Part shown: positions 1-64,000 of the stretch, piece after piece
How positions within the stretch are numbered: the first letter of the stretch is position 1
Layout of the letters: the number at the start of each line of letters is the position of its first letter
Notes under the pieces: generated by a model
Seen by the model: the letters and a program-made list of their open reading frames with translations, nothing else
The model's database searches: none
Told to the model about the DNA's origin: nothing
Assembly: GCA_038205065.1 (NCBI GenBank)
Contig: JBBRCG010000004.1
Coordinates: forward strand, 793-64,792
Direction: 5' to 3'
Origin: Candidatus Saccharimonadales bacterium
GTDB lineage: Bacteria; Patescibacteriota; Saccharimonadia; Saccharimonadales; Saccharimonadaceae
Length of the DNA stretch: 64,000 nt
Program-made: the position numbers and the translations under genes

Positions 1-415
1 GGCGAGAAAACGCCGACAGCCGCTTGAGATTATCCATGAGGTTTTCGGGCATCGCGTGGCTCGTCGACACGACGGGAATCCGATAGCGATCAGCGACCGA
101 CATGGCGGCCTGACCTATTCCGAGTGGCATCTGGACGTGAATCACGTCTGGTTGGAAATCTTTGATAATCCGTCTCACTTCAATATTTGGCGACAGCGAA
201 AGGCGAATGTTTTGATAAAAAGGAAAGATCACCCCGCGCGTACGATAGATCGTCACTTCATCTTCAAATTCAATTTCACGATTCATCGACTGGCTCGGAG
301 CGATGATCGCCACTATATGGCCGCGTTCGGCGAGACCCTGCGCGAGATTGCGAGTGAACACCGAGACGCCATTGATAACAGGAAAGTACAGATCAGAAGC
401 TAGTAGGATACGCAT
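1..415 (-). CDS. Glycosyltransferase family 4 (GT-B), runs off the left edge of the window
   Basis: Manual minus-strand translation from ATG at 415: MRILLASDLYFPVINGVSVFTRNLAQGLAERGHIVAIIAPS...DFQPDVIHVQMP, a typical GT4 N-terminus. Open to the window edge; not in the ORF track. Confidence 0.85.
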   Translation of the reverse strand, partial: MRILLASDLYFPVINGVSVFTRNLAQGLAERGHIVAIIAPSQSMNREIEFEDEVTIYRTRGVIFPFYQNIRLSLSPNIEVRRIIKDFQPDVIHVQMPLGIGQAAMSVADRYRIPVVSTSHAMPENLMDNLKRLSAFSR

Positions 416-474
416 ATGTATAACTCATTGTACCATCCACTGAGCGAAGTTTCCATGCGTGGTACTATAGTGAC

Positions 475-1569
475 ATGACCAAGACGAAGCTACTTTATGA
501 CGCTCGCTGGATACTTGTGGAGAACAGATTTGACGGCGTGAGCCGCTACACCCACGAGCTCGCTCTGGCCCTCGCCGAGCGTGACGATCTGGATATCACG
601 TGGCTCGTCTATGATAGTCGCCAGCTCAAGAAATTGCCGCAGCGTCCGCATCTAATGGCGAATAATCCGAGCAATGCATTTGCAGAAGCTTTTACTCTCG
701 CCCGAACCGTCAATAGGGCAGGGCACAAGCTCCTCTATTCGCCGTTTTTCACAGTCGGTACGTTCGGCAAGAGATTCCGACTCGTCCTCACGATCCACGA
801 TCTCATCTATTACAAATTCCGCACGCCACCTCAGTGGCTCCCGTGGTATGTCCGCCTCGGTTGGTGGCTGTACCACACGAGCTATTGGCCGATGCGCCGG
901 CAACTCAATCGCGCCGATGTCATCGCAACGGTGAGTGAAACCGCCCGCCAGGAGCTTATCGATGCCCGCGCCACGAAGCGCGAGGTTATCGCCGTCCCCA
1001 ACGCCGCAAACCCGGGCTTTGCCGACAACACCATCCGTGACCACAGTGAGATGAATGACGTGGTATACATGGGTGCCTTTACGCCATACAAAAACGTCGA
1101 ATGTCTCATCGACGCCGTGGCGCTCGTCCCCGATGTGACGCTTCATCTTTGCGGTAAGATTCCCGCAAGCCGCCGCCCAGAGATCGAAGCGCGACTTGCT
1201 GAGAAGGGAATTACAGAGAGAACCGTCCTCCATGATGGTGTCACTGATGATGAATATAAAGATATATTGAGTCAGGCACGATGCGCAATGAGTGCAAGCC
1301 GGCTCGAAGGTTTTGGCCTGCCGGTACTCGAGGCTCAGCAACGTGGCGTTCCATTCGCCTGTGCCGATACGCCGATTTTTCGCGAGGTAGCAGGGGAAAG
1401 CGCACTCTTTTTCGACCCGGATTCACCCGACCAAGCCGCCGACTGCATCCGTAAGTTCGCTGAAAAGAAAACAAGCGACGAATACGTCGCCCGCGGTCTC
1501 AAAAACGCCGCCCGCTATACCTGGCAAAATAGCGCCCAGGTTGCCGCCGAAATCTGTCGCGATCTCTAG
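475..1569 (+). CDS. Glycosyltransferase family 4 (group 1)
   Basis: DGVSRYT N-terminal motif and EGFGLPVLEAQQRGVP (ExF/GxxxxE) C-terminal motif; divergent from the previous GT4. Confidence 0.9.
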   Translation: MTKTKLLYDARWILVENRFDGVSRYTHELALALAERDDLDITWLVYDSRQLKKLPQRPHLMANNPSNAFAEAFTLARTVNRAGHKLLYSPFFTVGTFGKRFRLVLTIHDLIYYKFRTPPQWLPWYVRLGWWLYHTSYWPMRRQLNRADVIATVSETARQELIDARATKREVIAVPNAANPGFADNTIRDHSEMNDVVYMGAFTPYKNVECLIDAVALVPDVTLHLCGKIPASRRPEIEARLAEKGITERTVLHDGVTDDEYKDILSQARCAMSASRLEGFGLPVLEAQQRGVPFACADTPIFREVAGESALFFDPDSPDQAADCIRKFAEKKTSDEYVARGLKNAARYTWQNSAQVAAEICRDL

Positions 1570-1570
1570 A

Positions 1571-2368
1571 TCACGCAGCGAGTTTCGGTTCGTATGTATC
1601 GCTCGGATCAGATACGATAAGCGTGCCCACGCTATGATTGCTGAGAGCGGTAACTAAATCGTGTTCATCGTCACGATGTACGCGCATGGAAATACCAGAT
1701 AAAGCAATCTGCTCCAGACTACCCATATCGACAACTCGAAATTGTTCATACCTCCTGATCATATACTGTGCGGATATTTCCGTATAACGCCGCGCCGATG
1801 CATTTCCTGCAGGGTCACTATCGAACACGCCGTCAAATTTCGTACCCTTTATCACCTGGATCCGTTCATCGGGGCCAATAGATGCCTTAATGCGTTGCGC
1901 GTACGTCATAACGGCATTGTCAGTGGTAACACCGTCTTCGCCTGTGCCACCCGCGATTGCAACCATGCGGCCATCAGCGTGCGCCTGTAGCGCGAGCTCG
2001 TCGGTGTAAGGCACCAGCCTACCGAGTGTCGGGTCGGCAAACTCCATCCCTTGTGCGATAAACATCTCGACAGGAACATCTCGTCGTCGAAGCGCATCGG
2101 CCAGTACGATTGTGTTTTTAATTGTCGACAAACGCCCGAGCACATCAGCAAACTCTCCGCCAATATGCTCCTCGCGAAGCGTATCGCCGCGGGTGAAATT
2201 TCCCGCGCCCGACACTAATGTCAGGCCAGTCATCCCAAGTTCAACTCGCATGCTATAGGCAGCGACAAGTTTATCCACGGAGGCTCGGATACCGTCAGGC
2301 GTCCACGCATCACCAGACTTACCGCCTTTGTTGAGGAGCTCGCCGGATTGCTTCACGAATACATACAT
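1571..2368 (-). CDS. pyrH: Divergent UMP kinase-like protein (amino-acid kinase fold)
   Basis: KQSGE, SGAGNFTRG, DVLGRLSTIKN and KGTKFDGVFDSDP parallel PyrH KLSGE / GGGN / D-MGMLAT / KATKVDGV...DP. Confidence 0.65.
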   Translation of the reverse strand: MYVFVKQSGELLNKGGKSGDAWTPDGIRASVDKLVAAYSMRVELGMTGLTLVSGAGNFTRGDTLREEHIGGEFADVLGRLSTIKNTIVLADALRRRDVPVEMFIAQGMEFADPTLGRLVPYTDELALQAHADGRMVAIAGGTGEDGVTTDNAVMTYAQRIKASIGPDERIQVIKGTKFDGVFDSDPAGNASARRYTEISAQYMIRRYEQFRVVDMGSLEQIALSGISMRVHRDDEHDLVTALSNHSVGTLIVSDPSDTYEPKLAA

Positions 2369-2474
2369 TGTTTTTGATAATACAATAATCGCGCCACATT
2401 CGCAATTTTCTCAAAATCATCCTCAGATATGACTCGTCGCCCACACTTCCGGAGAAATGGGGCGACGTATTGTG

Positions 2475-2831
2475 TCAGGCGGCGACCCGCCTAAGCCTGC
2501 GTGCCGGATGGTCACTGTATTGCGCCGCCACACTTTGCAGCGCCAAGAACTCGGCGAGCAACGCGATATGGTTGGTCTTGTCGCTACCATAGAGGCAGCT
2601 CCAGGGGCCATCGACCATACTGAAGACAGCGAATACCGCCACATCATCGGGCATCGCGATGAGGACTTCTGCTCGAAGACGATCGATCTCGTACTCGAGC
2701 ATGCCTGTGTTTGGGTCGAGCCAGAGAGCCAAAAACTTCTCACTGGAGATCGACGCCAGGTACTGTTCGATGCGCAGGGCTTCCGCCACTGGCTGCGCAT
2801 CGTCGATCAGCTTTGAGCTGTCGTCACTCAT
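2475..2831 (-). CDS. Hypothetical protein (ORFan)
   Basis: 118 aa ORF, GGAGG upstream of the ATG, GC hairpin downstream (~2436-2466). Confidence 0.6.
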   Translation of the reverse strand: MSDDSSKLIDDAQPVAEALRIEQYLASISSEKFLALWLDPNTGMLEYEIDRLRAEVLIAMPDDVAVFAVFSMVDGPWSCLYGSDKTNHIALLAEFLALQSVAAQYSDHPARRLRRVAA

Positions 2832-2940
2832 GTTACATTACCTCCAGGGGTAAATACGGTTCGAGCCTGTCTCTGAACTTATGTATGATAGCATAAATAT
2901 GCACCTTAGTCAATAATACGCTCTTTGCTATACTGAGTGC

Positions 2941-3735
2941 ATGAAGTTATACTCATGGAACGTCAACGGCATCCGCGCAGTACTCAACAAGGGTGCGTTG
3001 CAAGAATTTATCACCACTCATGACCCAGATATTCTCTGTCTGCAAGAGACGAAGGCCGAAAGGGGACAGGTCGAACTTGATTTGCCTCAGTACACCGAAC
3101 ATTTCTACAGCGCGGTCAAAAAAGGCTATAGTGGCACGGCGATTTTCAGCAAAACCCCGGCGATCCGCTACCTCGACGGTTTTCCGGATGATATTATCAA
3201 ACAGTTTGACGTCACCGGTGACACCTACGGAGATCCGAACGCCGAAGGGCGAATTATCGCTGCAGAATTTGCCGACTACTGGGTCGTGACCTGCTACACA
3301 CCGAATAGCAAAGGCGACCTCTCACGACTCAGCTTGCGCTACGACCGATGGGACCGAGCCTGCCTCGCATATCTCCAGCAACTCGAGCAGACCAAACCGG
3401 TGCTCTACTGTGGCGATATGAATGTCGCACACGCCGAAGTTGACCTCGCAAACCCGAAAGATAATGTCGGCAAGCATGGATTTACCGATGAAGAACGAGC
3501 TGGCTTCGATAATTTCCTAGCCGCTGGCTTCGTCGACACCTACCGCGCCGCAAATCCCGAGAAATCCGACGCGTTCACCTGGTGGACGCACTGGGCAAAT
3601 GCCCGCGCCCGCAACGTCGGTTGGCGTATCGATTACTGGCTGGCGAGCAAATCGATTGCCTCCGATGTGAAAAATCCTCAAATCCACCCCGACGTTATGG
3701 GTTCTGATCACTGCCCTGTGAGTATCGAACTATGA
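2941..3735 (+). CDS. xth: Exodeoxyribonuclease III (AP endonuclease)
   Basis: SWNVNGIRA, LCLQETK, GDMNVAH, GWRIDY and GSDHCPV motifs. Confidence 0.95.
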   Translation: MKLYSWNVNGIRAVLNKGALQEFITTHDPDILCLQETKAERGQVELDLPQYTEHFYSAVKKGYSGTAIFSKTPAIRYLDGFPDDIIKQFDVTGDTYGDPNAEGRIIAAEFADYWVVTCYTPNSKGDLSRLSLRYDRWDRACLAYLQQLEQTKPVLYCGDMNVAHAEVDLANPKDNVGKHGFTDEERAGFDNFLAAGFVDTYRAANPEKSDAFTWWTHWANARARNVGWRIDYWLASKSIASDVKNPQIHPDVMGSDHCPVSIEL

Positions 3736-4109
3736 GTAAACCGACGTTTGAAGAAGCTGTAGCCGCAGTCCTGTCACATATCCGTGAGCGTCATTGGGAC
3801 ACCGGTACTCCGCGAAGTCTCGCAATCTCTATTTCGCTAGAGGCAAGTGAGCTTATGGAACATTACCAGTGGCAAGATGAGCCAGTGGGAGATGCTGCTG
3901 AACTCGCAGACGAGCTTGCTGATATTCTTATTTACGCCATCCAATTTGCCGATAAATATAAGATCAACATCCCAGAGGCGATTACCGGTAAGCTTGAGAA
4001 GGCCGCAAGGAAATATCCTGCCGAAAAATTCGATACCACCGATGAAGCTGTTCGTCGGGACGCGTGGATTGAGGCAAAGAAGAACCACCGAAAAGACACG
4101 ATCTTATAG
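3732..4109 (+). CDS. MazG-like nucleotide pyrophosphohydrolase (dCTPase-like)
   Basis: LAISISLEASELMEHYQW and ELADILIY motifs; ATGA overlap with xth. Confidence 0.85.
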   Translation: MSKPTFEEAVAAVLSHIRERHWDTGTPRSLAISISLEASELMEHYQWQDEPVGDAAELADELADILIYAIQFADKYKINIPEAITGKLEKAARKYPAEKFDTTDEAVRRDAWIEAKKNHRKDTIL

Positions 4110-4187
4110 AATCGTAACGACTCGACGTTGACTCCCTCTAGCTATTTCGCATTCGTCATATAGACGCTATTCATCTATAATAACCCC

Positions 4188-4991
4188 ATGGATACCAGTT
4201 ATTGGCAACAGCAGAAATCGTCCGCGCCATTATTTCCCGATGTCGAATGGAGCAAACCGGAGCAAAAGAGTCGCGCCGGGCGCCTCGCTGTTATCGGTGG
4301 CAACAAACTTGGCTTCGCAGGGGTCGCAGAGAGTTATTCTGGCGCATACGGCAGCGGCATCGGAAACGTCCGCGTCCTCTTACCAGATGCATTGAAAAAA
4401 CAAATTCCCGTCACCTGGACAGATGTCGCACTTGCACCCAGCACGATCAGCGGGGGATTTTCGAAGGATGCGACACCTCATATCCTCGCGATCGCCGACT
4501 GGGCCACGATGACGCTACTCATCGGTGACGCTGGGCGAAATAGCGAGACAGCGATCGCGTATGAATCCCTCATTCGAAATCATATCGGACCGATGACCCT
4601 CACTCGTGACGCGATCGATCTCGTCAAAAACTCTGCCGAAACCCTCGTGAATCGGCCAGAAACCCTTCTCGTTCTCTCTTTCGCGCAACTCCAGAAACTC
4701 TTTCAATCGGTTTATTATCCAAAAGTTCTGACCTTTAGCATGCAACTCCTCCAGCTCGTCGAAGCGGTACACAAATTCACGATCACGTATCCCATCACGC
4801 TCGCCGTCCTCCACAAAGATATCCTCGTCGTCGCGCACGGCGGGAAGGTGACCTCAACCCCGTGGGAAAGTCCGATGGCCATCTGGCGCGGCACCACCGC
4901 CACTCGTGCGGCTGTCTACTGGGCGTGGAATCCGACCTTGCCCTTCGAGGCGATTACGACGAGCCTGCTTGTCGATAACACTAAAGCTTAG
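4188..4991 (+). CDS. Carbohydrate-kinase/NnrD (ADP-dependent NAD(P)HX dehydratase)-like, divergent
   Basis: KSRAGRLAVIGG...SGIGNVRVLLP resembles the YjeF C-terminal/NnrD start; catalytic motifs are degenerate. Confidence 0.6.
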   Translation: MDTSYWQQQKSSAPLFPDVEWSKPEQKSRAGRLAVIGGNKLGFAGVAESYSGAYGSGIGNVRVLLPDALKKQIPVTWTDVALAPSTISGGFSKDATPHILAIADWATMTLLIGDAGRNSETAIAYESLIRNHIGPMTLTRDAIDLVKNSAETLVNRPETLLVLSFAQLQKLFQSVYYPKVLTFSMQLLQLVEAVHKFTITYPITLAVLHKDILVVAHGGKVTSTPWESPMAIWRGTTATRAAVYWAWNPTLPFEAITTSLLVDNTKA

Positions 4992-5039
4992 TATCGTATA
5001 GTTACGGTTCGATATGAGAGGATTGCGGCAACCGAGCCC

Positions 5040-5222
5040 TTGGGTATCGCAGATCAGATGGACCAGGCATGGGACCAGTGGCCCGCCGCGCAAGCTCGTA
5101 TAGACAATGAGCTCAAAATCAGCGGTCTCGCAGAAGCTATCGATGACATGACGCTGCTCGACAGCGAAGCTGCGCCACCCAGACCCCCGTCCACAACCTC
5201 ATTGTCGTCGTGCACAGTATGA
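5040..5222 (+). CDS. Possible small hypothetical protein
   Basis: 60 aa ORF followed by hairpin TCCCCGCTTCGGC-ATCA-GCCGAGGCGGGGA; start uncertain. Confidence 0.3.
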   Translation: MGIADQMDQAWDQWPAAQARIDNELKISGLAEAIDDMTLLDSEAAPPRPPSTTSLSSCTV

Positions 5223-5327
5223 CGAGAACCATCATCCCCGCTTCGGCATCAGCCGAGGCGGGGAATGTTCTTTCTGGATGTCTAGTATAATTATTAGTAC
5301 GATATGACTCTAACAAAGGAGGAGCAA

Positions 5328-5630
5328 ATGAGCGAAGTACCTCATTTTACAGATACAGAGCCGCCAAACTCCGAAAGTGAAGACGTCGCCATGACTCCGG
5401 AAGAGCGAGCTGCGATTCTCGATTCGATAGAACGGGCTGCCGAAGTTCTTGGGCAAATTATGCGAATGCAAGAAAACTTAGCTAAATACCCAGACAGTAA
5501 AGCCCTTAACGATGTCTACGAACGTATGATGCGTGAGATTCGAAGAGCGCACGTATTTGTCGCTAACGAAATAGCAGGAAATCCTGAGTTACCTTATCCC
5601 CCTAAGGAGGGAGGTTTTAGTCTTTCGTGA
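5328..5630 (+). CDS. Hypothetical helical protein (ORFan)
   Basis: TATAAT at ~5286, AAAGGAGGAG SD before ATG 5328. Confidence 0.55.
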   Translation: MSEVPHFTDTEPPNSESEDVAMTPEERAAILDSIERAAEVLGQIMRMQENLAKYPDSKALNDVYERMMREIRRAHVFVANEIAGNPELPYPPKEGGFSLS

Positions 5631-5642
5631 ATTCAGAGGTAT

Positions 5643-5730
5643 TGGTGGGCGAGGAGGGACTTGAACCCTCACTCACATAATGTGAACAAGATTTTGAGTC
5701 TAGCGCGTCTACCGATTCCGCCACTCGCCC
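5643..5730 (-). tRNA. tRNA-Leu(CAA)
   Basis: GGGCGAGTGGCGGAATCGGTAGACGCGCTAGACT-CAA-AATCTTG...long variable arm...GGGTTCAAGTCCCTCCTCGCCCACCA; encoded CCA. Confidence 0.97.
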
Positions 5731-5826
5731 AACAATATCTACGAATTTGTAAGCTACCCGCTGTCGAAGTTGTCTCATACGAAACAACAGATCATATTGT
5801 ATACTAAAAGGAAGTGGGAATCTAGA

Positions 5827-7008
5827 ATGCAACCGACAGATGACAATCGCAACAAACCAATCATTCCGCAGCGAAACGTTTCGCTTTCTAATGGTATGCG
5901 CGGTAATCGGCAAGATGAAGCGGCAAATGTCGTTCGTGGCCAACTAGATAACATCTACCAGGCCGACCCGAACGCGACCGTGCCCGTTGCCTCCATCCAG
6001 GCCTTCACTCAACCCATACAAGATGATGGCCCAAATCCCTACGAGCGCACTCACAACGAAGAACAGCACTCGATCAACCAAGATGCCTGGTCCCGCTACC
6101 ACAGCGCCTGGCAGAGTTATTATCAGCAATATTACGAGCGCTATTACATCGGTCAGGTTCACGAGGCGAAAAAGACCCTCGAAGCACGCGCCGGTAGCGC
6201 CACCGAATCATCAGCCATGAGTGAAGATGAAGCACTCTACGACCTCCGTTCTCAGCTTCTGGGCAAGGTCCGCAAGAGCGCCATTCGCGTCCGCAAAAGC
6301 AATCATTTTTGGCCCATCATGTCCGCCCTTATTGTCATGAGTATATTCCTGTTCCTCCAGTACAATCGCACAATGTTTGCCTTTGCCGAGGCGTACATCG
6401 TCCCTGGCGACTCGAAGGCCGCCAATCTCATCGTTGACCCCGGCGATAACAGCACCGTCACAAAAGATGACCGCCTGATCATCCCGCGCATTACCGTCGA
6501 TGTACCGATCATCTGGGACGCCGTCGCTTCGAGTCAGGACTCACTCAACGCCGCAATGAACAAAGGCGTGGCATGGTTCAATATCGCTCAAGCCCACAGC
6601 CGACCGGGGGAGAAGGGGAATTTCGCCCTATCGGGTCACTCATCAAACGACTTCTTCGACAGCGGTAACTATAAATTTATCTTCGCGCCCCTTGAGAAAC
6701 TGCAAGTCGGCGACCCGATCTATGTCAATTACCAGCAAAAACGCTACACCTACCGGGTCTCGAGCACGGAAGTCGTCAAGCCGACCGATGTTGCTGCGCT
6801 CTCAACCGATGGTTCAAAACCAGTCCTCACACTTATCACCTGCACGCCGCTCGGCACCGCGACAAACCGCCTCCTAGTCTTTGCCGATCAAGTCGATCCA
6901 GATCCAGTGACGGCTGCGGCGGCGGCCGTAGCTCCGAGCACGACGACAACCAAAATGCCGTCAAACTCGCCATCGTTCTGGGAACGCATCTTTGGCGGCG
7001 GCAACTAA
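5827..7008 (+). CDS. Sortase family protein with long N-terminal cytoplasmic extension
   Basis: One TM segment, SGHSS, F..L..L..GD.I.V and TLITC...RL sortase motifs; ATG at 5827. Confidence 0.85.
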   Translation: MQPTDDNRNKPIIPQRNVSLSNGMRGNRQDEAANVVRGQLDNIYQADPNATVPVASIQAFTQPIQDDGPNPYERTHNEEQHSINQDAWSRYHSAWQSYYQQYYERYYIGQVHEAKKTLEARAGSATESSAMSEDEALYDLRSQLLGKVRKSAIRVRKSNHFWPIMSALIVMSIFLFLQYNRTMFAFAEAYIVPGDSKAANLIVDPGDNSTVTKDDRLIIPRITVDVPIIWDAVASSQDSLNAAMNKGVAWFNIAQAHSRPGEKGNFALSGHSSNDFFDSGNYKFIFAPLEKLQVGDPIYVNYQQKRYTYRVSSTEVVKPTDVAALSTDGSKPVLTLITCTPLGTATNRLLVFADQVDPDPVTAAAAAVAPSTTTTKMPSNSPSFWERIFGGGN

Positions 7009-8468
7009 TTCGTCAGTAACTTGACTCGAGTTAGTTCTGGCGTCGCTTGGCCAGTCGTAAAACCATAGAAATATTTGCCGTTTGGCGTCATCGCAACCGC
7101 TCCACCGATTGAGCTCGTGAGAAGGTCGTGGCCATTAGTGCCATCGAAGTCATAGAGCCGTACTGCGCCGCCAGCGGCCACTGTCGCATAATGAAATTCG
7201 TCCGTCCACATTACGCCGATTGGGCGACTAAACTCGACGCGACCGACTTGCTTGAGTTCGAGGTCATACACGGAAACACCAGTGTCGCTGCGCAGCATGA
7301 CGAATCGATGCGAATCTGGTGAAGGGATGATCTCCGATACGCCACCGGCGACCGTGAAAGTCGCCAATGTCTCGAGAGCCGCTGGATTTTTGACATCACT
7401 CGACGGCAGGTCACCGGTGAGGATATCAACTTGCGTGCCGTATGCGATCACGAAATGATTTTGGTTGTAGTATCGCTGAATGGCAAATCGCACCGCCGTC
7501 GCGCCATCATCGGCGAAACTGCGCACCAGTCGCGGTGCCGAGGCGCCGGATGTGACATAGCCAACCGATCGGTTTTTGGTCAACGCATCAACTTTGGTCA
7601 CGAATGTGAGCGTCGAGTTGTCGAATTGGCTAAATGATTCGACATTCGATACCATCGCGCTGGCGAGCGTCCCAGCCTTGACGTCACCGCGGCGGAGTTC
7701 GCCCGCTGAGGTGAGCAGGTAGAGAATCGAGGCGTCACTGAGCGAAAATTGCACGTCATTTGTCTCGATCGAGAACAGTGCCGAGATATTCACCGCGTCA
7801 TGTGAGCCGTTCGTATCAAGCGTCAGCCACTCGAGTTTCTGGCCATATGCGTGGCGGATCAACAGATAGCGCCCATCATTACTCCAGCTATCGACCGTAA
7901 ACGTGCTCGCCTCATTCGCCGCTGGTGCCGTATAGACCGTCGCCGGGATCGTGATATTCTCCGCTTTTGGCGTGTCGGTGTCGAGATTTACGACCGAAAC
8001 GACTGGCTGCGTCGCATCCATTACGTAGGCGAGTTGCTTGCTATCGCTCGACGCGACACTACTCGACGGCTTCGTGTCCGGTATGACCGTCAGCTCTTGT
8101 AATATCTTCGGAACGAGCCGCGCATAATCAAGCCACAAGATGGTTCCGCCCCCTACGACGACATTTTTGCGCCACTCATGATAGCCGTCGCGCCACATAC
8201 TAATCGTATGCGTACCGGCCGTGACAGTGATCTTCGTCGGCGTCTTGTTCCCCAGGTGTGCCTGATCAACCCAGATATCAGCGCCGCCCGGCTTGGTATC
8301 AAACTGGACAAGACCGCCTTGTTCAACTTTGCCGTCGTAGCGATTAAATCGATACCCCGACATGATAAAGAAGAGAAGTGCGACGAGTCCCGCGACCGAT
8401 AGAACCATCAAGGTGTAGACGAGTGTCAATCGAAGACGCATCTTCAATTTGGATGGAGCGTGATACAT
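7005..8468 (-). CDS. PEGA-domain membrane-anchored protein with likely beta-propeller C-terminus
   Basis: N-terminal TM, TKPGGADIWVD...KTP..ITVTAGTHTISMWRDGYHEW PEGA pattern, repeated beta-rich blades. Confidence 0.75.
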   Translation of the reverse strand: MYHAPSKLKMRLRLTLVYTLMVLSVAGLVALLFFIMSGYRFNRYDGKVEQGGLVQFDTKPGGADIWVDQAHLGNKTPTKITVTAGTHTISMWRDGYHEWRKNVVVGGGTILWLDYARLVPKILQELTVIPDTKPSSSVASSDSKQLAYVMDATQPVVSVVNLDTDTPKAENITIPATVYTAPAANEASTFTVDSWSNDGRYLLIRHAYGQKLEWLTLDTNGSHDAVNISALFSIETNDVQFSLSDASILYLLTSAGELRRGDVKAGTLASAMVSNVESFSQFDNSTLTFVTKVDALTKNRSVGYVTSGASAPRLVRSFADDGATAVRFAIQRYYNQNHFVIAYGTQVDILTGDLPSSDVKNPAALETLATFTVAGGVSEIIPSPDSHRFVMLRSDTGVSVYDLELKQVGRVEFSRPIGVMWTDEFHYATVAAGGAVRLYDFDGTNGHDLLTSSIGGAVAMTPNGKYFYGFTTGQATPELTRVKLLTN

Positions 8469-8545
8469 ATGTCCTAATTATAGCCCCTATCGACCGAAAG
8501 TGGAACGCTTGCATAATCCCTTACGCTTAACTACTATATATTGTA

Positions 8546-9403
8546 GTGAGCAAACAACACACAGTTATTATCAATGGGACGAAGTACGACGCTATCTCAG
8601 GAAAAGCGCTCGGTTTGACGGACGCGACGAAATCCACGCTTTCGACCAAAAAACCCATCCACGCACCAGTAGTAGCTCCAGCTCCAGCTCCAGCCGCGAA
8701 GCCTATTCATGAGATCCGACGCTTCGCTCCTCACCAGAAACCTCATGTGGTGATTCAAGATATCGCGCCCGTGCGTCATCCAGTCGTTGACCGAGCTCAT
8801 GCCGCTCGCACCGCTCAGCAGCTCTCCGTCGGACCGCGAATCGCCAAGCCATCCCAGATCATCAAACGAGAAGCCATTATCGAAGCGACCTCACGCATGC
8901 CCGCCAAACCGGCCCAGCAGATCAAACTCAAAAAGCAGCCGACTGTCCTTCGCCGACGGGTCAATATCGCCGCCGTCTCGCTCGCCGCCCTCGTCTTCGG
9001 TGGATATTTGACCTATCTCAATATGCCCCAGCTCTCCACTCGAGTCGCCGCCTCGCAGGCCGGTATCGATGCCCAATATCCCTCGTACCACCCATCGGGT
9101 TACAGTCTTTCAGGACCAGTCGCATTCAATAACGGCGTCGTCAGTATGAAATTTGCCGCCAACGCCAGTACGCAAGATTATACCATCACTCAATCCCGCT
9201 CAATCTGGGATTCCTCCGCCGTACTCGAAAACTACATCCAGCCTAAGGTAGCGGACCACTACACGACTACTCAATCAAATGGCCTCACTATCTACACCTA
9301 CGACAAGAGTGCCGCCTGGGTTAATGGTGGTATCCTCTATACGATCGACGGCAGCGCCAATCTCACACCTGAGCAGATCCAGCACATCGCGGTGAGCATG
9401 TAG
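8546..9403 (+). CDS. Membrane-anchored protein, DUF4367-like C-terminal domain
   Basis: Pro/Ala-rich N-terminus, single TM, YPSYHPSGY...WVNGGILYTIDG..LTPEQIQHIA. Confidence 0.6.
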   Translation: MSKQHTVIINGTKYDAISGKALGLTDATKSTLSTKKPIHAPVVAPAPAPAAKPIHEIRRFAPHQKPHVVIQDIAPVRHPVVDRAHAARTAQQLSVGPRIAKPSQIIKREAIIEATSRMPAKPAQQIKLKKQPTVLRRRVNIAAVSLAALVFGGYLTYLNMPQLSTRVAASQAGIDAQYPSYHPSGYSLSGPVAFNNGVVSMKFAANASTQDYTITQSRSIWDSSAVLENYIQPKVADHYTTTQSNGLTIYTYDKSAAWVNGGILYTIDGSANLTPEQIQHIAVSM

Positions 9404-9494
9404 CAATCTCTTGCAAATTATGGTATGATCTTCTTGGCAAATCGCCAAAATTGTTTGGATGAGTCCGAACAATTGCACCTTTGAAAGGACAGCC

Positions 9495-10184
9495 ATGGAT
9501 GCGTCTACGGCTATATTTGAGGACATCGTCCGCCGGTTGATGAAGGGTAAGAAGATCACCGCCGAACAGTTGGCGGCGACAGGTATGGACATCGAAGTGC
9601 TTTCGAGCGCCACTCGTCTTCTGCTTCCCCACATCATGCATCTGCGCGGCTTTAAGCCGTTCTCTGAGCACTATCCGAGTCCGGATTCCCCCCTCACGAA
9701 GGGTGGACTCTCAGTGAACAAGCACCTGCTGCTCATCCGGCAGTTTATTGTTCGGTTTCAGCTAGCCGAAGATGGGTCGTATGAATCGACCGAGATCGCA
9801 GCCTACCTCACCCGAGAAGGCAAGTGGTACGTCGTATTCCGACTGCTCGGACCCGACCAGACTGGCACGGAACCGCAATCCAGCACGTGGTCACTACACG
9901 ACCCCGCTAATCCCGACACACTCCGTCAACTCGTTGACTACATCCAGGGGTGTGCTCCGACCAGTGGACGCTTCGAACGACCCGGCGGGTTCTTCGGAAC
10001 GATCAATTATTCCCTGGAGTCGATCGCACTCTCCCTTGCAGAAGGGCTACTGCGTGAGTTTGGTCGTTCGATAGACCAGAAGCAGTCCGAATTAAATGCA
10101 GAGGTCGCGGCGCGTACAGAAATACAGAAACTGCTCGATCGTTTCGACACACCAGACGGGGGGTTCTCCCGCGCCCGTCGCTGA
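9495..10184 (+). CDS. Hypothetical protein (ORFan)
   Basis: TTGCAA/TGGTATGAT promoter, leader hairpin, GAAAGGA SD. Confidence 0.7.
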   Translation: MDASTAIFEDIVRRLMKGKKITAEQLAATGMDIEVLSSATRLLLPHIMHLRGFKPFSEHYPSPDSPLTKGGLSVNKHLLLIRQFIVRFQLAEDGSYESTEIAAYLTREGKWYVVFRLLGPDQTGTEPQSSTWSLHDPANPDTLRQLVDYIQGCAPTSGRFERPGGFFGTINYSLESIALSLAEGLLREFGRSIDQKQSELNAEVAARTEIQKLLDRFDTPDGGFSRARR

Positions 10185-10204
10185 ACACTAGCCCCACACT
10201 ACAG

Positions 10205-10236
10205 TCGAGCCTCGCTCCCGCTGGTGCGGGGCTCGA
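10205..10236 (+). terminator. GC-rich hairpin terminator
   Basis: TCGAGCCTCGC...GCGGGGCTCGA followed by TTATTT. Confidence 0.6.
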
Positions 10237-10366
10237 TTATTTGCACAATACACTATTCAACAGCACATCGCTGTCAGTATGTAGCGATTCATACAATGTT
10301 TTGACTTAATCGCAAACAGATCTTATAATGCAGTGCAGGTTAACACGCCAACGAGAAGGGTTACAT

Positions 10367-10651
10367 ATGACCACCGGATGGATGGACAGCATTTTTGCTT
10401 CGCGTTTACCTAAGCTCGCCGAGCTCACCGAACGGATCGACGAGGCATTACGGTCGGTAGGGAAAAATCGGAAAGCCTCAAAGATCACTGTCTCGGTGTT
10501 CTGCTACGACGAGCGAGGACAGCTCATCGAGCAGAAGTCCAGCACGCTCAATCTCGCGAACGGCGAGGTGATGGGTGACAAGAGGCGCCGCAAGCCGAAG
10601 GCAACAGTCAGGCCGGCAGGCGCAGACACGGCCTATCACGCGATGAGCTGA
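10367..10651 (+). CDS. Hypothetical basic protein (ORFan)
   Basis: TTGACT-17-TATAAT promoter, GAAGGG SD, downstream GGGGC-GAAA-GCCCC hairpin. Confidence 0.6.
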   Translation: MTTGWMDSIFASRLPKLAELTERIDEALRSVGKNRKASKITVSVFCYDERGQLIEQKSSTLNLANGEVMGDKRRRKPKATVRPAGADTAYHAMS

Positions 10652-10749
10652 TAGCGCTCGGTGGGTCGGGGCGAAAGCCCCGGCCCCCCGCAACACATTC
10701 GCGACCACCCACCCCCAGAGGTGGTATTTTTTATGCTACAATAACAGAT

Positions 10750-12186
10750 ATGAACACTCCTATTCGCACTCGATTTGCCCCTAGTCCGACCGGATATATT
10801 CACGTCGGCAACGTCCGCGCCGCACTCTTTCCTTATCTCCTCGCGCGGCAACAGGGAGGGAGTTTCATCCTCCGCATCGAAGACACCGACCAGGCGCGAT
10901 TCGTCGAAGGTGCGACCGATCTCATCCTCGATACGCTCGAATGGCTCGGTATGGATTGGGACGAAGGCCCTCGCAAAGGTGGGGAATACGGCCCCTACGT
11001 CCAGACTGAACGCCGCGAGATTTATCTGCAATGGGCACAAAAACTCATCGATAAGGGCCTCGCGTACGCTGACCCGTACATCCCAGAGCAGGTCCAGTCG
11101 TTCCGTGAAGAGGCGATTGCCCTCAAAAAACCGTTCCTCTACCGCGACCATCGCCCCGAAAACCCTCCCGCATGGGACGGCTCGCAAGCACTACGATTTA
11201 AAGTCACCGACCCGAAACGCTACACCTGGAACGACCCGATCATGGGCGAGCTCAGCGCCGGACCAGAAGTCCTCGATGATTTCATCCTCATCAAAGCCGA
11301 CGGTTTACCAACCTACAACTTCGCCCACATCGTCGACGACGCCGAGATGGGTATCACGCATGTCATCCGCGGTCTCGAGTATATCTCAAGCATTCCGCGC
11401 TATCTCAGCCTCTATGAGGCGCTAGATCTAGCGTGCCCAGTACTAGCGTGTATGCCTCACATCATGGCGCCTGACGGCAAGAAAAAACTCGGCAAACGTG
11501 ATGGCGCCCGAAGCGTCACGGATTATCGCACCGATGGCATTTTGCCCGAAACGATGCTCAATTTCCTCGCCAGCATGGGGTGGAATGACGGCACCGAACA
11601 GGAGCTATTTAGCCGTGAAGAACTGATCGAAAAATTCAGCCTCGAGCGTGTCCAGCGCAGTGGTGCCAGGTTCGACGAACAGCGCCTCCTCTGGATGAAC
11701 GGCCAATGGATCCGCCGTCTCGAACTCGACGACCTCTACGAACGCGTCCGCCCATATTGGCCGGAAAGCACCGAAGAGGCGAGTGATGAGTACAAAAAAC
11801 ACGTGCTTTCTCTTATCAAAGACCGCCTCAAAACCCTCGCCGAGGTCAGTATGATGACGCGCTATTTCTTCGAAGAGCCGACTGTCGACGAATCGCTTAT
11901 TTCTGGCAATAAGCAGCTTTCGAAACTGACTGACGACGAACGCCGGTCTATCCTCAAAGCATCTCACGATGCTCTCGAAAGTTCCGAATGGACCCCGGAA
12001 GCAATCCAAGAAACGCTCAATAATCTCCTCGAAACCACGGGTGAGAAGCCCGGCACCCTCTTTAGCCTCGTCCGCATCGCGACCACCTGGGCGCCATTCA
12101 GCCCACAACTCAACGATACCCTCGCACTTCTGGGGAAAGAAAAAACCCTCGCGCGTCTACAGACAGCCATTACCCCTGGGGTCTGA
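10750..12186 (+). CDS. gltX: Glutamate--tRNA ligase
   Basis: RTRFAPSPTGYIHVGN (HIGH), LRIEDTD, KKLGKRDG (KMSKS-like). Confidence 0.97.
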   Translation: MNTPIRTRFAPSPTGYIHVGNVRAALFPYLLARQQGGSFILRIEDTDQARFVEGATDLILDTLEWLGMDWDEGPRKGGEYGPYVQTERREIYLQWAQKLIDKGLAYADPYIPEQVQSFREEAIALKKPFLYRDHRPENPPAWDGSQALRFKVTDPKRYTWNDPIMGELSAGPEVLDDFILIKADGLPTYNFAHIVDDAEMGITHVIRGLEYISSIPRYLSLYEALDLACPVLACMPHIMAPDGKKKLGKRDGARSVTDYRTDGILPETMLNFLASMGWNDGTEQELFSREELIEKFSLERVQRSGARFDEQRLLWMNGQWIRRLELDDLYERVRPYWPESTEEASDEYKKHVLSLIKDRLKTLAEVSMMTRYFFEEPTVDESLISGNKQLSKLTDDERRSILKASHDALESSEWTPEAIQETLNNLLETTGEKPGTLFSLVRIATTWAPFSPQLNDTLALLGKEKTLARLQTAITPGV

Positions 12187-12269
12187 TTGACTTATTCGCG
12201 AATGTGTGTTAGAATACTGTCATACAATACTGTCGAGGTGCAACGCATCTCCAGCTATTCGTAATTTGA

Positions 12270-12758
12270 CAAACAGTTAGTGCGCTCAGCGTGAGCAGTC
12301 GTGTCTTTACGGGAGACCCGACTGCTCACGCTGAGCCTCTCAACCCGAGAACGCTCACTAGTACCTCTGGAAGGAATACGTATGGCCATCAAGGTCACCC
12401 TCACCCATACCTCCTACGACGATGAAGGCGTCGACGAGCTCACGCAGACCGTCACGGTCGACGACGAGCCGTACGACATCGCCGACGTCCTGACCGCCGC
12501 CAGCGAGGCTTTCGTCTGCTGGTTCGGCGAAGACGAGAACGAAGGAGAAGCGGTCACTCCCCCCATGGTGGATGTCGTCATCCGCATCAGCGTCGAGTCG
12601 CCAAACGCGACGAGTGACGCCGAGGAGGCCAAGATGCCGACGCCGGAGGGCAACAGCGACTCCTACGGCGACGGAGAGCCGCCGTTCTAGCCGCCGTTGA
12701 GCCACAGGGCCGGGAAGACACATCGTCATCCCGGCCCTGAGCTAGCACTAACTGTTTG
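12270..12758. repeat. Inverted repeats bracketing a single-gene cassette
   Basis: CAAACAGTTAGTGC (12270-12283) is the exact reverse complement of GCACTAACTGTTTG (12745-12758); pairing extends about 6 bp inward across a 2-nt bulge. Confidence 0.7.
12382..12690 (+). CDS. Hypothetical acidic protein (ORFan)
   Basis: GGAAGGA SD before ATG 12382; 18-bp leader hairpin 12284-12336; GGGCCGGGA...TCCCGGCCC hairpin downstream. Confidence 0.65.
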   Translation: MAIKVTLTHTSYDDEGVDELTQTVTVDDEPYDIADVLTAASEAFVCWFGEDENEGEAVTPPMVDVVIRISVESPNATSDAEEAKMPTPEGNSDSYGDGEPPF

Positions 12759-12904
12759 ACTTTCTCATTCGCCTTTACGGCGTTTTATTTTTACCAAAAA
12801 AAAGACGCTCGCGCGTCATTATATCTGCAATAAATTAGTTTGTCCGGTGATCCGGACGGTGCATGTCGCACCGTCCGGATCACTTGAGTGGGCCACTGCG
12901 GTCG

Positions 12905-13258
12905 CTAGGAGGCAGCCCAGGTCATCTGACCTTGGATTGCCTCCTGGATTGCCGAGTCTCTGCGATTTCCTCGCCAATTGTGGAGATTCAGCATCGTTTC
13001 ACGGCGGCCGCGGATCCGAGAGCCAGCACCACCCCTCACGGCGCGAACCATGACTGCCTTCACGTTCCTCCCGTAGAAGTGTGAATACACATTGACGAGA
13101 CTCACCACCACCGACCCCGCCCGAGACTTCGGGTCGGCACCGTGCGGCACTTCCGTGCCGTCAATGGTGACGAGCACTTTCAGTTCGTCCGCGAGGCGAC
13201 GCACGACGCCACCTTCAGGGACAAATCCACCAAGCAGATCAGTATCCACTCTTATCAC
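12905..13258 (-). CDS. Hypothetical protein (ORFan)
   Basis: GAAAGGAA SD next to GTG; 16-bp hairpin GTGATCCGGACGGTGC/GCACCGTCCGGATCAC downstream (12847-12883). Confidence 0.5.
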   Translation of the reverse strand: MIRVDTDLLGGFVPEGGVVRRLADELKVLVTIDGTEVPHGADPKSRAGSVVVSLVNVYSHFYGRNVKAVMVRAVRGGAGSRIRGRRETMLNLHNWRGNRRDSAIQEAIQGQMTWAAS

Positions 13259-13345
13259 TTCCTTTCGGTCTCTGTGATCGACACACTATACCATATCCCC
13301 ACCTCTACCGCCAGCATGAGCGGTATGGTACACTACTAGGTAGAT

Positions 13346-14434
13346 ATGGAAACGGAAAAAAGGGCAATTTCTCGTCGTGCGAGGGTGTGGCAATGGATAA
13401 AATCTCATCGCCCAATTGTTATCGCTATTATTGGCGCTATCTTGATCGCCGCGGCAAGCGTGACGACGTACGCCATCTTGAGCCAACCGCTTCCGAAGCT
13501 TGATACCACTCCGATCGCCGTCAAGCCAAAACCTCCTGTGGTTAAATATTACTCTCTTTTGAACGGGATCCAGGTCGCTGGCGCGGCGAATCAAACCAGT
13601 CCCGTCACCGCAATTATGATCGAAAACAGCCCCGACGCGCGCCCGCAATCAGGCCTCAAGCAAGCCGAAGTCGTCTACGAAGCGATCGCCGAGGGTGGTA
13701 TCACACGATTTCTCGCGCTTTATCAGCAGAACAAACCCCAGCTTATCGGCCCGGTCCGTAGTGTCCGCCCGTACTATGTCGACTGGCTCGCACCGTACCA
13801 GCCGAGCATTGCCCATGTCGGCGGGAGTGCGGCCGCCCTCGCCGAGGTACGAAACGGCAATTACCGCGACCTCGACCAGTTCTTCAACGGCTCCTACTAT
13901 TGGCGCTCCACCGATCGCTACGCTCCCCACAACGTCTACACCAGTTTCGCAAAACTCGACGCCCTCAATGCCAAAAAAGGCTACACCTCGAGTGACTTTA
14001 CCTCATTTGCACGCACCGACGGTGCTCCTGCTGCGACTCAAGATGCGACCTCTGTTGATGTGACGATCAGTAGCGCATTGTTTAACTCCCACTACGATTA
14101 CGATGTGGCCACAAATTCCTACAATCGCTCCCAGGGTGGCGCGCCTCATCTCGATAGGGAAGAGGGCCAAATTTCACCGAGTTCGGTGATCGTTATGGAC
14201 GTCAATATGTCGCTCATCATGCAGGATGGCTACCGCGAAGACATCACGACTTCTGGCACCGGCAAAGCTTACGTGTTCCAAAACGGCACCGTCCAGGCAG
14301 TAACCTGGCAGAAATCCGACCACACGAGTCCGCTTCGTCTCGTCGGAGCCGACGGAAAAGACATCTCTCTCGTCAGGGGCCAAACCTGGATCACGGCTGT
14401 ACCAAACGGCACGGGAGGCGTCACGTGGAAGTAG
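13346..14434 (+). CDS. DUF3048 (YerB-like) membrane-anchored protein
   Basis: MIENSPDARPQSGL..AEVVYE..AEGGITRFLA...GPVRSVRPY...HVGGS...R.APHNVY. Confidence 0.85.
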   Translation: METEKRAISRRARVWQWIKSHRPIVIAIIGAILIAAASVTTYAILSQPLPKLDTTPIAVKPKPPVVKYYSLLNGIQVAGAANQTSPVTAIMIENSPDARPQSGLKQAEVVYEAIAEGGITRFLALYQQNKPQLIGPVRSVRPYYVDWLAPYQPSIAHVGGSAAALAEVRNGNYRDLDQFFNGSYYWRSTDRYAPHNVYTSFAKLDALNAKKGYTSSDFTSFARTDGAPAATQDATSVDVTISSALFNSHYDYDVATNSYNRSQGGAPHLDREEGQISPSSVIVMDVNMSLIMQDGYREDITTSGTGKAYVFQNGTVQAVTWQKSDHTSPLRLVGADGKDISLVRGQTWITAVPNGTGGVTWK

Positions 14435-15978
14435 AAGTCGAAGAGGTGAAACGCGCCCACCAGAAGATGATCAAGGAATATTGGCCGTCGTACTACAAAA
14501 AAGCCATCCTCGGTACCGTCGGCATGGAAGTATTGCTCACGGCGGTCGTCATCGGAGCGCTAGTCATGGTCGGTATGCCTGTCGAGGGACTTGGATTCTG
14601 GATTATCATCATCGCGGTGCTCGTCGGGGCAGTCGGTGTAAATATTATCTTGATCAATCAAGTGACGTTACCTCTCAAGGATCTCTCTGCAGCTCTCACG
14701 CACGTTTCGGGCGAACAGAGCGACGTGGTTCCGCCAAATCCAAACGCCAAACGCTACGAGCGAAACGGCTTCAAGCCACTACTACAGTATCTGTACGAGA
14801 ACGCGTCCGGTACGCAAGTCGGTGCGGGCGATACTGGTGAAACAGAGGTGAAATTACTCTCGCAGGCCTTTGATCAGACGCACGCTGGCATCGTCGTGCT
14901 CGACTCATCGGGCGCCGTCCAATACGCGAATAAGCACGCGCCTATCTCGCTCGGCCCCGATAACATCAAGCACCTCGATCTGCTATTCGAAGATGAAGGC
15001 GCCCTCGAAACCTGGCTCGCGAGTGTTCGCGACGTCCAAGTCCACGCCGAAAAAACCTGGCTCCGCGTGCCGAACAAAGTCGTCGGCGAAGAAGATCGCC
15101 GGATTTTTGACGTTGCGGCGACATTCGAGAAGGGGAGTAAGGCCGAGATCGTCCTCGTGCTCTTCGATCAGTCGGGTGAATACCAACCCGAAGATGATGC
15201 ACTCGATTTCATCTCATTTGCCGCCCACGAGCTCCGCGGCCCGATCACTGTCATCCGCGGCTACCTCGACGTGCTCGATATCGAGACCGAAAATATCCTG
15301 CAACCAGATCAGCGCGAGCTCATCAAGCGTCTCGTCGTGAGTGCCAACCGCCTCTCGAGCTATATCAATAACATCCTCAATGCCTCGCGCTATGACCGCC
15401 GTCACCTCAAGCTTCATCTCGTCGAGGACAATGTCGCCGACATCTACGACACGATCAATGACGATATGATGCTCCGTGCCGAGTCCCAGAACCGGCTCCT
15501 GTCGGTTGAGATTCCGCGCGATCTGCCAACCATCGCCGCCGACCGCTCTAGCCTCTCTGAGGTGATAGGCAACCTCATCGATAACGCCATCAAATACTCA
15601 AACGAAGGTGGCCTCGTCCACGTGACCGCTGCCGTCGATGGCAATTCGGTCAAAGTCTCCATCGAAGATCATGGTATCGGCATCCCGTCGAGCGTCATCG
15701 GCAATCTATTCCACAAATTTTATCGCTCACACCGCTCACGCGAGACCGTCGCCGGCACCGGTATCGGCCTCTATATCTGCAAAGCGATCGTCGAGAGCCA
15801 CGGTGGTACGATCGGGGTCACGAGCGCCGAGGACCAAGGTTCGACATTTAGCTTCGACGTCCCGATCTATGCGACCGTCAAAGACAAGCTCCTCGCTGGC
15901 GACAGCATCAATTCCAACGCGGGAATCATCTCCACCGGTGGTAGCTGGATAAAAAATCATTCGATGTATAAAGGGTAA
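14425..15978 (+). CDS. Sensor histidine kinase (HisKA + HATPase)
   Basis: Two TMs, AAHELRGP H-box, NLIDNAIKY N-box, DHGIGI, GTGIGL, GSTF. Confidence 0.95.
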   Translation: MEVEVEEVKRAHQKMIKEYWPSYYKKAILGTVGMEVLLTAVVIGALVMVGMPVEGLGFWIIIIAVLVGAVGVNIILINQVTLPLKDLSAALTHVSGEQSDVVPPNPNAKRYERNGFKPLLQYLYENASGTQVGAGDTGETEVKLLSQAFDQTHAGIVVLDSSGAVQYANKHAPISLGPDNIKHLDLLFEDEGALETWLASVRDVQVHAEKTWLRVPNKVVGEEDRRIFDVAATFEKGSKAEIVLVLFDQSGEYQPEDDALDFISFAAHELRGPITVIRGYLDVLDIETENILQPDQRELIKRLVVSANRLSSYINNILNASRYDRRHLKLHLVEDNVADIYDTINDDMMLRAESQNRLLSVEIPRDLPTIAADRSSLSEVIGNLIDNAIKYSNEGGLVHVTAAVDGNSVKVSIEDHGIGIPSSVIGNLFHKFYRSHRSRETVAGTGIGLYICKAIVESHGGTIGVTSAEDQGSTFSFDVPIYATVKDKLLAGDSINSNAGIISTGGSWIKNHSMYKG

Positions 15979-15996
15979 CAGAGGTATAATAACGAT

Positions 15997-16368
15997 ATGG
16001 CCATTCACACAGTACTCGTAGTCGAAGACGACCGATTCATCGGCGAGATGTATGTCCGTAGCCTTCAGCACGCCGGGTACACTGTCGACTGGGTCGTCGA
16101 TGGCAATGACGGCATCGTCGCGGCGCGCAACAAACCCTACGATCTCATCCTCCTCGATATCATGCTTCCCGAAGTTCGCGGCACCGACATCCTCCGCCAA
16201 TTGAAAAAAGGTGACAATCCTATCGCGCCTAATTCAAAAGTCATCATCATGACCAATTTCGACCAAGACGAAGACTCGCGCACCGCCATGGAGCACGACG
16301 CCGACGGTTACCTCATCAAAGCCGAGATCACCCCCAGAAAACTCCTCGAACTCATCGGGCAGATGTAG
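15997..16368 (+). CDS. Single-domain response regulator (receiver only)
   Basis: VVEDD, LLDIMLP, MTN, YLIKA; 123 aa. Confidence 0.93.
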   Translation: MAIHTVLVVEDDRFIGEMYVRSLQHAGYTVDWVVDGNDGIVAARNKPYDLILLDIMLPEVRGTDILRQLKKGDNPIAPNSKVIIMTNFDQDEDSRTAMEHDADGYLIKAEITPRKLLELIGQM

Positions 16369-16376
16369 TAGTATTT

Positions 16377-16406
16377 GACATAATACTACATTATATGTTA
16401 TAATGA
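16377..16406 (+). promoter_or_regulatory. Sigma-70 promoter upstream of the tRNA-Glu leader
   Basis: TTGACA...TATAAT; the -35 is the spacer of the palindrome GTAGTATT-TGACAT-AATACTAC. Confidence 0.65.
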
Positions 16407-16597
16407 AGAGATAGACTAGACGCACTGGTCTTTTTTTGATAAGATACGACAAGCCATTTGGCCCCATATCCTTCGGATATGTGACTCAAATTGCACCAAA
16501 GTGAGTAAGCCAATTTGGCCCATCTGATTACAGATGAAGCCATTCGGCTCGAAATAAAAAATGAGCAAGACTCATTTTGTCTTTCGCTCGCTCTCAT

Positions 16598-16672
16598 GGC
16601 CCCATCGTCTAACGGTTAGGACACCAGGTTCTCATCCTGACAATCCGAGTTCGATTCTCGGTAGGGTCACCA
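16598..16672 (+). tRNA. tRNA-Glu(CTC)
   Basis: GGCCCCATCGTCTAACGGTTAGGACACCAGGTT-CTC-ATCCTGACAATCCGAGTTCGATTCTCGGTAGGGTCACCA. Confidence 0.97.
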
Positions 16673-16887
16673 AAGTAAAAACCTCTGGCTTTAGCTAGGG
16701 GTTTTTACTTTGGTGATCTCCATCTGGAAAACGAGAAGCCGCTGGGACCGCAAAATTATTGTTTATTACTTGAAAATGTGATATTATATTCGGAATTCCT
16801 CGTGGATGCGAGGTGGCGACACAGCAATGGGTCGTAACGGTCTCTCTGCCAAACCTCATTGGCAAGCGCAAGAGAAAGGTAAGCCGG

Positions 16888-17244
16888 ATGGCTACCAATT
16901 TCAACGTCGAGCGCATCGACATCATCGAAGGTCCCCGACTCGAGGACCTGCTGATGCACATGGCTCTTGTCGTGGCCTTCAGGGAACGCGGTACCTCACT
17001 TCGATCCGACGACATCCAGGTGTCGTTCGACGAAGTCCGGTACTACGACGACGAAGGTCATGACGTCGGCGAGCTCCTTGCCGGTGCCGTGAGCTTCAGG
17101 GGAACCCTCGTTGCGATCTCCTTCCTCGGAAGGGATCCATCGAAAGCGCCGAACTTCGTCATCGCGATGAAGTCGGGGCTGGGGATCTTCGAGGGTCACT
17201 ACAACGTGCAGACCCGAAAGGGTTGTCTCGTGCACGTGAAGTGA
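16888..17244 (+). CDS. Hypothetical protein (ORFan) between duplicated tRNA-Glu 3' ends
   Basis: GAAAGG SD, ATG 16888, terminator GTCCCGCACCGA...TCGGTGCGGGAC plus T-run. Confidence 0.7.
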   Translation: MATNFNVERIDIIEGPRLEDLLMHMALVVAFRERGTSLRSDDIQVSFDEVRYYDDEGHDVGELLAGAVSFRGTLVAISFLGRDPSKAPNFVIAMKSGLGIFEGHYNVQTRKGCLVHVK

Positions 17245-17496
17245 GCACATGTCCCGCACCGATACCCTCGGTGCGGGACTGCTTCTTTTTAGGGCGAAAG
17301 CTTGAATCTCATCCAGAAAATCGCGGGTGAGAATTGTCGGTGACAATTCGCAAGGCAATCTCACGGATGAACTGGTTCATTCGACTGAGTTGCGGGTGAG
17401 ACAGTTCCGTGAACTGTCGCAAGGACACCTTCAGATGAAATCTGTGATTTCAATCTCGAAGTGTCGGGGTCGCAGTGTGCGACCGCGGAACGTGAC

Positions 17497-17558
17497 CGAC
17501 TCCCGCAGGGGTCACCAAACTAAAAGCCTCATCTTTACGATGGGGTTTTTAGTTTGGT
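17497..17558 (+). repeat. Degenerate copy of tRNA-Glu 3' end plus terminator (att-like)
   Basis: GGGTCACCAAACTAAAAGCCTC (17509-17530) vs GGGTCACCAAAGTAAAAACCTC (16664-16685), 20/22 identical; preceded by CGACTCCCGCAGG, a decayed T-arm. Confidence 0.7.
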
Positions 17559-17785
17559 AAATCTTGTCAGAGATTTGAACCCAGAGGGTGCGATAGCGGA
17601 GCGAGACCGGGGGAGCTTTCTCATCCGTAGCTCGCGAACGATATACCATAGTACCCCCGCAGAGATTACAACGAATGAATTCATCCGCATATATTAATAT
17701 ATGAGAAAGAGTGCTTGTACTACAAGCATACATAATGTATACTTATCTACATGAATAGATTATCACTTACTCGGAGGAGGAAAAT

Positions 17786-18619
17786 ATGAGTGTTAAGATA
17801 ACCCTAATAGGGGACGGGCTCAGTTACGAGTGCGACGCAACCGTTGTTCAGGCAGCGAAGATTATCGGATTCCTAAATACAGACGACACGCTTTCTAATG
17901 ACTATGGCTCTACCAATCCAACATTAAGTACATCGTTTATTGAGGCACCTCAAGCTAGGGCTCTTTCTTCCCCGCGCGAAGCGATCCTCGGCGCTAATGC
18001 TAAAACAAATTCTCAGAAAATCCTCGTCTTGGGCGCCTACCTAACGCAAAGAGACGGATCGGATGAGTTTGCAACATCTGAGTTGAAGACATTGTTCGTC
18101 AAGGCAGGCGAGCCTGCACCCAGGAATCTCACTCGAGATATTCGGGATGCGATAAAGGTCGGTTATATTATGGAGAGTATGACATCTTCAGACATGTATG
18201 CCGTTACCAACACCGGTCTCCAGACCCTAGAGGAAGGGTTTAGCTCAACGTTACAAAAAAAGACCCGTAAAAAATCCAGTAGCAAATCTTCGAGGAAGAC
18301 AAGCACACCGGAGTGGTTACTCGGACTTTCAGTCGATGACCAGCTCGAAGGGTTCCCGTCCTATAGACAGCTTGGAACTCGGAGTAACAAAGTGCTCTGG
18401 ATTTTACAGTGGGTTACGATAGCAGGCAGAGAACGCATCACCGGTACTGACATCTGTTCTGTAGCCGACAAGCTATCAGACGATATTCCCGCTAAACAAG
18501 TTGCCGCAAGCTTTTCACAGCACCTATCAGGTGGCCGGGTATCGAAGACGGCTGACGGCTACAAAATTTTATTCAGTGGTAGCCAATACCTGAAGCAACT
18601 CGTAGGCACGGAAGGTTAA
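17786..18619 (+). CDS. Hypothetical protein with two predicted winged-helix domains
   Basis: AKTNSQKILVLGAYL...EFATSELKTLFVKAGEPAPRNLTRDIRDAIKVGYI...YAVTNTG and a second similar unit (KVLWILQW...ITGTDI...YKILFSG); strong GGAGGAGG SD; AT-richer codons. Confidence 0.6.
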   Translation: MSVKITLIGDGLSYECDATVVQAAKIIGFLNTDDTLSNDYGSTNPTLSTSFIEAPQARALSSPREAILGANAKTNSQKILVLGAYLTQRDGSDEFATSELKTLFVKAGEPAPRNLTRDIRDAIKVGYIMESMTSSDMYAVTNTGLQTLEEGFSSTLQKKTRKKSSSKSSRKTSTPEWLLGLSVDDQLEGFPSYRQLGTRSNKVLWILQWVTIAGRERITGTDICSVADKLSDDIPAKQVAASFSQHLSGGRVSKTADGYKILFSGSQYLKQLVGTEG

Positions 18620-18621
18620 CC

Positions 18622-19011
18622 ATGGAGCGTCTGCCAACTGAGGATTTAATCGCAAAATACCGGGCTGAGTACCAAAAGTTAAAGCCGATACATTCGAATG
18701 CGATCGGCGAAAAGGTCTACTTTAATATGCCCGGTTTTAAGCACTTGATCTTTAAAGGCAGCCACCGCCGAGAAACGGCAACTATTTTTAATCGCCTCGT
18801 TCTCATTCCGCTTATTGCACCCGTCATATATAATTGCAAAGAAGAGATTGAAATCCGAATTCGCAAAGAAATAATTGATGGTAAGAAAACACGAGTGACA
18901 TATTACGCCCTCGAGGCTCATGTCGGCAAAGACAGTGTTCGCGTTCGTGTTATAACTCGCAAAGTAGGCGAGAAGGGCAAACACTACTTCATGAGTATTA
19001 TGAAGTACTAA
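18622..19011 (+). CDS. Small basic protein, putative RelE/PBECR-like ribonuclease
   Basis: 129 aa, K/R-rich; VYFN..GFKHL..K...R...R and YYAL....VRVRVITRKVG..GKHYFMSIM pattern recalled from BECR-fold nucleases; not verified by search. Confidence 0.45.
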   Translation: MERLPTEDLIAKYRAEYQKLKPIHSNAIGEKVYFNMPGFKHLIFKGSHRRETATIFNRLVLIPLIAPVIYNCKEEIEIRIRKEIIDGKKTRVTYYALEAHVGKDSVRVRVITRKVGEKGKHYFMSIMKY

Positions 19012-19104
19012 AAAACGCCCCAGATGAGACGTTCTTTAGTGTGCTCGTTTCCAGACTTAGGAGATTTAACCTTGGCCGGTTCTAGGGCAAGCCCCACGAA
19101 CACA
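19012..19104 (-). ncRNA. Candidate antisense small RNA convergent on the 18622-19011 gene
   Basis: Minus-strand TTGCAA(19133-38)-17 nt-TATTAT(19110-15); 9-bp closing stem with a G-U pair; terminator AACGTCTC-ATCT-GGGGCGTT-TTTT ending at the stop codon of the CDS. Confidence 0.55.
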
Positions 19105-19333
19105 AACCTATAATAGCATGCGCTTACCCATATTGCAATAGTTCAAGCATTATTATATAACTAACACTCCTTCTCTCGTCAACAAACCCGTCTTCGCCAA
19201 GATAACCCTCTTTACACAATCATTCAGCACCTGCTGCAGGGTCATACCATCTGTTGCAATTCACTCCGCTCGTCTATAATACCCAGCAACAGCACAGTAA
19301 GTGCGATTATCTAAACAGAAAGGCGTATGGGTC

Positions 19334-19885
19334 ATGAACGAAGGCACGCAAACACGTAATCACAGCGGGCTCGCCACGGCATCATTGGTGCTCGGTATTC
19401 TGGCAGTCGTCTTCGGCCTCGTCGGCATCGGCGGTATCCTTGGCATTCTCGCGATCGTCTTCGGCGCGGTATCGTTAAAAGCCGACAAGAGTAAATCGAT
19501 CGCAGGTATTATCACTGGCGGAATCGGTGTCATCATATCTATCCTGGTTCTCATATTTATCACGCTCATCATGCCGCTGTCGCTCGTCGCACTGCGAGAG
19601 AATCAGCGGGATACTCAGCGCAAAGAAGATGTCTCTATCCTCGTCAGCGACGTCACGGGGTATGTGAGCAACAACCGCGGACAGCTACCGGATAACGACT
19701 GGGTTTCGGGCATGGCGTATAAACTCAATGAGGTGAAGCGCACCCAATTCGGCAACGATACGCCGCCAACCACCGATACTGCAAATTATCGAAGCGGCGA
19801 AGACTGCGACGGCAACATGGCCGCCCGTAAGTTCTCGCTCACGATACTTCTCGAACGTGGCGGTAGCTATTGTATGGGTTCATAG
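19334..19885 (+). CDS. DUF4190 membrane protein with pilin-like C-terminal domain
   Basis: GLATASLVLGIL...GILAIVFGAVSL...AGII.G.IG (DUF4190); QRDTQRKEDV...YVSNNRGQLP resembles CPR pilins. Confidence 0.7.
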   Translation: MNEGTQTRNHSGLATASLVLGILAVVFGLVGIGGILGILAIVFGAVSLKADKSKSIAGIITGGIGVIISILVLIFITLIMPLSLVALRENQRDTQRKEDVSILVSDVTGYVSNNRGQLPDNDWVSGMAYKLNEVKRTQFGNDTPPTTDTANYRSGEDCDGNMAARKFSLTILLERGGSYCMGS

Positions 19886-19942
19886 CGAGCCTTCGATAGC
19901 CCCCTTAACCCTCCACAATGCCCTGCAACGTGTCAACCCCCG

Positions 19943-20785
19943 CTAGTAGCGACTACCATTGCTCCGAATCAAATCCATCTTCGCCTCGATCACCATCTTT
20001 GCGTATTCATTCAGCACCAACTGCACAGTCAAATCATCTCTGTGCCAGCCGGCCGCAGAAAATCGCTCAGATTGCACGGGAGGGGAGACGGTCTTGATCT
20101 CAATATCCCAGGGGGTAAATTTGTACCAATCCATCCTCGCACGCTGAAGCACGAGATCCGTCGCGACGAGCGTGATCGATTTCGGATGCCATTTCATGGT
20201 TTCGAGCAAATCAAGCGATCGCTTCACGTTGTCGGGGAGGGTGACTGATCTATCCTCGATGATGATATCTTCAGGTGACACGCCTGCATCGATCGCGATC
20301 CGCGCCATCCTGACAGCCTCGGGCTCAATATTTTCTCTGTAATGCGGCCCATTGCCACTGACCATCAACGTGTCCGCGACGCCACTCTGATAGAGTTCGA
20401 CCGCACGCTCGACGCACACATTTAACTCCGAGCCAAAGACGAAGATCAGATCAGTTTTCGATTCATCTTGCTCAGGCACAAGTGCGTCGTAGACCCTGGA
20501 GTACACCTCGTGGTCTGGATTTGCGTGGATGAAGGCGACAATACCTTGATTTGTCTGCGTGATCGCCTCGACTAACTCGTCGAGACTCATGGCTGCGTTG
20601 CCGATGGACCGGCACCACTCCGTAGAAACTTCTGCAAGCTCAGCTAATTCACGGATCGGACCGAAAATATGGTCGTTGTTCTCGAGGTAATCGTAGTGCA
20701 TGGTAGGCTTTTGTGATTCATACCGAGATAACTCGATCACATCTTCGGCTGTCGGAAGCTCAGCTCCGCTCGTGCGTATCGTCAT
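19943..20785 (-). CDS. YdcF/DUF218 (ElyC/SanA-like) protein
   Basis: DLIFVFG...RAVELY..G....LMVSG.G...EA..M...AID.GVS.EDIIIEDRS.T..DN. Confidence 0.85.
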   Translation of the reverse strand: MTIRTSGAELPTAEDVIELSRYESQKPTMHYDYLENNDHIFGPIRELAELAEVSTEWCRSIGNAAMSLDELVEAITQTNQGIVAFIHANPDHEVYSRVYDALVPEQDESKTDLIFVFGSELNVCVERAVELYQSGVADTLMVSGNGPHYRENIEPEAVRMARIAIDAGVSPEDIIIEDRSVTLPDNVKRSLDLLETMKWHPKSITLVATDLVLQRARMDWYKFTPWDIEIKTVSPPVQSERFSAAGWHRDDLTVQLVLNEYAKMVIEAKMDLIRSNGSRY

Positions 20786-20800
20786 ATTGTTATCATATCA

Positions 20801-20860
20801 AAAAAAGCATTCAGCCCCCGGAACTCCGAGGGCTGAATGCCATTGGAGTTCCGGGGGCTC
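20801..20860 (-). terminator. Terminator with overlapping alternative (antiterminator-like) stem
   Basis: Minus strand: GCATTCAGCCC/GGGCTGAATGC plus T7, competing with AGCCCCCGGAACTCC/GGAGTTCCGGGGGCT. Confidence 0.65.
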
Positions 20861-20863
20861 ACG

Positions 20864-21223
20864 TCACCGGAGAGGGAGACCCTGCCACCACGCGCCCCCG
20901 TCAGCGGGGATACGATAGTACGCCCAGTAGGAACGACCGTTCTCCTCTGCGAGCACTGCGGGGACGAGATCGCCGAGCCGATCCGTCGGCCCATCACGTT
21001 GTACTCGTATGCCCTCAGGGCGCATGAAATTGATGTTGATCCCTCGCTCGCTTGCCGCACAGTCTGCGCAGCGCAGCGTCTCCTCCACGCCGAACGTGTC
21101 GGACTCGCGCCAGAGCTTGATGCCACCATGCCCACAGAGCTTGCAGACGTAGTTCGGCGGTGTGTGGGTCGACGAATAGTCGACCGGTTCTGTCGGAGTC
21201 GGATCTGAAACCCGAATTGTCAT
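20864..21223 (-). CDS. Hypothetical Cys-containing protein (CxxC...CxxC)
   Basis: YVCKLCG...LRCADCA; TAGACA-17-TATAGT promoter; start could be 21265. Confidence 0.6.
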   Translation of the reverse strand: MTIRVSDPTPTEPVDYSSTHTPPNYVCKLCGHGGIKLWRESDTFGVEETLRCADCAASERGININFMRPEGIRVQRDGPTDRLGDLVPAVLAEENGRSYWAYYRIPADGGAWWQGLPLR

Positions 21224-21309
21224 GGCGTCCCCTAGTCGAATTGTTTGTGGTGCGTTCATAACCACTATAGAATAATGCGAATAATCTGTCTAGAGTAGTG
21301 CAAGTATGC

Positions 21310-21912
21310 CTATTCGTTATTATCGTCGAGGTTAACCTTGATCGTCACGTAGCTCGGCGCGGCGTTTTGGTCGGAACTCCTAAACGCCGAGAGGAAAGAG
21401 TCGCCGTAGACCATCATATCTTCGAATGACTTCGGTACGACAGAGACACGGACGTACTGATTCTTACTGTTTTTGAAGTGATACTGCATATTCACGGACA
21501 TCGCATAATCAGTCTCAAACTGGGTGAATCCGGCTGCTTCGATCTTGGTCTTGAGATCGGCGACCGTATTGCTCACGGTATCATTGTGCGCATACTCAAT
21601 ACTTGATGAATAGGTGCGACTCTTGTCCCAGCTATAGACACGCTTATCACCAAAGATATCAGACTTCGCGCTGCGGTAAGAATCACCGAGATTGAAGCTC
21701 GTGTAAATCGATTTGATCTGGGATAGGCGAGACTCATTTATTTGATTTGCCGTCACGTGGATGAGAGCTCCAAATATGAGCGCAGCGCCCAAGATGGCCA
21801 TGAGTCCGATTACGAGATAGCTCACAATCCCACGCTTCACCAAAATGTGAGATCGTGACAGGGAAATAAATTGCTGTGGTTTCGAAACTTTTTTGATTGT
21901 TTTCTTCTTCAT
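21310..21912 (-). CDS. Hypothetical membrane-anchored protein
   Basis: Basic N-terminus, one TM, soluble C-terminal domain; TATAGT 6 nt before ATG. Confidence 0.7.
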   Translation of the reverse strand: MKKKTIKKVSKPQQFISLSRSHILVKRGIVSYLVIGLMAILGAALIFGALIHVTANQINESRLSQIKSIYTSFNLGDSYRSAKSDIFGDKRVYSWDKSRTYSSSIEYAHNDTVSNTVADLKTKIEAAGFTQFETDYAMSVNMQYHFKNSKNQYVRVSVVPKSFEDMMVYGDSFLSAFRSSDQNAAPSYVTIKVNLDDNNE

Positions 21913-22010
21913 ACTCCCACTATATCAAGGCGTAAGCTTTTCGCAATGATGAACAGAGCCAGAGACCCCTCCCGCCCGAAGTGGCATAGTGAACGCGAGG
22001 TGTGCTAAGA

Positions 22011-22232
22011 CTATTTTTCTTTTGGTACCGCAGTAAATGGACGACCGATAAACAAGTTAAAGAGACAAACCTTTAGCGCGCCCGAAAATACGAAGAATAC
22101 TCCGAGAATACCGAGAACCCACTGCGCTACCGTACTAGTTACGACGAAGGCGATCACGACAAGCGCGACACCGACGATGATTCGTAGTAATTGACCCGTC
22201 TTTCCACTCATGAAGTCGACAAATTTTTCCAT
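22011..22232 (-). CDS. DUF2892 (YgaP-like) small membrane protein
   Basis: R.IVGVALV...WVLGILG...SGA..VC...LFIG pattern; AAGGAG SD. Confidence 0.75.
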   Translation of the reverse strand: MEKFVDFMSGKTGQLLRIIVGVALVVIAFVVTSTVAQWVLGILGVFFVFSGALKVCLFNLFIGRPFTAVPKEK

Positions 22233-22405
22233 ACTAGCTTCTCCTTATTATATTTGTAGTATACTCTTTTTCCCGATGTGGATATATGACTATTCCCGGC
22301 GGGACACAGAAGGTATACCCCTCGGTAATACCAGCCCCTTGACACTCGGTCTGTAATAAATTTAACACCGGCGCATACTGGAACTATACAAGTAAAGGGG
22401 TAGCT

Positions 22406-22639
22406 ATGACACAGGAAGAAGCAATGAAACATGAAGACTGTAAGCACCACCACAAGCATCATCATATGGGGCGGGGCGGACAAGCCGGCGGGGCAGTGTA
22501 TGGCCTCGGCCTAATCGGCGCACTCATTTACTACCTATCGACCGCGACTAGTTTCTGGCTCGGTTTGTTTGGCATCCTCAAGGCCATCCTATGGCCCGCA
22601 TTTCTCGTATTTGAACTCATGAAATACCTGCATATGTAA
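22406..22639 (+). CDS. Small membrane protein with His-rich N-terminus
   Basis: HEDCKHHHKHHH then GAVYGLGLIGALIYY...GILKAILWPAFLV. Confidence 0.7.
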   Translation: MTQEEAMKHEDCKHHHKHHHMGRGGQAGGAVYGLGLIGALIYYLSTATSFWLGLFGILKAILWPAFLVFELMKYLHM

Positions 22640-22818
22640 TGAGCGATACATCTCACATCGCACTACTACGCGGAAACCATGTCGGAGTCGGTCGGCGAGT
22701 GCCAATGGCCACCCTCCGCTACTCGATTGAAAAGTTCGACAATAAAACTCGCACGCGCTATCTCAAACTGCGCAAATTCCATGACCATGATGCACTTCTC
22801 AAAAACATAGAACGATAA
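22639..22818 (+). pseudogene. Truncated DUF1697-like fragment (59 aa)
   Basis: Manual translation MSDTSHIALLRGNHVGVGRRVPMATLR... matches the DUF1697 N-terminal xALLRGINVGG..vpMaeLr; TAATG coupling to the upstream gene; far shorter than the family. Confidence 0.55.
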
Positions 22819-22844
22819 GCGATTTCAGGCGTACAATAATAGCT

Positions 22845-23741
22845 ATGACCAATATCCTCACAACCACCGATCTGACCAAACGCTATGGAAAAAGCCGGGG
22901 AATTGAAAAAATCAACTTATCCATCGAGGAAGGCGAGATCTTCGGCTTCATCGGTCCAAATGGCGCCGGCAAGTCGACGACTATACGCACGCTCCTCGGG
23001 CTAATCAAACCAACGAGTGGTAGCGCAACCATTTTCGGCAAAGACATCATACACGATGGTCCCGCGATTCGCGAAGAAATCGGCTACCTCCCGAGCGAAG
23101 TATTCTACTACGATAATATGCGCGTTATCGATCTCCTGAACTATTCAGCGAGTTTCTACAACAAGCCCGCCAAAGAGATGAAAGCCCGCATCCACGAGCT
23201 CGCCGCCAGGCTCAATCTTGACCTCAAGCGTAAGATCGACGACCTCAGTTACGGCAATAAGAAGAAGGTTGGAATCATCCAAGGCTTACTCCATAACCCC
23301 AAACTCATCATCCTCGATGAACCAACTGGCGGCCTCGACCCGCTTATGCAGCAGACGTTTTTTGAATTGCTCCGTGAAGAAAACAAGCGTGGCGCGACAA
23401 TTTTATTCAGTAGCCATATCTTGAGCGAAGTCCAAAAACTTTGCGACCGTGTCGCTATCGTCAAAGACGGTCGGCTTCTCAGGGTCGAGAAGATGGCTGA
23501 CCTACGCGGCAACAGCTACCTCAAATGTCGATTTGAGACCGAGCAGCCCCTCAATCGAGGCCTTTTAAAACTTCCAGGTGTCAGCAACCTTCAGGTCAAC
23601 GGTCACCATGTGAGCTTCCTCTACAGGGGTGATGTCAACAACGTTCTCAACCTCCTGGCAAAACTGAGGCCAAGGAGCGCGTGGATCGAAGAACCAGAAC
23701 TCGAAGAGATTTTCATGCACTACTACGAAGGAGCGCATTAG
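22845..23741 (+). CDS. ABC transporter ATP-binding protein
   Basis: GPNGAGKST Walker A, LSYGNKKK signature variant, ILDEPT Walker B, SSH. Confidence 0.96.
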   Translation: MTNILTTTDLTKRYGKSRGIEKINLSIEEGEIFGFIGPNGAGKSTTIRTLLGLIKPTSGSATIFGKDIIHDGPAIREEIGYLPSEVFYYDNMRVIDLLNYSASFYNKPAKEMKARIHELAARLNLDLKRKIDDLSYGNKKKVGIIQGLLHNPKLIILDEPTGGLDPLMQQTFFELLREENKRGATILFSSHILSEVQKLCDRVAIVKDGRLLRVEKMADLRGNSYLKCRFETEQPLNRGLLKLPGVSNLQVNGHHVSFLYRGDVNNVLNLLAKLRPRSAWIEEPELEEIFMHYYEGAH

Positions 23742-23744
23742 GCC

Positions 23745-24548
23745 GTGAACGTTTTCCGCTACGAACTGCGCGCCGCGCGAGTGACCACTGTGATTTGGAT
23801 TGTCGCGATCATCGCGCTGACATCGCTATATTTGTCGATCTACCCGGCGTTTAGTAAAGATTCGGCCCAACTGCTCGAAACCATCCATCGACTTCCGGCG
23901 GCGCTACACCACATCCTAGGCCTCGGCGGCAATGAGAAGCTTTTCAGCTTCCTCGGTTTCTTCGGGAACGTATTTCCATTCGTCACACTCATCGGCGGAA
24001 TCCAGGCCGCCGTAGTCGGCCTCGGCCTGCTTTCGAAGGAGCCGGCGAGTAATACGACCGATTTTTTGCTGTCAAAACCACGTAGCCGCGTCTCGATCTA
24101 CATACAGAAGTTGCTCTCAGGCGTGCTCATCCTGCTCGTCACGGAAGTACTCGTAGCCGCCAGCTCGTATGGGATCGCCAAAGCGTTTGGATCGGGCGAT
24201 ATCGACATGACACAGTACCTGCTGTTCTGGGGGGCATTTGCGCTCATCCAATTCTGGCTATTCTCACTCGGGCTCCTCGTCAGTCAGATCGCGCATCGAT
24301 TGAAGTCAGTCGCGCCATTTGCCATCGGTATTAGCTTCGGATTCTTCCTCCTGGCACTGTTCGGCCTGATAGTCGGCGACGATACCGTTCGCTGGATGAC
24401 GCCATTTCGCTTCATTGACTACCAAAAAATCGTCACCGACAGCGCGTATGACCTCTCGCACCTCTTGTATGGTATCGCTCTCATCGTCGTCTTCGGCGTC
24501 GTGAGCTTCATCATCTACACCCGAAAGGATATACCGGCAGCCATATGA
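23745..24548 (+). CDS. ABC-2 type permease
   Basis: Six TMs, SKE....TTDFLLSKPRSR, ends TRKDI. Confidence 0.9.
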   Translation: MNVFRYELRAARVTTVIWIVAIIALTSLYLSIYPAFSKDSAQLLETIHRLPAALHHILGLGGNEKLFSFLGFFGNVFPFVTLIGGIQAAVVGLGLLSKEPASNTTDFLLSKPRSRVSIYIQKLLSGVLILLVTEVLVAASSYGIAKAFGSGDIDMTQYLLFWGAFALIQFWLFSLGLLVSQIAHRLKSVAPFAIGISFGFFLLALFGLIVGDDTVRWMTPFRFIDYQKIVTDSAYDLSHLLYGIALIVVFGVVSFIIYTRKDIPAAI

Positions 24549-25342
24549 ACCTATTTATGCGCGAGCTAAGAGCCCACCGAATCCACCTCATTGTGTGGAG
24601 TATTGTGATGATCGCCTTTATGTTCCTAAGCATGGGCAAATACGCCGCGCTCTCGGGGGACGCCGCCGCTTCTCAGCAGCTCATCCAAACACTTCCGTCG
24701 ACCCTGCAGGCAGTGTTCGGGATGACGGGGCTTGACCTGACTACCATCCAGGGCTACTACGGCATCTGCTTCATCTTTATCTCGGTCATGCTCGCGATCC
24801 ATGCCGGCATGCTCGGCGCCGATCTCGTCTCGAAAGAGGAGCGTGACAAGACTGCCGAATTTCTGTACGTAAAACCTCGCGAAAGGGCATACCTGCTGAC
24901 AATGAAGCTGGTCGCCGGCGTACTCATCATGCTCGTCGTCTATATCGTGACGGCACTCGCGACCTACGGGTCAATCGCTTTGGTCAATAACGGCTCCGTG
25001 CCGGTCGGCGATCTCGTGCCATTTAGCCTCGCGCTTCTCTTGGTGCAGGCGCTATTCTATAGCGCAGGTGCGTTTTTTGCCTCAGTCCTCACGCACCCGA
25101 AGCAAGCCACGATGTACGTCTCGATCCTCGTCTTCGTTCTATACATCTCCGACGTGCTCTATGGACTGTCTGATCAGTTCGGTTTGTTCAAACAAATCAC
25201 GCCATTTGGCTATTTCAACGCCCGCGATATCCTCGCCGACATGCATCTGAACATCGGCTACGTCGCCATCACGGCGTCAGTAACTGCCGTCTTACTCATC
25301 GTTACCTACATAGGCTACACGCGCCGCGATTTCAAGATATAG
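24545..25342 (+). CDS. ABC-2 type permease (paralog)
   Basis: SKEERDKTAEFLYVKPRER, ends TRRDF. Confidence 0.9.
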   Translation: MNLFMRELRAHRIHLIVWSIVMIAFMFLSMGKYAALSGDAAASQQLIQTLPSTLQAVFGMTGLDLTTIQGYYGICFIFISVMLAIHAGMLGADLVSKEERDKTAEFLYVKPRERAYLLTMKLVAGVLIMLVVYIVTALATYGSIALVNNGSVPVGDLVPFSLALLLVQALFYSAGAFFASVLTHPKQATMYVSILVFVLYISDVLYGLSDQFGLFKQITPFGYFNARDILADMHLNIGYVAITASVTAVLLIVTYIGYTRRDFKI

Positions 25343-25421
25343 AAGTTTGCTTTTGATGCTTGTGGTTTGATATAATTTCTCTATACAGAAAAGTAGGGGG
25401 CATACCATCAGAGCCGTTTCA

Positions 25422-27473
25422 ATGACCCGATTTTGGCAACGCCGCATAGCGACGCTTTTGATTGCGTTTAGCGTGTTGGTGTTGATCGGCTATGGCGTCG
25501 AAAAGTTCGCCCCGATGATCAATCGCCGCACACTAGAGTGGACGCCCCTTATTGGCGTTAACTGGCTCGCCGCGATTGGCGCTGCTGTCGCGATCATTAT
25601 CGCCCTGTACGCGATCCTACACACCCACCCAGAGGATATCGGCGAAAGCGCAGTCGTCAGTTATGTAGCCTTCATGGCAGAGGCGGGTATCTTGGCCGTC
25701 ACGTCGCCATCGCTGCTACCGTATATCCTACTCTGGGCGATCGGCATACTTTTCGTGCCCCTGTTTGGCATTGGCCTCACTATCATCGCGGCCCTCATTG
25801 GCAACGGCTACATAGTTCTAGGGATATTCACTGGAGCGAGCTACTCGCTGCAGGAGCTCCTCTATCTATTCACGATCATAGACATACCCCTCATCCTCGG
25901 ACTCATCGCTTGGCGCAATATTGAATCGAGTGGTACGCATACCGCCGATACGAAAGAGGACCGATCCTATAGCGCCATCGCCAAACAGCTCAACCAAATT
26001 GCCGGCAAATCCGACGTGGTAATTCGGACAATCGGAGAAGGGGTGTTGGCCCTCAACGGCAAGGGCGTCATCGAACTCATCAATCCCGCCGCCCAGCAGA
26101 TCGTAGGGTGGGGTGATGGCGACGCACTAAACCTCAACTATAAATCCGTCCTCAAGCTCGTCGATAGCAAAAACGAGGCGCTCGATGACGCGCGCGACCC
26201 TGTACAGATCGCACTCGCGAGTAACAACCCCGCTTCGGCCGATAACTATAGCCTCGTGACTCAATCTGGTAGAAATCTGCTCGCCTCTGTTGTCGTCTCT
26301 CCTGTCGGACAACCCGGGATGGGTGTAATCGTCGTCTTCCGTGATATCACGAAGGAGCGTGAAGAAGAGCGCCAGCAAGCCGAATTTATCTCTACTGCCA
26401 GCCACGAGATGCGTACGCCGGTTGCATCAATCGAAGGCTACCTCGGGCTCACGCTCAACCCTCAGACCGCGCAAATCGACGACAAGGCGCGTGATTTCAT
26501 CACCAAAGCTCACGAATCCGCTCAGCATCTCGGCCGCCTCTTCCAGGACCTCCTGGACGTCTCGAAAGCCGACGATGCACGGCTTAAAAATGATCCGAAA
26601 CTTGTCGATGTCGTGACGTTCGTGAAGGATATCGTCGAGGGTCTCCGCCCGAAGGCTGACGAGAAACACCTCACCCTGATCTACCAACCAATGCTCGGCG
26701 CGCCCGTTGAGGGTCGCGACCGAATATCTGGTCGTGAATTGCACCCCATGTACTACGCGAACGTTGACAACGACCACTTGCGTGAGGTTGTCGCGAATCT
26801 CGTCGAAAATGGCATCAAATACACCCTCGAAGGCCAAGTAAAAGTCGACGTCACTGGTGACGAGAACCACGTCACAGTCAGCATCGCCGACACTGGGCTG
26901 GGTATCCCGAGAGAAGAACAGCCGCATCTTTTCCAGAAATTCTATCGCATCGATAACACTCAGACACGCGAAATCGGTGGCACCGGACTCGGACTTTACC
27001 TCTGTCGACGCCTCGCCGAAGCGATGAGCGGCCGCGTCTATCTCGAAAGCGAATACAAGAAGGGAAGTACGTTCTATCTCGAAATCCCTCGCACGTCGAG
27101 TCTCGACGCCTCGCGCATCATGCAGCAGACCGAACTTGAGGCCGCGACGATAGAGTCAACCGAGGTAGCTGACAACACGCTGCCAAGCGACGCTCTCGTC
27201 AGCGAAGTAACTGGCGAAGTGGCCGATATCCCTGCGCCTACGCCGGTTCAAGCACCAGTACAACCAGTCGTCGCGCCGGTGCCAGTTCCGGTTCCAACAC
27301 CCATTCCCGTCACAGCTCCCGCCGCTCCGCCTCAGCCAGTGTACGCACCGACACCGACAACTGATCAATCAAGTCGATTCCAAAATGTCCCGCTTAGCTC
27401 GCTCGAAGCCAACCGCGAACAATACGCCCGTCAGATCGAAAACCGGAACTTATCAATTCCACCCCGGGAATAA
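25422..27473 (+). CDS. Membrane sensor histidine kinase with PAS domain and Pro-rich tail
   Basis: Multiple TMs, PAS (IGEGVLAL...INPAA), ASHEMRTP, NLVENGIKY, DTGLGI, GTGLGL. Confidence 0.95.
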   Translation: MTRFWQRRIATLLIAFSVLVLIGYGVEKFAPMINRRTLEWTPLIGVNWLAAIGAAVAIIIALYAILHTHPEDIGESAVVSYVAFMAEAGILAVTSPSLLPYILLWAIGILFVPLFGIGLTIIAALIGNGYIVLGIFTGASYSLQELLYLFTIIDIPLILGLIAWRNIESSGTHTADTKEDRSYSAIAKQLNQIAGKSDVVIRTIGEGVLALNGKGVIELINPAAQQIVGWGDGDALNLNYKSVLKLVDSKNEALDDARDPVQIALASNNPASADNYSLVTQSGRNLLASVVVSPVGQPGMGVIVVFRDITKEREEERQQAEFISTASHEMRTPVASIEGYLGLTLNPQTAQIDDKARDFITKAHESAQHLGRLFQDLLDVSKADDARLKNDPKLVDVVTFVKDIVEGLRPKADEKHLTLIYQPMLGAPVEGRDRISGRELHPMYYANVDNDHLREVVANLVENGIKYTLEGQVKVDVTGDENHVTVSIADTGLGIPREEQPHLFQKFYRIDNTQTREIGGTGLGLYLCRRLAEAMSGRVYLESEYKKGSTFYLEIPRTSSLDASRIMQQTELEAATIESTEVADNTLPSDALVSEVTGEVADIPAPTPVQAPVQPVVAPVPVPVPTPIPVTAPAAPPQPVYAPTPTTDQSSRFQNVPLSSLEANREQYARQIENRNLSIPPRE

Positions 27474-27525
27474 GCATGAGAAGTATGGCATTTTCACAGT
27501 ACTAAGGATACAATGAGAGGTAATT

Positions 27526-28476
27526 ATGACAAAAATACTACTCGTCGAAGATGACAAGAGCCTGCGCGAGATTTATGGTGTTCGACTGCTTGCCGAAGGC
27601 TACGATATTATTTCTGCCGGCGACGGTGAAGAAGCCCTCGCGATGGCGATCAAGGACCGCCCAAATCTCATCGTCAGCGATGTGATGATGCCGAAAATCA
27701 GCGGCTTTGATATGCTCGATATCCTCCGCTCAACGACCGAGACAAAAGACATCCGGGTGATCATGATGACCGCACTTTCATCTGAAGACCAGCGCAAACG
27801 CGGCGAAGCCCTCGGGGCTGACCGCTACCTCGTGAAGTCTCAAGTGGGAATCGAAGATGTCGTTCGAACCGTCCATGAAGTCCTAGGTGACGCCCCCGTA
27901 TCGTCCGCGGCTGCCTTTTCGTCGATTCCAGCACCAAGTGCGCCAGTCGCGCCTATGCCGGCACCGGCTCCCGTCGCACCAGCTCCGGTGTCTATCCCTG
28001 TCTCTATGCCGACCCCTATGACGCCTACGCCTACCGCTCCGGCACCAGCCCCAATGCCCATGCCAACCCCTATGACGCCCGTCTCGGCCCCCGTGCAGCC
28101 CACGATGAATTCGACACTTCCTCAACCGACCGCCCCATTCTCGACCACGCGTCCCGCCAACCTCGGCGACCGCGTCATTCATCCTCTCGAAAATCCTGCT
28201 CCACAGAAAGATTTCGCCTCCATGATGGCCGGTGAACTGACCTCTACGCCACCCGCTCCAGCAGCTCCTGCCGCGCCGTCAGCACCACAGCAGATCGTCG
28301 TTACTCAAGCACCCGCGCCACAATCAGTACCGATTACGCCCCCCGCTCAGGCGACGCCGCCCGCACCAGTAGCGCCTCCGGTCCCATCAGGACTTAACTT
28401 CGAAGAGACTCCTCGACAGGAAACAGAGGCTCCTCCAGCTCCAACACCGCCCGTTCCACCGCAAACTGGTGTATAA
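27526..28476 (+). CDS. Response regulator receiver with long Pro/Ala/Thr-rich disordered C-terminus
   Basis: LLVEDD, VSDVMMPKISG, MMTAL, YLVKS, then about 190 low-complexity residues. Confidence 0.9.
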   Translation: MTKILLVEDDKSLREIYGVRLLAEGYDIISAGDGEEALAMAIKDRPNLIVSDVMMPKISGFDMLDILRSTTETKDIRVIMMTALSSEDQRKRGEALGADRYLVKSQVGIEDVVRTVHEVLGDAPVSSAAAFSSIPAPSAPVAPMPAPAPVAPAPVSIPVSMPTPMTPTPTAPAPAPMPMPTPMTPVSAPVQPTMNSTLPQPTAPFSTTRPANLGDRVIHPLENPAPQKDFASMMAGELTSTPPAPAAPAAPSAPQQIVVTQAPAPQSVPITPPAQATPPAPVAPPVPSGLNFEETPRQETEAPPAPTPPVPPQTGV

Positions 28477-28486
28477 TACACCTACT

Positions 28487-29296
28487 ATGACGGCCGAAGA
28501 ACCAATTCGCCTCAACAAACACCTAGCACTCGAGCTAGGTGTTTCTCGGCGTGAAGCCGATGATCTCATCGCCTCCAGCAAAGTCCTCGTCAACGGCACT
28601 CCTGCTATCCTCGGCGCCCGTATCATGCCTAGCGATGAGATAATGGTCGGCGCCAAGCCGCTCGGCGATACGAAAGTAGAAACGCAATACATCGCGTTCC
28701 ATAAACCCGTCGGCTATGTCTGCTCACGCCGTGCGCAAGGTGACAATCCGACGATCTATTCGGTGCTTCCTGCCGAATTCTACGCCCTCAAGCCCGTCGG
28801 GCGACTCGATAAGGACAGCTCTGGCATCATTCTGCTCACTAATGACGGCGACTTCGCCCACCAGATGACGCATCCAAAATTTCACAAAACGAAAGTGTAC
28901 GAAGTTGAACTCGACCATCCACTCGCGCCACTTCATCAACAGATGATCAGCGACTACGGCCTTCAGCTCGAAGATGGTACGAGCAAGTTTCTTATCACCA
29001 AACATTCTTCTGCCGATGCCGCGCATGAGGATGAGACGGATATTGATTCATCGAAACAATCTGCAGCCCGAGCGCCCCAAAGCGCCCGGAGCGAAGCCGT
29101 TTCGGGGAAGCAAGAGCCGGATATTTCCAGGCAGGAATATTATGAAATCACGATGCAAGAGGGACGAAATCGTCAGATTCGTCGCACCTTTGCTTCACTC
29201 GGCTACACCGTCACACGTCTCCACCGCACACAATTTGGAAATTATTCGCTCGGTGATATAAAAAGCGGTGAGTATGAACTCACCAATATTCGCTAG
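28487..29296 (+). CDS. rRNA pseudouridine synthase (RsuA/RluB/E/F family) with internal insertion
   Basis: S4 domain RLNK.LA...SRREAD, HKPVGYV, VGRLDKDSSG, EGRNRQIRR. Confidence 0.92.
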   Translation: MTAEEPIRLNKHLALELGVSRREADDLIASSKVLVNGTPAILGARIMPSDEIMVGAKPLGDTKVETQYIAFHKPVGYVCSRRAQGDNPTIYSVLPAEFYALKPVGRLDKDSSGIILLTNDGDFAHQMTHPKFHKTKVYEVELDHPLAPLHQQMISDYGLQLEDGTSKFLITKHSSADAAHEDETDIDSSKQSAARAPQSARSEAVSGKQEPDISRQEYYEITMQEGRNRQIRRTFASLGYTVTRLHRTQFGNYSLGDIKSGEYELTNIR

Positions 29297-29356
29297 ATGA
29301 TATAAACCAGGAGGAAGGGCCGGAGCCCGGACGCAGTGAGCGCCCGGGCCCAAAGC

Positions 29357-29626
29357 TCACTTCGTCGGCAAGTCACGAAGATACTCGTTGATAATGACCC
29401 CGACAAACCCGTCGAGATCCTTGTAGCCGTCTCGAAGCCGGGGCAGCACCGTGACGCTGACCACCCCGGTGTCCCTGTCGCGCTCGAAGCTCACTCGAGC
29501 GTACTCAGCCTCGGACAGCTCACTGGCGAATAGGTGGCACAGTTCCAGATACTGCCCGATGGTCAGCATGGGCGATTCGACCTCGCACCATCTCAACGTC
29601 AACGTGCCAACACGAATTCCCGTCAT
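29357..29626 (-). CDS. Hypothetical protein (ORFan)
   Basis: AGGAGG SD before ATG 29626; 89 aa. Confidence 0.55.
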   Translation of the reverse strand: MTGIRVGTLTLRWCEVESPMLTIGQYLELCHLFASELSEAEYARVSFERDRDTGVVSVTVLPRLRDGYKDLDGFVGVIINEYLRDLPTK

Positions 29627-29747
29627 GCCTCTTCCTCCTGGTTGTGTTCGAGCAGGGTTGCCCGCGCGCTGATTGCTCAGTTGCCATGATTGTAACATAA
29701 TTATAAGGGCTTGTAAATTTCGATTACCCCTGTTATAATAAATCGCA

Positions 29748-31181
29748 ATGAAACTTCCAGTTGTTGCTATTATCGGACGCGCGAACGCGGGCAAAAGCTC
29801 GATTTTTAACCGTCTCGTCAAGCAACAGCAGGCGATCGTCGCCCGCGAACCCGGTACAACCCGTGACAACGTCATGGGTAAAGTCAGCTACCAACGCCGC
29901 GACGCCGGTGGCGGGGAAGGCGAATTCCTCGTTATCGACACTGCTGGACTCAAAAACCCAGAGGACGAATTCGAAGCTGGCATCCAAGACCAGATCGATG
30001 ACGCCGCCGACGCGGCCGATGTCATCCTCGTCGTCGTCGACAGTACGATGTACCCCGGTAACGAAGAGCGAATGGTCGCGAAAAAGGCCCTCAAAAGCAA
30101 GAAACCCGTCATCCTCCTCACCAACAAATGCGACCTCAAAGAGAGTCTTCCGGAGGATGAATTCCGCCGGCTCGGCATAAAGGATGTCATCCGCACCAGT
30201 GCCGAACACGGCCAAGGACTCAGTGAGCTCCTCGATCGCCTCGGAGAACTCGTCCCTGAAGCACACGACTACGTTCCTGACGACATTTTGCGTATCGCCC
30301 TCATCGGTCGACCAAATGTCGGCAAAAGCTATCTATTCAATACTCTCGCGGGCAAACAGCAGGCCCTCGTCGCTGACCTCGCCGGCACCACGCGCGACAT
30401 CAACCGCATCGACATCAAATTTAAGGACCGTGCCGTCCAGCTCATCGACACCGCCGGTGTCCGTCGCCAAGGCAAACAAGAGCGTGGCATCGAGAAGTTC
30501 TCGGTACTCCGCACCATGCGCGCCATCGAAGAAGCCGACATCTGCTTCCTCCTCATGGATGCAAATGAACTCAATGTGCAGCTCGACCAGAGACTCGCCG
30601 GTATTATCGACGAAAGTGGCAAGGGACTCGTGCTCGTCGTCAGCAAGTGGGACTCGGCCGAAAAAGACGAGTTCACCCGTGACGAGATCGCTCCGAAGAT
30701 TGCTCGCAATTTCGATTTCGTCCCTTGGGCGCCGCTTATTTTCACCAGCGCCGTCACCGGTCAAAATGTCACCAAACTCTTCGACCTCGCCCTCGATATC
30801 GACACTCGCCGCGCCCAAGAGACCAGCACGCGTGCCCTCAATGACGCCCTGAGCCGTGCCGTTCAAGCGCATCCACCAGCAGGGCTAAAGAACTCCCATC
30901 CGAAACTTCGCTATATGGTTCAGACCGATACGACACCGCCATGGTTCGTCATCTACGGGAGCAATCTCAAATTCCTCCACTGGAGCTACAAACGCTACCT
31001 CGAGCACCAAATTCGCGAACTATACGATTACACCGGTACGCCGATTGAGTTTAGTTTCCGAGACGAAAAACAGATCAAAGCCAACAAAGAGCGCGTCGCG
31101 CAAGGCCTCGAGCCAGTAACCAAAGCTTACAAGAAACGCAAAGAAGCCGAAAGAATCGACGCACTAAAAAATCCCCACTAG
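29748..31181 (+). CDS. der: Ribosome biogenesis GTPase Der (EngA)
   Basis: Two G domains: GRANAGKSS/DTAG/NKCD and GRPNVGKS/DTAG/SKWD. Confidence 0.97.
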   Translation: MKLPVVAIIGRANAGKSSIFNRLVKQQQAIVAREPGTTRDNVMGKVSYQRRDAGGGEGEFLVIDTAGLKNPEDEFEAGIQDQIDDAADAADVILVVVDSTMYPGNEERMVAKKALKSKKPVILLTNKCDLKESLPEDEFRRLGIKDVIRTSAEHGQGLSELLDRLGELVPEAHDYVPDDILRIALIGRPNVGKSYLFNTLAGKQQALVADLAGTTRDINRIDIKFKDRAVQLIDTAGVRRQGKQERGIEKFSVLRTMRAIEEADICFLLMDANELNVQLDQRLAGIIDESGKGLVLVVSKWDSAEKDEFTRDEIAPKIARNFDFVPWAPLIFTSAVTGQNVTKLFDLALDIDTRRAQETSTRALNDALSRAVQAHPPAGLKNSHPKLRYMVQTDTTPPWFVIYGSNLKFLHWSYKRYLEHQIRELYDYTGTPIEFSFRDEKQIKANKERVAQGLEPVTKAYKKRKEAERIDALKNPH

Positions 31182-31191
31182 GGGATTTTTT
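31166..31191. terminator. Bidirectional intrinsic terminator
   Basis: AAAAAATCCCC-ACTA-GGGGATTTTTT. Confidence 0.8.
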
Positions 31192-31255
31192 GATTTTTCT
31201 GGTTAGTGTCTCGCCACCGTTCGCGGGTGCGACGGGTGGCGAGACGAGGCAAAGT

Positions 31256-31450
31256 TCAGAGCACGCGGCGACCGCTGCTCGGCCCCTTGGACCAGCGCGA
31301 ATCGTTCGCATCCGCTCTTATGATGGGACCGCCGCCAGGGCCAACTTCACCGGGCGGTACTGTTCCGGGATGACGAAATTCCGGCTGCGTGCCGGCTGAA
31401 ACTGAGGAGGCTTCGGTGCCCCTGTCGTCCGGACGGAATTCAAATGTCAT
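31256..31450 (-). CDS. Small Gly/Pro-rich hypothetical peptide (64 aa)
   Basis: TTCACG-17-CATAAT promoter, GAGGA SD, 11-bp hairpin 31208-31245 downstream. Confidence 0.4.
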   Translation of the reverse strand: MTFEFRPDDRGTEASSVSAGTQPEFRHPGTVPPGEVGPGGGPIIRADANDSRWSKGPSSGRRVL

Positions 31451-31581
31451 ATCGGTTCCTCTCGTTCATTGCCCGCCACGGTGCGGGTAACTACCGCCAT
31501 TATGCCACGAAAATCCGAACGTGAAAAGACAAAACCCTCTCAATCCCGAAGGAAGAAGAGGGTTAGTCGTTGTTTGTGAGG

Positions 31582-31968
31582 TCAGGGCAGCATACTGTTC
31601 TGCCAGGCCTCGCGGGCCTTCTGCAGATGGGGCCGGTCGGGGACCATCGCCCATTTGGCGGCTTCTTCCACGATCCATATCCGCTTGCGCCAGATCACTA
31701 TTACGAGAGCGCCTACCCCGATGGTGAGAGCTACGAGCAACAGATGCGCCTGCAGCCAGGCGACCAATCTTATGCCGTAACCGACCAGCACCAGCGTACT
31801 CACCGGTAGGGCGAGCCAGGACAGACTCCCGCGACCTTTAGTCGGCGGGTAGTGAGGCTCGAACCTCAGACGGGTATTAACCCATTTGAAGAGCGAGAAA
31901 TGACTCTTTGACCGTACGAACACTATCACCGCAAGGAACGGCACCAAAACCATACCGATAGTTTCCAT
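31582..31968 (-). CDS. Hypothetical membrane protein (ORFan)
   Basis: GAAGGA SD; three hydrophobic segments; hairpin downstream at ~31526-31567. Confidence 0.55.
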   Translation of the reverse strand: METIGMVLVPFLAVIVFVRSKSHFSLFKWVNTRLRFEPHYPPTKGRGSLSWLALPVSTLVLVGYGIRLVAWLQAHLLLVALTIGVGALVIVIWRKRIWIVEEAAKWAMVPDRPHLQKAREAWQNSMLP

Positions 31969-32100
31969 CAGCCCGTCCTTCCGGGGTCGTGGGTTAGTAA
32001 GGAACAACAACTCATTTGTTATAACACAATATCTCAGAAATTAAAAACACCCGGTTGCGTGCGATGAGAAGGCGGACCTCCTCATCGCACGCAACCGAGC

Positions 32101-32325
32101 TTACTCCAAAGAGGTTTGGGTCTCGGGCTCCTTCGAGCCCAGCTCTTCCTCGTACTGACGCGGGTCGGGCGCTGCGGCCCAGGGAACGACCGGCCAGACC
32201 ATGAACGCGAGGCCAGCCAGAGCTAGAATCAGCATCCATGTTCCGTCGTGGGTGGCAAAGCCAATCGCGGCCGCCACCATGAGCAAAGCGAGCCCGACAG
32301 GCATTCGCCAATACCTCTTATTCAT
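32101..32325 (-). CDS. Small two-TM hypothetical protein (ORFan)
   Basis: AAGGAAAGGA SD; two hydrophobic helices and an acidic tail. Confidence 0.55.
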   Translation of the reverse strand: MNKRYWRMPVGLALLMVAAAIGFATHDGTWMLILALAGLAFMVWPVVPWAAAPDPRQYEEELGSKEPETQTSLE

Positions 32326-32412
32326 GTTCCCATCCTTTCCTTGGGGGCCTGGAACATCCTCGGCATTATAGCACATTTATCACATTTTTACAATGTACGC
32401 TATACTACACAC

Positions 32413-32967
32413 ATGAAGCTTGTCGTTGCGCTGGGAAATCCAGGACCAGAGTACAAGACCACCCGCCACAATGTCGGATGGCTGCTTGTCGACCGATTTG
32501 CAACTGAGCATAATCTGAAGTTTGCCGCTAAGTCGAAGTTCCATGGTGAGATTGCCGAGCTAAGTGAGGCGGGGGAGAAGGTCATTTTTCTGAAACCGAC
32601 AACGTTCTACAATCTCGCCGGTGAGTCCGCGCGCGCCGTTAGTGATTTTTATAAGATCGAGCCGACCGATATCTTGATCGTCCACGATGACCTTGCGCTC
32701 CCGCTCGGCACACTACGCACCCGAATCGGCGGTAGCGACGCTGGAAATAACGGTATCAAATCTATCACTCAGCATCTCGGCGAGGGAACGGCTCGACTTC
32801 GCGTCGGCACTTGGACCGAACACCGCGAAACGATCGACGATGCTGATTTCGTCCTCTCGGCGCTGAATACCGACGAACACGAAGCAATCCTCAGCGTCTC
32901 GTCAAAAGCCAATGAAATTATCAATTCATTTATTGCGGGTACGTTCGAGACGACGACGCATCGATAA
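32413..32967 (+). CDS. pth: Peptidyl-tRNA hydrolase
   Basis: LGNPG.EY..TRHNVG, KPTTFYNLAGE, IVHDDL, GNNGIKSI. Confidence 0.96.
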   Translation: MKLVVALGNPGPEYKTTRHNVGWLLVDRFATEHNLKFAAKSKFHGEIAELSEAGEKVIFLKPTTFYNLAGESARAVSDFYKIEPTDILIVHDDLALPLGTLRTRIGGSDAGNNGIKSITQHLGEGTARLRVGTWTEHRETIDDADFVLSALNTDEHEAILSVSSKANEIINSFIAGTFETTTHR

Positions 32968-32974
32968 TGCCTTT

Positions 32975-33421
32975 GTTCTCTTTGCTAAAGAACCAGACGC
33001 CCTCCTTTTAATGTAAAAGGAGGCGAAAACATTGGGGATGGCTTCACCTCTCTGGGTCTCTCCTCCGAAAACATCTTGCGTATCTGCGCGCGGAGCAAAG
33101 CTCGTGCTCGATAGGCAGGATTTTTCATCGTCAATTCTCGGGTGGTTGCAGATATCCCCAAACCCCAGATTATATTTAGCGGCCTCGGCCGCTCATAATA
33201 GCGACTCCGTCGCACAGCTCAAGTGGGGTCCGGGGTATCTGCAGACCCCGAAGGAGTAGAGGTTCAGGCATCCTGGTATTCCGAGCACGAGCTTTGCTCC
33301 GCGCGCAGGAAGCCAAGATGAATGAAGCGACAGTCCCTCGAGGGGCGAAGCCACCCCGGCGGTTTCGCTCACTTTGCCGTCCAAAGTGAGAATCTTTGCT
33401 TCTTTTGATTTGAAAAGAAGG
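32975..33421. mobile_element. Palindrome-rich non-coding element (MITE/PATE-like or structured RNA)
   Basis: Perfect 27-bp inverted repeat 33084-33110/33282-33308 inside a ~340-nt hairpin; both ends recur at 42789-42869. Confidence 0.55.
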
Positions 33422-33426
33422 GCGGC

Positions 33427-34173
33427 TTAAACTCCCAATAACCTCAACAAAATCCCGACAAACACAATTCCGCCCACCAGCACCGCCGCCTGCAAGGTAG
33501 CGACTTTTCGTGGCTGCTCATGAATGCTCGGAATGATATCGCTTGCCGCAATATAGATGAAAAATCCACTCGTGAGCGCCAGCAACTCCGCCTGGGGAAG
33601 GTGAAGCGTATCTTGACTCAGGTAGATAATCGCGGCGGCGAGGACAGTTCCGAGTGCCGTGAGGGCATTTGCAACGATGACTTTTCGGCTGCGCCATCCA
33701 CGAGAGAGAAGCATGCCAAACGTCCCGATCTCTTTAGGGATCTCGTGGGCACTCACCGCAAGCACTGTCACGAAGCCAGACACGGGATTGACGAGGAAGG
33801 CCGCGCCAATCGCCACGCCATCGATAAAGTTATGGATGAGATCACCGGTCATGATGAGGCGATTTTGATGCTCATCTCTCGCCGCGTGCTCATGCTCGTG
33901 ATGGTGATGGAACCAACTCGCCGTCCGTTCCAGAACGAAAAAGAGCGTAAATCCCGCCAGTGTCCATCCTAGAACGGAATGCGTATCGCCGATAGATATC
34001 GCCCCTGGAAGGAGATCGAGGAATGCCGCCGCAAGTAGCGCGCCGGCTCCGAAGGGGAGTGCGAGCATAATGGCTCGCTCACGATGTCGCCCGTCGCGGA
34101 ATAGCGTCATCCCGCCGAAAAGCGAGACCGCGCTACCGATGAGAATCGCCAGAATCATCAAGAAAAATGTCAT
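33427..34173 (-). CDS. ZIP family metal transporter
   Basis: FGAGALLAAAFLDLLP, HHHHEHEH loop, GDLIHNFIDG, AHEIPKEIG. Confidence 0.93.
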   Translation of the reverse strand: MTFFLMILAILIGSAVSLFGGMTLFRDGRHRERAIMLALPFGAGALLAAAFLDLLPGAISIGDTHSVLGWTLAGFTLFFVLERTASWFHHHHEHEHAARDEHQNRLIMTGDLIHNFIDGVAIGAAFLVNPVSGFVTVLAVSAHEIPKEIGTFGMLLSRGWRSRKVIVANALTALGTVLAAAIIYLSQDTLHLPQAELLALTSGFFIYIAASDIIPSIHEQPRKVATLQAAVLVGGIVFVGILLRLLGV

Positions 34174-34299
34174 CGATTTATTGTAGCATGGGAGATCCAT
34201 TTACTTTTTTTACACAATATGCCATAGTTAGCACATATTCCGGAGCAACGCCTACCCGCTAAGCTCCGGGATCGGAGCTTAGCAGAATCGAGAAAAACT

Positions 34300-34758
34300 A
34301 TGTCAGACTCATTTGACGGAATCGGCTCCACTGGATTCACGTCACGCCTGCTCACCGATGAGTACGACGACCCTGCGGTCAGCAACCTCTACAAATGGGT
34401 GGGCATGGTGCTGGCGATGCGAGATCGCCACAACATCCTACGCTACACGTTTGTCGAGAGTCGCATCGACGGCAAACTCGCGTGGACCCACGGGATCCCC
34501 GTGGCGCGAACTCGCAAGTACGACTCGTTCAGGTATCCTGCCGAGATCCGTCCTTCCTGTCTGATCAGCCGCAACAAGGACGGCACACTAGCCATCTATT
34601 GGTACGCCAAAGGCAACCGCCTTGTGCCAATAAACCTGGGCGATGCCTCAGAGATCGACGATGTCACGAAGCGCATGCGCCACGTGTACTTCTGGATCAT
34701 GCTTCTCGGTTGGTTCCCGCCACTCTGCAGGTGGTTCATCGCCTTTGCAGACGACTGA
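34300..34758 (+). CDS. Hypothetical protein (ORFan)
   Basis: 152 aa; structured leader 34240-34283. Confidence 0.6.
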   Translation: MSDSFDGIGSTGFTSRLLTDEYDDPAVSNLYKWVGMVLAMRDRHNILRYTFVESRIDGKLAWTHGIPVARTRKYDSFRYPAEIRPSCLISRNKDGTLAIYWYAKGNRLVPINLGDASEIDDVTKRMRHVYFWIMLLGWFPPLCRWFIAFADD

Positions 34759-34950
34759 GCCTCCAAGCTCCACCACCTCGGTCGCGCGCACTCCGCGCGG
34801 CCGAGGTAGGAACCGAATATTTTTATTACTCAGGCATATTGCTTGAGTTTTTTGTTTATTCAAAATGATGGTATACTCACGCCATCTAGATAGGAATATC
34901 CGCCATGGGTTCTCCTGTCCGGAGAACCTCGACAGGAAAGGTCGTGCGTA

Positions 34951-35388
34951 GTGGCCACAACCGAAGAACACGGAACAAGAGTACTGCTAGCCCGGAATGC
35001 GATTCGCGACATGCTGAGCGACCTCACCGAGCTTGGCAAGCAGGGTATGGTACGAGAGCAGATGCTCGAACTTCCCTCCTACAGGCTCACGCTCAAGCTC
35101 CAGCAAAACGGCACCGTGTACGTCATGCGCCGCGATGGCACGGTCGGTCAAAGGCTCAGTCCCATGGGCTACAAGGGCCTGGACCAGCTGCTCGCCATCA
35201 AAGGAGTCCTCGCTGAGCCAGTCAAAAAAGCGACGTTCTTTGCGAACGTCAAGCTCTCCTGCGACAGGCAGCCGCGCGCACCAGTCACGCTTGAGCTCAA
35301 GATCAACGGCATGCCGTCGCTAAAAAATCTCGAGCAACTGTACGACACCTGGCCTACCGTCACGGTGCAGGCAGACAGGTACTGCTAG
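34951..35388 (+). CDS. Hypothetical protein (ORFan)
   Basis: GGAAAGG SD, GTG start, terminator GGCCCGCCGG-TCTCA-CCGGCGGGCC. Confidence 0.6.
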   Translation: MATTEEHGTRVLLARNAIRDMLSDLTELGKQGMVREQMLELPSYRLTLKLQQNGTVYVMRRDGTVGQRLSPMGYKGLDQLLAIKGVLAEPVKKATFFANVKLSCDRQPRAPVTLELKINGMPSLKNLEQLYDTWPTVTVQADRYC

Positions 35389-35441
35389 CTCCTGTCGAGC
35401 TCGGCCCGCCGGTCTCACCGGCGGGCCGAAAGCTCAAGAGA

Positions 35442-36419
35442 TTATCCTGTCCCGCTCGGCGGGACTTTTACATTCCATTTCGGAGGCAGGAACACCGTAT
35501 CTGGTGCCAAAGCCGGTTTGAAATGCGTCTTGATACGGGTACGATTCGACGCTAGTTCCGGTACGCGAACGCGGCAATATTTGTCTGTCTCGCAAAAGAG
35601 ATTTTGCGCGTCAATCGCCTGAATTCTACGTCCCCAGAGGCCACCAAATTCGAGCCCCAACCTCTTGAATTCCACGTCTTGCCGCCCAACCATCCAGAGC
35701 ACTACTTCCGCGGGCGTATAGTCACCTAAGTCAGCGAATAATTTATTTATACCTCGAATCGCTCCTGGTCCCGGCACGGTGAAATCATTTTCTGAAAAAT
35801 TGATCAGGTCACTATAATTCACATCAATTGCCGTCTGGTAGGCCATGAAATTTCCATAGAGCGGAAAGCTTCGATATATCCAATACACCGCCTCGAGTGA
35901 GGGAGCCGCGAGAATCTCCGCTGCCGCGTCGTGGGTCAGGAACATATCGGTAAATAACTCCACATGGTTGAGGTGTTTCAGCCCGCGCCCATAGGCATTG
36001 GTCGCACAGAGGATAAATGCACCCGTATAGAGGGTCTGGCCGTCATGTTTCATCTCCGTCAGTGCTCGCTCGAAACTTCCATCGGCGAGATTCTGAAGCG
36101 TCGGCGCATGACCGAGGCGACGACGAAGCTCCTCCCACGTTTCGATACGGCTAAAGGTACGAAACGCCGTGATCTGAAAAATCGCATCGGCTGGCGTGCG
36201 TTCTTCGTGGCCGTAGCAGACCTCGCGCACCATATATTGGCTGACGCGATCGAGGATGCGAAAGACATTGCAAAACTTATACTCCTGCAAGATCGGGTCA
36301 TCCGACCACGGGCCACTTTCACCCGCGTATCGCTTGAGAAACACTCCGTGGCGCTTCGCCGCGAACTCCCAATAGAGATCATAGACTCCCTCGCGCGGCA
36401 CCGGTTCACGTTTGTTCAT
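35442..36419 (-). CDS. 5-hmdU DNA kinase helical domain / aGPT-pyrophosphorylase clade 1-like (DNA base hypermodification family)
   Basis: GPWSDDPILQEYKFCNVFRILDRVSQY, G.FMAYQ..ID, GPGAIRGI and DAQNLFCETDKY motifs. Confidence 0.75.
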   Translation of the reverse strand: MNKREPVPREGVYDLYWEFAAKRHGVFLKRYAGESGPWSDDPILQEYKFCNVFRILDRVSQYMVREVCYGHEERTPADAIFQITAFRTFSRIETWEELRRRLGHAPTLQNLADGSFERALTEMKHDGQTLYTGAFILCATNAYGRGLKHLNHVELFTDMFLTHDAAAEILAAPSLEAVYWIYRSFPLYGNFMAYQTAIDVNYSDLINFSENDFTVPGPGAIRGINKLFADLGDYTPAEVVLWMVGRQDVEFKRLGLEFGGLWGRRIQAIDAQNLFCETDKYCRVRVPELASNRTRIKTHFKPALAPDTVFLPPKWNVKVPPSGTG

Positions 36420-36459
36420 TTTTTCATCATATCACTAGAGCAAATAAATTTTCCCAACG

Positions 36460-36703
36460 AAAAAGCGCCAGGTAAGGGTGGGCATCACCTGACGCTATTT
36501 CGCCCTTCGTCCCACCCATCAGGGTAAACGTGATCCACCTCACAAATACGAGTGATCCGCTGGACAAAGGGGTTAGTATACGTGTGATACTTTCTAGCGA
36601 TATCGCAGTGGAGGGTAGATTACTACGATATATATCACACGCACCCTAACATAAGTTAGAATAGGGGGTATAAGGTGCTTGATCACCTTTCGGCGAATCA
36701 ATC
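36460..36703 (-). ncRNA. Candidate ~240-nt structured RNA divergent from dprA
   Basis: TTGACT-17-TAATAT promoter, GAAA-tetraloop hairpin, long stem with G-U pairs, terminator GCGTCAGGT...ACCTGGCGC-TTTTT; no ORF with a start codon longer than a few residues. Confidence 0.45.
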
Positions 36704-36759
36704 TTTTTCATATTAGCACGTACTTGACATAAAGTCAATACTTATTCGCACAAAATTGC

Positions 36760-37617
36760 ATGAAAATCAATTATATATCTCCCGATAAGCATAAGTACCT
36801 CCAACTACTGATGTCTCTCGATATGCCAGTGAAGAAATTATATTATACGGGCACATTGCCTGACGCGCGCCGACCGACCCTCGCGATCGTCGGTTCGCGT
36901 AAGCCCACGAGGTATGGTACAGAGGTGACAGAGCGTTTCGCTTCCGCACTTGCCAGTAAGGGTGTCATCATTGTGAGTGGCCTCGCACTCGGGGTCGACG
37001 CCATCGCGCACCGTGCCGCACTTGACGCTCATGGCACGACACTCGCCGTACTCGCAAATGCATTGCCGGAGATAAGTCCCCGCACAAACAGGGAACTGGG
37101 CGAGCGAATCATACGCGAAGGTGGCGCCGTTCTCTCAGAAACCGGCGAAGACGACCCACTCGGTAAATGGAGCTTTCTCTACCGCAATCGCATCGTCAGC
37201 GGTCTTTCTGACGCCATCCTCATCACAGAAGCAGGGGCTCGGAGCGGCACACTCAATACCGCCGCGCACGCGCTCGCGCAAGGCAAGGAAGTATTCGTCA
37301 TCCCCGGTAACATCACCAGCCCACTGTCTGCCGGGTGCAACAATCTCCTGAAACAAGGCGCCATCCCCGTAACTTCGCCGGATGATATCCTAGAAATAAT
37401 CGCGCCCGAGCTCTTAACGGCGCAGGCCTCGCTCGCCCTAGGATCAAACTCGCTCGAGACGGAGATCATCCGACTCCTCCAAAGCGGCATCCGTGACGGC
37501 GACGATATCCAATCAGAACTCAAGATCGACGCTTCCGAGCTCGCTGGCGCCCTCACGATGCTCGAATTGACTGGCACCATCCGCTCCCTCGGCGCCAATC
37601 AGTGGACCCTACGCTAA
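36760..37617 (+). CDS. dprA: DNA-protecting protein DprA
   Basis: AIVGSRK, VSGLALGVD..AH, RNRIVSGLS, EAGARSGTL.TA, GNI....SAGCN.L. Confidence 0.96.
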   Translation: MKINYISPDKHKYLQLLMSLDMPVKKLYYTGTLPDARRPTLAIVGSRKPTRYGTEVTERFASALASKGVIIVSGLALGVDAIAHRAALDAHGTTLAVLANALPEISPRTNRELGERIIREGGAVLSETGEDDPLGKWSFLYRNRIVSGLSDAILITEAGARSGTLNTAAHALAQGKEVFVIPGNITSPLSAGCNNLLKQGAIPVTSPDDILEIIAPELLTAQASLALGSNSLETEIIRLLQSGIRDGDDIQSELKIDASELAGALTMLELTGTIRSLGANQWTLR

Positions 37618-37687
37618 TACCTTGACTATTCTTGTATACCATGCTATTAATACATGGTCCCGCACATCCGAATACAAGGAGGTCGCC

Positions 37688-37900
37688 ATGCGCGACGATA
37701 CCGACACACTGTCACCGCGTCCGCTCTCAGAGACGGACCGAGCACTTACCAAACAGCTCGGCTGGTGGCGGGCCGTCGCCATCGTCGCCGCCATCATCGC
37801 CCTGTTCGCTGTCATCGTCGCCCTCGAGGTGATCCGGCCCTGGGAGGCGAACACACCTTCGCTGGGCTGTCCGGCCACAGTTCAGCCGGCAGGGAGGTGA
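37688..37900 (+). CDS. Small single-TM hypothetical protein
   Basis: AAGGAGG SD; one hydrophobic helix. Confidence 0.55.
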   Translation: MRDDTDTLSPRPLSETDRALTKQLGWWRAVAIVAAIIALFAVIVALEVIRPWEANTPSLGCPATVQPAGR

Positions 37901-38101
37901 CGCCAGCCATCTGATCCTTGCGATGTGCGGCAGAGTGGCGCGCGGAAGACTTCGGTCACCGCGCGCTACGAAGCCAAGAAATAATTAATCTATACGTCCA
38001 ATTCGGGCGTTTTTTGTTATATTTGCATTTTGAATTCGGGTGCGGTAGTATAAGCCGTTGTTTGGCGGATACGCCATATAGATATATAGTGGACAAGAAG
38101 C

Positions 38102-40420
38102 ATGAGCAAAAACCTAGTAATAGTAGAGTCACCCGCAAAAGCAAAAACTATCGAGAAATACCTCGGGAGTGATTTTACCGTGCTCTCGAGCGTCGGCCAC
38201 ATCCGTAGTATCGCCAAGAAGACAAAAGACGGCACGCCACCGATCGATGTCAAAAACGAATTTGAGACTGTCTATGAGATCGACCCTGAGAAAAAGAAAA
38301 TTATTACTGGACTCAAAAAAGCCGTCAAAACCGTCGGCGCAGGCAATGTCTGGCTCGCAACGGACGAAGACCGCGAAGGGGAGGCGATCGCCTGGCACCT
38401 CTGTGAAGTGCTTGGTCTCGACCCTGTACATACGAAGCGCATTGTGTTCCACGAGATCACAAAAACCGCCATCCAAGAGGCGATCAAGAAGCCTCGCACC
38501 GTCGACATGAGCTTAGTACGCGCCCAACAGGCCCGCCAGATCCTCGACCGTATCGTCGGTTTCGAGCTCAGTCCTGTCGTATGGCAAAAAGTCCCCGGCG
38601 GCAAATCAGCCGGCCGCGTCCAGAGTCCCGCCGTTCGCCTGATCGTCGAGCGCGAGCGCGATATCCGTGGGTTTGAGGGAGCCGCTGAATTCAAGGTCAT
38701 CGCCATTTTCGTCCACGACCACCAAGAGATCAAAGCCGAACTTAGCAAGCGCTTCGCGACCGAGGAAGAGGCGCACGCGTTCCTCGCGAGCCTGGTTGAT
38801 GCGACATTTACCGTCAGCGCTATTCAGACGAATCCTGGCACGCGTAATCCTGCCGCACCATTTACGACCAGCACCCTCCAACAAGAGGCGAACTCGAAGC
38901 TCGGCATGAGCAGCCGCTCGACAATGTCCGCCGCCCAGAAACTCTACCAGGAGGGTCGGATCACCTATATGCGTACCGACAGCGTCAACCTCGGTGGGCA
39001 AGCAATTGCCGCCATCGCCGACTACGTCAAACGACTTTACGGACATGATTACAGCCAAGTGCGTAAATTCAAGACGAAATCCGCCGGCGCCCAAGAGGCT
39101 CATGAAGCCATCCGCCCAACTGACATCTCTCGAGAAGATGTGAGTGGCGATAGCTACGAACAGAAATTATACGATCTCATCCGCCGCCGCACCCTCGCAA
39201 GCCAGATGGCTCCCGCCAAGCTCGAGAACACGACGGTGACGATTACTATTAGTAATGCCGCAAAGTCGCTGACTTTTGAAGCTAAAGGCCAAGTCATTAT
39301 CTTTGATGGGTACCTGCGCGTCTACAATCTGTCATCGAAGGACGATAACGTCCTCCCTCCGCTCGTCAGTGGCGATAACCTCACGGCATATCAGATCGAA
39401 GCCCGCCAGGTCTTCTCGCGCCCACCAGCCCGCTACAGCGAGGGCTCCCTCGTGAAGAAACTCGAGGAACTCGGCATCGGCCGCCCGTCCACTTACGCGA
39501 CGATCATCAATACCGTTCAGACCCGTGGATACGTGGAGCGTGGCGAAGACGAAGGCAAACCGCGAGAAATTATCGTTCTCCAGCTCATCGATGGTGACGT
39601 CGAACGCTCTGTTGTCGAGGAAAAGACCGGCTCTACCAGGGGTAAGCTCGTCCCGACGCCTTCCGGCGAACTCATCTCGGACTTCCTCTCGACCCACTTC
39701 GAGCCAGTCGTCGACTACGGCTTCACCGCGAGCGTCGAAGAGCATTTCGACGATATCGCCGCCAGCAAACTCGAGCGCAACCAGATGCTCAAAGACTTTT
39801 ACGCGCCATTCCATGAATTGATCGAACACTCAGGCGATATCGATCGCTCAACAGTGGGGCAGGCCACGGAAGTCGGTATCGATCCTAAATCAGGTCGTCC
39901 AATCATCGCGCGATTTGGTCGCTTCGGGCCGATGCTCCAAATGGGTGCCACTGAGGACAAAGACAACAAACCGCAATTCGCCCCTATGCCACGCGGCGCT
40001 CGTATCGAAACAGTCACTCTCGAGCAAGCCCTCAAGGCCTTCGAACTGCCTCGCGTCGTCGGGACGACCGAAGATGGCCAGGAGATCAAAGCCAACGTCG
40101 GCCGCTTCGGACCCTATATCCAGGTTGGCAAACTATTCGTGAGCATGAAAGAACATGACCCCCGTGAGATCACCGAGGACGAAGCCCGTACACTCTACGC
40201 CGTCAAACTCAAGACTGAATCAGAGAAAACGATCTCAGACTGGGGAACTATCAAGGTGTTGAATGGTCGTTTCGGCGCCTATATCACTGACGGCAAGAAG
40301 AACGCCAAGATCCCTAAAGATTCAGACCCCAAAGAAATAACACAGGTAGCCGCAAAGAAGCTTCTCTCTGAAGCGCCCGCCAAGTCTGCCAAACGCCGCT
40401 TCGCACGCAAGCAAAAATAA
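38102..40420 (+). CDS. topA: DNA topoisomerase I with Toprim_C_rpt-type tail
   Basis: IVESPAKAKTI, ATDEDREGE, SAGRVQSPA, ITYMRTDS, AQEAHEAIRP; GRFGPY C-terminal repeats. Confidence 0.97.
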   Translation: MSKNLVIVESPAKAKTIEKYLGSDFTVLSSVGHIRSIAKKTKDGTPPIDVKNEFETVYEIDPEKKKIITGLKKAVKTVGAGNVWLATDEDREGEAIAWHLCEVLGLDPVHTKRIVFHEITKTAIQEAIKKPRTVDMSLVRAQQARQILDRIVGFELSPVVWQKVPGGKSAGRVQSPAVRLIVERERDIRGFEGAAEFKVIAIFVHDHQEIKAELSKRFATEEEAHAFLASLVDATFTVSAIQTNPGTRNPAAPFTTSTLQQEANSKLGMSSRSTMSAAQKLYQEGRITYMRTDSVNLGGQAIAAIADYVKRLYGHDYSQVRKFKTKSAGAQEAHEAIRPTDISREDVSGDSYEQKLYDLIRRRTLASQMAPAKLENTTVTITISNAAKSLTFEAKGQVIIFDGYLRVYNLSSKDDNVLPPLVSGDNLTAYQIEARQVFSRPPARYSEGSLVKKLEELGIGRPSTYATIINTVQTRGYVERGEDEGKPREIIVLQLIDGDVERSVVEEKTGSTRGKLVPTPSGELISDFLSTHFEPVVDYGFTASVEEHFDDIAASKLERNQMLKDFYAPFHELIEHSGDIDRSTVGQATEVGIDPKSGRPIIARFGRFGPMLQMGATEDKDNKPQFAPMPRGARIETVTLEQALKAFELPRVVGTTEDGQEIKANVGRFGPYIQVGKLFVSMKEHDPREITEDEARTLYAVKLKTESEKTISDWGTIKVLNGRFGAYITDGKKNAKIPKDSDPKEITQVAAKKLLSEAPAKSAKRRFARKQK

Positions 40421-40560
40421 TAGTCATTCCCGCTTCACCCTATGAACCGTTCACGTCGATATGACTCCAGCGAACTGACCGTGCACTATTTACATTTGTT
40501 ATATTTATGCTAATGTGTCCATAGGTCAGAGTGGCCACATATAATAAGGATGTGCTTCCT

Positions 40561-40992
40561 ATGGCACCTATTGCCGCAACCAGCCCCGTTCGCTTCACCG
40601 CACTCAACTCGAGAGAGCTGCAATGCGCTGCCTGGATCTGCACCTTGGACACGGACCGCTTCATCATGGACGGCTTCGGCACCAGCCCAGATGACGAGTA
40701 CCACTACAAGGGACAGATCAAGGTCCACCGAGCCTACCACCACGACCCGGAGGGTACCCCTGACGGAGAGTATGGCCTGGAGATCTGGGTTTACGGTGAC
40801 ATAAACCCCGCATACAACAAAGCGCTCGATGTTCTCCTAGGTGAGGAAATGACCCAGCAACTGAGAGCCGCCCTCGATTGGAGGGGAGCCCCCGTCACTG
40901 ACCAAAAGTACGCCTCCGAGGTTCTCGGCCGAATCCTGGACGACAGCCACCTCCGGATGAGGCGTCCAACACAAGCCGGGAAAACCACCTAG
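40561..40992 (+). CDS. Hypothetical protein (ORFan)
   Basis: TAAGGA SD; 13-bp-plus stem 41010-41072 downstream. Confidence 0.6.
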   Translation: MAPIAATSPVRFTALNSRELQCAAWICTLDTDRFIMDGFGTSPDDEYHYKGQIKVHRAYHHDPEGTPDGEYGLEIWVYGDINPAYNKALDVLLGEEMTQQLRAALDWRGAPVTDQKYASEVLGRILDDSHLRMRRPTQAGKTT

Positions 40993-41125
40993 GCCTAGCT
41001 ACCCACCCCATGACGAACCCACTCGTTGGCGATGCCAACTCGAGAGGACTCACTATCGGGTGGGTTCGTCATATTCCGAGATAGTGTTATATAATAGCCG
41101 AAGACCCCAACCTCGAAAGGTAAAA

Positions 41126-41398
41126 ATGGACCTCTTGGTGCTGTTAGTCCCGCCCGTCATCGTCATCGCTGGAGCGATCCTGACAGCGACAAGAGGGCGC
41201 GCGTCGGTTGTCTTGCTCATCGGCATGATAGCCTGCATCACCAGCCTCCTGGTTAATACTGTTGGTCTCATCTTCAGCCTGGCGGTGATCATCAGAGGTG
41301 AACCCCTGCGCCGTCCGATGAGGGCAACGCCAATCGAGGATAGGGCGAACGAGGATGATCCCTACCGGGGGGACTACATCGACAGTAAGGCCTCATAG
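41126..41398 (+). CDS. Small membrane protein (ORFan)
   Basis: GAAAGG SD; two TMs; GAGCCCG...CGGGCTC hairpin downstream. Confidence 0.5.
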   Translation: MDLLVLLVPPVIVIAGAILTATRGRASVVLLIGMIACITSLLVNTVGLIFSLAVIIRGEPLRRPMRATPIEDRANEDDPYRGDYIDSKAS

Positions 41399-41688
41399 CC
41401 CGCCTACGAATCGAGCCCGTATCCCCCAGGGGATCACCGCTCTTCGGAGGCGGGCTCAGTTCGTACAGGGGGTAGATTTGACTACTGCAATATCTGTGTT
41501 CACGCTCATCATACTTCCGCACAATAAAAACTCCGAAAAAAGTATTTACCATAAGCGTCGAAGTTGTGATATAATCATGTCAGACAGACAATATGTTTGA
41601 CATGGAATAAGTTTTGTTCTATAATGACATACATCGTACAATAGCAACAGATTAAACGGTGAGGCAGAGAGGTTTTAATTAATAAGCC

Positions 41689-42741
41689 ATGAGTGAACCT
41701 GTAGCAAAAGACACGGCCGCTGAATTGAAGTCAGCAGTACAGGACATTTTAAAGACTATCGAGCAGGAGCGCGAACGAGAAATCATCACGCGCCGTTTTG
41801 GGCTCTTTGATCGCAAAGAAACACTCGAGCAAATTGGCGAACTACTTGGCATCACCCGCGAGCGTGTCCGACAGCTCGAAAAAGCCATTCTCATCCGTCT
41901 CAAAATCGCCGCCGAAGAGGGTCGCATCCCTGTGGTTGGCGACGTCGAAAAGCTTATTATCCGCGACCTCTCCGAAAATGGCCGAGTCGCTCGAGTCCAA
42001 GACATGGCGCTCCGACTCACTGAAAAAACCGAAAGTACCGTCAAGGCGCACCTCGCGTTTGTCGGTGAAATTTCCTCAAAACTCGTAACCATCTCTGAGA
42101 ACGACAACTACTTCCAGGGTATCGGTATCTCTGAGTACGGAGACGAGCGAAAGGTAAAGAACCGTGTCGATGAGATCGTCAAAGCGATCAAGAAGCACGC
42201 CGAACCCCTCAGTATCGAGACACTTTACGACCAACTCGACGGCTATGAAACACCCGAACAGGTCCGCGCCCTCGCAACCCTCAGCAAACTTCTCGCTGAG
42301 CTTAAGGGTATTTGGGGCCTCACCAAGTGGCCAACCGTCAACCCAAAGAACATCCGTGACAAGATCTACGTCATCCTCGCCGACAATGGCAAACCGATGC
42401 ACTTCAGCAATATCGCTGGCAAAATCAAAGAGAGCGATTTCAAGCGTAAGGACGTCACTACTCAGGCAATCCACAACGAACTGATCAAAGACAAGCGCTT
42501 CGTCCTCATCGGTCGCGGCATCTACGCCCTCGATAGCTGGGGCTACAGCAAGGGAACTGTCAGCGACATCATCACTGAAGTCCTCAAAAAAGCCGGCGAA
42601 CCGCTCCACCGCGACGAGATCGTCAAGCGCGTCCTCAAAAGCCGCCAGGTGAAAGAGACGACTATTCTCTTGAACCTCCAGAGCAAATCCGACTTCAAGC
42701 GCGTCGCCAAGGCGACCTACAGCCTCGCAGAAAAAATCTAG
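41689..42741 (+). CDS. Sigma-70 region 4 HTH plus C-terminal HARE-HTH (RpoE/delta-like) protein
   Basis: RRFGL...ETLEQIGELLGITRERVRQLE; C-terminal PMHFSNIA..I...TTQAIHNELIKD.RFVLIGRGIYAL. Confidence 0.85.
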   Translation: MSEPVAKDTAAELKSAVQDILKTIEQEREREIITRRFGLFDRKETLEQIGELLGITRERVRQLEKAILIRLKIAAEEGRIPVVGDVEKLIIRDLSENGRVARVQDMALRLTEKTESTVKAHLAFVGEISSKLVTISENDNYFQGIGISEYGDERKVKNRVDEIVKAIKKHAEPLSIETLYDQLDGYETPEQVRALATLSKLLAELKGIWGLTKWPTVNPKNIRDKIYVILADNGKPMHFSNIAGKIKESDFKRKDVTTQAIHNELIKDKRFVLIGRGIYALDSWGYSKGTVSDIITEVLKKAGEPLHRDEIVKRVLKSRQVKETTILLNLQSKSDFKRVAKATYSLAEKI

Positions 42742-42788
42742 TCCGATATGACTAGTAGTAGAGCAGCCGGTTCACCGGCTGTTTTCGT

Positions 42789-42869
42789 GTTCTTTTTGCC
42801 AAAGAACCGAAAGGCCTCGCTTCGTATGGCAAAGTGAGGATCTTTGCTACTTTTGATTTGAAAAGAAGG
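42789..42869. repeat. Miniature copy of the 32975-33421 element (three short hairpins)
   Basis: 42830-42869 matches 33382-33421 at 38/40 nt; 42789-42807 matches 32975-32993 at 17/19 nt. Confidence 0.75.
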
Positions 42870-42924
42870 AATTACTGCTTACCCTTGCATTTTACCCCTG
42901 TTTGTGATACAATCGACCTCAGTT

Positions 42925-45702
42925 ATGGAATTCATCTCGATGGTCATCGGTTTTTTGCTTCAATGGTACGTCTGGGCGCCCATCGTTCTTATCCTCGCGT
43001 ACCTAACCTGGCGCAACAATCAGCAGGTGACAGTGGTCCGCAACACCGAGAGTGTCCTCCTGATGCTCGAGATCCCGAAAGCTAACGACAAGTCCGAGCT
43101 CGCCGCCGAGCAGCTCTTCGCAAGCCTCCACGGTATTCTGCGCGACGCCAAAGAGCTTAAGGCGAATGGGGGATACCAGGAACATCTCAGCTTTGAGTTC
43201 GCCTCTGTGGGCGGACGTATTCGCTTCTACGTCTGGACCCCAAAATCTCTCCAGAATTTCGTCGAAGGACAGATTTACTCTCAATATCCGACGGTCCAGA
43301 TTCACGAAGCCGAAGAGGACTATGTCAGCCACGAACGCCAGCATAGTGTTGTTTACACCTCTGAGGAGGTCTTAACGACGACCGAATTCCTCCCGATCAA
43401 GACATTCCAGAGCTTCGAGGTGGACCCGCTCGCCGGAATCACCGGTACACTCGCCAAACTCGAGGACACCAAAGATGAGATCTGGATCCAAATCCTCGTC
43501 CGCCCGATCGCTGATGATTGGCACAAACAGTCCGAGAAGTGGATCGCCCGTATCAGGAGCGGTAAATCTGGCGGCTCATTCTTTGACGCCAAGTGGCTAG
43601 GGATGCTATTTGAAGCGCTCTGGAAAGCTCCCGAGGAAGGGGAGAAGGCGAAAGCACCCGAAATCTCAGACCGCGACAAGACGCGCTTAGCCGAGGCAGA
43701 GAAAAAGGCAAACAAGCTCGGCTACCAAGTCAAAATCCGCCTCGCCTACCTCGGCGAGAGCCAAACGACCGCCAAACTCAATATGCAGGCAATCGTGGGC
43801 ACGTTCAAACAGTTCAACTCGACAAACCTCAACGGGTTCAAGATGGCGAGTGAGAGTTTCCGTAAAGAAGATCTCGGCAAATATAAGAGTCGCATCTTTG
43901 CCGATAGGGGATACATCCTCAATATCGAGGAAGTGGCTTCCGTATTCCACCTACCGCACACAAATGTCGAAACCCCGAATATCGTCTGGGCATCGAATAA
44001 AACCGCCGAACCACCCGCGAAACTGCCGGTGATTACCGGAGATCCAGCCGTCGACGAGAACATTTCTGCGTTCGGGCTCACGAACTTCCGCGGTATATTC
44101 CACCAATTCGGCATGCTGCGCTACGACCGCTCGCGCCACCTCTATATCATTGGTCAGACTGGCGCCGGAAAATCGGGCACGCTCGAGCTCCTCGCCCTCT
44201 CAGACATCTACCACGGCCAAGGCTATGCCATTATCGACCCACACGGCGACTTCGCCATCAATAACATGAAATTTATCCCTGGTAGTCGCATGCAGGACGT
44301 GGTCTATTTCAACCCAGCCGACACTGAGTTCCCCCTAGGGTTCAACCCGCTCGAGGTCACTGATCCATCACATAAGACGAACATTAGCTCGGAAGTTATC
44401 GGCGTATTGAAACGCATGTTCGGCGAATCATGGGGCCCGCGACTCGAATATATCTTGCGCTATACCATCCTCGCACTGCTCGATCGCCCCGAGACCACGA
44501 TGCTCGATATCACCCGTATGCTCACCGACAAACGTTTCCGCAAAGAGACGCTCAGCTACTGTCGGGACACCGTCGTACTCCAGTTCTGGAATATCGAATT
44601 TGATAGCTGGACAGAGAAGTTCCAGTCTGAGGCTATCGCTCCAGTGCTCAATAAGGTCGGTGCCTTTACGGCAAACCCAGTCATCCGAAACATCATCGGC
44701 CAACCAAAGTCTACCTTCAATATCCGTACGATGATGGATGAAGGCAAGATCCTGATCGTCAATCTCAGTAAGGGTCTTATCGGCGAGGACAACGCCGGTA
44801 TTCTCGGTGCGTTCCTAGTCACAAAGATTCAGCTAGCCGCCATGAGCCGTAGCGATATCCCCGATATTGAGGATCGCCGTCCGTTCTACCTCTACGTAGA
44901 CGAGTTCCAAAACTTCGCGACCGACTCCTTTGCGACCATCCTCTCAGAGGCGCGCAAGTACGGCCTGAACTTAACCGTTGCCAACCAGTACATCTCACAG
45001 ATGTCTGACACAGTTCGTAATGCCGTATTTGGTAACGTCGGTACGATGATGAGCTTCCGCGCATCTGCTGATGACGCCGCGACGCTTGGCAAGCAATTCG
45101 AGCCCCAGTTTGAGCCAAATGACCTATTGCAGATGCATAATCGCAACTTCATCATCAACATGGTGATCAACGGTGAGAAAGCCCCCGCCTTCAGCGCTAG
45201 CACGCTCAATCTCCCGACCGCCACCTCCGACAACACCCATGAGATCATCCAGAACACCCGCGCCAATTATGGCCGCCCGCGGTCTGAAATCGAACGCGAG
45301 ATCTCAGACAGGATATTGCCACCACAAGCCCTCCAAACAAAAGGGAAGGGCAACCCTGGCTATTCAGAGAATCAGAAACAATTCCTCGCCGAAGAGGGGA
45401 TCGCCTTTGAGGCGCCCGCAAGTAAGCAACCCACCGGCGAGAACGGTGCCCCGAGCCCCACAGAGCCCGCGACAACCCGCGAGCAACCAGAGAGGGAAGC
45501 GAACACCCCCGCCCTACCAGTCGATGATGGACAGCCAAAGAAGCGCAAACGCAGCCGTAGCCGCGGCAGGAGGCCATCGGAAAGCAGCAGTAGCCAAGAA
45601 GTGCATTCAGAAGGCCAAGACCGACCCGCCGCTACTGCCTATGCGCCTGCCACACCAGCCCCAAGACGAGTTGAAGACCCAACACTTCTTAAACTTCACT
45701 AG
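42925..45702 (+). CDS. VirD4/TraD-like (DUF87/TrwB) coupling ATPase, CPR-type
   Basis: RHLYIIGQTGAGKS, IIDPHGD, YVDEFQNF, SEARKY.L.L..ANQY; N-terminal TM; low-complexity C-terminus. Confidence 0.88.
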   Translation: MEFISMVIGFLLQWYVWAPIVLILAYLTWRNNQQVTVVRNTESVLLMLEIPKANDKSELAAEQLFASLHGILRDAKELKANGGYQEHLSFEFASVGGRIRFYVWTPKSLQNFVEGQIYSQYPTVQIHEAEEDYVSHERQHSVVYTSEEVLTTTEFLPIKTFQSFEVDPLAGITGTLAKLEDTKDEIWIQILVRPIADDWHKQSEKWIARIRSGKSGGSFFDAKWLGMLFEALWKAPEEGEKAKAPEISDRDKTRLAEAEKKANKLGYQVKIRLAYLGESQTTAKLNMQAIVGTFKQFNSTNLNGFKMASESFRKEDLGKYKSRIFADRGYILNIEEVASVFHLPHTNVETPNIVWASNKTAEPPAKLPVITGDPAVDENISAFGLTNFRGIFHQFGMLRYDRSRHLYIIGQTGAGKSGTLELLALSDIYHGQGYAIIDPHGDFAINNMKFIPGSRMQDVVYFNPADTEFPLGFNPLEVTDPSHKTNISSEVIGVLKRMFGESWGPRLEYILRYTILALLDRPETTMLDITRMLTDKRFRKETLSYCRDTVVLQFWNIEFDSWTEKFQSEAIAPVLNKVGAFTANPVIRNIIGQPKSTFNIRTMMDEGKILIVNLSKGLIGEDNAGILGAFLVTKIQLAAMSRSDIPDIEDRRPFYLYVDEFQNFATDSFATILSEARKYGLNLTVANQYISQMSDTVRNAVFGNVGTMMSFRASADDAATLGKQFEPQFEPNDLLQMHNRNFIINMVINGEKAPAFSASTLNLPTATSDNTHEIIQNTRANYGRPRSEIEREISDRILPPQALQTKGKGNPGYSENQKQFLAEEGIAFEAPASKQPTGENGAPSPTEPATTREQPEREANTPALPVDDGQPKKRKRSRSRGRRPSESSSSQEVHSEGQDRPAATAYAPATPAPRRVEDPTLLKLH

Positions 45703-45864
45703 GGATAAAGTCGCCACCTACGCCCACAGCCCCACACACAGCGTCACCACTGCATGCTCTCTTATTTATAGTTACGAGATATCGAGATTATGGGTTGCCG
45801 CCCCCATAGGCAAGGGGACATACCCTGCCCGACCTCTATTAAAAAACTAGCCCTGACAGGTATT

Positions 45865-45879
45865 AGAACAAATATAGAA
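45865..45879. promoter_or_regulatory. GAAC-N7-GAAC direct repeat (LexA-box-like), copy 1
   Basis: GAACAAATATAGAAC. Confidence 0.4.
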
Positions 45880-46465
45880 CTCTCATAATATGGCCAGATC
45901 TAGGCACGTGCGGACAGAAATCCAGTAAACCCATAGACCGACAGCCACGAGGCCTCAATAGGCAGTCTGCGGGAATCAATGGCTCGCTAAAAGTAGGGGA
46001 CAAATTCTCATTGCAGGTGAGTCGGAAAATTACGCCACAAACACGCCGCAGGGAATGAATACTTGGTCATGATTTGAACATAGAGTTAACGTCGCACAAT
46101 ATATCTTTTACGACACTAACAATAGTAGTCAAAGTTGAATCAGCATACTACCTATAAGACTGCTAAAGAGGCCAAATCTCCTGTCGAGGGGAGTACCACG
46201 CTTTCGCGTCCATTAACTGCGCGCTATTTGTGTATTACTTACATTCATTACCGCCTACATACCTACGTGGCTCCAGCTATCACATTCGAGAGGGCTTGTT
46301 GTCATTTTTGCAAGGTCTCACTATGGGCCTTGAGGTTTTCCACATGCGGCATGCATGTTTTGACTTTTCACTACTTTTATATTCCCCCACTGCTTTTCCC
46401 TATTTTCGAATCACTATTTGCATTTCCCTACTTTCGATATTTTAGTATGTTTTTTACAAAAATTC

Positions 46466-46480
46466 GAACATTTATAGAAC
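46466..46480. promoter_or_regulatory. GAAC-N7-GAAC direct repeat (LexA-box-like), copy 2
   Basis: GAACATTTATAGAAC, 13/15 identical to copy 1. Confidence 0.4.
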
Positions 46481-46518
46481 ACTCTCGTTTGAGAGGAAAG
46501 GGGGTCTCTTTGTTTTCC

Positions 46519-47469
46519 CTACTTATAGAACGCGCGGTTACTGACTCGGACGTCAAGATACGTGACACTGATTCCATGACTCGCAAGGTAGGTAACCGCA
46601 CGCGTCGCATCCTCCGCCTGCTCCCCTACTGCTCGATCGATGGAGAACTTGATCGGATACGCAATGCCCGCGCACTTCACCTCCACCTGACGCGTCGTGC
46701 CCGCAGGGAGGATGATATCGGTGACTTTATAGCCATAGCTACTCATACGACCCACCACGAGCCCGATAAAGCCCAGGAAGCGGTTGCTGACGAGTACTTG
46801 GTTGTTCGTCGCCTGTATGCCCGTCTGATCAACAACCTGTACGCTGGGCTCGCCGAAGTAATTCCTGGTAAATGCGACACCATTGCTGTCGACATACAAG
46901 CGGCTGCCACCTGTCTGCCAGACGACAACTGGCTCGCGGAAGCGAAGGTAGAGCGAGCTCTTACCGAACCCTGCATAGCCGATATTGCTTGAAACCGATA
47001 AGACCTCTGGTGCATCGTGGGTCTGAAGATACGTCGTCAAAGACGCAGTATTAAGTGCGAAACGAAAGCGTTCACCGGGATTCCTATTGAGATAATCGAT
47101 GATTTTTGACGCATACAACTGTTGGTCGATGGGTTTTGCGACCGCACTCGTGAGCTCGACGGTCCCAATTGATTGATAGACCAAGAATGCCAGTCCGGCG
47201 GCAGCGGCAAGTACGCCAAACAGCGCCAACCCGGCATGTTTACGGTGACGCCTGAGATGATGGGCGTGAACGCGAGATGATCTCAATTCAGAGTGGTGTT
47301 CGTTTACACTTGAGACCCCTGGGGACAAACTGCCAGTGAGCGTGCGGTTGCGACGAAATGTGAAGTGGTTATTCGTACTCGAAGCACTGTCCCGGTTCTC
47401 CCGAGGCGCGTCGTCATCCACAAGTCGCCGGCGCGGTACCGGTCGCTGTTTTTTGGTCATAAAACCCAT
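46519..47469 (-). CDS. ftsQ: Cell division protein FtsQ/DivIB-like
   Basis: Basic N-terminus, one TM, REPVVVW, ends YLDVRV..RAFYK; position after murG. Confidence 0.7.
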   Translation of the reverse strand: MGFMTKKQRPVPRRRLVDDDAPRENRDSASSTNNHFTFRRNRTLTGSLSPGVSSVNEHHSELRSSRVHAHHLRRHRKHAGLALFGVLAAAAGLAFLVYQSIGTVELTSAVAKPIDQQLYASKIIDYLNRNPGERFRFALNTASLTTYLQTHDAPEVLSVSSNIGYAGFGKSSLYLRFREPVVVWQTGGSRLYVDSNGVAFTRNYFGEPSVQVVDQTGIQATNNQVLVSNRFLGFIGLVVGRMSSYGYKVTDIILPAGTTRQVEVKCAGIAYPIKFSIDRAVGEQAEDATRAVTYLASHGISVTYLDVRVSNRAFYK

Positions 47470-47489
47470 GCTTACTGCTTATTTTACCA

Positions 47490-48635
47490 CTAGCGCTTCG
47501 CTGCCGTCACTAGTATTTGTGCGAGATCTTTTGCCGCATCAGGCTTTGCAAATGAGTGGAGGGCTTCGGCGAGCTCACGACGGCGCGTCTCATCACGGCT
47601 TAGGGAGATAATCGCTTCACTCAGACGCGAATCATCCTCGATACCGAGGTTGTCGACGACCACGGCAGCATGTGCAGTGGCAAAGACGGTCGCATTTTTT
47701 ATCTGATCGCCAAGTTGATGAGCGGGAACAACGACAACGGCCTTTTTGAGTCCCGCAAGCTCCTGGAGGAATGTTGCACTCCCCCGGCTCACTACAATAT
47801 CGGCGGCACCGAGCAATTCATCCATATCTTCATACACGAACGGCGTAATTTTAAATCGATCATCCTTTGGTGCCTCAGCGAGGGCCTCATCGTAGCCCCC
47901 CTTCCCTGCGACGAGATAAATTGAGAGGTCGGCGTCAAGTAGCGACCGCCCTTCCCTGCTCATCGCGAGATTTATGCTCCGCGCACCGAGTCCACCACCG
48001 ACTGCGACGACGAGCAAACGGCTGGGGTCAAATCCGAATTTTTGCTTGTATGCCACTTGCTGCGCGCCACTCTTTGGGCGAAACGTATCCGCAATCGGCA
48101 CACCGACATAGGTGGCCCGATCCGAGGCATAATGATAATTTTCGAGCGGCGAACCCGTGGCAATTGCATCGGCCCACTTAGCTAAAAACCTATTGGTAAG
48201 GCCTGGTCGGGTATCGGAGTCATGAATGACAAGCGGAATACGCAAGATATGTGCCGCCAGACCAACCGGCAAACAAACGAACCCGCCCTTAGTAAACACC
48301 ACGTCTGGCTTGAAGCGTCGCATGATACCTAGGCTCTGGAAGAAGCCTCCGGCGATCCGAAAGAGATCGAGAAAATTGCTCGTGACGATTTTTGGCACAG
48401 TGAAATGTTGCCAGAATGTGAGGTGGGCATAGCGACGAAACTTCCCTGCCTGAATCACCTGGACTTTAGCGCCAACCGACTCCATGATACCTCGAGACTG
48501 CACTTCAAATGCCTTGTCACACAAGAACACCGCCTCAAGCGACTGATCTCGTTTCTTAAGCTCCCGAATTACGGCGGCGACCGGCGTAACGTGACCGCCT
48601 GATCCCCCTCCGGCTGCGAGTATTTTCACTTGCAT
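47490..48635 (-). CDS. murG: UDP-GlcNAc:lipid I transferase MurG
   Basis: GGGSGGHVTP, FTKGGFV..P, HDSD..PGLTN, GGGLGA..IN, DQIKNA. Confidence 0.96.
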   Translation of the reverse strand: MQVKILAAGGGSGGHVTPVAAVIRELKKRDQSLEAVFLCDKAFEVQSRGIMESVGAKVQVIQAGKFRRYAHLTFWQHFTVPKIVTSNFLDLFRIAGGFFQSLGIMRRFKPDVVFTKGGFVCLPVGLAAHILRIPLVIHDSDTRPGLTNRFLAKWADAIATGSPLENYHYASDRATYVGVPIADTFRPKSGAQQVAYKQKFGFDPSRLLVVAVGGGLGARSINLAMSREGRSLLDADLSIYLVAGKGGYDEALAEAPKDDRFKITPFVYEDMDELLGAADIVVSRGSATFLQELAGLKKAVVVVPAHQLGDQIKNATVFATAHAAVVVDNLGIEDDSRLSEAIISLSRDETRRRELAEALHSFAKPDAAKDLAQILVTAAKR

Positions 48636-49854
48636 CCTCCCTGTTCTCTACTATCGTATCATGAGATGTATAGCGTGACAGCTGAAATGCGAGTCCTAAC
48701 GCACCCGTAACAAAAATCATACTGGTTCCGCCAAAACTTAACAGAGGTAACGTGATGCCGGTGAGCGGAAAAATCCCTACCATCGACGCCACGTTCAAAA
48801 TAACATGTGCGACCAGCCATCCGAAAATGCCCGCAACGGCCAGTTTCATTGCCATATCTGGCATATGGTCAGTGATACGCAGCAGGCGCATCAGCAGCGA
48901 AGTGAACAGGCCGAGGATCACCGTGACGCCCACAAATCCGAACGTCTCCCCCATGATCGCGAATACTGAGTCGTTGATTGCCTCGGGTAGATATCCGGTC
49001 GCTTGGATACTGTTGCCGATTCCTCGTCCGAATAGCCCGCCAGTGCCAAGCGCGATCATCGCGTTACGGATGTGGTAACCGGCGTCATCGGCCGTGGCGC
49101 TCTGGTTGTCGCCCTGAACGAACGTCACGATACGTTCTATCCGGTGTGGCGCGATCAGAACAGAGATGACCCCGAGCACGACCGCTCCAGCCAGTAGAAG
49201 CGCCCCGATCTTCTTGGTTACCCCGCTCACCATCAGAATTGATGCAACGATTGAACCCATGGCAAGTCCCGTGCCCATGTCTTTTTGCAGGATAACGACG
49301 AAAAATAGTGACGCGAGCGTCACGCCAACGACGGGAATTATTGTTTTTTGTACATCATTTAGGAGCCCCTGACGGATACGCACCGATAAGAACGTTGCAA
49401 GATAGATGAGCAAGCCAAATTTCAAAAATTCCGCTGGTTGAAAGCTACCAAGTGGCCCAAGCTCAAACCATCGGCAGGCCCCGAGACTACACTGCGCAAC
49501 GGATGATGCGTGGAGCACATTACCGAAGAGAACGAGTAGTATGCAGAGCGCAAGTCCAGCAATCAATATTTTCTCAGCATTTTTTTGGAACCAGCGAAAC
49601 GGAATTTTCGACACGACCACAAACGCGACGATAGCCAAGGCCAGACTGATCACCTGCTTCACGACGAAGTAGGTATCGCTATAGTTTGCGCCCTGCGCAT
49701 TATTGAGAACATTCGCTCGTTGCGGTCCGATTGCATACATTACGATGAGACCAATCAGCATGAGTAACCCCATATAGAGCACGATCTGATAGTCGGGTGC
49801 GTGTGCGCGCTGGCCCGCGATTTCGTCGATACGACGCCTCACGCGTCCTATCAC
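48556..49854 (-). CDS. ftsW: SEDS family peptidoglycan polymerase FtsW/RodA
   Basis: CRWF.LGP.GSFQPAEFLK, QKDMGT, GRGIG.S...YLPEA.NDSVF, PLTGITLPLLSFGGTS. Confidence 0.92.
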   Translation of the reverse strand: MIGRVRRRIDEIAGQRAHAPDYQIVLYMGLLMLIGLIVMYAIGPQRANVLNNAQGANYSDTYFVVKQVISLALAIVAFVVVSKIPFRWFQKNAEKILIAGLALCILLVLFGNVLHASSVAQCSLGACRWFELGPLGSFQPAEFLKFGLLIYLATFLSVRIRQGLLNDVQKTIIPVVGVTLASLFFVVILQKDMGTGLAMGSIVASILMVSGVTKKIGALLLAGAVVLGVISVLIAPHRIERIVTFVQGDNQSATADDAGYHIRNAMIALGTGGLFGRGIGNSIQATGYLPEAINDSVFAIMGETFGFVGVTVILGLFTSLLMRLLRITDHMPDMAMKLAVAGIFGWLVAHVILNVASMVGIFPLTGITLPLLSFGGTSMIFVTGALGLAFQLSRYTSHDTIVENREDASENTRSRRGIRRSRYAGRRRNSGA

Positions 49855-50891
49855 TTAATATATCCTCCTGCGAGGGCGATTAAGACTCCGACAAATCCAG
49901 CCACGCAGCTGATGATCCAGAATCGCATCGTCACTTTCACCTCTGGCCAACCGCTGGCTTCAAGATGGTGATGGATCGGCGCTGAGAGGAAAATCTTGCG
50001 GTGGAACAGTCGCTTGCTCGTCATCTGCAGCAGGCTCGAACCAGCTTCAATGACAAAGAGAATGCCGATAATCGGCAACAGAAACAATGTGTCTGTCAGC
50101 ATCGCCACAACACCAAGTGTCGTGCCAAATGCGAAACTACCGACGTCGCCCATAAAGAACCTCGCTGGATAGATGTTGAACCATAGATATGCGAGTAGCG
50201 CGCCCACAACAGTGAAGCAGAACCCGGCCAGCACGGTATGTCCTTGGAGCAGTGCGATTACACCGAATGTCGCAAAGCTAACCGCCAGCATTCCACCGGC
50301 AAGACCATCGAGCCCATCCGAGATATTGGCAGCGTTACCCATCGCGACCACTGAGAATACGAAAATCGGAACGATCCAGGCACCCACTTCCCACGCGCCG
50401 AGATACGGGATATGGATCGAGGTATACCCGAGTTTTGCATAGAAAAACCAGCCGAGGATTGCCCCGAGCAGGATGATCATGAGAAACTTCAAACTTGAGC
50501 GTAACCCGGCAACGCCGCTGCCGTCACTGCGAACGTTGATCACATCATCAATGAGGCCGACTAACCCACCGCCGATAAGCGACGCCAGCGGTAGCCACGT
50601 CTGCGCACGGTCGAGGTTGAAAAAGTACGTGACAACAGTGATCGAAATAACCGAGATCACCCCTGCCATGGTCGGGATATGGCGCATGAACTTGTTTGCA
50701 TGAAGTTTCGTAAATATCTCGAGCTTCTCGCCAGAAATACTGGTAGTCCGTTGTTTTTTCCAAAACTTATACTTGTACGCGAGATGGGTATAGAGCGGCG
50801 TCAAGAGCATCGCCAGAACAAATGCCCCCACGCTGAGTATGAACACGCTGCTCATTTCTCCGGTAATTGCTTGTAGTTTCATAGTCTCCAT
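49851..50891 (-). CDS. mraY: Phospho-MurNAc-pentapeptide transferase
   Basis: PTMAG, GLIDD, NAANISDGLDGL, FMGDVGS, APIHHHLE..GW.E..V..RFW. Confidence 0.95.
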   Translation of the reverse strand: METMKLQAITGEMSSVFILSVGAFVLAMLLTPLYTHLAYKYKFWKKQRTTSISGEKLEIFTKLHANKFMRHIPTMAGVISVISITVVTYFFNLDRAQTWLPLASLIGGGLVGLIDDVINVRSDGSGVAGLRSSLKFLMIILLGAILGWFFYAKLGYTSIHIPYLGAWEVGAWIVPIFVFSVVAMGNAANISDGLDGLAGGMLAVSFATFGVIALLQGHTVLAGFCFTVVGALLAYLWFNIYPARFFMGDVGSFAFGTTLGVVAMLTDTLFLLPIIGILFVIEAGSSLLQMTSKRLFHRKIFLSAPIHHHLEASGWPEVKVTMRFWIISCVAGFVGVLIALAGGYIK

Positions 50892-50894
50892 TAT

Positions 50895-52643
50895 CTATCC
50901 TTTCGGTTCCAGCTTCAAGTAGTCGATCATCCAGTTTGAGATATCCGTAAAAATTGGTAACGCATCTTCGCCACCCTGAAGGTTCTGGTTTTTGCCCGAA
51001 AGCTCTACCATGATGACGTACCGCGGCGTCTGGCCAACTTCGCCACCGAATCCGAGATACGTACCGATCGTTTGGTTGTCGACGTATTTGCCGTTCTCGA
51101 GCGTCTGTGATGTGCCAGTTTTTCCGCCGATATAGTAGCCTGCTTTGTCATGCTTCGCATAAAATGCCTGGCGGGCCTTGTAGACCATCTCCCGAACCGT
51201 GTTTGACGTGCTCGGTTTTATCACATCAGCGTACGACTTTTTCGGCTGTGCCTTCGTGAATGTCCCCGAATCGTCAACTGTGCCCGCGATAATACTTGGC
51301 GTGTGGTAGGTGCCGCCATTGATAACTGCGCTAAATCCCGCCGAGACCTGGAGCATCGTTATATTCATGCCCTGACCAAATGTCATATTCGAGTATCGAA
51401 CCGCGTTTCCCTGCACATCTGTGGGCGGAATGATGGTGCCTTCCGCCTCATTCGCGAGCTCGATTCCCGTTTTCTGGCCGAGACGGAACTTGTCATGGAA
51501 ATACGAGTAGATGGTATTGCGTGATTTTTCAGTGATGGATGTGCCATCACCTAGCCGCTGAGCAATAGTCACCATCCCGGTGTTGAGCGACCAGTTAAGC
51601 GCGTCTTGCATGGTGATAATTCCGGTCTTCATGCCGATACTCGCATTGCTCACGATAATGTCATCGATTTTAATATGGTCCGTATTGTTGTAGGTCGAAT
51701 CGGGTGTGATCGCGCCCGTATCAACACCGGTGGATACAGTAAATGTCTTGATATCAGAGCCCGGTTCGTAAGGGTTTGAGACTGTGTTGTTATTAAACGC
51801 CGCCGGGTCAGTGACCGCATTTAAATCCGCTGGGTTGTAGGTTGGCAGATTTGCCATCGCGAGGACATTGCCCGTCTGAGGGTCCATGACGATGACGCTT
51901 CCCTTTTTGGCGCCCGTCCGTCCTAGCCCATCAGCGAGGGCTTTCTCGGCTTTCGCCTGAATGTTCCGATCGATTGTTAATACGAAATTCGTGCCATCTT
52001 GGGCGGGCGTATTGACGTTTTTATCGCCAACCGTGAGCGGCACATCGCGCACATCGGTAACCGTCTTGAGGACGCCATCTTTGCCTTTCAGTGACGCGTC
52101 GTTCGCCTGTTCAAATCCGTACTGACCGCTGCCCTCGTTATTTACGAAACCGAGAACTTGGCTCGCGAGCTGCCCTTCGGGATAGACACGCTGACTCACC
52201 GCGTCAAATCCGACACCGGCGAGCTTTGCAGATTTCAGCATCTCGGCTTGCGACCGCGAAACCTTAGTGGCGAGAACCTGATAGCGCGAATTTTTTATAT
52301 CAAGATACTGTGCAAAGTCCGTCCTAGTGTTGCCGCCAGCAACCTTGTTTATCTCATCAATTACCTGTTGTTTATCGGTGATTTCCGTCGGATCTGCCCA
52401 CACCGTATACACGGTTTCATTCATGACCAGCTTGGTCGGGGCGCCGTCATCCATCGTGTAGATTTCACCACGTTTGGCATGGAGTACAAACTGCTTGATG
52501 TACTCGCTATCCGCCTGCTGGTTATAATATTTATTTTGAATAATCTGAATATAAAATAGCCGAGCCACAAAAAGAGCCATGACACCCAATAGGAGTATGG
52601 CGAGGAGTCGGGTCCTGTTACCTTTTGTGATTCTAAAATCCAT
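50895..52643 (-). CDS. ftsI: Class B penicillin-binding protein (FtsI/PBP2-like)
   Basis: RGEIY, YEPGSDIK (SxxK), SLN (SxN), GKTGTSQ (KTG). Confidence 0.9.
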   Translation of the reverse strand: MDFRITKGNRTRLLAILLLGVMALFVARLFYIQIIQNKYYNQQADSEYIKQFVLHAKRGEIYTMDDGAPTKLVMNETVYTVWADPTEITDKQQVIDEINKVAGGNTRTDFAQYLDIKNSRYQVLATKVSRSQAEMLKSAKLAGVGFDAVSQRVYPEGQLASQVLGFVNNEGSGQYGFEQANDASLKGKDGVLKTVTDVRDVPLTVGDKNVNTPAQDGTNFVLTIDRNIQAKAEKALADGLGRTGAKKGSVIVMDPQTGNVLAMANLPTYNPADLNAVTDPAAFNNNTVSNPYEPGSDIKTFTVSTGVDTGAITPDSTYNNTDHIKIDDIIVSNASIGMKTGIITMQDALNWSLNTGMVTIAQRLGDGTSITEKSRNTIYSYFHDKFRLGQKTGIELANEAEGTIIPPTDVQGNAVRYSNMTFGQGMNITMLQVSAGFSAVINGGTYHTPSIIAGTVDDSGTFTKAQPKKSYADVIKPSTSNTVREMVYKARQAFYAKHDKAGYYIGGKTGTSQTLENGKYVDNQTIGTYLGFGGEVGQTPRYVIMVELSGKNQNLQGGEDALPIFTDISNWMIDYLKLEPKG

Positions 52644-52647
52644 GAAT

Positions 52648-52998
52648 TTACTCTGTTACGTGTTGAACGTCAGTCGGTGTTGTCATCGCTTTAGCGACAC
52701 TAGAGCTCTGAACTGTTTGCATTGCGGTAAGTCGTGCGTTCTCTACTTCGAGATCCTTTTTCTGATCACTCAGTTGCGAAATCTTATCTTGAATTTGACT
52801 AGCCGTGTAGTCAAAGCCCGAGGCTCGTGTCGCCTGCGTGAGATAGATAAGACCGAGCACTGTGATCATAAGCGCGACAAGCACCGTATGTGTGACAGGA
52901 CCTAGCTTGACAGCAGAGGCAAATGCAACCGTGTTCTGATTCCGGCCCCAGCTACCCTGACGCCTATTGCTGAATTGTACAGTACGTGTATATGACAT
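52648..52998 (-). CDS. ftsL: FtsL-like septation protein
   Basis: Single TM plus coiled coil (LSDQKKDLEVENARL); position between rsmH and the PBP. Confidence 0.7.
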   Translation of the reverse strand: MSYTRTVQFSNRRQGSWGRNQNTVAFASAVKLGPVTHTVLVALMITVLGLIYLTQATRASGFDYTASQIQDKISQLSDQKKDLEVENARLTAMQTVQSSSVAKAMTTPTDVQHVTE

Positions 52999-53103
52999 TG
53001 TGGTGGTTTTTGTTTATTGTTTATGTTCTTCCGCCGCGCTGGCAGAAACTTCCTGTATAGTGAAGTTCCTGCCGGCGAAGGGCGACGATGGCCCGTGACG
53101 GGC

Positions 53104-53169
53104 TTACTTGAATCGGACGACGACTTGCGTCTCAACTGATTCGTTTTGCACTGGGATGTGTAAAGGCAT
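53104..53169 (-). CDS. Candidate 21-aa small ORF MPLHIPVQNESVETQVVVRFK
   Basis: Strong AAGGAGAGGG SD immediately after the rsmH stop; manual translation. Confidence 0.4.
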   Translation of the reverse strand: MPLHIPVQNESVETQVVVRFK

Positions 53170-53187
53170 ATCCCTCTCCTTTTTTGT

Positions 53188-54078
53188 TTATTTTTTCACG
53201 GCGACCCGAAGTTTTGCACTTCGAGAACGCGGATTGTGAACATCTTCAGTTTCGCCTAACACGGGGTGCTTTGTCAAGACCTTTAGTTCGGCTTCGTAGC
53301 CAGACTCCGTTTGTTCGGCGAAATATCGTTTGACGAGGCGGTCTTCGAGACTGTGAAAGCTGATCACCGCCACCTTGCCTCCTGGGTTTAATAACCGCGG
53401 CAGTTCTAGTAGTGTGCGTTCAATTTGACCAAGCTCATCGTTAACGACGATTCGGATTGCTTGAAAGGTGCGTGTAGCGGGATGGATGCGACTCCATTTC
53501 CCTACATAGGCGTTTTTGATAGCATTGGCGAGTTCCTCTGTTGTGTGTAGCGGCCGACTGCGCGCGATCGCCTCTGCGTACCGACGAGCGGCACGAGGTG
53601 GTTCCTCGGCGTAGTCCCGAATCATGCGTACTAGCTCGTCTTTTGTCCATTTGTTGACAACCCTTTCGGCCGTCAATTTCTGGCGAGCATCCATTCGCAT
53701 GTCGAGTGGACCGTTATTTGTAAAAGAGAATCCTCGTTCAGCTCTATCGAGCTGAGGTGATGACACCCCCAAGTCAAGTAGTATGAGGTCGAACCGCTTG
53801 TCTTCTTCGTTGAGCTGCCGGACGGCAGTCAAAAAATCAGAGTGAAGTAGGCGCGTGCCGCGCTGTTCAATGTCATGAAGCTCCGCAATTGCGTGCTCAT
53901 CACGATCTACCAGACACGACCCCTCGTAGTTCTTCGTTATTTCTAGGATCGCTCGTGCGTGACCGCCGTACCCCGCTGTGAGGTCGAGATAAGTCTCGCC
54001 CTGCTTCGGATCAAGCAATTTACACGTCGCGTCTAGCAATACCGGAACATGAAGTGGTGGATGTTCTTTAGTACTCAT
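53188..54078 (-). CDS. rsmH: 16S rRNA m4C1402 methyltransferase
   Basis: HVPVLL, DLTAGYGGH, DLGVSSPQLD, PLDMRM, HPATRTFQAIRI.VN.EL, SFHSLEDR, NPRSRSAKLR. Confidence 0.97.
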   Translation of the reverse strand: MSTKEHPPLHVPVLLDATCKLLDPKQGETYLDLTAGYGGHARAILEITKNYEGSCLVDRDEHAIAELHDIEQRGTRLLHSDFLTAVRQLNEEDKRFDLILLDLGVSSPQLDRAERGFSFTNNGPLDMRMDARQKLTAERVVNKWTKDELVRMIRDYAEEPPRAARRYAEAIARSRPLHTTEELANAIKNAYVGKWSRIHPATRTFQAIRIVVNDELGQIERTLLELPRLLNPGGKVAVISFHSLEDRLVKRYFAEQTESGYEAELKVLTKHPVLGETEDVHNPRSRSAKLRVAVKK

Positions 54079-54151
54079 TGGATAATATTATACCACTTCC
54101 CTTTGCCACTTCCGCGCGAACGCAGTCAGCCTTAGGGGGTGGGTTTATCCG

Positions 54152-54398
54152 CTCGAGATCACCAAACTGGTAATGAAGCATGTTTGTTTTCGCTTGGAAT
54201 GTTTGTTTTTGTATAAGTGAGACGTTCGGCGCCGACTGGGGTTCTAAGAGAACTCATACCAGATTTCGCTTACTAGCCTTGAGAGACTTATGTGTGAGGT
54301 GGAGTTTTTTGGGAGGTGTTTTTTAGGGAAGGTACGCCCGACTATTTTTAATGTGGGCCGGGTACCCACTGCCTCACTACCAGATTGTTGATCTCGAG
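54152..54398 (-). ncRNA. Candidate structured RNA in the mraZ-rsmH spacer
   Basis: 29-bp long-range stem (54370-54398 with 54152-54180) with two G-U pairs and two mismatches on the minus strand; internal hairpins; C/A-rich loops. Confidence 0.45.
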
Positions 54399-54450
54399 GA
54401 TATCGATTACTGTTTGATTTTTAACGTACGGTCAAATAACGGTTGGTAAA

Positions 54451-54894
54451 CTAAAGTAATTTGTCGGGTGCACCGAGGCGCCAATATTGCCCCACGCGGA
54501 CTGCGACGATTTCATGGGAGATGCTACCGTAGTCAAGCAAATGCTGCTCGACCGTGACCCTGCCCTGTTTTTGGTCCAGTGCTTGGGCGATCTTCCCGCG
54601 ACGGAAACGCACATTGAGATCAGCGAGCGCTTCGTCGAAGATGTGATCTCCGGCAAGAGCTGGCTCCACTTCCCGATTCCAGACTTGCTGGGGGTACATA
54701 TGGAGATATTCGCCAAATCCTCGAGTGAGCACGACACCGCTGGCAAATTCCGCACGAAGTTCAGTCGGTATGGTTAACCGACGCTTGTCGTCAAGCTTTC
54801 GTTCGAAGTAGTCCATGCGTCTATCGACCCTCTTCCAGGCGTTAACGTTAGATTTTTTTAATGTAGTGGTGTTTTTGTTTTTTGGGGAAGCCAT
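54451..54894 (-). CDS. mraZ: Transcriptional regulator MraZ
   Basis: LDDKRRLTIP..LR, VLTRG....L..YP, LDQKQGRV.V..HL..Y; true start may be a downstream ATG. Confidence 0.9.
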   Translation of the reverse strand: MASPKNKNTTTLKKSNVNAWKRVDRRMDYFERKLDDKRRLTIPTELRAEFASGVVLTRGFGEYLHMYPQQVWNREVEPALAGDHIFDEALADLNVRFRRGKIAQALDQKQGRVTVEQHLLDYGSISHEIVAVRVGQYWRLGAPDKLL

Positions 54895-54904
54895 TGGCTG
54901 GTGT

Positions 54905-54956
54905 CCCGCCGTTTTCCACTAAACTCATCATACAACCCACAACTACCCACTTGCAA
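54905..54956 (-). promoter_or_regulatory. mraZ promoter with MraZ-type GTGGG direct repeats
   Basis: TTGCAA...TATGAT; GTGGG-N5-GTGGG (54946-50, 54936-40) plus GTGGA/GCGGG 10 nt apart. Confidence 0.7.
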
Positions 54957-54991
54957 GCCTATTTTTAAGAATATATTCAGGTTCGTTTTAC

Positions 54992-55013
54992 TTTTCCACA
55001 GAATTGTGGATAA
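54992..55013. promoter_or_regulatory. Inverted pair of DnaA boxes upstream of mraZ
   Basis: TTTTCCACA (1 mismatch) and TGTGGATAA (perfect). Confidence 0.6.
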
Positions 55014-55044
55014 ACTACTTATGCCTACTCCCCCGTTGGGTATC

Positions 55045-56037
55045 TTAGGCAAAGTAGATGCGCATCAATTGACGAGCGACTGCATCCGAATCATGCCGGA
55101 TAAGGCTTCGAGTGTGGGCGATCCGATCCGCGGGTTTGTTCTCGGGAGCGCGGCTCTTCGCGAGAATAGGCGCACCTCGAAATTCATAATGTTGCCGTTT
55201 GAGATCAGCCACGTCGTATGCAACCGCATATTCACCGTCATGCATGTATTTATCCATCAATCGTTTTGCGGGCATGTCGGTGTTATAGACGACGTAATCG
55301 AGGAATTCACCCCCGACAAATCGCTCTATTTCACCGGCAAAGTCCGTCACGCTCAATCCCGTTGTCGGGCCAGGCTTCGTCACGAGGTTACACACAAACA
55401 CGCACCGCGCGCTCGTCGCACGAAGCGCCTCTCCGATCTCATCGATGATAAGCGCGGGTGCGAGACTGCCATAGAGATCGCCAGGCGCGATGACGACGAG
55501 GTCAGCCTCGATGATCGCCTGCGCTGCCTTCGGATTTGCGATCGCGCGTGGTTCGAGCCAAATCTTCGGGCGCACAGCAATTTTTGAACTTTCGATAGTA
55601 GATTCACCCTTCACGGGCTTTCCGTCCGCCCCTTCGGCGCATAGCGTCACATTACTGAGAGTCACCGGTTCAACTCTACCAGTGATATTGAGCGTCTCAC
55701 TGGCGAGCTCGACAGCCTCGGCGAAGCTTCCCGTCATCTTCTCGAGCGCGGTCAGGAAGATATTTCCAAACGCGTGACCCTCGAAGCTCCCCGACTCAAA
55801 TCGATAGCTAAACAGGTCTCGGATTCGCGGCGTATCGCTCAGGGCAACGAGACACTGACGCACGTCACCCGGAGGAAGAACGCCGAATTCATCGCGCAAT
55901 TGCCCTGTCGATCCGCCATCGTCGGCCATATTCACTAACGCAGTGATCTGATCGGTATAGCGCTTGATTCCCTGCAAGAGCGTAAAGCTCCCCGTTCCGC
56001 CGCCGATCACGACAACTTTTGCCCCAGTGAGCGCCAT
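55045..56037 (-). CDS. yvcK: YvcK/GlmR (gluconeogenesis factor, CofD-like) family protein
   Basis: IGGGTG, VNMADDGGSTG.LR...GVLPPGDVRQCL.AL, GHAFGN, PG.LYGSL.P.L. Confidence 0.92.
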   Translation of the reverse strand: MALTGAKVVVIGGGTGSFTLLQGIKRYTDQITALVNMADDGGSTGQLRDEFGVLPPGDVRQCLVALSDTPRIRDLFSYRFESGSFEGHAFGNIFLTALEKMTGSFAEAVELASETLNITGRVEPVTLSNVTLCAEGADGKPVKGESTIESSKIAVRPKIWLEPRAIANPKAAQAIIEADLVVIAPGDLYGSLAPALIIDEIGEALRATSARCVFVCNLVTKPGPTTGLSVTDFAGEIERFVGGEFLDYVVYNTDMPAKRLMDKYMHDGEYAVAYDVADLKRQHYEFRGAPILAKSRAPENKPADRIAHTRSLIRHDSDAVARQLMRIYFA

Positions 56038-56038
56038 G

Positions 56039-57295
56039 CTATTGTTGTCTCAATATTTTTATGATGCGCGCGAACCACACGGCACTTGGCCGCAAGGTTC
56101 GTTTCTGTGTCGTGTAGTCAACGGCCGCGAGACCGAATCGTGGCCAACGACCTTTGTTCCACTCGAAATTGTCCGTGAGGCTCCAGTGCAAATAGCCAAA
56201 TAGCGTCACGCCCTCACCCATAGCGTTTTGCATGCCCTTGATCGTTTCACTCAGCCACCATTTTCGATCGCTGTCTTCACCATCGGCGAGGCCGTTTTCG
56301 GTTATCATCATCGGCTTGTGGTACTTTTTCCAGAGTCGCTCGAGCTCAAACTCGATATTCGCTGGCTCCATGGGTGTGCCCATATCATTAATTCTGTCCT
56401 CGGGCTCATGAATGCGATATCCGTAAAATCGCGCACTGTAATAGTAATTCACCCCTATCCAGTCAGATTTCCTGCGGACTTTTCGCAGCCAATAATCATC
56501 CATAAACCACTGCCCTATTCGAGCGGATAGTCGGGTCAGTAGCGCGTCGTCCCCGGGATACGCATAGGTGCAAAACTTTGCCGCTGCTATTTTGTAACGC
56601 CGACTCTTGCGGTGCAGCGCGTCAGCCGTGCGGTTATGAGCCACGGCGAGATTGCGATATACCTTCACTGCCTGCTTGAGGCTCCGGCGATTTGGTGGCC
56701 AGTTCCCGGTATAATAACCTTCGAACGCGTACGATTCTGGTTCATTGATCGTGATCACGTAACGGATAGACCCGCCGATTTCTTCCATGATCTTTGTAGC
56801 AAATCGAACAAAATACATGATATTGCTTCGTTTTTCAAATCCGCCCCTGTCCGTGAACCAGACAGGAAGCGTGAAATGAAACAGCGTCACAACCGGCTCG
56901 ATATTCATAGCAACAAGCTTGGCAACATAGCGCTTGTAGTGTTCGATTGCTTCCGCATCCCATACGCCTTCCTTAGGCTCGATCCGCGACCATTCGATGC
57001 TAAATCGATAGGCGTTCATATTCATGTCCTTCAGGAGCTGAAAGTCAGTTTCATAGAGGTCATAATTTTTAGTCGCTGGACCCGAGATGTAGTTCGCCGG
57101 CAGTTTCGCGTACGTTTTGACGCGCGGCCACGACTCGAGGTCGCTGTAGTGATATTCGGCTTGCATCGCGAGAGCCTTGGCATTCTCGAGTTCCCACACC
57201 GTCCATTGGTTGTGCTGGCCACCCTCTACCTGATGCGCCGACGAAGAAGCCCCCCACAAAAACCGCTTCGGAAACTTAGATACCGCTCTCACCAT
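56039..57295 (-). CDS. Glycoside hydrolase family 1
   Basis: FLWGASSSAHQVEG, YRFSIEWSRIEP, TINEP (acid/base), ITENG (nucleophile), WSLTDNFEW. Confidence 0.95.
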   Translation of the reverse strand: MVRAVSKFPKRFLWGASSSAHQVEGGQHNQWTVWELENAKALAMQAEYHYSDLESWPRVKTYAKLPANYISGPATKNYDLYETDFQLLKDMNMNAYRFSIEWSRIEPKEGVWDAEAIEHYKRYVAKLVAMNIEPVVTLFHFTLPVWFTDRGGFEKRSNIMYFVRFATKIMEEIGGSIRYVITINEPESYAFEGYYTGNWPPNRRSLKQAVKVYRNLAVAHNRTADALHRKSRRYKIAAAKFCTYAYPGDDALLTRLSARIGQWFMDDYWLRKVRRKSDWIGVNYYYSARFYGYRIHEPEDRINDMGTPMEPANIEFELERLWKKYHKPMMITENGLADGEDSDRKWWLSETIKGMQNAMGEGVTLFGYLHWSLTDNFEWNKGRWPRFGLAAVDYTTQKRTLRPSAVWFARIIKILRQQ

Positions 57296-57309
57296 ATCTT
57301 CTTAGTATA

Positions 57310-58293
57310 CTATTTTTCGTCCGACGAATCTTCTTTGAGCTCTTTTTTACCCTTGAGCTCATATTTGAGCCCAGTCATGTCGCTCGTCATGTAGTCGTCG
57401 TTCAAGAGATTGACGAATTTCGCCGCATCTTTACCGTCCATGATGATGATCGCACCCACCGAGTCATCGGTCATAAGCTCGAGCCCCATCTCATCAGCGT
57501 GATCAACCACCTGCTCCTGGGTCACCAGTGTAGGGTCAACCTTTTGGAGTTTATTCACGAGAGATTTGTTGTCGCGCACAAGCGCGTCAAATGTCATGCC
57601 TTCGGGGAATACGAGTTTGAAGTGCTTCTCGATCTCGGCGATTTTTTCCTCGGCGACGGCAAACTTCTTGGCATCGTAGCCAAATAGGCGGATGAACTTC
57701 GTCTCGCTGAATACAAATATGTCTTCGCCAACGATAAGCACTTGATTATCAGGGGTGATGCGTAGGCCTGCATCAGCAGCGAATGGTTCGAAACTGTTGC
57801 CGTTATACATCCAGGCGGTCGCGCCCTTGAGCACCTGCGACTGTGGAAGTAGCTTTACGACGTAGAACGGTGCGGCATCTTCGCGCGTAAACCGAGCGAC
57901 GATCCCCTTCACTTTCTTGAATTCATGGTCACCTTCTGTGAAGACTTCGAGTGTATCTTCGCCAAATGCGATCTGTTCGATCACTTCCTGTGTATGCTCG
58001 GCTTTATCGAGCCGTGTTGTCTCGAGCACGTTTTCCTCGGCAGCGGCACTTTCGAAATCACGCACTACCATCCCTGTTGCCGCGCCTGTCTGGACGGTTG
58101 AGATCAGATCGTAGAGAAATAACACCTTGAGTTGGGCTTTTAGCTCTTTCGCATAGTTCGTCGCGTAGACGCCATAACCTTTCGTGAAAAGAAATAGATC
58201 GATTTCTAGCTTATCTTTGAATTGGTCGGCTTGATTTGCCCACAAGAATATATCTGTCTGTTCGGGTGTTGTTGTATCGGTAGTATCATCCAT
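57310..58293 (-). CDS. DUF4868 / Kiwa KwaB-like protein
   Basis: Acidic ~330 aa; F...FGY...K, FAKLLNDDY..S.LT..KY-like C-terminal motif (FVNLLNDDYMTSDMTGLKYE). Confidence 0.65.
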   Translation of the reverse strand: MDDTTDTTTPEQTDIFLWANQADQFKDKLEIDLFLFTKGYGVYATNYAKELKAQLKVLFLYDLISTVQTGAATGMVVRDFESAAAEENVLETTRLDKAEHTQEVIEQIAFGEDTLEVFTEGDHEFKKVKGIVARFTREDAAPFYVVKLLPQSQVLKGATAWMYNGNSFEPFAADAGLRITPDNQVLIVGEDIFVFSETKFIRLFGYDAKKFAVAEEKIAEIEKHFKLVFPEGMTFDALVRDNKSLVNKLQKVDPTLVTQEQVVDHADEMGLELMTDDSVGAIIIMDGKDAAKFVNLLNDDYMTSDMTGLKYELKGKKELKEDSSDEK

Positions 58294-58445
58294 ACCATCC
58301 AGTGTATCAAAAATGTGTTCGAATAGTGTTGTCAAATAAATCTGCCTGTGCTTGCAACATGTCTAATTTCGCGACATACTGAGCGTATTCCACACCGACC
58401 CGCGTCTCGCCAGTCAGGCGAACGCAAAAAACGAGAGGCATAGTA

Positions 58446-58814
58446 ATGTCTAAACCAGAAATGGATCCGCTTGAGAGTGCTCTGATCAAGCTCGAGGATG
58501 CGGAGGAACTCATCGACTCCGCCCGCACGAAGGTGGTACTGGCGCTGGCGCGCGTATTGCCTGCGGACGGCAGTAGGCTCCACCTGCCAGGTGACCTTAC
58601 TCATGCCCTCTGGACGCTGTACCAGCTGAGCCCCCAGCGGGGAAATGAGGAGTTCAGCGACTTTCTCCTCACCCTACTGCCTCGCCGGAGTCGCGCCGTC
58701 GTCACGCTCGACGCCTACTGGGACACCGACCGGGCTGGTGATCCGCTGTCGCCACACTGCAAGCCGTCAGACATCCTGATCATCCCTACGCCGACCCGCA
58801 CCACCAAGCCCTGA
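58446..58814 (+). CDS. Hypothetical protein (ORFan)
   Basis: GAGG SD, leader hairpin, GAGCCCCG...CGGGGCTC terminator. Confidence 0.6.
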   Translation: MSKPEMDPLESALIKLEDAEELIDSARTKVVLALARVLPADGSRLHLPGDLTHALWTLYQLSPQRGNEEFSDFLLTLLPRRSRAVVTLDAYWDTDRAGDPLSPHCKPSDILIIPTPTRTTKP

Positions 58815-58877
58815 CCCACGCAGGTTCAAGAGCCCCGGCTCCCTGCAGGGTCGGGGCTCCTACCTTTTATTGAGACT

Positions 58878-60407
58878 TTATCGGACGGCGTCTTCGCCGA
58901 AATGTTTTTGCAAACGCATCTTGATCGAGCCTTCGTGGCGACCAAGTTTTTTGCTAAGTTTGGCGATCGATTCGCCATTGGTAAATCCGAGTTTCAACAC
59001 ATCGTCATCTTGCGATGTCCATGGCATATACGCATTTGGGTGCGTCTCACGCATCGTTGCGATCTTTTCTTGCCATGATCCACTCTTCGCACTCGGCTTT
59101 TTCACCGGCGGTTCATGCGTGCGCTTCTCAGCTTTTTTCTCGAGGTGCGCGAATCGTTTCGCATCACGTGCCCCTTTCGTCCGTAGATCCTCATCTATCT
59201 CCTGTGCCTTCTGGCTCACGCGTAGCGCCATCTGATTGATCCCGTCCAGGTACAGGGTCTCAAGATTTCGCACACGACTGAGCGCCACGTATCCCATGCC
59301 TTCGACAAACGCTTTGCGCAGATCGATCTTCGCCATGTCGAGCGTCATACCCTGGCTCTTGTGGACCGTGATGGCATAGGCCAGTCGCAGTGGCACCTGA
59401 GAGATACTCGCCCGCTTCTTGTCGCCATCCCGAAGTTCCCACGTGTCGGGCACCATCGTGATAGTTTTGCCATTCATAAACTCAACAACCGGAAATTCTG
59501 TCCCCGGTTCGAAATCTTTGACAATCCCGATACTTCCGTTCACATAACGTCGGGACGCGTCGTTCTTGACCGCCATCACGAGCGCACCCTGTTTTAGTGT
59601 CAGGACCGCCGGTGCGAGCACTGACCTCTGTAGATTTTCGACATAGTTTTCAGATCCGGTAGTCGCCTGGCTGTAAATTAGCTCATCACCATGAAGCTCC
59701 TTGAGCCGCCCTTCATTGATCCGATCCACGTCGACGTTCATCGTGTGTAATTCCGTGATCAGCTCACCAAATGGTAGTTCGACATCGGTTCGCTCCAATA
59801 ATTTCTCAGCATGATGCCGCCTCAGTTCGCCAGCTCGCATCGCAGTCAGTATCTCGAGCAATGCATCGCCTTCAGTTTGGCGATATTGATCAGAGAGATA
59901 GATAATCACCGGGTCGAGCTCGCGCCAGGCGTCGCTATCGACGACAAATCCCCCACCGCGCGAATCGCCACGGTTTACTGGAGGTAACTGGAAGAAGTCG
60001 CCACTCAGGATCACTTGAATCCCACCGAACGGCACATCGGGCTTCTTGCGAACCAGCCGACAGACTTCATCAACCATATCCAAGCGAAAATCATGCATCA
60101 TCGAAATCTCATCGATCAGCAGGATATCAGTCTTCTCTATAATTTCTCGTCGTCCCTTTGCGATATGCTCCGCGAATTTGTCCGGCAATGAATCCATAAT
60201 CCCGATCCCACTCCAGGCGTGGATCGTCGCTCCGCCGAGGTGAGTCGCCGCCAATCCGGTTGTTGCCGTCACGCTCACGTGCTTGCCCTCGTATTTCGCA
60301 AGTTTCACGAACTGATTCAAAAGATATGTCTTACCCGTCCCGGCTGGGCCGGTCACAAACGCGCTCTCCCCCGAGAGCAATATCTCCAGTGCAATTCCCT
60401 GATTCAT
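58878..60407 (-). CDS. Pif1/RecD-like SF1B helicase
   Basis: GPAGTGKT, ATTGLAA, LIDEISM, FGGIQVILSGDFFQLPPV, QVPLRLAYAITVHKSQGMTL, GYVALSR. Confidence 0.93.
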   Translation of the reverse strand: MNQGIALEILLSGESAFVTGPAGTGKTYLLNQFVKLAKYEGKHVSVTATTGLAATHLGGATIHAWSGIGIMDSLPDKFAEHIAKGRREIIEKTDILLIDEISMMHDFRLDMVDEVCRLVRKKPDVPFGGIQVILSGDFFQLPPVNRGDSRGGGFVVDSDAWRELDPVIIYLSDQYRQTEGDALLEILTAMRAGELRRHHAEKLLERTDVELPFGELITELHTMNVDVDRINEGRLKELHGDELIYSQATTGSENYVENLQRSVLAPAVLTLKQGALVMAVKNDASRRYVNGSIGIVKDFEPGTEFPVVEFMNGKTITMVPDTWELRDGDKKRASISQVPLRLAYAITVHKSQGMTLDMAKIDLRKAFVEGMGYVALSRVRNLETLYLDGINQMALRVSQKAQEIDEDLRTKGARDAKRFAHLEKKAEKRTHEPPVKKPSAKSGSWQEKIATMRETHPNAYMPWTSQDDDVLKLGFTNGESIAKLSKKLGRHEGSIKMRLQKHFGEDAVR

Positions 60408-60417
60408 CTCTTACGTA

Positions 60418-61122
60418 TTATACACGTCTGGGCTTGCTATTATCCGTATACACTAAGCGCATACCCGCCCTACCTACATCTACGGCTGGCGCCTCTTCTT
60501 CTGGCTCATCTTCCCTATGAAGTCTTCCATATACCTCAGCCTGATCCAGCAGGACCGAAAGACCCATCATGTCCCTTTCGTTCGCGTATGCTTCTATACC
60601 CCCTAGCTGTCCTGGGGTGAGCACTACGCGTAGCCCACCCTCGGTCACGACCGGAACCATTACGCCCGCTTCGGTTTGCCACGTCACCCGACCAGCCTTA
60701 TCACGCTGTATCGTCCGAGAGTACCGCCATATATCGGTCATATCGACGACCTGAGGCTTTGGATCCTCAGCTTCCCTATCAACTACCTCTCGAATATATT
60801 CTCTTGTGTCGAAACCGTAGATGACGGTGGATACCCTAAGCCCATCGTTACTCGCCCCAGTAGATATGACTCGACGAATTGCATGGATTGGCCTCAGGCC
60901 GACATCTTCAGCCTCCATTCGCAGTGTCCAATTGAGCGCGCCATATAGCTCGTCGAACTCACTTGGCGGAAGAATTGGAAAGTCGGCTGTCTCTGCAATA
61001 CCCTCAGTTGCAGTATCTACCCATTTAAAAGGCTTAAGGATATCCTTAAGCCTTTTAGCCATATTGCGACGTTCGGTGAATTCTGCATATCCAGGTCCAT
61101 CCGTACGTCGCTCGTCAGTCAT
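60418..61122 (-). CDS. Hypothetical protein
   Basis: 234 aa ORF, ATGA-coupled to rnhA. Confidence 0.6.
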   Translation of the reverse strand: MTDERRTDGPGYAEFTERRNMAKRLKDILKPFKWVDTATEGIAETADFPILPPSEFDELYGALNWTLRMEAEDVGLRPIHAIRRVISTGASNDGLRVSTVIYGFDTREYIREVVDREAEDPKPQVVDMTDIWRYSRTIQRDKAGRVTWQTEAGVMVPVVTEGGLRVVLTPGQLGGIEAYANERDMMGLSVLLDQAEVYGRLHREDEPEEEAPAVDVGRAGMRLVYTDNSKPRRV

Positions 61123-61541
61123 GTTATCCTCGTGCCAGCCCGCGCCTTATTCGCCCACTCATCCGCAAGCTCATTACCTTCGTGCCCTACGTGCCCGCGT
61201 ATCCAGACCAGTTGCACCTGGCCCATCTGGTATTTCGCGTACACATCCTTGACGATGTCGAGGTTCTTGATCTCGCCACCTTTTTTCGTCCAACCGCGCG
61301 CTTCCCATCCTGGCGCCCATTTCGTGATCACGTTGATCCAAAATTCGCTATCGGTATGGATTTCAGCCGCCTCGCCATTGAGATAATCAAGCGCGGCGAT
61401 GAGCGCCTTGCCTTCCATTCGAATATTGGTGGTGTCGCCCTCTTCAGAGCCGAGAGACACTGGCTTTCCACCCTCGATCACAGAGTAACCGCCTGGACCG
61501 GGATTTGGGCTTGCGCTACCGTCGGTAAATAATATCCTCAT
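61119..61541 (-). CDS. rnhA: Ribonuclease HI
   Basis: TDGSASPNPGPGG, TTNIRME, TDS, WIRGHVGHEGNELAD. Confidence 0.96.
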   Translation of the reverse strand: MRILFTDGSASPNPGPGGYSVIEGGKPVSLGSEEGDTTNIRMEGKALIAALDYLNGEAAEIHTDSEFWINVITKWAPGWEARGWTKKGGEIKNLDIVKDVYAKYQMGQVQLVWIRGHVGHEGNELADEWANKARAGTRIT

Positions 61542-61616
61542 ACTGCGTTTATTATAGCAACTAAATGCCCCCGTCCATAGGGGGCGGGGGCAAGTTGGAA
61601 TTCTTGTGGTTTTTGA

Positions 61617-62225
61617 TTAACGCGACTGCAGCGCGTCGAGCGCGACGCTCATCGCCGCCATCACGCGCCAATCGATGCGCGACCATCCTGCGTCATCGAG
61701 TAGCAGCTCATAGTGATCGCGAAATAGCTTCGTCTTTTTGTACTGCCCGACCTCAGCCTGACTCGTAGGATCGATGAATGAAAAATGATATCTAGTGAAC
61801 GCCATTACTAGCTCAAAGAGATCCCCCACCAGGGGTATCATACCACCGAAACGACGAAGAACCGCAACCATATGATTGCTCTCTTTTACGAGGAAAATCT
61901 CTTGTTCGCTGGGGTCGAACACGTGCCACGTACTGTTAATAAGCGATTTGGTAAAATCTTTTCGGAATCCTCCGATCAACTTCCCGCCTGCATCCTCGAC
62001 GAAGTATCGCCCATGGACATCCAGTACCTTCTCGGCTCGAAACGTAAACGCCACCGTAGCCCGTGTCTCATCGTTATAAAAAATCACCTTCTCTCTGAGC
62101 GCGATCCTCTTTTGCTGCGCAAGCGCGAGCAGTCGCCCCGCCGTGCCATCGAGAGCTGGCTCCGCAATAGTATATTTGTTTACCAACGGTGTAATTTTCT
62201 GCTTAACGATCAGTCGCGGCTTCAT
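61617..62225 (-). CDS. LURP-one-related / scramblase (tubby C-terminal-like) protein
   Basis: LIVKQK......Y.I...AQQKR..LRE...FY; ends AMSVALD.LQ.R. Confidence 0.65.
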   Translation of the reverse strand: MKPRLIVKQKITPLVNKYTIAEPALDGTAGRLLALAQQKRIALREKVIFYNDETRATVAFTFRAEKVLDVHGRYFVEDAGGKLIGGFRKDFTKSLINSTWHVFDPSEQEIFLVKESNHMVAVLRRFGGMIPLVGDLFELVMAFTRYHFSFIDPTSQAEVGQYKKTKLFRDHYELLLDDAGWSRIDWRVMAAMSVALDALQSR

Positions 62226-62407
62226 GGTCCTCCTTGTTGTCTTCCGTCATTATAGTCCAAATACTCCATAAGATATATCACCCCCTGCATATCCGACCAA
62301 CCCTCACCGTACACGCTACATCTAGCGTGCCCAGATCTAGCGTTTAGGTAATGTGGATAAGTCGTTAATGCTTGTGTATAGACTACTCGGGACACTATAC
62401 TAGTGTT

Positions 62408-62659
62408 ATGTCCGGGTTCAATCATTACGCAAAGCTCAAACGTATCCTCGATGCCGAACCGTCAGGATGGTATATCGCGCGAATCAACGAAAAGACGACC
62501 GCAACTACCTTTCGCGGCGAAAAACGGCACTACGATCATTATTATCGCCTTTACCGCGCAGATGGCTCGGTTATCAAATACGGCAAGTTCCAGCAAATAG
62601 ACCTGCTCGCGCAGGCTCTCGGTGTTCATTCACTAGACTTGCCCCTAGCCAATAGATGA
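62408..62659 (+). CDS. Small hypothetical protein
   Basis: 83 aa, ATG 7 nt after TACTAG/TATACT-like -10 elements. Confidence 0.55.
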   Translation: MSGFNHYAKLKRILDAEPSGWYIARINEKTTATTFRGEKRHYDHYYRLYRADGSVIKYGKFQQIDLLAQALGVHSLDLPLANR

Positions 62660-62691
62660 TGCGAAGGCGTACTGCCGACTGAACAGTGCCC

Positions 62692-63078
62692 TTACTTGCC
62701 GTTTCGCGGTATAGCCACGAGATCGATATCGAACACGAGGTCACTATTTGCCGGGATGTTTCTTGCCGGGCTACTCGAGCCATAGGCCATCTCTGCGGGG
62801 ATGACGAGCCGCCTCGTGCCGCCGACTTTCATACCAGGAACACCCTCGGTCCAGCCCTTGATCACTTGGTCGAGACCAAATGTGATCGCTTTGCCAAAAT
62901 CGAAGCTGCTCTGGAAAATAATTCCGTTCTTCACTAGCGCGCCAGTGTAGTGCGCCGTGATCGTCGCGCCCGCGAGGGCTTTCTCGCCCGTCCCGACCTC
63001 GACGTCAGTAATCTCAAGTTCCCTCACCGCGTCCGCGCGCGGTTCAAAGTCATGTAATTTTGTTCCTTCGTATGCCAT
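62692..63078 (-). CDS. FKBP-type peptidyl-prolyl isomerase
   Basis: HYTG.L...F.SS, LDQVIKGWTEG..GMKVGG.RRLVIP..MAYG, IPANSDLVFDIDL. Confidence 0.95.
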   Translation of the reverse strand: MAYEGTKLHDFEPRADAVRELEITDVEVGTGEKALAGATITAHYTGALVKNGIIFQSSFDFGKAITFGLDQVIKGWTEGVPGMKVGGTRRLVIPAEMAYGSSSPARNIPANSDLVFDIDLVAIPRNGK

Positions 63079-63167
63079 ATCATTCTCCTTTTATCTTACA
63101 TTGTAGCCAGTAATAGACTGACGCGCCACCTCGGCGCGTCAGTCTATGGACGTTATATTGTCTTTCC

Positions 63168-63434
63168 CTACTGTAGAGCGGCGTCAATTGCACTCGTATC
63201 GACACTCGTGTCGATATTGATCGCATTAATCGCTTCTTCAGCTTTCTGCAGATCACTGCTCGTCTCGACTGCAGGCATTGACTTGTCCGTCGTAACGGCG
63301 CTATCAGAGGTGCTAGTCGATCCATCGCCGGCCACAAAATTGTTATAGAACACCCAACCAAGTGCACCAATAACTGCCACGATAGCAACGATAACTACAC
63401 CCTCAACTATGCTGAATCCATTATTACGACGCAT
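63168..63434 (-). CDS. Type IV pilin-like small protein
   Basis: Class III signal MRRNNG|FSIVEGVVIVAIVAVIGALG. Confidence 0.75.
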   Translation of the reverse strand: MRRNNGFSIVEGVVIVAIVAVIGALGWVFYNNFVAGDGSTSTSDSAVTTDKSMPAVETSSDLQKAEEAINAINIDTSVDTSAIDAALQ

Positions 63435-64000
63435 TGCTAGTTCCTCCTGTCGCCGACTTGAGCGCGCTAACGAGATTAACGAGCGCTGTGCGATAATCTT
63501 TTAACTGAGTCTTCGTGGCCTGTCCAGCCAAACGATCGCCCTCGAGGCGCGAAGCGGTTTTTGCATCTGTACAATCAATGCTCGCGTTTTCTCGTACCTG
63601 GAGTGTTTCCATCGAGTTGGTCGCCTCTTGCTTGGCGAGCTCGATTGCATCGATATATTGCTGATAGTTAGCGACCGTCAGTTGACCCTTGTCATAAAAT
63701 CCGACGACACGTCCATATACGGTATCAAGACTGTTCTTTACAGAAGTCGCGCCTTGAGACATTGTCTGAGTTGATGTTTGCAAGCGGGTACGCGTTTGCT
63801 CGCACACCTCTTGTCGTACTCTGAGTGAAGTATTATCGGCCTTATTTTTGATTTCAGCTGCGCGATCCGAGACGCTTGTCGCCTTATCAATCGCCTGCTG
63901 CTTGGCCTGGCTAACTACGCTGTCGGAGCGACTTTCGCCACGAGCGCTCTGTGCGAGTACCACAGTTGGTAGGAGTGAGGCAGATGCCGCGGCCAGAGTT
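63424..64000 (-). CDS. Secreted helical hypothetical protein, start lies outside the window
   Basis: Frame stays open to 64000 (TLAAASASLLPTVVLAQ, signal-peptide-like). Confidence 0.7.
   Translation of the reverse strand, partial: TLAAASASLLPTVVLAQSARGESRSDSVVSQAKQQAIDKATSVSDRAAEIKNKADNTSLRVRQEVCEQTRTRLQTSTQTMSQGATSVKNSLDTVYGRVVGFYDKGQLTVANYQQYIDAIELAKQEATNSMETLQVRENASIDCTDAKTASRLEGDRLAGQATKTQLKDYRTALVNLVSALKSATGGTSNAS

Follow-up and report, generated by a model that had tools for sequence, protein, structure and literature searches.

The window, that is, the whole stretch of 64,000 nucleotides that was analysed, originates from a sediment metagenome. The neighbouring histidine kinase has hundreds of homologues named Saccharimonadales or Saccharibacteria, and the gene order upstream (DUF3048 protein, histidine kinase, response regulator, tRNA-Glu(CTC)) is kept in relatives; the gene content 3′ of tRNA-Glu varies among them. 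The histidine kinase was used as the synteny anchor for the relatives, the ORF at 16813–17244 having no homologues: situated between the two repeats of the tRNA 3′ end and terminator (see below), it matched itself alone among 5.8 billion clusters and contained no recognizable domain. None of the nine window ORFs tested (13346–21912) carried an integrase domain, and a PHROG search of the neighbouring ORFs returned one weak match only, to a family of unknown function. ARAGORN found two tRNAs in the window, and no tmRNA. The intact tRNA-Glu has a C6·A67 mismatch, and orphan ORFs and an AT-rich stretch follow. The features of the locus are listed here:

16451–16555, forward strand: upstream remnants derived from the 5′ end of tRNA-Glu, with AAGCCATTTGGCCCCAT... 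present three times (repeat family D3).
16598–16672, forward strand: intact tRNA-Glu(CTC), the functional gene that the unit accompanies (ARAGORN; Rfam tRNA model, 51.7 bits; syntenic with tRNA-Glu in relatives L003 and L006).
16667–16716, forward strand: terminator hairpin of the intact tRNA-Glu (inverted repeat I1).
17308–17328, forward strand: left tRNA-derived arm, tRNA-Glu from the anticodon loop to T54 (positions 34–54), CTCATCCAGAAAATC-GCGGG-T.
17326–17394, forward strand: module copy 1, with 5′ GGUGAGA, P1 (17331–17338/17342–17349), GCAAG (17350–17354), and P2 (17355–17393), without P3 (covariance model R1; repeat family D4).
17395–17485, forward strand: module copy 2, complete, with 5′ GGUGAGA, P1 (17400–17407/17411–17418), GCAAG (17419–17423), P2 (17424–17465), GG, and P3 (17468–17473/17479–17484) (R1; covariation in alignment A2).
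17485–17496, forward strand: extra GCGGAACGTGAC, a second copy of the P3 loop and 3′ strand (by comparison with the family consensus CGGGGTC-GC-GGAAC-GT-GACC).
17497–17517, forward strand: right tRNA-derived arm, CGACT (C56–U60, T loop), CCCGC (17502–17506, T-stem 3′ strand), AGGGGTC (acceptor 3′ strand), discriminator A, and CCA (direct repeat D1; alignment A1; X2 contig).
17514–17558, forward strand: terminator hairpin belonging to the unit itself, with a T run after it (inverted repeat I3, 90% complementary; alignment A1).
17575–17675, forward strand: second, decayed unit, with the foldback TTGAACCC-AGA-GGGT, a degenerate insert GCGATAGCGG..., and a decayed tRNA-Glu 3′ remnant ACCCCCGCAGAGATTAC (repeats D2 and D14).

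The core of the unit is a tandem repeat of two 33-nt segments, GCGGGTGA-GAATTGTC-GGT-GACAATTC-GCAAGG (17323–17355) and GCGGGTGA-GACAGTTC-CGT-GAACTGTC-GCAAGG (17392–17424; both repeat family D4), spaced 69 nt apart. Re-reading of both segments bore out the original prediction of identical flanks and of perfect 8-bp stems of equal length; the stems differ at four positions, each of which is compensated on the opposite strand. The structured region folds with a z of about −8.4 compared with shuffled sequences, on either strand. When the window was searched with R1, a covariance model built from other loci, copy 2 was matched completely (17395–17485, model positions 1–90, 86.8 bits, E 1.8e-18) and copy 1 without P3 (17326–17394, 47.9 bits, E 1.7e-09), and the 64-kb window yielded no matches besides these two. 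By these scores, the tandem repeat is far beyond chance. The hairpin GGATGAAC/GTTCATTC had been read correctly and is the inner portion of a longer hairpin (17355–17393), whereas the proposed CAGAT-GAA-ATCTG hairpin was in the wrong register: in the comparative structure, AGATGAAATC (17433–17442) pairs with GATTTCAATCT (17446–17456), enclosed by an outer stem (17424–17432/17458–17465). The third hairpin proposed, GGTCGC/GCGACC (17468–17473/17479–17484), is indeed the P3 of the family. The extra GCGGAACGTGAC could, judged by its sequence, alternatively pair with GGTCGC at 17468–17473.

Both ends of the unit are derived from tRNA-Glu. It had been suggested that the hairpins run into a decayed tRNA 3′ end; a tRNA 3′ end is present, but it is not decayed, since 17497–17517 is a well-preserved tRNA-Glu sequence from C56 to CCA, and the same sequence occurs uninterrupted in a relative from run X2. 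On the left side, 19 of 21 bases (17308–17328) equal those of this uninterrupted tRNA-Glu, and GCGGG at 17323–17327 is the 5′ strand of the T stem, serving as closing helix P0. The X2 contig joins 16640, AGATCGCGGGTT, and 17497 into an uninterrupted tRNA-Glu with exactly the T arm of the window unit and, therefore, the latter is an interrupted 3′ part of tRNA-Glu. The module pair replaces nucleotide 55 of this partial copy, and the T stem, GCGGG/CCCGC, closes the resulting multi-helix junction. The 69-nt tandem duplicates one T-stem strand, P1, and P2. Thus, the notion of a multi-unit repeat was right in that there are two structured copies, but these are not free-standing: the module was duplicated internally, within the T loop of a partial tRNA-Glu copy. 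A tmRNA, standard or permuted, which the CCA end might suggest, was rejected, none being found by ARAGORN or Rfam and the acceptor strand being that of tRNA-Glu. The last 21 nt of the tRNA and its terminator are directly repeated (D1, 16652–16705 versus 17497–17550, 70% over 54 nt), and the terminator of the unit is a diverged copy of that of tRNA-Glu with compensating changes (G>C at 17520 and C>G at 17552); a simple terminator scan did not list the hairpin at 17514–17558. The unit lies 650 nt downstream of tRNA-Glu(CTC), farther than is usual for the family (50–90 nt, see below), and 4 of the 21 positions of its tRNA-derived arm deviate from the neighbouring tRNA-Glu, so the match to the cognate tRNA is not maintained in the window.

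Relatives of the window place the module in the opposite half of the same tRNA. L003 and L006 (kinase about 70% identical) contain the first 17 nt of tRNA-Glu, followed by TGAGA, a covarying hairpin, TCGCAAGG, and more hairpins, after which the tRNA resumes at TAGGAAATC; here, a 5′ copy of tRNA-Glu, situated upstream of the syntenic gene, carries the module in its D loop (full 5′ units at 9009–9135 of L003 and 7976–8110 of L006). The first of the remnants at 16451–16555 of the window, which consists of GGCCCCAT, a small hairpin, and GTGAC, stands where these relatives have the full module; L002 has the same upstream tRNA-Glu remnant as the window, and L003 (9300–9405) has a unit resembling the decayed one at 17575–17675. 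The tRNA-Glu junction pattern was encountered in five GTDB species, all of them Saccharibacteria/Patescibacteria.

Searching with a core pattern independent of the tRNA context (GTGAGA N15-16 TYGCAAGG N35-62 GCGGRACG) identified at least 120 loci in metagenome contigs. The module is, thus, a family of more than 100 members on metagenome contigs of the Saccharibacteria/Patescibacteria type, which provides the further instances that the original prediction had called for; the core pattern had no match in viral contigs. A phage origin was rejected on the same count, and because the one weak PHROG match, to a family of unknown function, was the only one. The module comprises about 90 nt in the order 5′ GUGAGA, hairpin P1, GCAAG joint, a long bulged P2, GG, and P3 with a GGAAC loop. 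GUGAGA, the GCAAG joint, GG, and the GGAAC loop are invariant and mostly unpaired; the last two bases of GUGAGA may extend P1. R1 also matches the copies in L003, L006, and L010–L013, and found 77 matches in 561 kb of loci, with one to four per locus. Most family members have a single module, and two-module units like that of the window are present in L014, L100, L117, L122, L089, L110, L115, and L119. Searched against Rfam 15, only the tRNA of the window reached threshold, and nothing credible was obtained for 17290–17560 even at E ≤ 10; the modules of L091 and of eight other loci also matched no family. This is the outcome of the Rfam comparison that had been proposed, and it agrees with the earlier statement that the sequence resembles no riboswitch.

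An alignment of 105 distinct copies among the core-pattern matches listed (A2) shows that the three helices are kept by compensatory change (P1, columns 6–13/19–26; P2, 32–52/58–78; P3, 81–86/92–97). The bases can pair in 95.1% of the 3221 cells, 25 of the 31 pairs change on both sides, and 621 cells are compensatory. None of 500 shuffles reached any of these measures, and sliding the partners by one to three columns lowered pairing to 26–45%. Since only unpaired or invariant positions are fixed by the core pattern, the search itself does not create the covariation signal. The claim that selection acts on structure rather than on sequence is, therefore, strongly supported by covariation across 105 homologous copies. 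Paired columns contain 198 G·T/T·G cells versus 40 A·C/C·A cells, and the fold therefore belongs to the sense strand (as RNA or as the top DNA strand); the module folds on the strand that has the tRNA sense.

The genomic position of the module follows a simple rule. It always lies within a partial copy of a tRNA gene, where it replaces one or two loop nucleotides, and an intact tRNA gene of the same identity adjoins nearly every copy. Of the 87 copies with a tRNA on the same strand in the fetched locus, 82 are within 400 nt of it, mostly at 50–90 nt; about half lie upstream of the tRNA and about half downstream, and the tRNAs with modules alongside are of at least 16 identities. In many copies, the flanks equal the neighbouring tRNA over 21–25 nt, and exact 21-nt repeats occur. 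The partial copy is located upstream when the 5′ end of the tRNA is kept, and downstream when the 3′ end is kept. Downstream units consist of tRNA positions ∼42–55, the module, and position 57 to the end, with exactly one nucleotide replaced (canonical position 55, in the T loop); beyond CCA, they extend into a duplicate of the terminator, and closure of the junction by the T stem is possible. Upstream units start at tRNA position 1, sometimes together with a copy of the promoter (L012), and end 8–30 nt past the module. Their insertion sites are 17|20, replacing G18G19 (tRNA-Glu and tRNA-Gln); 24–25|27–28, replacing nucleotides 26–27 in the D region (Gly, Phe, Ala, Lys, and Ser); 37–38|40–41, replacing nucleotides 38–39 in the anticodon loop (Pro and Leu); and the T loop (Leu, Gln, and Glu). 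Both kinds occur together in L091, in the order of a tRNA-Leu copy that has one module in its D arm and another in its T loop, the intact gene, and a downstream unit; whereas the three modules are widely diverged, the tRNA-derived parts show 100% identity with the intact gene. Pairs of tRNA and position recur across loci (e.g., tRNA-Gly(GCC) at 25|28 in 11 units), which indicates that the insertions are old and inherited. The window unit, of the downstream kind, has both characters proposed for membership of the family: by R1, the order GUGAGA-P1-GCAAG-P2-GG-P3(GGAAC), and tRNA segments on both sides of the module, with the loop replacement of one to two nucleotides and an intact tRNA of the same identity.

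No conserved protein partner became apparent when the 426 ORFs within 3 kb of the modules were clustered: there was no dominant family, and the largest cluster of neighbours covered 9 of 114 loci, its representative sequence giving no sign of a transposase as judged without Pfam. In 5 of the 114 loci, genes for large serine recombinases end at the tRNA genes beside the modules. Because no conserved neighbouring protein gene was found, any partner should act in trans. At the start of many downstream units stands an exact reverse complement of the 5′ strand of the T stem and the T loop (e.g., CTTGAACCTCC in L084 and ATTCGAACCC in L063), and the hairpin formed in this way competes with the T stem. 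An exact 7-nt complement was present in 7 of 105 copies, compared with 0.7 expected, and upstream hairpins were more stable than those of shuffled sequences; an ungapped search for a continuous 15-nt helix between junction and flank gave no excess over shuffles. The motif TTGAAT/TTGAAC upstream of the module was considered as a −35 box and rejected, its distance to any −10-like hexamer varying between 15 and 20 nt and no promoter being called; it is better explained as the reverse complement of the T loop. A scan for sigma-70-like promoters called none between the upstream terminator (17251–17279) and the window unit.

Members of the family are present in metatranscriptome assemblies, which suggests transcription of module units. 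In run X31, read depth reached up to about 800, compared with about 2000 for the tRNA, and in X32, module-like contigs had depths of 100–130 (mapping on L091). The ratio of scaffold to tRNA depth was 0.01–0.02 in three of five RNA runs, which is no higher than in DNA runs, and only X31 and X32 exceeded the ratio of the DNA runs; the RNA contigs of L036 cover the tRNA alone. With many further instances, no known family, and members in metatranscriptome assemblies, none of the outcomes named beforehand as refuting the original prediction has come about.

Several explanations of these units were weighed against one another. Of the functions originally offered, a protein-binding RNA and an ssDNA recombination site may each apply. 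The third, a tandem aptamer, taken here as a tandem riboswitch or aptamer pair controlling a downstream gene, could account for two similar structured units in tandem, for conserved unpaired nucleotides, and for the alternative pairings possible at 17485–17496. However, the unit closes with a tRNA 3′ end plus a terminator that no coding region follows, tRNA genes are the constant neighbours across loci, with no protein gene consistently among them, and most family members have but one module, which makes regulation of this kind extremely unlikely. A T-box riboswitch was also rejected (no match to RF00230; the unit follows the tRNA gene and ends in a terminator). Non-canonical archaeal tRNA introns occupy such loop positions, and the L121 copy leaves a complete tRNA-Leu after removal in silico, as would be expected if the modules were true introns, removed from a precursor to yield a working tRNA. 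Yet when excision was simulated with 84 boundary combinations and ARAGORN was used to find a tRNA across the junction, a tRNA was restored in only 1 of 122 copies among the matches listed, so that the simple intron model was rejected; the flanking “exons” are truncated, nearly every copy is adjoined by an intact, uninterrupted gene of the same identity, and no group I intron of Rfam was matched. Splicing to a functional tRNA is, thus, hardly credible. Debris of an integrase-mediated island at tRNA-Glu, with 17497–17550 as attR and the hairpins as incidental features or arm-type binding sites, would be in line with the direct repeat of the tRNA 3′ end and terminator (16652–16705 versus 17497–17550), the variable gene content downstream of tRNA-Glu in relatives, the orphan ORFs and AT-rich stretch that follow, and the C6·A67 mismatch, which may reflect a replaced 3′ part of the intact tRNA. 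Against it stands that the hairpins are part of a strongly covarying family with over 100 members and invariant joints, found at many types of tRNA, that the T loop, the usual crossover segment, is itself interrupted by the module, that the nine window ORFs tested (13346–21912) are devoid of an integrase domain, and that the “island” between the repeats is only about 70 nt long at most loci; island debris is, therefore, very improbable.

Alternatively, the module may belong to a small mobile or recombination element aimed at tRNA gene loops, of which it would be the recognition or catalytic structure; it would fold as single-stranded DNA or as an RNA intermediate and be served by a trans-acting enzyme encoded elsewhere. 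Insertion would then supply a replacement for the disrupted part of the tRNA, leaving an intact gene and an interrupted partial copy, and old copies would decay into arrays. This possibility, although we rate it as rather less than probable, remains a serious rival because the insertions are precise and because foldbacks and arrays of decayed units are present. The insertions replace only one or two nucleotides and are always in hairpin loops (T, D, and anticodon) of many tRNAs, the partial copy contains a duplicated terminator or promoter, many downstream units start with the reverse-complemented T arm, decayed units are arrayed in the window at 16451–16555 and 17575–17675, and large serine recombinase genes are found at tRNA genes beside modules in five loci. 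Integron attC sites typically conserve structure rather than sequence, and the same mode of conservation is seen here. However, the joints of the module are invariant in sequence, unlike those of attC; copies within one locus or genome are strongly diverged rather than near-identical; pairs of tRNA and position are common to many genomes, indicating old vertical inheritance; no recombinase or transposase is consistently nearby; viral contigs contain no match; and the tRNA-derived arms stay identical to the intact gene as the modules diverge.

The most likely reading, in which we have modest confidence, is that of an RNA domain, the module, which has been grafted onto a handle derived from tRNA and binds a putative partner. 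It is favoured by the findings that the fold is strand-asymmetric, that terminators are maintained, that the units have long been retained with compensatory change, and that the tRNA arms have preserved their identity. The unit would be transcribed as a chimeric non-coding RNA in which the tRNA-derived arms act as the handle; they would supply ends resembling those of a tRNA, match the cognate tRNA in sequence, and possibly allow processing of the tRNA type. The module would be the working part, binding a putative protein or small-ligand partner via the invariant junction nucleotides. The 69-nt tandem would be a local duplication, the same variant being present at other loci, and the units would go back to rare, old insertions into duplicated copies of tRNAs, after which they were inherited and maintained rather than actively spreading. 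Points against this reading are the low depth ratios in three of the RNA runs, the RNA contigs of L036 that cover the tRNA alone, the negative promoter scan upstream of the window unit, and the deviations of the window's tRNA-derived arm from the neighbouring tRNA-Glu. The foldbacks and decayed arrays resemble footprints of insertion or recombination and are equally compatible with a selfish element; a mobile element and a grafted RNA domain may, in fact, describe the origin and the present role of the unit, respectively. An extension that we regard as unlikely is that each unit is an RNA guide or adaptor with specificity for an individual tRNA, the module recruiting a putative effector that the tRNA arm and the foldback address to the cognate tRNA or its gene. 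If so, the units could guide insertion or repair at tRNA genes, survey or sequester a given tRNA, or control its maturation through competition for pairing with the precursor, and the reduced genomes of Patescibacteria would then contain a tRNA-addressed RNA system of a new class.

Among known systems, the att repeats of integrative elements come close: there, too, the 3′ part of an intact tRNA gene recurs as a direct repeat flanking the gene, with older repeats in arrays, the T loop and the anticodon loop are likewise the sublocations affected, and recombinase genes abut tRNA genes at some of the loci described here. In contrast to att repeats, the repeat here contains a conserved, covarying 90-nt module, placed in the very loop, the repeats are usually separated by only about 70 nt, with no integrase, and upstream 5′ copies with insertions in the D region exist as well. 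Accordingly, the direct repeat of the tRNA 3′ segment bounding an insert is present in the window, but integrase and cargo between the repeats are not, the orphan ORF being alone there, and a recombinase is nearby in only 5 of 114 loci. Integron attC sites share conservation of structure through divergence, strand-specific folding, and the tie to insertion events. However, attC is one long imperfect hairpin with a GTTRRRY core, whereas the module has three hairpins with invariant joints inside tRNA loops, and neither an integron integrase nor a conserved protein was found nearby.

Archaeal non-canonical tRNA introns and split tRNAs likewise feature inserts in the D-, anticodon-, and T-loop regions and tRNA genes in pieces. 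Those introns are short, variable, and defined by a bulge-helix-bulge, in contrast to the one conserved, structured family seen here, which was compared with them by excision and Rfam group I models only; moreover, the hosts are bacterial (Saccharibacteria), and the interrupted copies are truncated, yield a tRNA in 1 of 122 cases, and have an intact copy alongside. In tmRNA and YrlA/Y RNA, a tRNA-derived or tRNA-mimicking part (T arm and acceptor 3′ end with CCA) is similarly joined to a structured domain that is not tRNA, but each of these is a single housekeeping gene, whereas here many paralogous units are present per lineage, no model was matched, and the tRNA part copies the neighbouring gene and varies by locus. 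The omega RNA of IscB, the reRNA of TnpB, and the bridge RNA of IS110 also have a scaffold directly beside a copy of the flanking target, 5′ or 3′, and some of the units described here carry a reverse-complement copy of the target as well. Unlike these transposon-end guide RNAs, the module has a much shorter scaffold, matches neither HEARO nor a related Rfam family, and is not encoded beside a gene for TnpB, IscB, or IS110, no neighbouring protein family being recurrent; the resemblance can, by this analogy, be taken as a lead.

Each known class is, thus, set apart because at least one of its defining features, where testable here, did not hold. No description of the module was found in the full-text literature, and on the basis of this search and of Rfam, the sole checks on prior description, we rate the module as a new kind of element, absent from Rfam 15. 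To our knowledge, there is no bacterial precedent for one module in the elbow and anticodon loops of truncated spare copies of many tRNA genes, each beside its intact partner. The Patescibacteria (candidate phyla radiation) are a large, mostly uncultured share of bacterial diversity with tiny genomes, and non-coding DNA conserved in such genomes is unlikely to be idle. Should the module be a functional RNA, it points to a further layer of tRNA biology (control of processing, mimicry, or addressing, for instance); should it be a mobile or recombination element, it would represent a new way to colonise tRNA genes without killing them. With the covariance model and the junction rules, the question of its function becomes directly testable.

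A module can be embedded at more than one point of a tRNA copy. At locus L091 (2680-3220), a tRNA-Leu copy that lacks only its final 11 nt carries two modules, one in the D arm and one in the T loop. Next come the intact tRNA-Leu gene and a 3′ copy that holds a third module. The modules at this locus have diverged, whereas the tRNA-derived parts match the intact tRNA-Leu gene exactly. At four further loci, L031, L132, L089 (tRNA-Pro) and L058 (tRNA-Leu), the module occupies positions 38-40 of a partial copy, in the region of the anticodon loop; thus, all three hairpin loops of a tRNA can accommodate it. The family is also broader than the search pattern, because in a variant module at about 1065 of locus L093 (minus strand) GCGAAA replaces GTGAGA and TTGAGGG replaces TCGCAAGG.

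In the window, the two tandem modules are accompanied by the following features around tRNA-Glu:

16375-16431: perfect match to a sigma-70 promoter (TTGACA-18-TATAAT with TG), 5′ of the tRNA-Glu region
16451-16555: three short copies of the tRNA-Glu 5′ end, AAGCCATTTGGCCCCAT
16813-17244: ORF between tRNA-Glu and the tandem modules, 143 aa long (118 aa if counted from the first ATG)
17575-17675: second, decayed downstream unit, consisting of the foldback TTGAACCC-AGA-GGGT, an insert and a tRNA-Glu 3′ remnant
17640-19011: AT-rich stretch, then two ORFs of 277 and 129 aa

The promoter match is directly followed, within the same interval, by a terminator-like hairpin and a T run. After the first AAGCCATTTGGCCCCAT copy come a small TTCG-capped hairpin and then GTGAC, the final five bases of the module, and the relative L002 keeps this remnant; it looks like an upstream unit from which the module has been deleted. 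The insert of the decayed unit is degenerate, begins with GCGATAGC and precedes the tRNA-Glu 3′ remnant, which is decayed as well; the relative L003 has a unit of similar make-up (9300-9405). The tandem modules therefore sit between the tRNA and an older unit. In the intact tRNA-Glu(CTC) gene itself (16598-16672), the acceptor stem contains a G2.U71 pair and is mismatched at C6.A67, and the T stem is CCGAG/CTCGG, whereas that of the displaced copy is GCGGG/CCCGC. Recombination may have replaced the 3′ part of this gene.

The 143-aa ORF had no homologue in a collection of 5.8 billion protein clusters and neither a Pfam nor a PHROG match, and may not be a real gene. The 277- and 129-aa ORFs likewise matched neither Pfam nor PHROG. 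At five other loci, a large serine recombinase gene runs antisense into, or ends beside, the module-carrying tRNA gene:

L046: 1862-3724
L066: 3196-4479
L079: 46-1506
L115: 3463-5040
L120: 9402-11258

This arrangement suggests that, in these bacteria, tRNA genes have served as integration sites for serine-recombinase islands. Downstream of tRNA-Glu, the relatives differ in gene content, as at an integration hot spot.

What the first reader, a model, noticed from the sequence alone, without database searches (positions are those of the whole stretch)
17720..19140. Candidate three-part toxin/defence module: double winged-helix protein, RelE/PBECR-like nuclease, convergent structured antisense RNA
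Seen: an AT-richer two-gene operon (277 aa and 129 aa, 2 nt apart) with its own TTGTAC-17-TATACT promoter. The palindrome ATACAT-A-ATGTAT overlaps that -10. Just past the second stop codon, a near-consensus minus-strand promoter (TTGCAA-17-TATTAT) would make a ~90-nt RNA. That RNA has a 9-bp closing stem (with a G-U pair favouring the minus strand), inner hairpins, and an intrinsic terminator ending at the CDS stop. Established: small basic BECR/RelE-fold proteins are RNase toxins, and type I and III TA systems use RNA antitoxins. Inference: the 129-aa protein is an RNase controlled by the RNA and/or the wHTH partner. The locus sits just downstream of a tRNA integration hotspot. I do not recognise this as a named system.
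Basis: partly seen in the sequence, partly recalled or inferred. Interest (0 to 1): 0.75.

Follow-up and report, generated by a model that had tools for sequence, protein, structure and literature searches.

The report
Small basic protein with partner RNA
A small basic protein of unknown function (a stand-alone LPD3 domain) is followed, in about 50 distinct loci, by a convergently placed ~95-nt structured RNA gene that matches no Rfam family; the pair is mobile, often sits among anti-phage genes, and one phage carries the RNA alone, so it is most likely a new RNA-controlled toxin or defence module.

Summary
The window has a 277-aa gene (A) and a 129-aa gene (B) 2 nt apart. Immediately downstream is a convergent minus-strand small RNA with its own promoter and terminator.

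- B is not recognisably RelE/BECR. It is a stand-alone LPD3 domain of unknown function, known from phage and plasmid polyvalent proteins.
- A is a tandem winged-helix protein but not an obligate partner. Most B genes have no coupled upstream gene, and the rest have one of at least four unrelated regulators.
- The invariant unit is B plus the RNA, found in about 50 non-redundant loci down to about 30% B identity. There is one RNA per B, always convergent, with a fixed-register promoter, three covarying helices and a terminator. It matches no Rfam family.

The pair is mobile: it occurs at the tRNA-Glu 3' flank, inside R-M operons, next to integrases and inside a ribosomal operon. Intact B never lacks the RNA, whereas the RNA persists beside B remnants, and one phage contig carries the RNA alone.

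Best reading (confidence 0.45): a protein toxin or effector held in check by a structured RNA. It would work like type III TA/abortive infection but shares none of that type's defining layout. No experiment, toxicity test or clean transcript evidence exists.

The parts
18622..19011 (+). Gene B. A 129-aa basic protein (pI 9.9) that is a stand-alone LPD3 domain. It is the conserved protein half of the module.
   Evidence: ORF. About 250 close relatives at 74-89% identity, with 54 invariant columns. 440 representative clusters. 21 of 46 diverged members hit Pfam LPD3, best E = 2.3e-8. AlphaFold pLDDT 87.8. It matches LPD3 domains of phage polyvalent proteins at TM 0.55-0.63. pI.
19009..19103 (-). 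Small structured RNA gene of about 95 nt, the conserved RNA half of the module. P1 closing stem pairs 19096-19103 with 19041-19048. P2 tetraloop hairpin is 19084-19095. P3 is 19054-19077. Terminator stem is 19015-19032, with the U-tract at 19010-19015.
   Evidence: Strand-specific fold. RNAalifold consensus and covariation. 96.4% of cells paired, 15 pairs with double changes, and 0 of 500 shuffles reach any measure. Covariance model R1 gives one hit per locus, always convergent after B. No Rfam family matches.
19110..19138 (-). Promoter of the small RNA: -35 TTGCAA (19133-19138), 17-nt spacer, TG-extended -10 TATTAT (19110-19115). The -10 ends 6 nt before the first G of P1.
   Evidence: Across 50 loci the mean match is 9.8 of 12, against 6.25 at random positions. 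The -10 ends exactly 6 nt before P1 in 43 of 50 loci.
17786..18619 (+). Gene A. A 277-aa optional upstream partner. It has an N-terminal beta-hairpin plus helix, then two winged-helix modules (about residues 63-150 and 199-275) joined by disordered basic linkers. It is probably the operon's autoregulator.
   Evidence: ORF. 32 homolog clusters. Model pLDDT 81. Foldseek hits are winged-helix proteins, including tandem-wH Stn1, RosR, MarR and CggR. A is found upstream of B only in the window, L001, L005, L010 and L058/L059.
17712..17743 (+). Promoter and putative operators of the A-B operon: -35 TTGTAC (17715-17720), -10 TATACT (17738-17743), palindrome TGCTTGTA-C-TACAAGCA (17712-17728), and palindrome ATACAT-A-ATGTAT (17728-17740).
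   Evidence: Read directly from the sequence. Both palindromes and the -10 are conserved upstream of A-type partners in L001 and L010.
16598..16672 (+). tRNA-Glu(CTC). Its 3' flank is the recurrent chromosomal site of the module.
   Evidence: tRNA-Glu lies about 200 nt upstream of partner-B-RNA in L067, L068 and L069. L067 and L068 share the window's left flank: GluRS, DUF3048, histidine kinase, response regulator.
17497..17550 (+). Direct repeat of the tRNA-Glu 3' end plus its terminator (70% identity over 54 nt). It marks a later insertion of about 845 bp (holding the 143-aa ORF 16813-17244) between the tRNA and the module.
   Evidence: The distance from the repeat to A (269 nt) matches the tRNA-to-partner distance in L067 and L068 (204-223 nt).

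Best explanation
The functional unit is a two-component protein-RNA module.

Components:
- B is a small, very basic stand-alone LPD3-domain protein.
- The RNA is an abundant ~95-nt transcript made from its own strong promoter on the opposite strand. It folds into a three-helix junction (P1 closing stem, P2 tetraloop hairpin, P3) followed by a terminator that abuts B's stop codon.

Proposed mechanism (inferred, not shown):
- B is a harmful or growth-arresting nucleic-acid-binding effector.
- The RNA binds B directly and keeps it inactive. This is how type III toxin-antitoxin / abortive-infection systems work.
- When RNA synthesis falls or the RNA is degraded, for example when a phage shuts off host transcription or the mobile element is lost, free B acts.
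- In one subclade, including this window, an interchangeable DNA-binding protein is translationally coupled upstream. Here it is the tandem winged-helix protein A; elsewhere it is a LexA-like S24 peptidase or one of two other families. It probably represses the operon through the palindromes over its promoter, adding transcriptional control or a trigger input.
- A phage that carries the RNA alone would use it as an antidote mimic.

Shown here: the existence, structure, strand, promoter and strict linkage of the RNA; LPD3 identity of B; mobility and context.
Inferred: toxicity of B, direct RNA-protein binding, and the trigger.
For: 1. Strict 1:1 linkage and fixed geometry of B and the RNA in about 50 non-redundant loci. 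It holds down to 29-34% B identity (L046, L048, L049) and in a second clade that carries Pfam LPD3 annotation (L055, L063-L065).
2. The RNA is a structured, independently transcribed molecule. 96.4% of cells are paired, against 33-50% when partners are slid. Fifteen pairs show compensatory changes. G-U pairs form only on the minus strand. The P2 loop swaps between CUUG and GAAA tetraloops across clades. The promoter is conserved in fixed register.
3. Loop and junction sequence is nearly invariant while B diverges to 52% identity. No conserved complementarity to B's mRNA exists. Together these point to recognition by a protein rather than antisense pairing.
4. B is uniformly basic: family pI 9.3-11.5.
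5. Mobility and defence context. The module lies inside type I R-M operons with RhuM and KAP NTPase (L056, L066), beside MmeI-like R-M and an HTH-Panacea gene (L059), beside Mrr (L060), beside integrases (L055, L063), beside a lysin (L065), beside a PemK toxin (L051), and between rplB and rpsS (L054).
6. Asymmetric decay. Intact B is never seen without the RNA. An intact RNA sits beside B remnants in L050 and L052. In L036 the RNA's 5' half is lost and B carries in-frame stops.
7. Phage contig L061 has PHROG exonuclease, RusA, SSB, repressor and methyltransferase genes. It carries a full-length RNA homolog (47 bits, E = 4e-9) with its own TATAAT box and no B. No B relative was found in the viral collection. 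This parallels the pseudo-ToxI mimic of phage PhiTE (PMC3475682).
8. Interchangeable DNA-binding partners with their own operators resemble the mix-and-match regulator or antitoxin genes of TA operons.
Against: - There is no experimental evidence of toxicity, binding or phage defence.
- LPD3 has no known activity. The paper that defined it did not list it among the probably enzymatic LPDs.
- B has no significant similarity to any known toxin fold.
- The phage RNA-only copy is a single case. Its minimum-energy fold does not reproduce P2.
- The decay asymmetry rests on four or five loci.
- B is unusually well conserved for a toxin (54 of 129 invariant columns across Saccharibacteria). Such conservation would also suit a constrained ribonucleoprotein.
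- Several contexts are not obviously defensive (window, L067-L069).
- The PADLOC match to candidate PDC-M04B is weak and partial.
- Transcript evidence is inconclusive.
Confidence: 0.45

Rival explanations
1. Non-toxic ribonucleoprotein. B is a dedicated binding or chaperone protein for the RNA, or the RNA is B's cofactor or scaffold. The complex would carry out a function for the mobile element or the cell, such as recognising or regulating other nucleic acids, with no toxin-antidote relationship.
For: It rests on the same linkage and co-divergence of B and the RNA. B is basic. Both B and the RNA loops are very highly conserved, as expected for a constrained complex. LPD3 was not predicted to be enzymatic. 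Several contexts are non-defensive.
Against: If the RNA needs B, a phage carrying the RNA without B is harder to explain, as are genomic RNA copies beside B remnants. The convergent layout, with a strong separate RNA promoter and a weak or leaderless B, favours RNA excess over protein. That is typical of antidote logic rather than a 1:1 complex.
Confidence: 0.25
2. Type I-like antisense control. The RNA and B's mRNA are convergent and share a bidirectional terminator. Pairing of their 3' ends, or of read-through transcripts, would trigger degradation of B's mRNA.
For: The genes are convergent and the terminator hairpin is shared. B's stop codon overlaps the RNA's U-tract. If B's weak plus-strand terminator leaks, the read-through transcript would be fully complementary to the RNA.
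Against: An antisense mechanism needs no conserved structure or loop sequence, yet both are strongly conserved. There is no conserved complementarity to B's mRNA outside the terminator: z from -2.3 to +2.3, with inconsistent sites. B is a 129-aa soluble basic protein, not a small hydrophobic peptide. The phage copy keeps the structured core but has a different terminator.
Confidence: 0.12
3. The RNA is an independent regulatory small RNA that acts on other targets, for example through its CUCCU anti-Shine-Dalgarno-like loop. It is merely co-inherited with B on the same mobile segment.
For: The main clade has an invariant AAUCUCCUAAG stretch that could pair with AGGAG ribosome-binding sites. 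The RNA has its own promoter and terminator.
Against: The CUCCU element is absent from the other clades; only CUAAG is shared. In partner-less loci B is leaderless, so there is no SD in cis. Co-inheritance alone would not keep exact spacing and orientation down to about 30% protein identity and across unrelated contexts.
Confidence: 0.08
4. The conserved element works at the DNA level, as an attachment or recombination site or an origin. Alternatively it is only an elaborate terminator or insulator for B.
For: The module lies at tRNA-Glu flanks and next to integrases.
Against: Compensatory changes and G-U pairs are strand-specific. Minus-strand folding gives z = -4.9, against 0 for the plus strand. 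A promoter is conserved in fixed register. The core lies beyond the terminator hairpin and is not needed for termination.
Confidence: 0.04

Closest known systems
Type III toxin-antitoxin / abortive infection systems (ToxIN, CptIN, TenpIN)
   Same: A protein effector paired with a dedicated, structured non-coding RNA encoded right next to it. Such systems are mobile, linked to phage defence, and a phage can carry an RNA mimic (PhiTE pseudo-ToxI, PMC3475682). The RNA is made in excess from a strong promoter.
   Different: By the published definition (PMC5086642), the type III antitoxin is a tandem array of short repeats upstream of the toxin, on the same strand, under one promoter with an internal terminator. 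The toxin is a ToxN-, CptN- or TenpN-family endoRNase that cuts the repeats. Here the RNA is single-copy, downstream, convergent and self-promoted, and it forms a three-helix junction. The protein is an unrelated LPD3 domain. Binding, processing and toxicity are untested.
LPD3 (Pfam PF18798), a domain of phage and conjugative-element polyvalent proteins (Iyer et al. 2017, PMC5512222)
   Same: B belongs to this superfamily by transitive sequence matches and by predicted fold.
   Different: Described LPD3 domains are embedded in giant multidomain proteins thought to be delivered with invading DNA, and no function or RNA partner has been reported for them. Here the domain stands alone, is chromosomal or island-borne in Saccharibacteria and relatives, and is always paired with an RNA gene.
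Type I TA pairs with convergent, 3'-overlapping RNAs (TxpA/RatA, par RNA I/RNA II).
   Same: Convergent toxin gene and small RNA sharing a bidirectional terminator.
   Different: Type I toxins are small hydrophobic peptides controlled by base pairing. B is a 129-aa soluble basic protein, and no conserved complementarity beyond the terminator was found.
   Same: Small, basic, alpha+beta proteins with N-terminal helices packed on a four-stranded antiparallel sheet. PBECR domains occur in the same polyvalent proteins as LPD3.
   Different: No sequence match to any RelE, ParE, HigB, YoeB or PBECR family. No significant structural match: HigB2 at E = 0.19, TM 0.27.
PADLOC candidate system PDC-M04 (unpublished, computationally predicted candidate)
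   Same: 6-8 of 46 B-family members match PDC-M04B models (best E = 4e-5).
   Different: The matches are weak and cover only part of the profile. No partner matches PDC-M04A. The candidate itself is unvalidated in the papers read, and no RNA component is recorded for it.

Membership tests
Pfam LPD3 (PF18798) | The protein itself scores at or above the Pfam gathering threshold | tested here: not met
   Window B scores 15.4 bits (E = 0.022) against a gathering score of 27, although the match spans profile positions 8-112 of 114.
Pfam LPD3 (PF18798) | Homology through intermediate sequences, and a shared fold | tested here: met
   21 of 46 members of B's own family hit LPD3, best E = 2.3e-8. Precomputed PF18798 annotation exists for P0131 and its relatives. 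The AlphaFold model matches BFVD LPD3 domains at TM 0.55-0.63, probability 1.0, E as low as 3e-4.
RelE/ParE / BECR-fold RNase toxins (including PBECR) | Sequence match to a RelE, ParE, HigB, YoeB or PBECR family | tested here: not met
   No such family appears at E <= 1 for B or at E <= 0.01 for 46 family members.
RelE/ParE / BECR-fold RNase toxins (including PBECR) | Significant structural similarity to a solved BECR-fold protein | tested here: inconclusive
   The best PDB hits are non-significant (E >= 0.04, TM about 0.25). HigB2 is at rank 9 with E = 0.19 and TM 0.27. The helices-then-four-strand-sheet topology is compatible with the fold but not diagnostic.
RelE/ParE / BECR-fold RNase toxins (including PBECR) | RNase activity and catalytic residues | not testable with these tools
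   The family-wide invariant residues are Y17, G38, H41, R50 and S125. No assay was possible.
Type III toxin-antitoxin | Antitoxin RNA made of tandem short repeats, upstream of the toxin on the same strand, under a single promoter with an internal terminator (PMC5086642) | tested here: not met
   There are no tandem repeats. The RNA is single-copy, downstream, convergent and has its own promoter.
Type III toxin-antitoxin | Toxin belongs to the ToxN, CptN or TenpN endoRNase families | tested here: not met
   Only LPD3 is detected in Pfam, and there is no ToxN/AbiQ-type hit in Pfam or PADLOC.
Type III toxin-antitoxin | The RNA neutralises the toxin by direct binding, and the toxin processes the RNA | not testable with these tools
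   This needs co-expression, binding and cleavage assays.
Type I toxin-antitoxin | Antitoxin RNA base-pairs with the toxin mRNA to block translation or trigger decay | tested here: inconclusive
   Only the shared terminator is complementary. No conserved duplex elsewhere exceeds shuffled controls. Read-through pairing cannot be excluded.
Type I toxin-antitoxin | Toxin is a small (usually under 60 aa) hydrophobic peptide | tested here: not met
   B is 129 aa, with GRAVY -0.36 and pI 9.9.
Any Rfam family (release 15) | Covariance-model match at the gathering score | tested here: not met
   No match at the gathering score in the window or in 9 related loci. With permissive thresholds only chance-level hits appeared, E >= 4 on the element.
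PADLOC candidate PDC-M04 | Both genes (M04A and M04B) detected | tested here: not met
   M04B hits are weak and partial, in 6-8 of 46 members. No M04A hit was found for any partner type.
Winged-helix DNA-binding proteins (gene A) | H-S-H-H-S-S winged-helix topology with structural matches to solved wH domains | tested here: met
   Two modules have this order. Per-domain Foldseek matches to SSo2273, RosR, CggR and MarR reach probability 0.96-1.0 at rmsd 2.5-3.7 A. Tandem-wH Stn1 ranks 1, 5 and 6. No whole-chain E-value is below 1e-3, and there is no Pfam hit.

The most novel reading that the evidence does not exclude
This is a previously undescribed class of RNA-controlled toxin or abortive-infection module. 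A stand-alone LPD3 protein would be neutralised through direct binding by a single-copy, convergently transcribed three-helix-junction RNA. The module would spread among Saccharibacteria and related bacteria at tRNA-Glu flanks, R-M operons and integrative elements, and at least one phage would counter it with an RNA mimic. It would also give the first functional handle on the LPD3 domain of phage and plasmid polyvalent proteins, as an RNA-recognising effector domain.
Probability: 0.4. Interest if true: 0.85.

Novelty: new variant of a known kind. Interest (0 to 1): 0.72.

Why it matters
RNA-antidote systems are few: type I, type III and a handful of special cases. Each new one has revealed new RNA-protein recognition and new phage counter-measures.

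This module offers several things:
- An RNA motif with no Rfam match, already supported by covariation.
- A protein domain (LPD3) that is widespread in phage and plasmid polyvalent proteins but has no known function.
- A natural candidate anti-defence RNA in a phage.
- A case in Saccharibacteria (CPR), episymbionts with tiny genomes whose immune repertoire is poorly known.

Because the unit is tiny (about 500 bp), toxicity, rescue and binding tests are simple. The hypothesis is directly testable.

Tried and rejected
- **Anti-SD control of B by the RNA's CUCCU loop.** Rejected. In partner-less loci B sits 6-10 nt after a TATAAT box, so the mRNA is leaderless and has no SD. The CUCCU element is missing in the other clades.
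- **Trans-antisense pairing between the RNA core and B's mRNA.** No signal above shuffles, and no conserved site (the first attempt timed out).
- **Small ORF on the plus strand inside the RNA region** (TTG-GCC-GGT-TCT-AGG...). Rejected. Wobble positions are invariant, and the reading-frame length varies between loci.
- **RelE/BECR assignment.** No sequence or significant structural support.
- **PDB by sequence.** Nothing for B or A.
- **NCBIfam.** Nothing.
- **Annotated phages and plasmids.** No B relative.
- **Viral contigs.** No B relative with A1 or P0131. A3 was too diverse for the tool. The clade-2 RNA pattern was absent. L062 is a chance pattern match with no model hit.
- **RNA-seq.** The window's own sequence exists only in DNA metagenomes. 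Metatranscriptome contigs cover the conserved core at 2-5x depth. They carry no strand information and extend past the predicted start, so this is inconclusive.
- **Literature.** No function is reported for LPD3. No paper contains the RNA sequence. PDC-M04 is undescribed beyond being a predicted candidate.
- **Synteny.** The first test suggested no shared flanks. This was later corrected: L067 and L068 share the window's left flank.
Full report
**What is in the window**

Two same-strand ORFs lie 2 nt apart. A is 17786..18619 (277 aa) and B is 18622..19011 (129 aa). Upstream is TTGTAC-17-TATACT (17715-17743). Two palindromes overlap the -35 and the -10.

Directly after B's stop codon, the minus strand carries TTGCAA-17-TATTAT with a TG-extended -10 (19138..19110). 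A 95-nt segment follows (19103..19009). It folds at -40.1 kcal/mol (z = -4.9). The plus strand folds no better than shuffled sequence.

The fold has four elements:
- an 8-bp closing stem (P1) that contains a U-G pair;
- a GGGG-CUUG-CCCU hairpin (P2);
- an interrupted hairpin (P3);
- a terminator whose U-tract is the complement of B's stop codon and the following A-run.

The module is AT-richer than the window, 45.7% versus 53.0% GC.

**What B is**

Pfam gives B only a sub-threshold LPD3 match, though it spans the whole profile. B has about 250 close relatives of 129-131 aa. All are unnamed. The sources that carry a name are Candidatus Saccharibacteria or other CPR bacteria. Fifty-four of 129 columns are invariant.

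An exhaustive profile search finds 440 representative clusters. Nearly all are stand-alone proteins of 115-185 aa. Of 46 diverged members, 21 match Pfam LPD3, best E = 2.3e-8.

A confident AlphaFold model (pLDDT 87.8) has no significant neighbour in the PDB. The best hit has E = 0.04, and HigB2 appears only at E = 0.19. The model does match LPD3 domains of phage polyvalent proteins at TM 0.55-0.63.

So B is a solo LPD3 domain. The defining paper reports no function for LPD3 and does not list it among the probably enzymatic LPDs. The RelE/PBECR assignment is not supported. The family is uniformly basic, pI 9.3-11.5.

**The RNA is the conserved partner; A is not**

Loci came from three routes: 3 from genomes, 50 from metagenomes, and 16 through exact-protein look-ups.

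Across these loci A precedes B only in a handful: the window, L001, L005, L010 and L058/L059. About 30 loci have no coupled upstream gene. There B sits 6-10 nt after a TATAAT box, so its mRNA would be leaderless.

The remaining loci carry one of at least four unrelated, translationally coupled partners:
- A-type;
- a ~265-aa family with a winged-helix-like N-terminus;
- a ~200-aa family;
- a LexA-like S24 peptidase.

Each partner type has its own promoter and repeat motifs. The window's two palindromes are conserved upstream of A-type genes in L001 and L010. A itself models as two winged-helix modules joined by disordered basic linkers.

The RNA, by contrast, follows B in every locus that has an intact B and enough downstream sequence. 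Covariance model R1 finds exactly one strong hit per locus, always convergent and abutting B's stop codon. The window has no second copy.

**Evidence that it is a structured RNA**

On 39 distinct sequences, 96.4% of cells form standard pairs. When 3' partners are slid by 1-3 columns the figure is 33-50%. Fifteen of 24 pairs show compensatory double changes. None of 500 shuffles reaches any observed measure. G-U pairs that would be C-A mismatches on the plus strand are common, for example 17 sequences at columns 10/62 and 17 at columns 81/97.

B relatives at only 29-34% identity carry diverged or compact versions with the same P1-P2-P3 plan. In L046 and L049, P1 plus a U-tract serves as the terminator. 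A second clade with true Pfam LPD3 annotation replaces the CUUG tetraloop with GAAA.

The promoter is conserved, with a mean match of 9.8 of 12 against 6.25 at random positions. It is also fixed in register: the -10 ends exactly 6 nt before the first G of P1 in 43 of 50 loci.

No Rfam family matches, and no paper in the library contains the sequence.

**Mobility and context**

The unit occurs in many settings:
- inside type I R-M operons, between hsdS and hsdR, alongside RhuM and KAP NTPase genes (L056, L066);
- next to an MmeI-like R-M enzyme, followed by an HTH-Panacea gene, Bro-N, GIY-YIG and T5orf172 (L059);
- next to an Mrr endonuclease (L060);
- two genes away from phage-type integrases (L055, L063);
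- beside a lysin (L065);
- beside a PemK toxin (L051);
- inserted between rplB and rpsS (L054).

In the window, L067 and L068 the unit follows the same left flank: GluRS, DUF3048, histidine kinase, response regulator, tRNA-Glu(CTC). The partner type differs between them, however. In L069 the unit follows a tRNA-Glu(TTC).

The window also has a 54-nt repeat of the tRNA's 3' end at 17497-17550. It brackets a later 845-bp insertion. The 'tRNA hotspot' remark is therefore supported.

**Clues to the relationship between B and the RNA**

- No conserved complementarity exists between the RNA core and B's mRNA.
- The anti-SD-like CUCCU is specific to one clade.
- The RNA loops are nearly invariant while B diverges. 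This favours recognition by a protein.
- Intact B never lacks the RNA.
- L050 and L052 keep an intact RNA beside only a C-terminal remnant of B.
- L051 has both truncated.
- L036 has lost the RNA's 5' half and promoter, and its B has in-frame stop codons.
- A 37-kb IMG/VR phage contig (L061) has PHROG exonuclease, RusA, SSB, repressor, methyltransferase and GroEL genes. It carries a full-length homolog of the RNA (47 bits, E = 4e-9) with its own TATAAT box and a 23-nt insertion in P3.
- That contig has no trace of B, and no B relative was found in the viral collection.

This last pattern mirrors the pseudo-ToxI antidote mimic of phage PhiTE (PMC3475682).

**Interpretation**

The best-supported model (0.45) is a protein effector or toxin neutralised by direct binding of its cognate structured RNA. 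The optional upstream DNA-binding partners would add transcriptional control.

It would work like a type III TA / abortive-infection system, but it fails every structural criterion of that type. There are no tandem repeats, the strand, position and promoter layout differ, and the protein is unrelated. It is not a member.

The rivals are:
- a non-toxic ribonucleoprotein (0.25);
- type I-like antisense control through the shared terminator (0.12);
- an independent trans-acting small RNA (0.08);
- a DNA-level element or a mere terminator (0.04).

**Limits**

- Toxicity, binding and defence are all inferred.
- The phage case is a single example, and its minimum-energy fold does not reproduce P2.
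- The decay asymmetry rests on a few loci.
- Metatranscriptome contigs cover the conserved core only at low depth, without strand information, and run past the predicted start.
- The PADLOC link to candidate PDC-M04B is weak.

Noticed in passing
window 17323-17424: Two 33-nt direct repeats (73% identical, 69 nt apart), each holding an internal palindrome (GAATTGTCGGTGACAATTC / GACAGTTCCGTGAACTGTC). They lie in the ~500-nt non-coding stretch between the 143-aa ORF and gene A. Their function is unknown.
   Followed up: no
window 16673-17550: An ~845-bp segment bounded by the tRNA-Glu 3' end and a 70%-identical copy of it. It holds a 143-aa ORF (16813-17244) with no family match, plus a strong terminator (17251-17279). 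It looks like a small remnant of a second element integrated at the same tRNA.
   Followed up: partly
L054 2885-5035: A B+RNA unit and a 283-aa minus-strand gene with no family match are inserted between ribosomal protein genes rplB (L2) and rpsS (S19) of the S10 operon. This is an unusual place for a mobile insertion.
   Followed up: partly
L061 28-1047: The phage contig that carries the RNA-only copy also encodes a GroEL-like chaperonin fragment (phrog_5725, E = 1e-73) and two YopX-like paralogs. The 1.1-kb non-coding region around the RNA contains a repeated motif, AAGCAGAAGTTCAGTSAC.
   Followed up: no
L020, L021, L023, L031, L033, L034, L047 and others, just upstream of B: In partner-less loci a TATAAT box lies 6-10 nt before B's start codon, and there is no Shine-Dalgarno sequence. 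This implies leaderless or near-leaderless translation of B.
   Followed up: partly
L059 6620-7730: Immediately after the B+RNA unit lie an HTH_3 + SocA_Panacea (PanA-type antitoxin domain) gene and a 134-aa gene that overlaps it. This is probably a separate type II TA pair.
   Followed up: no
L064 1343-1423 (minus strand): A second, weak hit of RNA model R1 (19.8 bits, E = 0.012) about 450 nt upstream of B in this locus. It may be a degenerate second copy or a chance hit.
   Followed up: no
L004, L012, L060 upstream of the ~265-aa partner; L008, L009, L028, L056 upstream of the ~200-aa partner: Each partner family has its own conserved upstream repeat: tandem TTAAAGCGAT, or GATAGATAGAT next to a TTGACA box. 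This suggests family-specific operators.
   Followed up: partly
L053 854-985: A fragment matching only residues 8-49 of B (48% identity), with no RNA nearby. It is either a decayed copy or a different protein that shares B's N-terminal segment.
   Followed up: no

Follow-up and report, generated by a model that had tools for sequence, protein, structure and literature searches.

REP/BIME palindromes are 20-40 nt long and GC-rich, carry a GTAG/CGTC head, occur in tens to hundreds of copies and are accompanied by a RAYT gene. The PATEs of the IS200/IS605 group have different subterminal hairpins at their left and right ends, on one strand, and insert 3′ of a fixed tetranucleotide. The ultra-small, episymbiotic Saccharibacteria have genomes of about 1 Mb, and to our knowledge almost no non-coding RNAs or mobile elements have been described in them; literature searches on Saccharibacteria, Patescibacteria or CPR with non-coding RNA, sRNA, MITE, palindromic repeats or covariation returned nothing relevant. 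The window analysed here is a 64,000-nt stretch of a Candidatus Saccharimonadales contig (JBBRCG010000004.1), in which a first-pass annotation had described one ~340-nt hairpin element, with its two ends recurring, fused, as an 80-bp miniature at 42.8 kb, and had read both as a non-autonomous mobile element family. All of the sequence features that it noted were found where it had placed them. The core is not a single 340-nt hairpin, however, but a pair of convergent homologous units that each form their own fold.

These two tail-to-tail copies of one ~200-nt structured non-coding unit fill the 450-bp gap between pth, encoding peptidyl-tRNA hydrolase (32413-32967, plus strand; from the ORF list, with Pfam PF01195 at E 3e-52), and a gene for a ZIP-family metal transporter (33427-34200, minus strand; Pfam PF02535, E 3e-38). 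The element begins 8 nt after the pth stop codon, and the stop codon of the ZIP gene is 6 nt from its other end. Unit A (33001-33192, plus strand) and unit B (33390-33201, minus strand) are each composed of a P0 hairpin, a core hairpin and a 3′ GC hairpin. On the pth side, an outer AT-rich hairpin, the H1 of the first-pass annotation (GTTCTCTTTGCTAAAGAAC; 32975-32993, plus strand), then the spacer CAGACGCC, precedes the P0 hairpin of unit A, a 10-bp perfect inverted repeat (CCTCCTTTTAATGTAAAAGGAGG; 33001-33023, plus strand), then the linker CGAAAAC. The core of unit A (33026-33168) starts with P1 (TTGGGGAT/ATCCCCAA) and continues with internal loops, the apex, which is the 27-mer CTGCGCGCGGAGCAAAGCTCGTGCTCG at 33084-33110, and an ACCCC tail. 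The two small hairpins previously described as capping the element, GCGGCCTCGGCCGC (33179-33192, plus strand) and GCGACTCCGTCGC (33201-33213, reading GCGACGGAGTCGC on the minus strand), are the 3′ GC hairpins of units A and B, and lie at the centre of the pair. Unit B has the same core architecture (33222-33366, minus strand), with its 27-mer apex at 33282-33308; its P0 hairpin is the former H2 (33368-33390; CTCACTTTGGACGGCAAAGTGAG on the minus strand), and the boundary module on its side is the outer AT-rich hairpin formerly called H3 (CTTCTTTTGATTTGAAAAGAAG; 33399-33420, minus strand). The covariance model R1 has exactly two matches in the 64 kb, the core of unit A (131 bits on the plus strand, 11 bits on the opposite strand) and the core of unit B (140.5 bits on the minus strand, 19 bits on the plus strand).

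Across the family, the parts of a unit from 5′ to 3′ are a P0 of 9-10 bp, the linker GMAAAAC, an irregular hairpin of ~145 nt, the ACCCC tail and one or two small GC hairpins. P0, whose stem covaries, and the 3′ GC hairpins are present in all 21 units examined. The ~145-nt core is made of covarying stems and has the near-invariant 27-nt motif as its apex; the motif is the same in 21 of the 23 distinct units aligned, a proportion that is inflated because exact 18-20-mers taken from it served as queries against the public collections, and the three units found free of this bias, as partners or by synteny, have a different apex. The internal-loop sequences GGCUUC and UGCAGAU are conserved, and in some copies the entire interior between them has been swapped for an alternative apex, with two apex types combined within one pair in L034, L011 and L069. 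An internal loop of the core, pyrimidine-rich and about 10 nt on each side, is persistently unpaired. The structure within units comprises 37 pairs, with 93.6% of cells paired compared with 29-51% when the partners are slid. Both sides have changed in 16 pairs, giving 83 compensatory cells, a number reached in 0 of 500 shuffles. There are 83 G.U pairs against 7 A.C, or 21 against 7 without three G.U pairs that are near-constant, and because G.U far outnumber A.C the functional strand of each unit is fixed. G.T pairs are tolerated in single-stranded DNA too, therefore this bias alone cannot separate RNA from single-stranded DNA.

Evidence of RNA comes from a relative, L009: at least 18 wastewater and biofilm runs labelled as RNA are listed as containing its copy. 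All 8 RNA libraries examined contained the unit-1 part of this copy, as assembled contigs that carry no strand information and in which DNA carry-over is possible. There is little or no coverage of the genes flanking the L009 element in X14, X19 and X22, and several RNA libraries contain more of the element than of its neighbours. No RNA runs were listed for the window's own pair, and a second pair-type copy, the organism of which is absent from the wastewater RNA libraries, was represented in RNA runs by one 154-nt contig only. Based on the strand-specific G.U pairs and on the RNA libraries that contain a related copy, the unit is probably made as RNA, and each unit would be transcribed on its own strand. 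The promoter scan found no sigma-70-like promoter facing into unit A or unit B; its sole match in the window, 33222-33195 on the minus strand, is antisense into unit A. Likewise, no promoter or clear terminator delimits the transcripts of the units. Since no promoter of their own is visible and most copies are 3′ of a co-oriented gene (7/8 single or long copies), transcription would probably be by read-through from the upstream gene. Unit B of L023 and, in L020, the unit next to the gene for the type IV coupling protein (T4CP) face away from any upstream gene, and read-through therefore does not explain them.

On balance, it is somewhat probable that the locus holds two convergent structured units, each made as RNA from its own strand and presenting its apex to a partner, and that these are gained and lost block-wise. 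The stems would present the apical motif and the GGCUUC and UGCAGAU loops to a sequence-specific partner, either protein or RNA; as a guess, we favour a structured RNA whose apex is a putative sequence-specific binding site. Recombination at the hairpin-rich borders may account for spread and loss, or else an enzyme encoded elsewhere, and this is the least certain part of the explanation. Tentatively, the units may be functional RNAs of a new class, found in Saccharibacteria alone, of ~200 nt or, in a two-domain form, ~550 nt, with P0, P1 and the loops as a scaffold that presents an interchangeable apex to a dedicated protein, or with the RNA itself being catalytic; it would spread through these tiny genomes as a self-contained cassette that encodes no protein.

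The unit is a member of an undescribed accessory family, which in the collections searched here was found only in Saccharibacteria; viral contigs, phage records and plasmid records gave no match. The family takes three forms, being single units (for example L007 and L018), convergent pairs, and a fusion of ~500-560 nt with a second covarying domain. Convergent pairs were present in at least seven further fetched loci, which represent about five distinct pairs, L017, L022 and L054 being near-identical. In the two-domain form, the G.U:A.C ratio of the second domain is 17:3 on the unit-1 strand, against 6:9 if the domain is read as a diverged unit of the other strand, which is therefore disfavoured. 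Genomes contain from one copy to eight or more; a 971-kb contig gave a single exact match. The possibility raised earlier that the family consisted of the two copies in the window alone did not hold, with at least eight loci in the Saccharibacteria MAG CAZOOQ01, but in the window's own metagenome one pair and one remnant, and no more, were found at ≥80% likeness. Near-identical copies are present at separate loci in one MAG, and orthologous copies have been stably inherited, with divergence to 70-85% identity. Of the 50 loci fetched in the 18-mer pattern scan of metagenomes, 37 were unrelated sequences matched by chance; among the genome matches this applied to 4 of 18. A conserved non-coding neighbour region was searched for and none was found.

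Comparisons of orthologous sites show that both filled and empty ones exist, a check that the first-pass annotation had proposed. The pth-ZIP site is empty in L020, and nine of ten syntenic sites between the sigma/HTH and T4CP genes are without the element; occupancy of this second site is patchy, with the element present in lineages at 97% and at 70% protein identity and absent in the nine at 77-88%. Copies L012 and L005, which have different flanks, match fully across the left border shown and share 97% identity over ~540 nt. The borders themselves vary: H1 with its spacer forms a boundary module that the cassette can lack, an H1-type module also being present at the orthologous sites of L034 and L011 and missing in L020, and orthologous sites have different numbers of outer modules, with none beyond P0 in L020.

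Loss is seen within the window. H1, H2 and H3 recur at 42789-42869, each being present exactly twice in the 64 kb (chance expectation 0-0.03), with site-to-site identity of 17/19 for H1 and 38/40 for H2 and H3 together. Five AT-rich hairpins of border type were detected in the 64 kb, four of them at these two sites; the fifth, at 40787, differs in sequence. What is kept at the second site is an outer hairpin (42789-42807), one imperfect P0-type hairpin (42816-42838) and another outer hairpin (42847-42868), with both cores gone. This had been described as a miniature. It did not arise by transposition: full pairs occupy the orthologous site in the closest relatives, L069 and L023, and in the distant L020. 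Because the closest relatives have the full pair, the 42.8-kb element is shown to be the leftover of a second pair after internal deletion of both cores. Directly before the remnant, 3′ of the sigma70-r4/HARE-HTH gene (41689-42741), there is a terminator-like GC hairpin with a T-run (42763-42785, plus strand), and directly after it is a promoter-like TTGCAT-17 nt-TACAAT (42885-42913, plus strand) ahead of the T4CP gene (ATG at 42925); both stretches were read from the sequence and the T4CP gene was assigned by Pfam matches. The hairpin and T-run are equally placed in L023, L069, L070 and others, and the promoter-like stretch is kept in L023, L069 and L070.

Alternatively, the family could be a non-autonomous mobile element acting at the level of DNA, with single-stranded hairpins recognised by a HUH/Y1 transposase, RAYT or relaxase encoded elsewhere, the 27-mer as the binding or nicking site, and transcription incidental. 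Copy numbers from 1 to at least 8, near-identical copies at different loci, filled and empty sites with patchy occupancy of one intergenic site, strand-specific G.T pairs, which fit single-stranded DNA, and the position beside the T4CP gene in two lineages all accord with this. No direct repeat indicative of target-site duplication was found at the borders of the L012/L005 block or at the window, L034, L023 and L069 sites, as expected for HUH enzymes; the left flanks of copies differ (CTTT, CTAG, TTGT, CCCA and TCTC). We nevertheless consider this explanation unlikely. The first-pass annotation had suggested looking for a copy enclosing Y1 (TnpA), RAYT, TnpB or IscB, and none of these is beside any copy examined; transposase, relaxase and integrase families had no match among the 19 flanking ORFs tested in 12 related loci or the 8 window ORFs tested around the two sites. 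Nor are the ends of the IS200/IS605 or REP type that had been proposed, since the flanking hairpins are symmetric inverted copies on opposite strands, vary in number and are missing in L020. MITEs are marked by terminal inverted repeats, a target-site duplication, many copies per genome and a transposase-encoding partner with matching ends; of these, some copies here have inverted terminal repeats (43 nt at 95% in L012; inverted outer hairpins in L023 and L069). The stable inheritance of diverged orthologous copies, the enrichment over neighbours in RNA libraries and multi-helix covariation over ~145 nt, far exceeding the needs of known single-stranded DNA recognition hairpins, also argue against it. 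Of the mobile-element family originally envisaged, the related non-coding elements, their multiple copies in some genomes and the filled and empty sites stand, but not the transposase or the IS200/IS605-type ends.

It is also improbable that the units are simply 3′-end elements of the neighbouring mRNAs, acting as a bidirectional terminator or a barrier to 3′ exonucleases, like REP/BIME, ERIC or Correia elements, with no function of their own. The window's units do start 6-8 nt past the stop codon of a co-oriented gene, most single or long copies are 3′ of a co-oriented gene, border hairpins with T-runs after them have terminator-like scores, and RNA with these small border hairpins is abundant in metatranscriptomes (depth 54-102). 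However, a terminator or stabiliser needs no near-invariant 27-nt motif, conserved loop sequences or interchangeable apex, many copies (L012, L023, L069 and L020) are preceded by a separate terminator-like hairpin and T-run belonging to the upstream gene, and most related genomes lack the element at matching sites.

Still less probable is a single fold-back element of ~340 nt, with its arms paired and the long hairpin functional as RNA, as a cruciform or as a foldback MITE. The long nested hairpin reported at 33024-33367 does have a very stable predicted fold, the region 32968-33426 reaching -230.7 kcal/mol (z -11.2) on the plus strand and -233.7 kcal/mol (z -13.6) on the minus strand, with none of 100 shuffles folding as well, and this whole-region minimum of -231 to -234 kcal/mol compares with -63 and -80 for the 188-nt units alone. 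Several mismatches had been noted to become G-U pairs on the minus strand; the slightly better fold of that strand is a weak signal, and the true strand signal differs between the halves. The pairings CATCTTG/CAAGATG and TGGCTTC/GAAGCCA, the inner TGCAGATA..CCCC stem (33147-33165/33225-33243) and the perfect 27-bp inverted repeat (33084-33110/33282-33308; chance expectation 0) are all present, the last extending to 39 nt at 90% complementarity (33072-33110/33282-33320), and the convergent arrangement recurs in the further pairs. Against this, units A and B are only about 50% identical outside the apex, where 58-66% of columns can pair from A to B compared with 93-96% within units (window and L023 pairs), and the compensatory changes fall within units. 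In addition, the unit occurs singly or joined to an unrelated second domain, and the mixed apex types in the L034, L011 and L069 pairs break arm-to-arm pairing. The perfect inverted repeat is due to the presence of the 27-mer in both units, and the predicted single-strand hairpin to their shared motif and architecture in opposite orientation. The long hairpin is a by-product, evolution having conserved two separate hairpins. A spectacular long hairpin may simply be two inverted homologous genes.

A divergent housekeeping RNA, most likely a 6S-like RNA polymerase-binding RNA with a long hairpin and central open loop, might be suggested by the unpaired pyrimidine-rich loop of the ~145-nt hairpin and by recovery of the core from RNA libraries, but is highly improbable for an element that gives no 6S, SRP, RNase P or tmRNA match in Rfam even with E allowed up to 10, is missing at one sampled intergenic site in 9/10 related genomes, reaches at least eight copies in one MAG and has had one copy in the window's genome deleted without replacement. 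The conserved structured core matches no known RNA. At gathering thresholds, Rfam identified only two tRNAs in the window, and with E up to 10 there was only noise at 32900-33500 (P5 at 14 bits, chrB-b at 12 bits) and in the L009 element; 13 related loci gave 0 matches. ARAGORN found no tmRNA in the window, and the tmRNA/tRNA scan was blank at the element. Resemblances to RNase P, tmRNA and SRP, such as that of GGAGCAAAGCUCG to the RNase P motif GGAGGAAAGUCCGG, were rejected, as no model scores, the element is accessory and multi-copy, and the motifs are out of line. Protein coding, including a small toxin ORF, was likewise rejected because many frame-breaking 1-2-nt indels are present in the unit alignments and there is no conserved start codon. 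For a type I toxin-antitoxin locus, in which convergent RNAs accompany a small toxin ORF, no conserved small ORF is apparent in the unit alignments, and ORFs across the region are not kept in frame.

The family is thus structured, strand-specific, apparently transcribed and accessory, and it can multiply within a minimal genome to eight copies or more with no visible enzyme. It can now be searched for, using the covariance model and the 27-nt signature. Should it prove to be a functional RNA, the Candidate Phyla Radiation would gain a new RNA-protein or ribozyme system; a mobile element would imply that DNA is moved in Saccharibacteria by an unknown mechanism.

Compared with described systems, REP/BIME with RAYT and the IS200/IS605 PATEs share with the family short imperfect border palindromes, alternating orientation, a non-autonomous nature and no target duplication. 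Unlike those of REP, the border hairpins here are AT-rich, have GTTC/CTTC rather than GTAG/CGTC heads and are dispensable (L020), and the ends are symmetric, whereas the left and right ends of IS200/IS605 are asymmetric on one strand. The HEARO/omegaRNA of IscB, GOLLD and ROOL are likewise structured RNAs of a few hundred nt, with covariation, patchy distribution, multiple copies and evidence of transcription, but the family has no Rfam match to them and no IscB, TnpB or prophage genes beside it, and no variable end resembling a guide was identified. With 6S RNA it shares a hairpin of 150-200 nt, an open internal loop and recovery from total RNA; it differs in being accessory and multi-copy, in its sequence-invariant apex and in having no match to the Rfam 6S models. 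6S RNA binds the RNA polymerase holoenzyme, templates product RNA and is present in one or two copies in nearly every genome of a clade. In common with structured RNAs generally, it has compensatory changes and strand-specific G.U pairs, with transcription seen for the relative L009 from unstranded contigs. Finally, ERIC/IRU, the Correia elements of Neisseria, pneumococcal BOX/RUP and the RPE of Rickettsia are, like this family, non-coding, intergenic, a few hundred bp long and of inverted symmetry, with variable copy number, filled and empty sites, co-transcription with neighbours and the ability to form long hairpins; the family is also modular, a feature of BOX. Unlike them, the family has no visible target-site duplication or cognate transposase and few copies in most genomes, and each of its arms forms several covarying helices over ~145 nt, with a near-invariant motif at the apex. 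This pattern of conservation in the arms is typical of functional RNA rather than of terminal repeats bound by a transposase.

The structured locus occupies the intergenic gap (32968-33426) between two convergent genes, encoding a peptidyl-tRNA hydrolase (pth; 32413-32967, + strand) on its left and a ZIP-family transporter (33427-34200, - strand) on its right. The long hairpin described here in the first-pass annotation is confirmed and is far beyond chance, the gap folding at -231 kcal/mol on the + strand (z -11.2) and -234 kcal/mol on the - strand (z -13.6). The perfect 27-bp inverted repeat is present (33084-33110/33282-33308; 39 nt long at 90 %), as are the nested outer and inner pairings, the two small capping hairpins, which are GC hairpins at the tip (33179-33192 and 33201-33213), and the flanking hairpins H1, H2, and H3, with a second copy at 42789-42869 (17/19 and 38/40 identity). 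In the same neighbourhood, the gap between der and pth (31182-32412) is ~1.2 kb long, the corresponding gap of L034, a syntenic relative, measuring ~370 nt. The ~800 nt extra has no Pfam-recognisable ORF, a 142-aa ORF in this gap (31582-32010, -) has no Pfam match, and a 46-nt inverted repeat lies around 32052-32097. The gene at 35442-36419 (-), 1.2 kb past the ZIP gene, strongly matches PF18723 (E 2.6e-94), the helical domain of 5-hmdU DNA kinase; this is an enzyme of phage thymidine hypermodification pathways, met here in a Saccharibacteria chromosome.

Related loci were sought in one genome per species with an exact 20-mer of the stem, which located 14 loci in five Saccharibacteria/Patescibacteria MAGs besides four chance hits outside them, and in metagenome contigs with an 18-mer, giving 13 true loci among 50 fetched. 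In most of these, the homologue of the window's left arm is a single copy that folds on itself into a ~145-nt hairpin, and the left arm and reverse-complemented right arm of the window both align with the related loci, showing them to be two copies of one unit. The consensus structure of the unit has 37 pairs, with 93.6 % of cells paired vs 29-51 % after shifting the 3′ partners by 1-3 columns; both-side changes occur in 16 pairs, with 83 compensatory cells, matched by 0 of 500 shuffles. With filters off, the covariance model has exactly two hits in the 64-kb window, unit A (33026-33168, +; 131 bits) and unit B (33222-33366, -; 140 bits), and only 11-19 bits on their opposite strands. Because these units were among its training sequences, there is some circularity in the bit scores, though not in the strand asymmetry or in the fact that only two hits occur. 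Outside the shared apex at the tip of the core, the two units of a pair are only ~50 % identical. In the pairs of the window and L023, only 58-66 % of arm-to-arm columns are pairable, while 93-96 % of intra-unit pairs are intact. The earlier reading of the core as one fold-back hairpin is contradicted by this intra-unit covariation, which points to two convergent units instead. The inverted repeat is perfect because both units share the same 27-mer, not because the arms must pair, and the long hairpin is a thermodynamic by-product of two inverted homologues. The site is a convergent pair of units of an undescribed, Saccharibacteria-specific structured element that is probably transcribed, and the window also contains the deletion scar of a second pair.

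A common layout was found in all 21 units examined: a 5′ hairpin (P0), a linker, the core hairpin, a tail, and GC hairpins. P0 has 9-10 bp and covarying outer pairs (CCTCC..GGAGG, CTCAC..GTGAG, CCACC..GGTGG, CTTCT..AGAAG), the linker to the core reads G/C-A/G-AAAC, and after the core there is usually an ACCCC tail, then one or two small GC hairpins within 50 nt. H2 is P0 of unit B in the window, P0 of unit A is a hairpin not previously named (33001-33023, CCTCCTTTTAATGTAAAAGGAGG), and H1 and H3 are extra outer hairpins. The near-invariant parts are the 27-mer of the apex (CTGCGCGCGGAGCAAAGCTCGTGCTCG), GGCUUC on the 5′ side, and UGCAGAU on the 3′ side. G.U outnumbers A.C in the unit pairs by 83:7, or by 21:7 after dropping three near-constant G.U pairs; selection therefore acts on the structure of a single strand in each unit, the + strand in A and the - strand in B.

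The way the loci were found exaggerates the invariance of the 27-mer. A second apex type (CUGCGGGCAACACU..GUUGGUUGC.GUCCUCG) occurs in three units found without this bias, unit A of L034 (3997-4146), unit B of L011 (2895-3045), and unit A of L069 (1305-1454), replacing the 27-mer within otherwise orthologous units that retain P1, the basal stem of the core, and the CUGCG/CUCG base of the first type. At the orthologous pth-ZIP site, the apex types are I/I in the window, II/I in L034, and I/II in L011, therefore the whole interior between GGCUUC and UGCAGAU, the conserved loop sequences that bound the exchange, has been swapped between copies.

The unit is found singly (L007/L019/L049 and L018), in convergent pairs (L023, L034, L011, L020, L022/L054/L017, and L069), and in a long form, which continues beyond unit 1 with three small hairpins and then a second domain of ~180 nt. 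Helices of this domain covary as well, two stretches of it are invariant (AGUCAUUCACGACAA and UUGUCGUGAC), and its G.U:A.C ratio is 17:3 on the strand of unit 1 and 6:9 on the other, therefore the long form looks like a single RNA of ~500-560 nt. There is no conserved ORF in the family, the alignments being full of 1-2-nt indels. A known RNA had been considered for the core, yet no Rfam family matches the single, pair, or long form, permissive thresholds included. Nothing similar was present in phage, plasmid, and viral collections, nor was a description of the family found in the literature.

Several loci have features of their own. In L008 (~4210-4300), the 3′ strand of P1 is interrupted directly after CTGCAGAT by an insert of ~90 nt identical to the stretch immediately preceding the unit, so that a long direct repeat flanks the core. 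The long form in L004 (54-3375) lies between PIF1-like helicase and KwaB-like (Kiwa defence) genes, perhaps within a variable or defence region. A weak model match within a topoisomerase I gene (L075, 760-843, -; 24.8 bits) keeps P1, GGCUUC, and UGCAGAU with the entire interior absent, and could be chance or a minimal scaffold. In L009, ~660 nt more of non-coding sequence 3′ of the long form (5970-6635) contains a strong 15-bp hairpin (GGGACTCGCACGA...TCGTGCGAGTCCC) and has no Rfam match or likeness to the other loci.

There is evidence for residence as well as for gain and loss. As to residence, the window pair is orthologous to those of L034 and L011, with der-pth-pair-ZIP synteny and flanks of 70-89 % nucleotide identity. 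In L020 the pth-ZIP site is empty, the stop codons being ~19 nt apart with zero hairpins. The second site lies within a gene pair conserved in Saccharibacteria, a sigma70-r4/HARE-HTH gene followed by a type IV coupling protein (T4CP) gene; it is filled by a pair in L069, L023, and L020 (protein identity to the window 97 % for L069 and 70 % for L020), and in nine genomes at 77-88 % identity it is taken up instead by just a terminator and promoter, or by unrelated inserts. The check for empty sites called for in the first pass thus finds both filled and empty ones. The element is present at at least eight loci in MAG CAZOOQ01; in the window's metagenome, at >=80 % likeness, there are the window pair and the remnant only. 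L012 and L005 share an identical left border, as far as it is shown, and 97 % identity across ~540 nt that reach from the outer hairpin to a hairpin close to the right end; their flanks differ and target duplication is absent. The expected transposase partner did not appear, there being no match to transposase, integrase, or relaxase families among 19 flanking ORFs of 12 related loci and 8 window ORFs at the two sites. The element is accessory, gained and lost as a block; as a cassette it might spread via recombination at its hairpin-rich borders, or via an enzyme acting in trans.

The sigma70-region-4/HARE-HTH protein (41689-42741), an 'RNA polymerase delta subunit' in one source, has at least 8,000 homologues in Saccharibacteria at E <= 1e-20, the best 120 being 77-97 % identical. 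The large T4CP gene (42925-45702; DUF8128 and TrwB-like) follows the sigma/HTH gene in ten of ten homology-fetched contigs and in L020, with small ORFs between the two in five of them.

The remnant (42789-42869) is exactly at the sigma/HTH-T4CP site, with a terminator-like hairpin and T-run to its left (42763-42785) and a promoter-like TTGCAT-17-TACAAT to its right (42885-42913). What it retains is an outer hairpin at either end plus one imperfect hairpin of the P0 type (CTCGCTTCG/CAAAGTGAG), and the earlier observation that the ends of the element reappear fused here is correct. It is not the transposed miniature it had been taken for but what is left after loss from an occupied site, since the closest relatives, L069 and L023, have a complete pair at the orthologous position, with a right end (CAAAGTGAGAATCTTTGCTTCTTTTGATTTGAAAAGAAGG) nearly identical to H2-H3 of the window. 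Deletion from a second pair is the parsimonious origin, in which the two P0 hairpins bracketing the long palindrome may have recombined or slipped, with the loss of both cores.

No RNA run held the window's own sequence. For the long-form copy in L009, on a 971-kb contig of a widespread wastewater organism, at least 18 RNA-labelled runs are on record, and each of the eight libraries examined yielded its unit-1 part (~5300-5730); these data are assembled contigs without strand information in which DNA carry-over is possible. In runs X14, X19, and X22, the flanking genes of the 3-kb stretch were covered little or not at all. A second copy, of the pair type, is represented by one 154-nt RNA contig only. 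No sigma-70-like promoters face into the units, the window units start 6-8 nt past the stop codon of a co-oriented gene, and 7 of 8 single or long copies are downstream of one; read-through is therefore the simplest source of unit RNA, one that does not cover every unit (e.g. unit B of L023). The G.U bias and the RNA libraries speak for each unit acting as an RNA on its own strand, which is not proven for the window locus. In X15 and X20, AT-rich short border hairpins of L009 (5860-5925) have contig depths of 54-102 vs 3-10 elsewhere and join many different flanks with similar hairpins (e.g. GTTCTACGAAAAAAGAAC, CTTCTTCGCAAAAAGAAG), suggesting that such arrays are common in the RNA of wastewater communities and abundant there.

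These comparisons demonstrate how a unit is built, that it belongs to a family, that it is accessory, and where the remnant comes from; a new class of functional RNA is proposed tentatively. Because there is invariance at positions that could have covaried, the covarying stems might serve to display the 27-mer and both loop motifs to a partner that recognises them by sequence. The leading rival, a purely DNA-level element with single-stranded hairpins, fits the patchy distribution and the absent target duplication but is unlikely, as no enzyme was seen and the 145-nt multi-helix structure and RNA enrichment are left unexplained. Still less probable is a 3′-end terminator or stabiliser, accounting for the position of the copies but not for the invariant motifs or for copies already behind another terminator. 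With covariation against it, a single fold-back hairpin is very improbable, and a 6S-like housekeeping RNA, at odds with the distribution, is barely credible.

Among known systems, the closest in behaviour to the proposed RNA element are intergenic palindromic repeats and MITEs that are transcribed (ERIC, Correia, BOX), together with HEARO, ROOL, and GOLLD, multi-copy structured RNAs carried along with mobile DNA. It fails the tests that define MITEs, having no target duplication and no partner transposase beside the copies examined, those that define IS200/IS605 PATE and REP/BIME elements, the comparison drawn in the first-pass annotation, and those of all Rfam families. Since the defining tests of the closest systems are failed, the element is placed in the broad kind 'structured non-coding intergenic repeat'.
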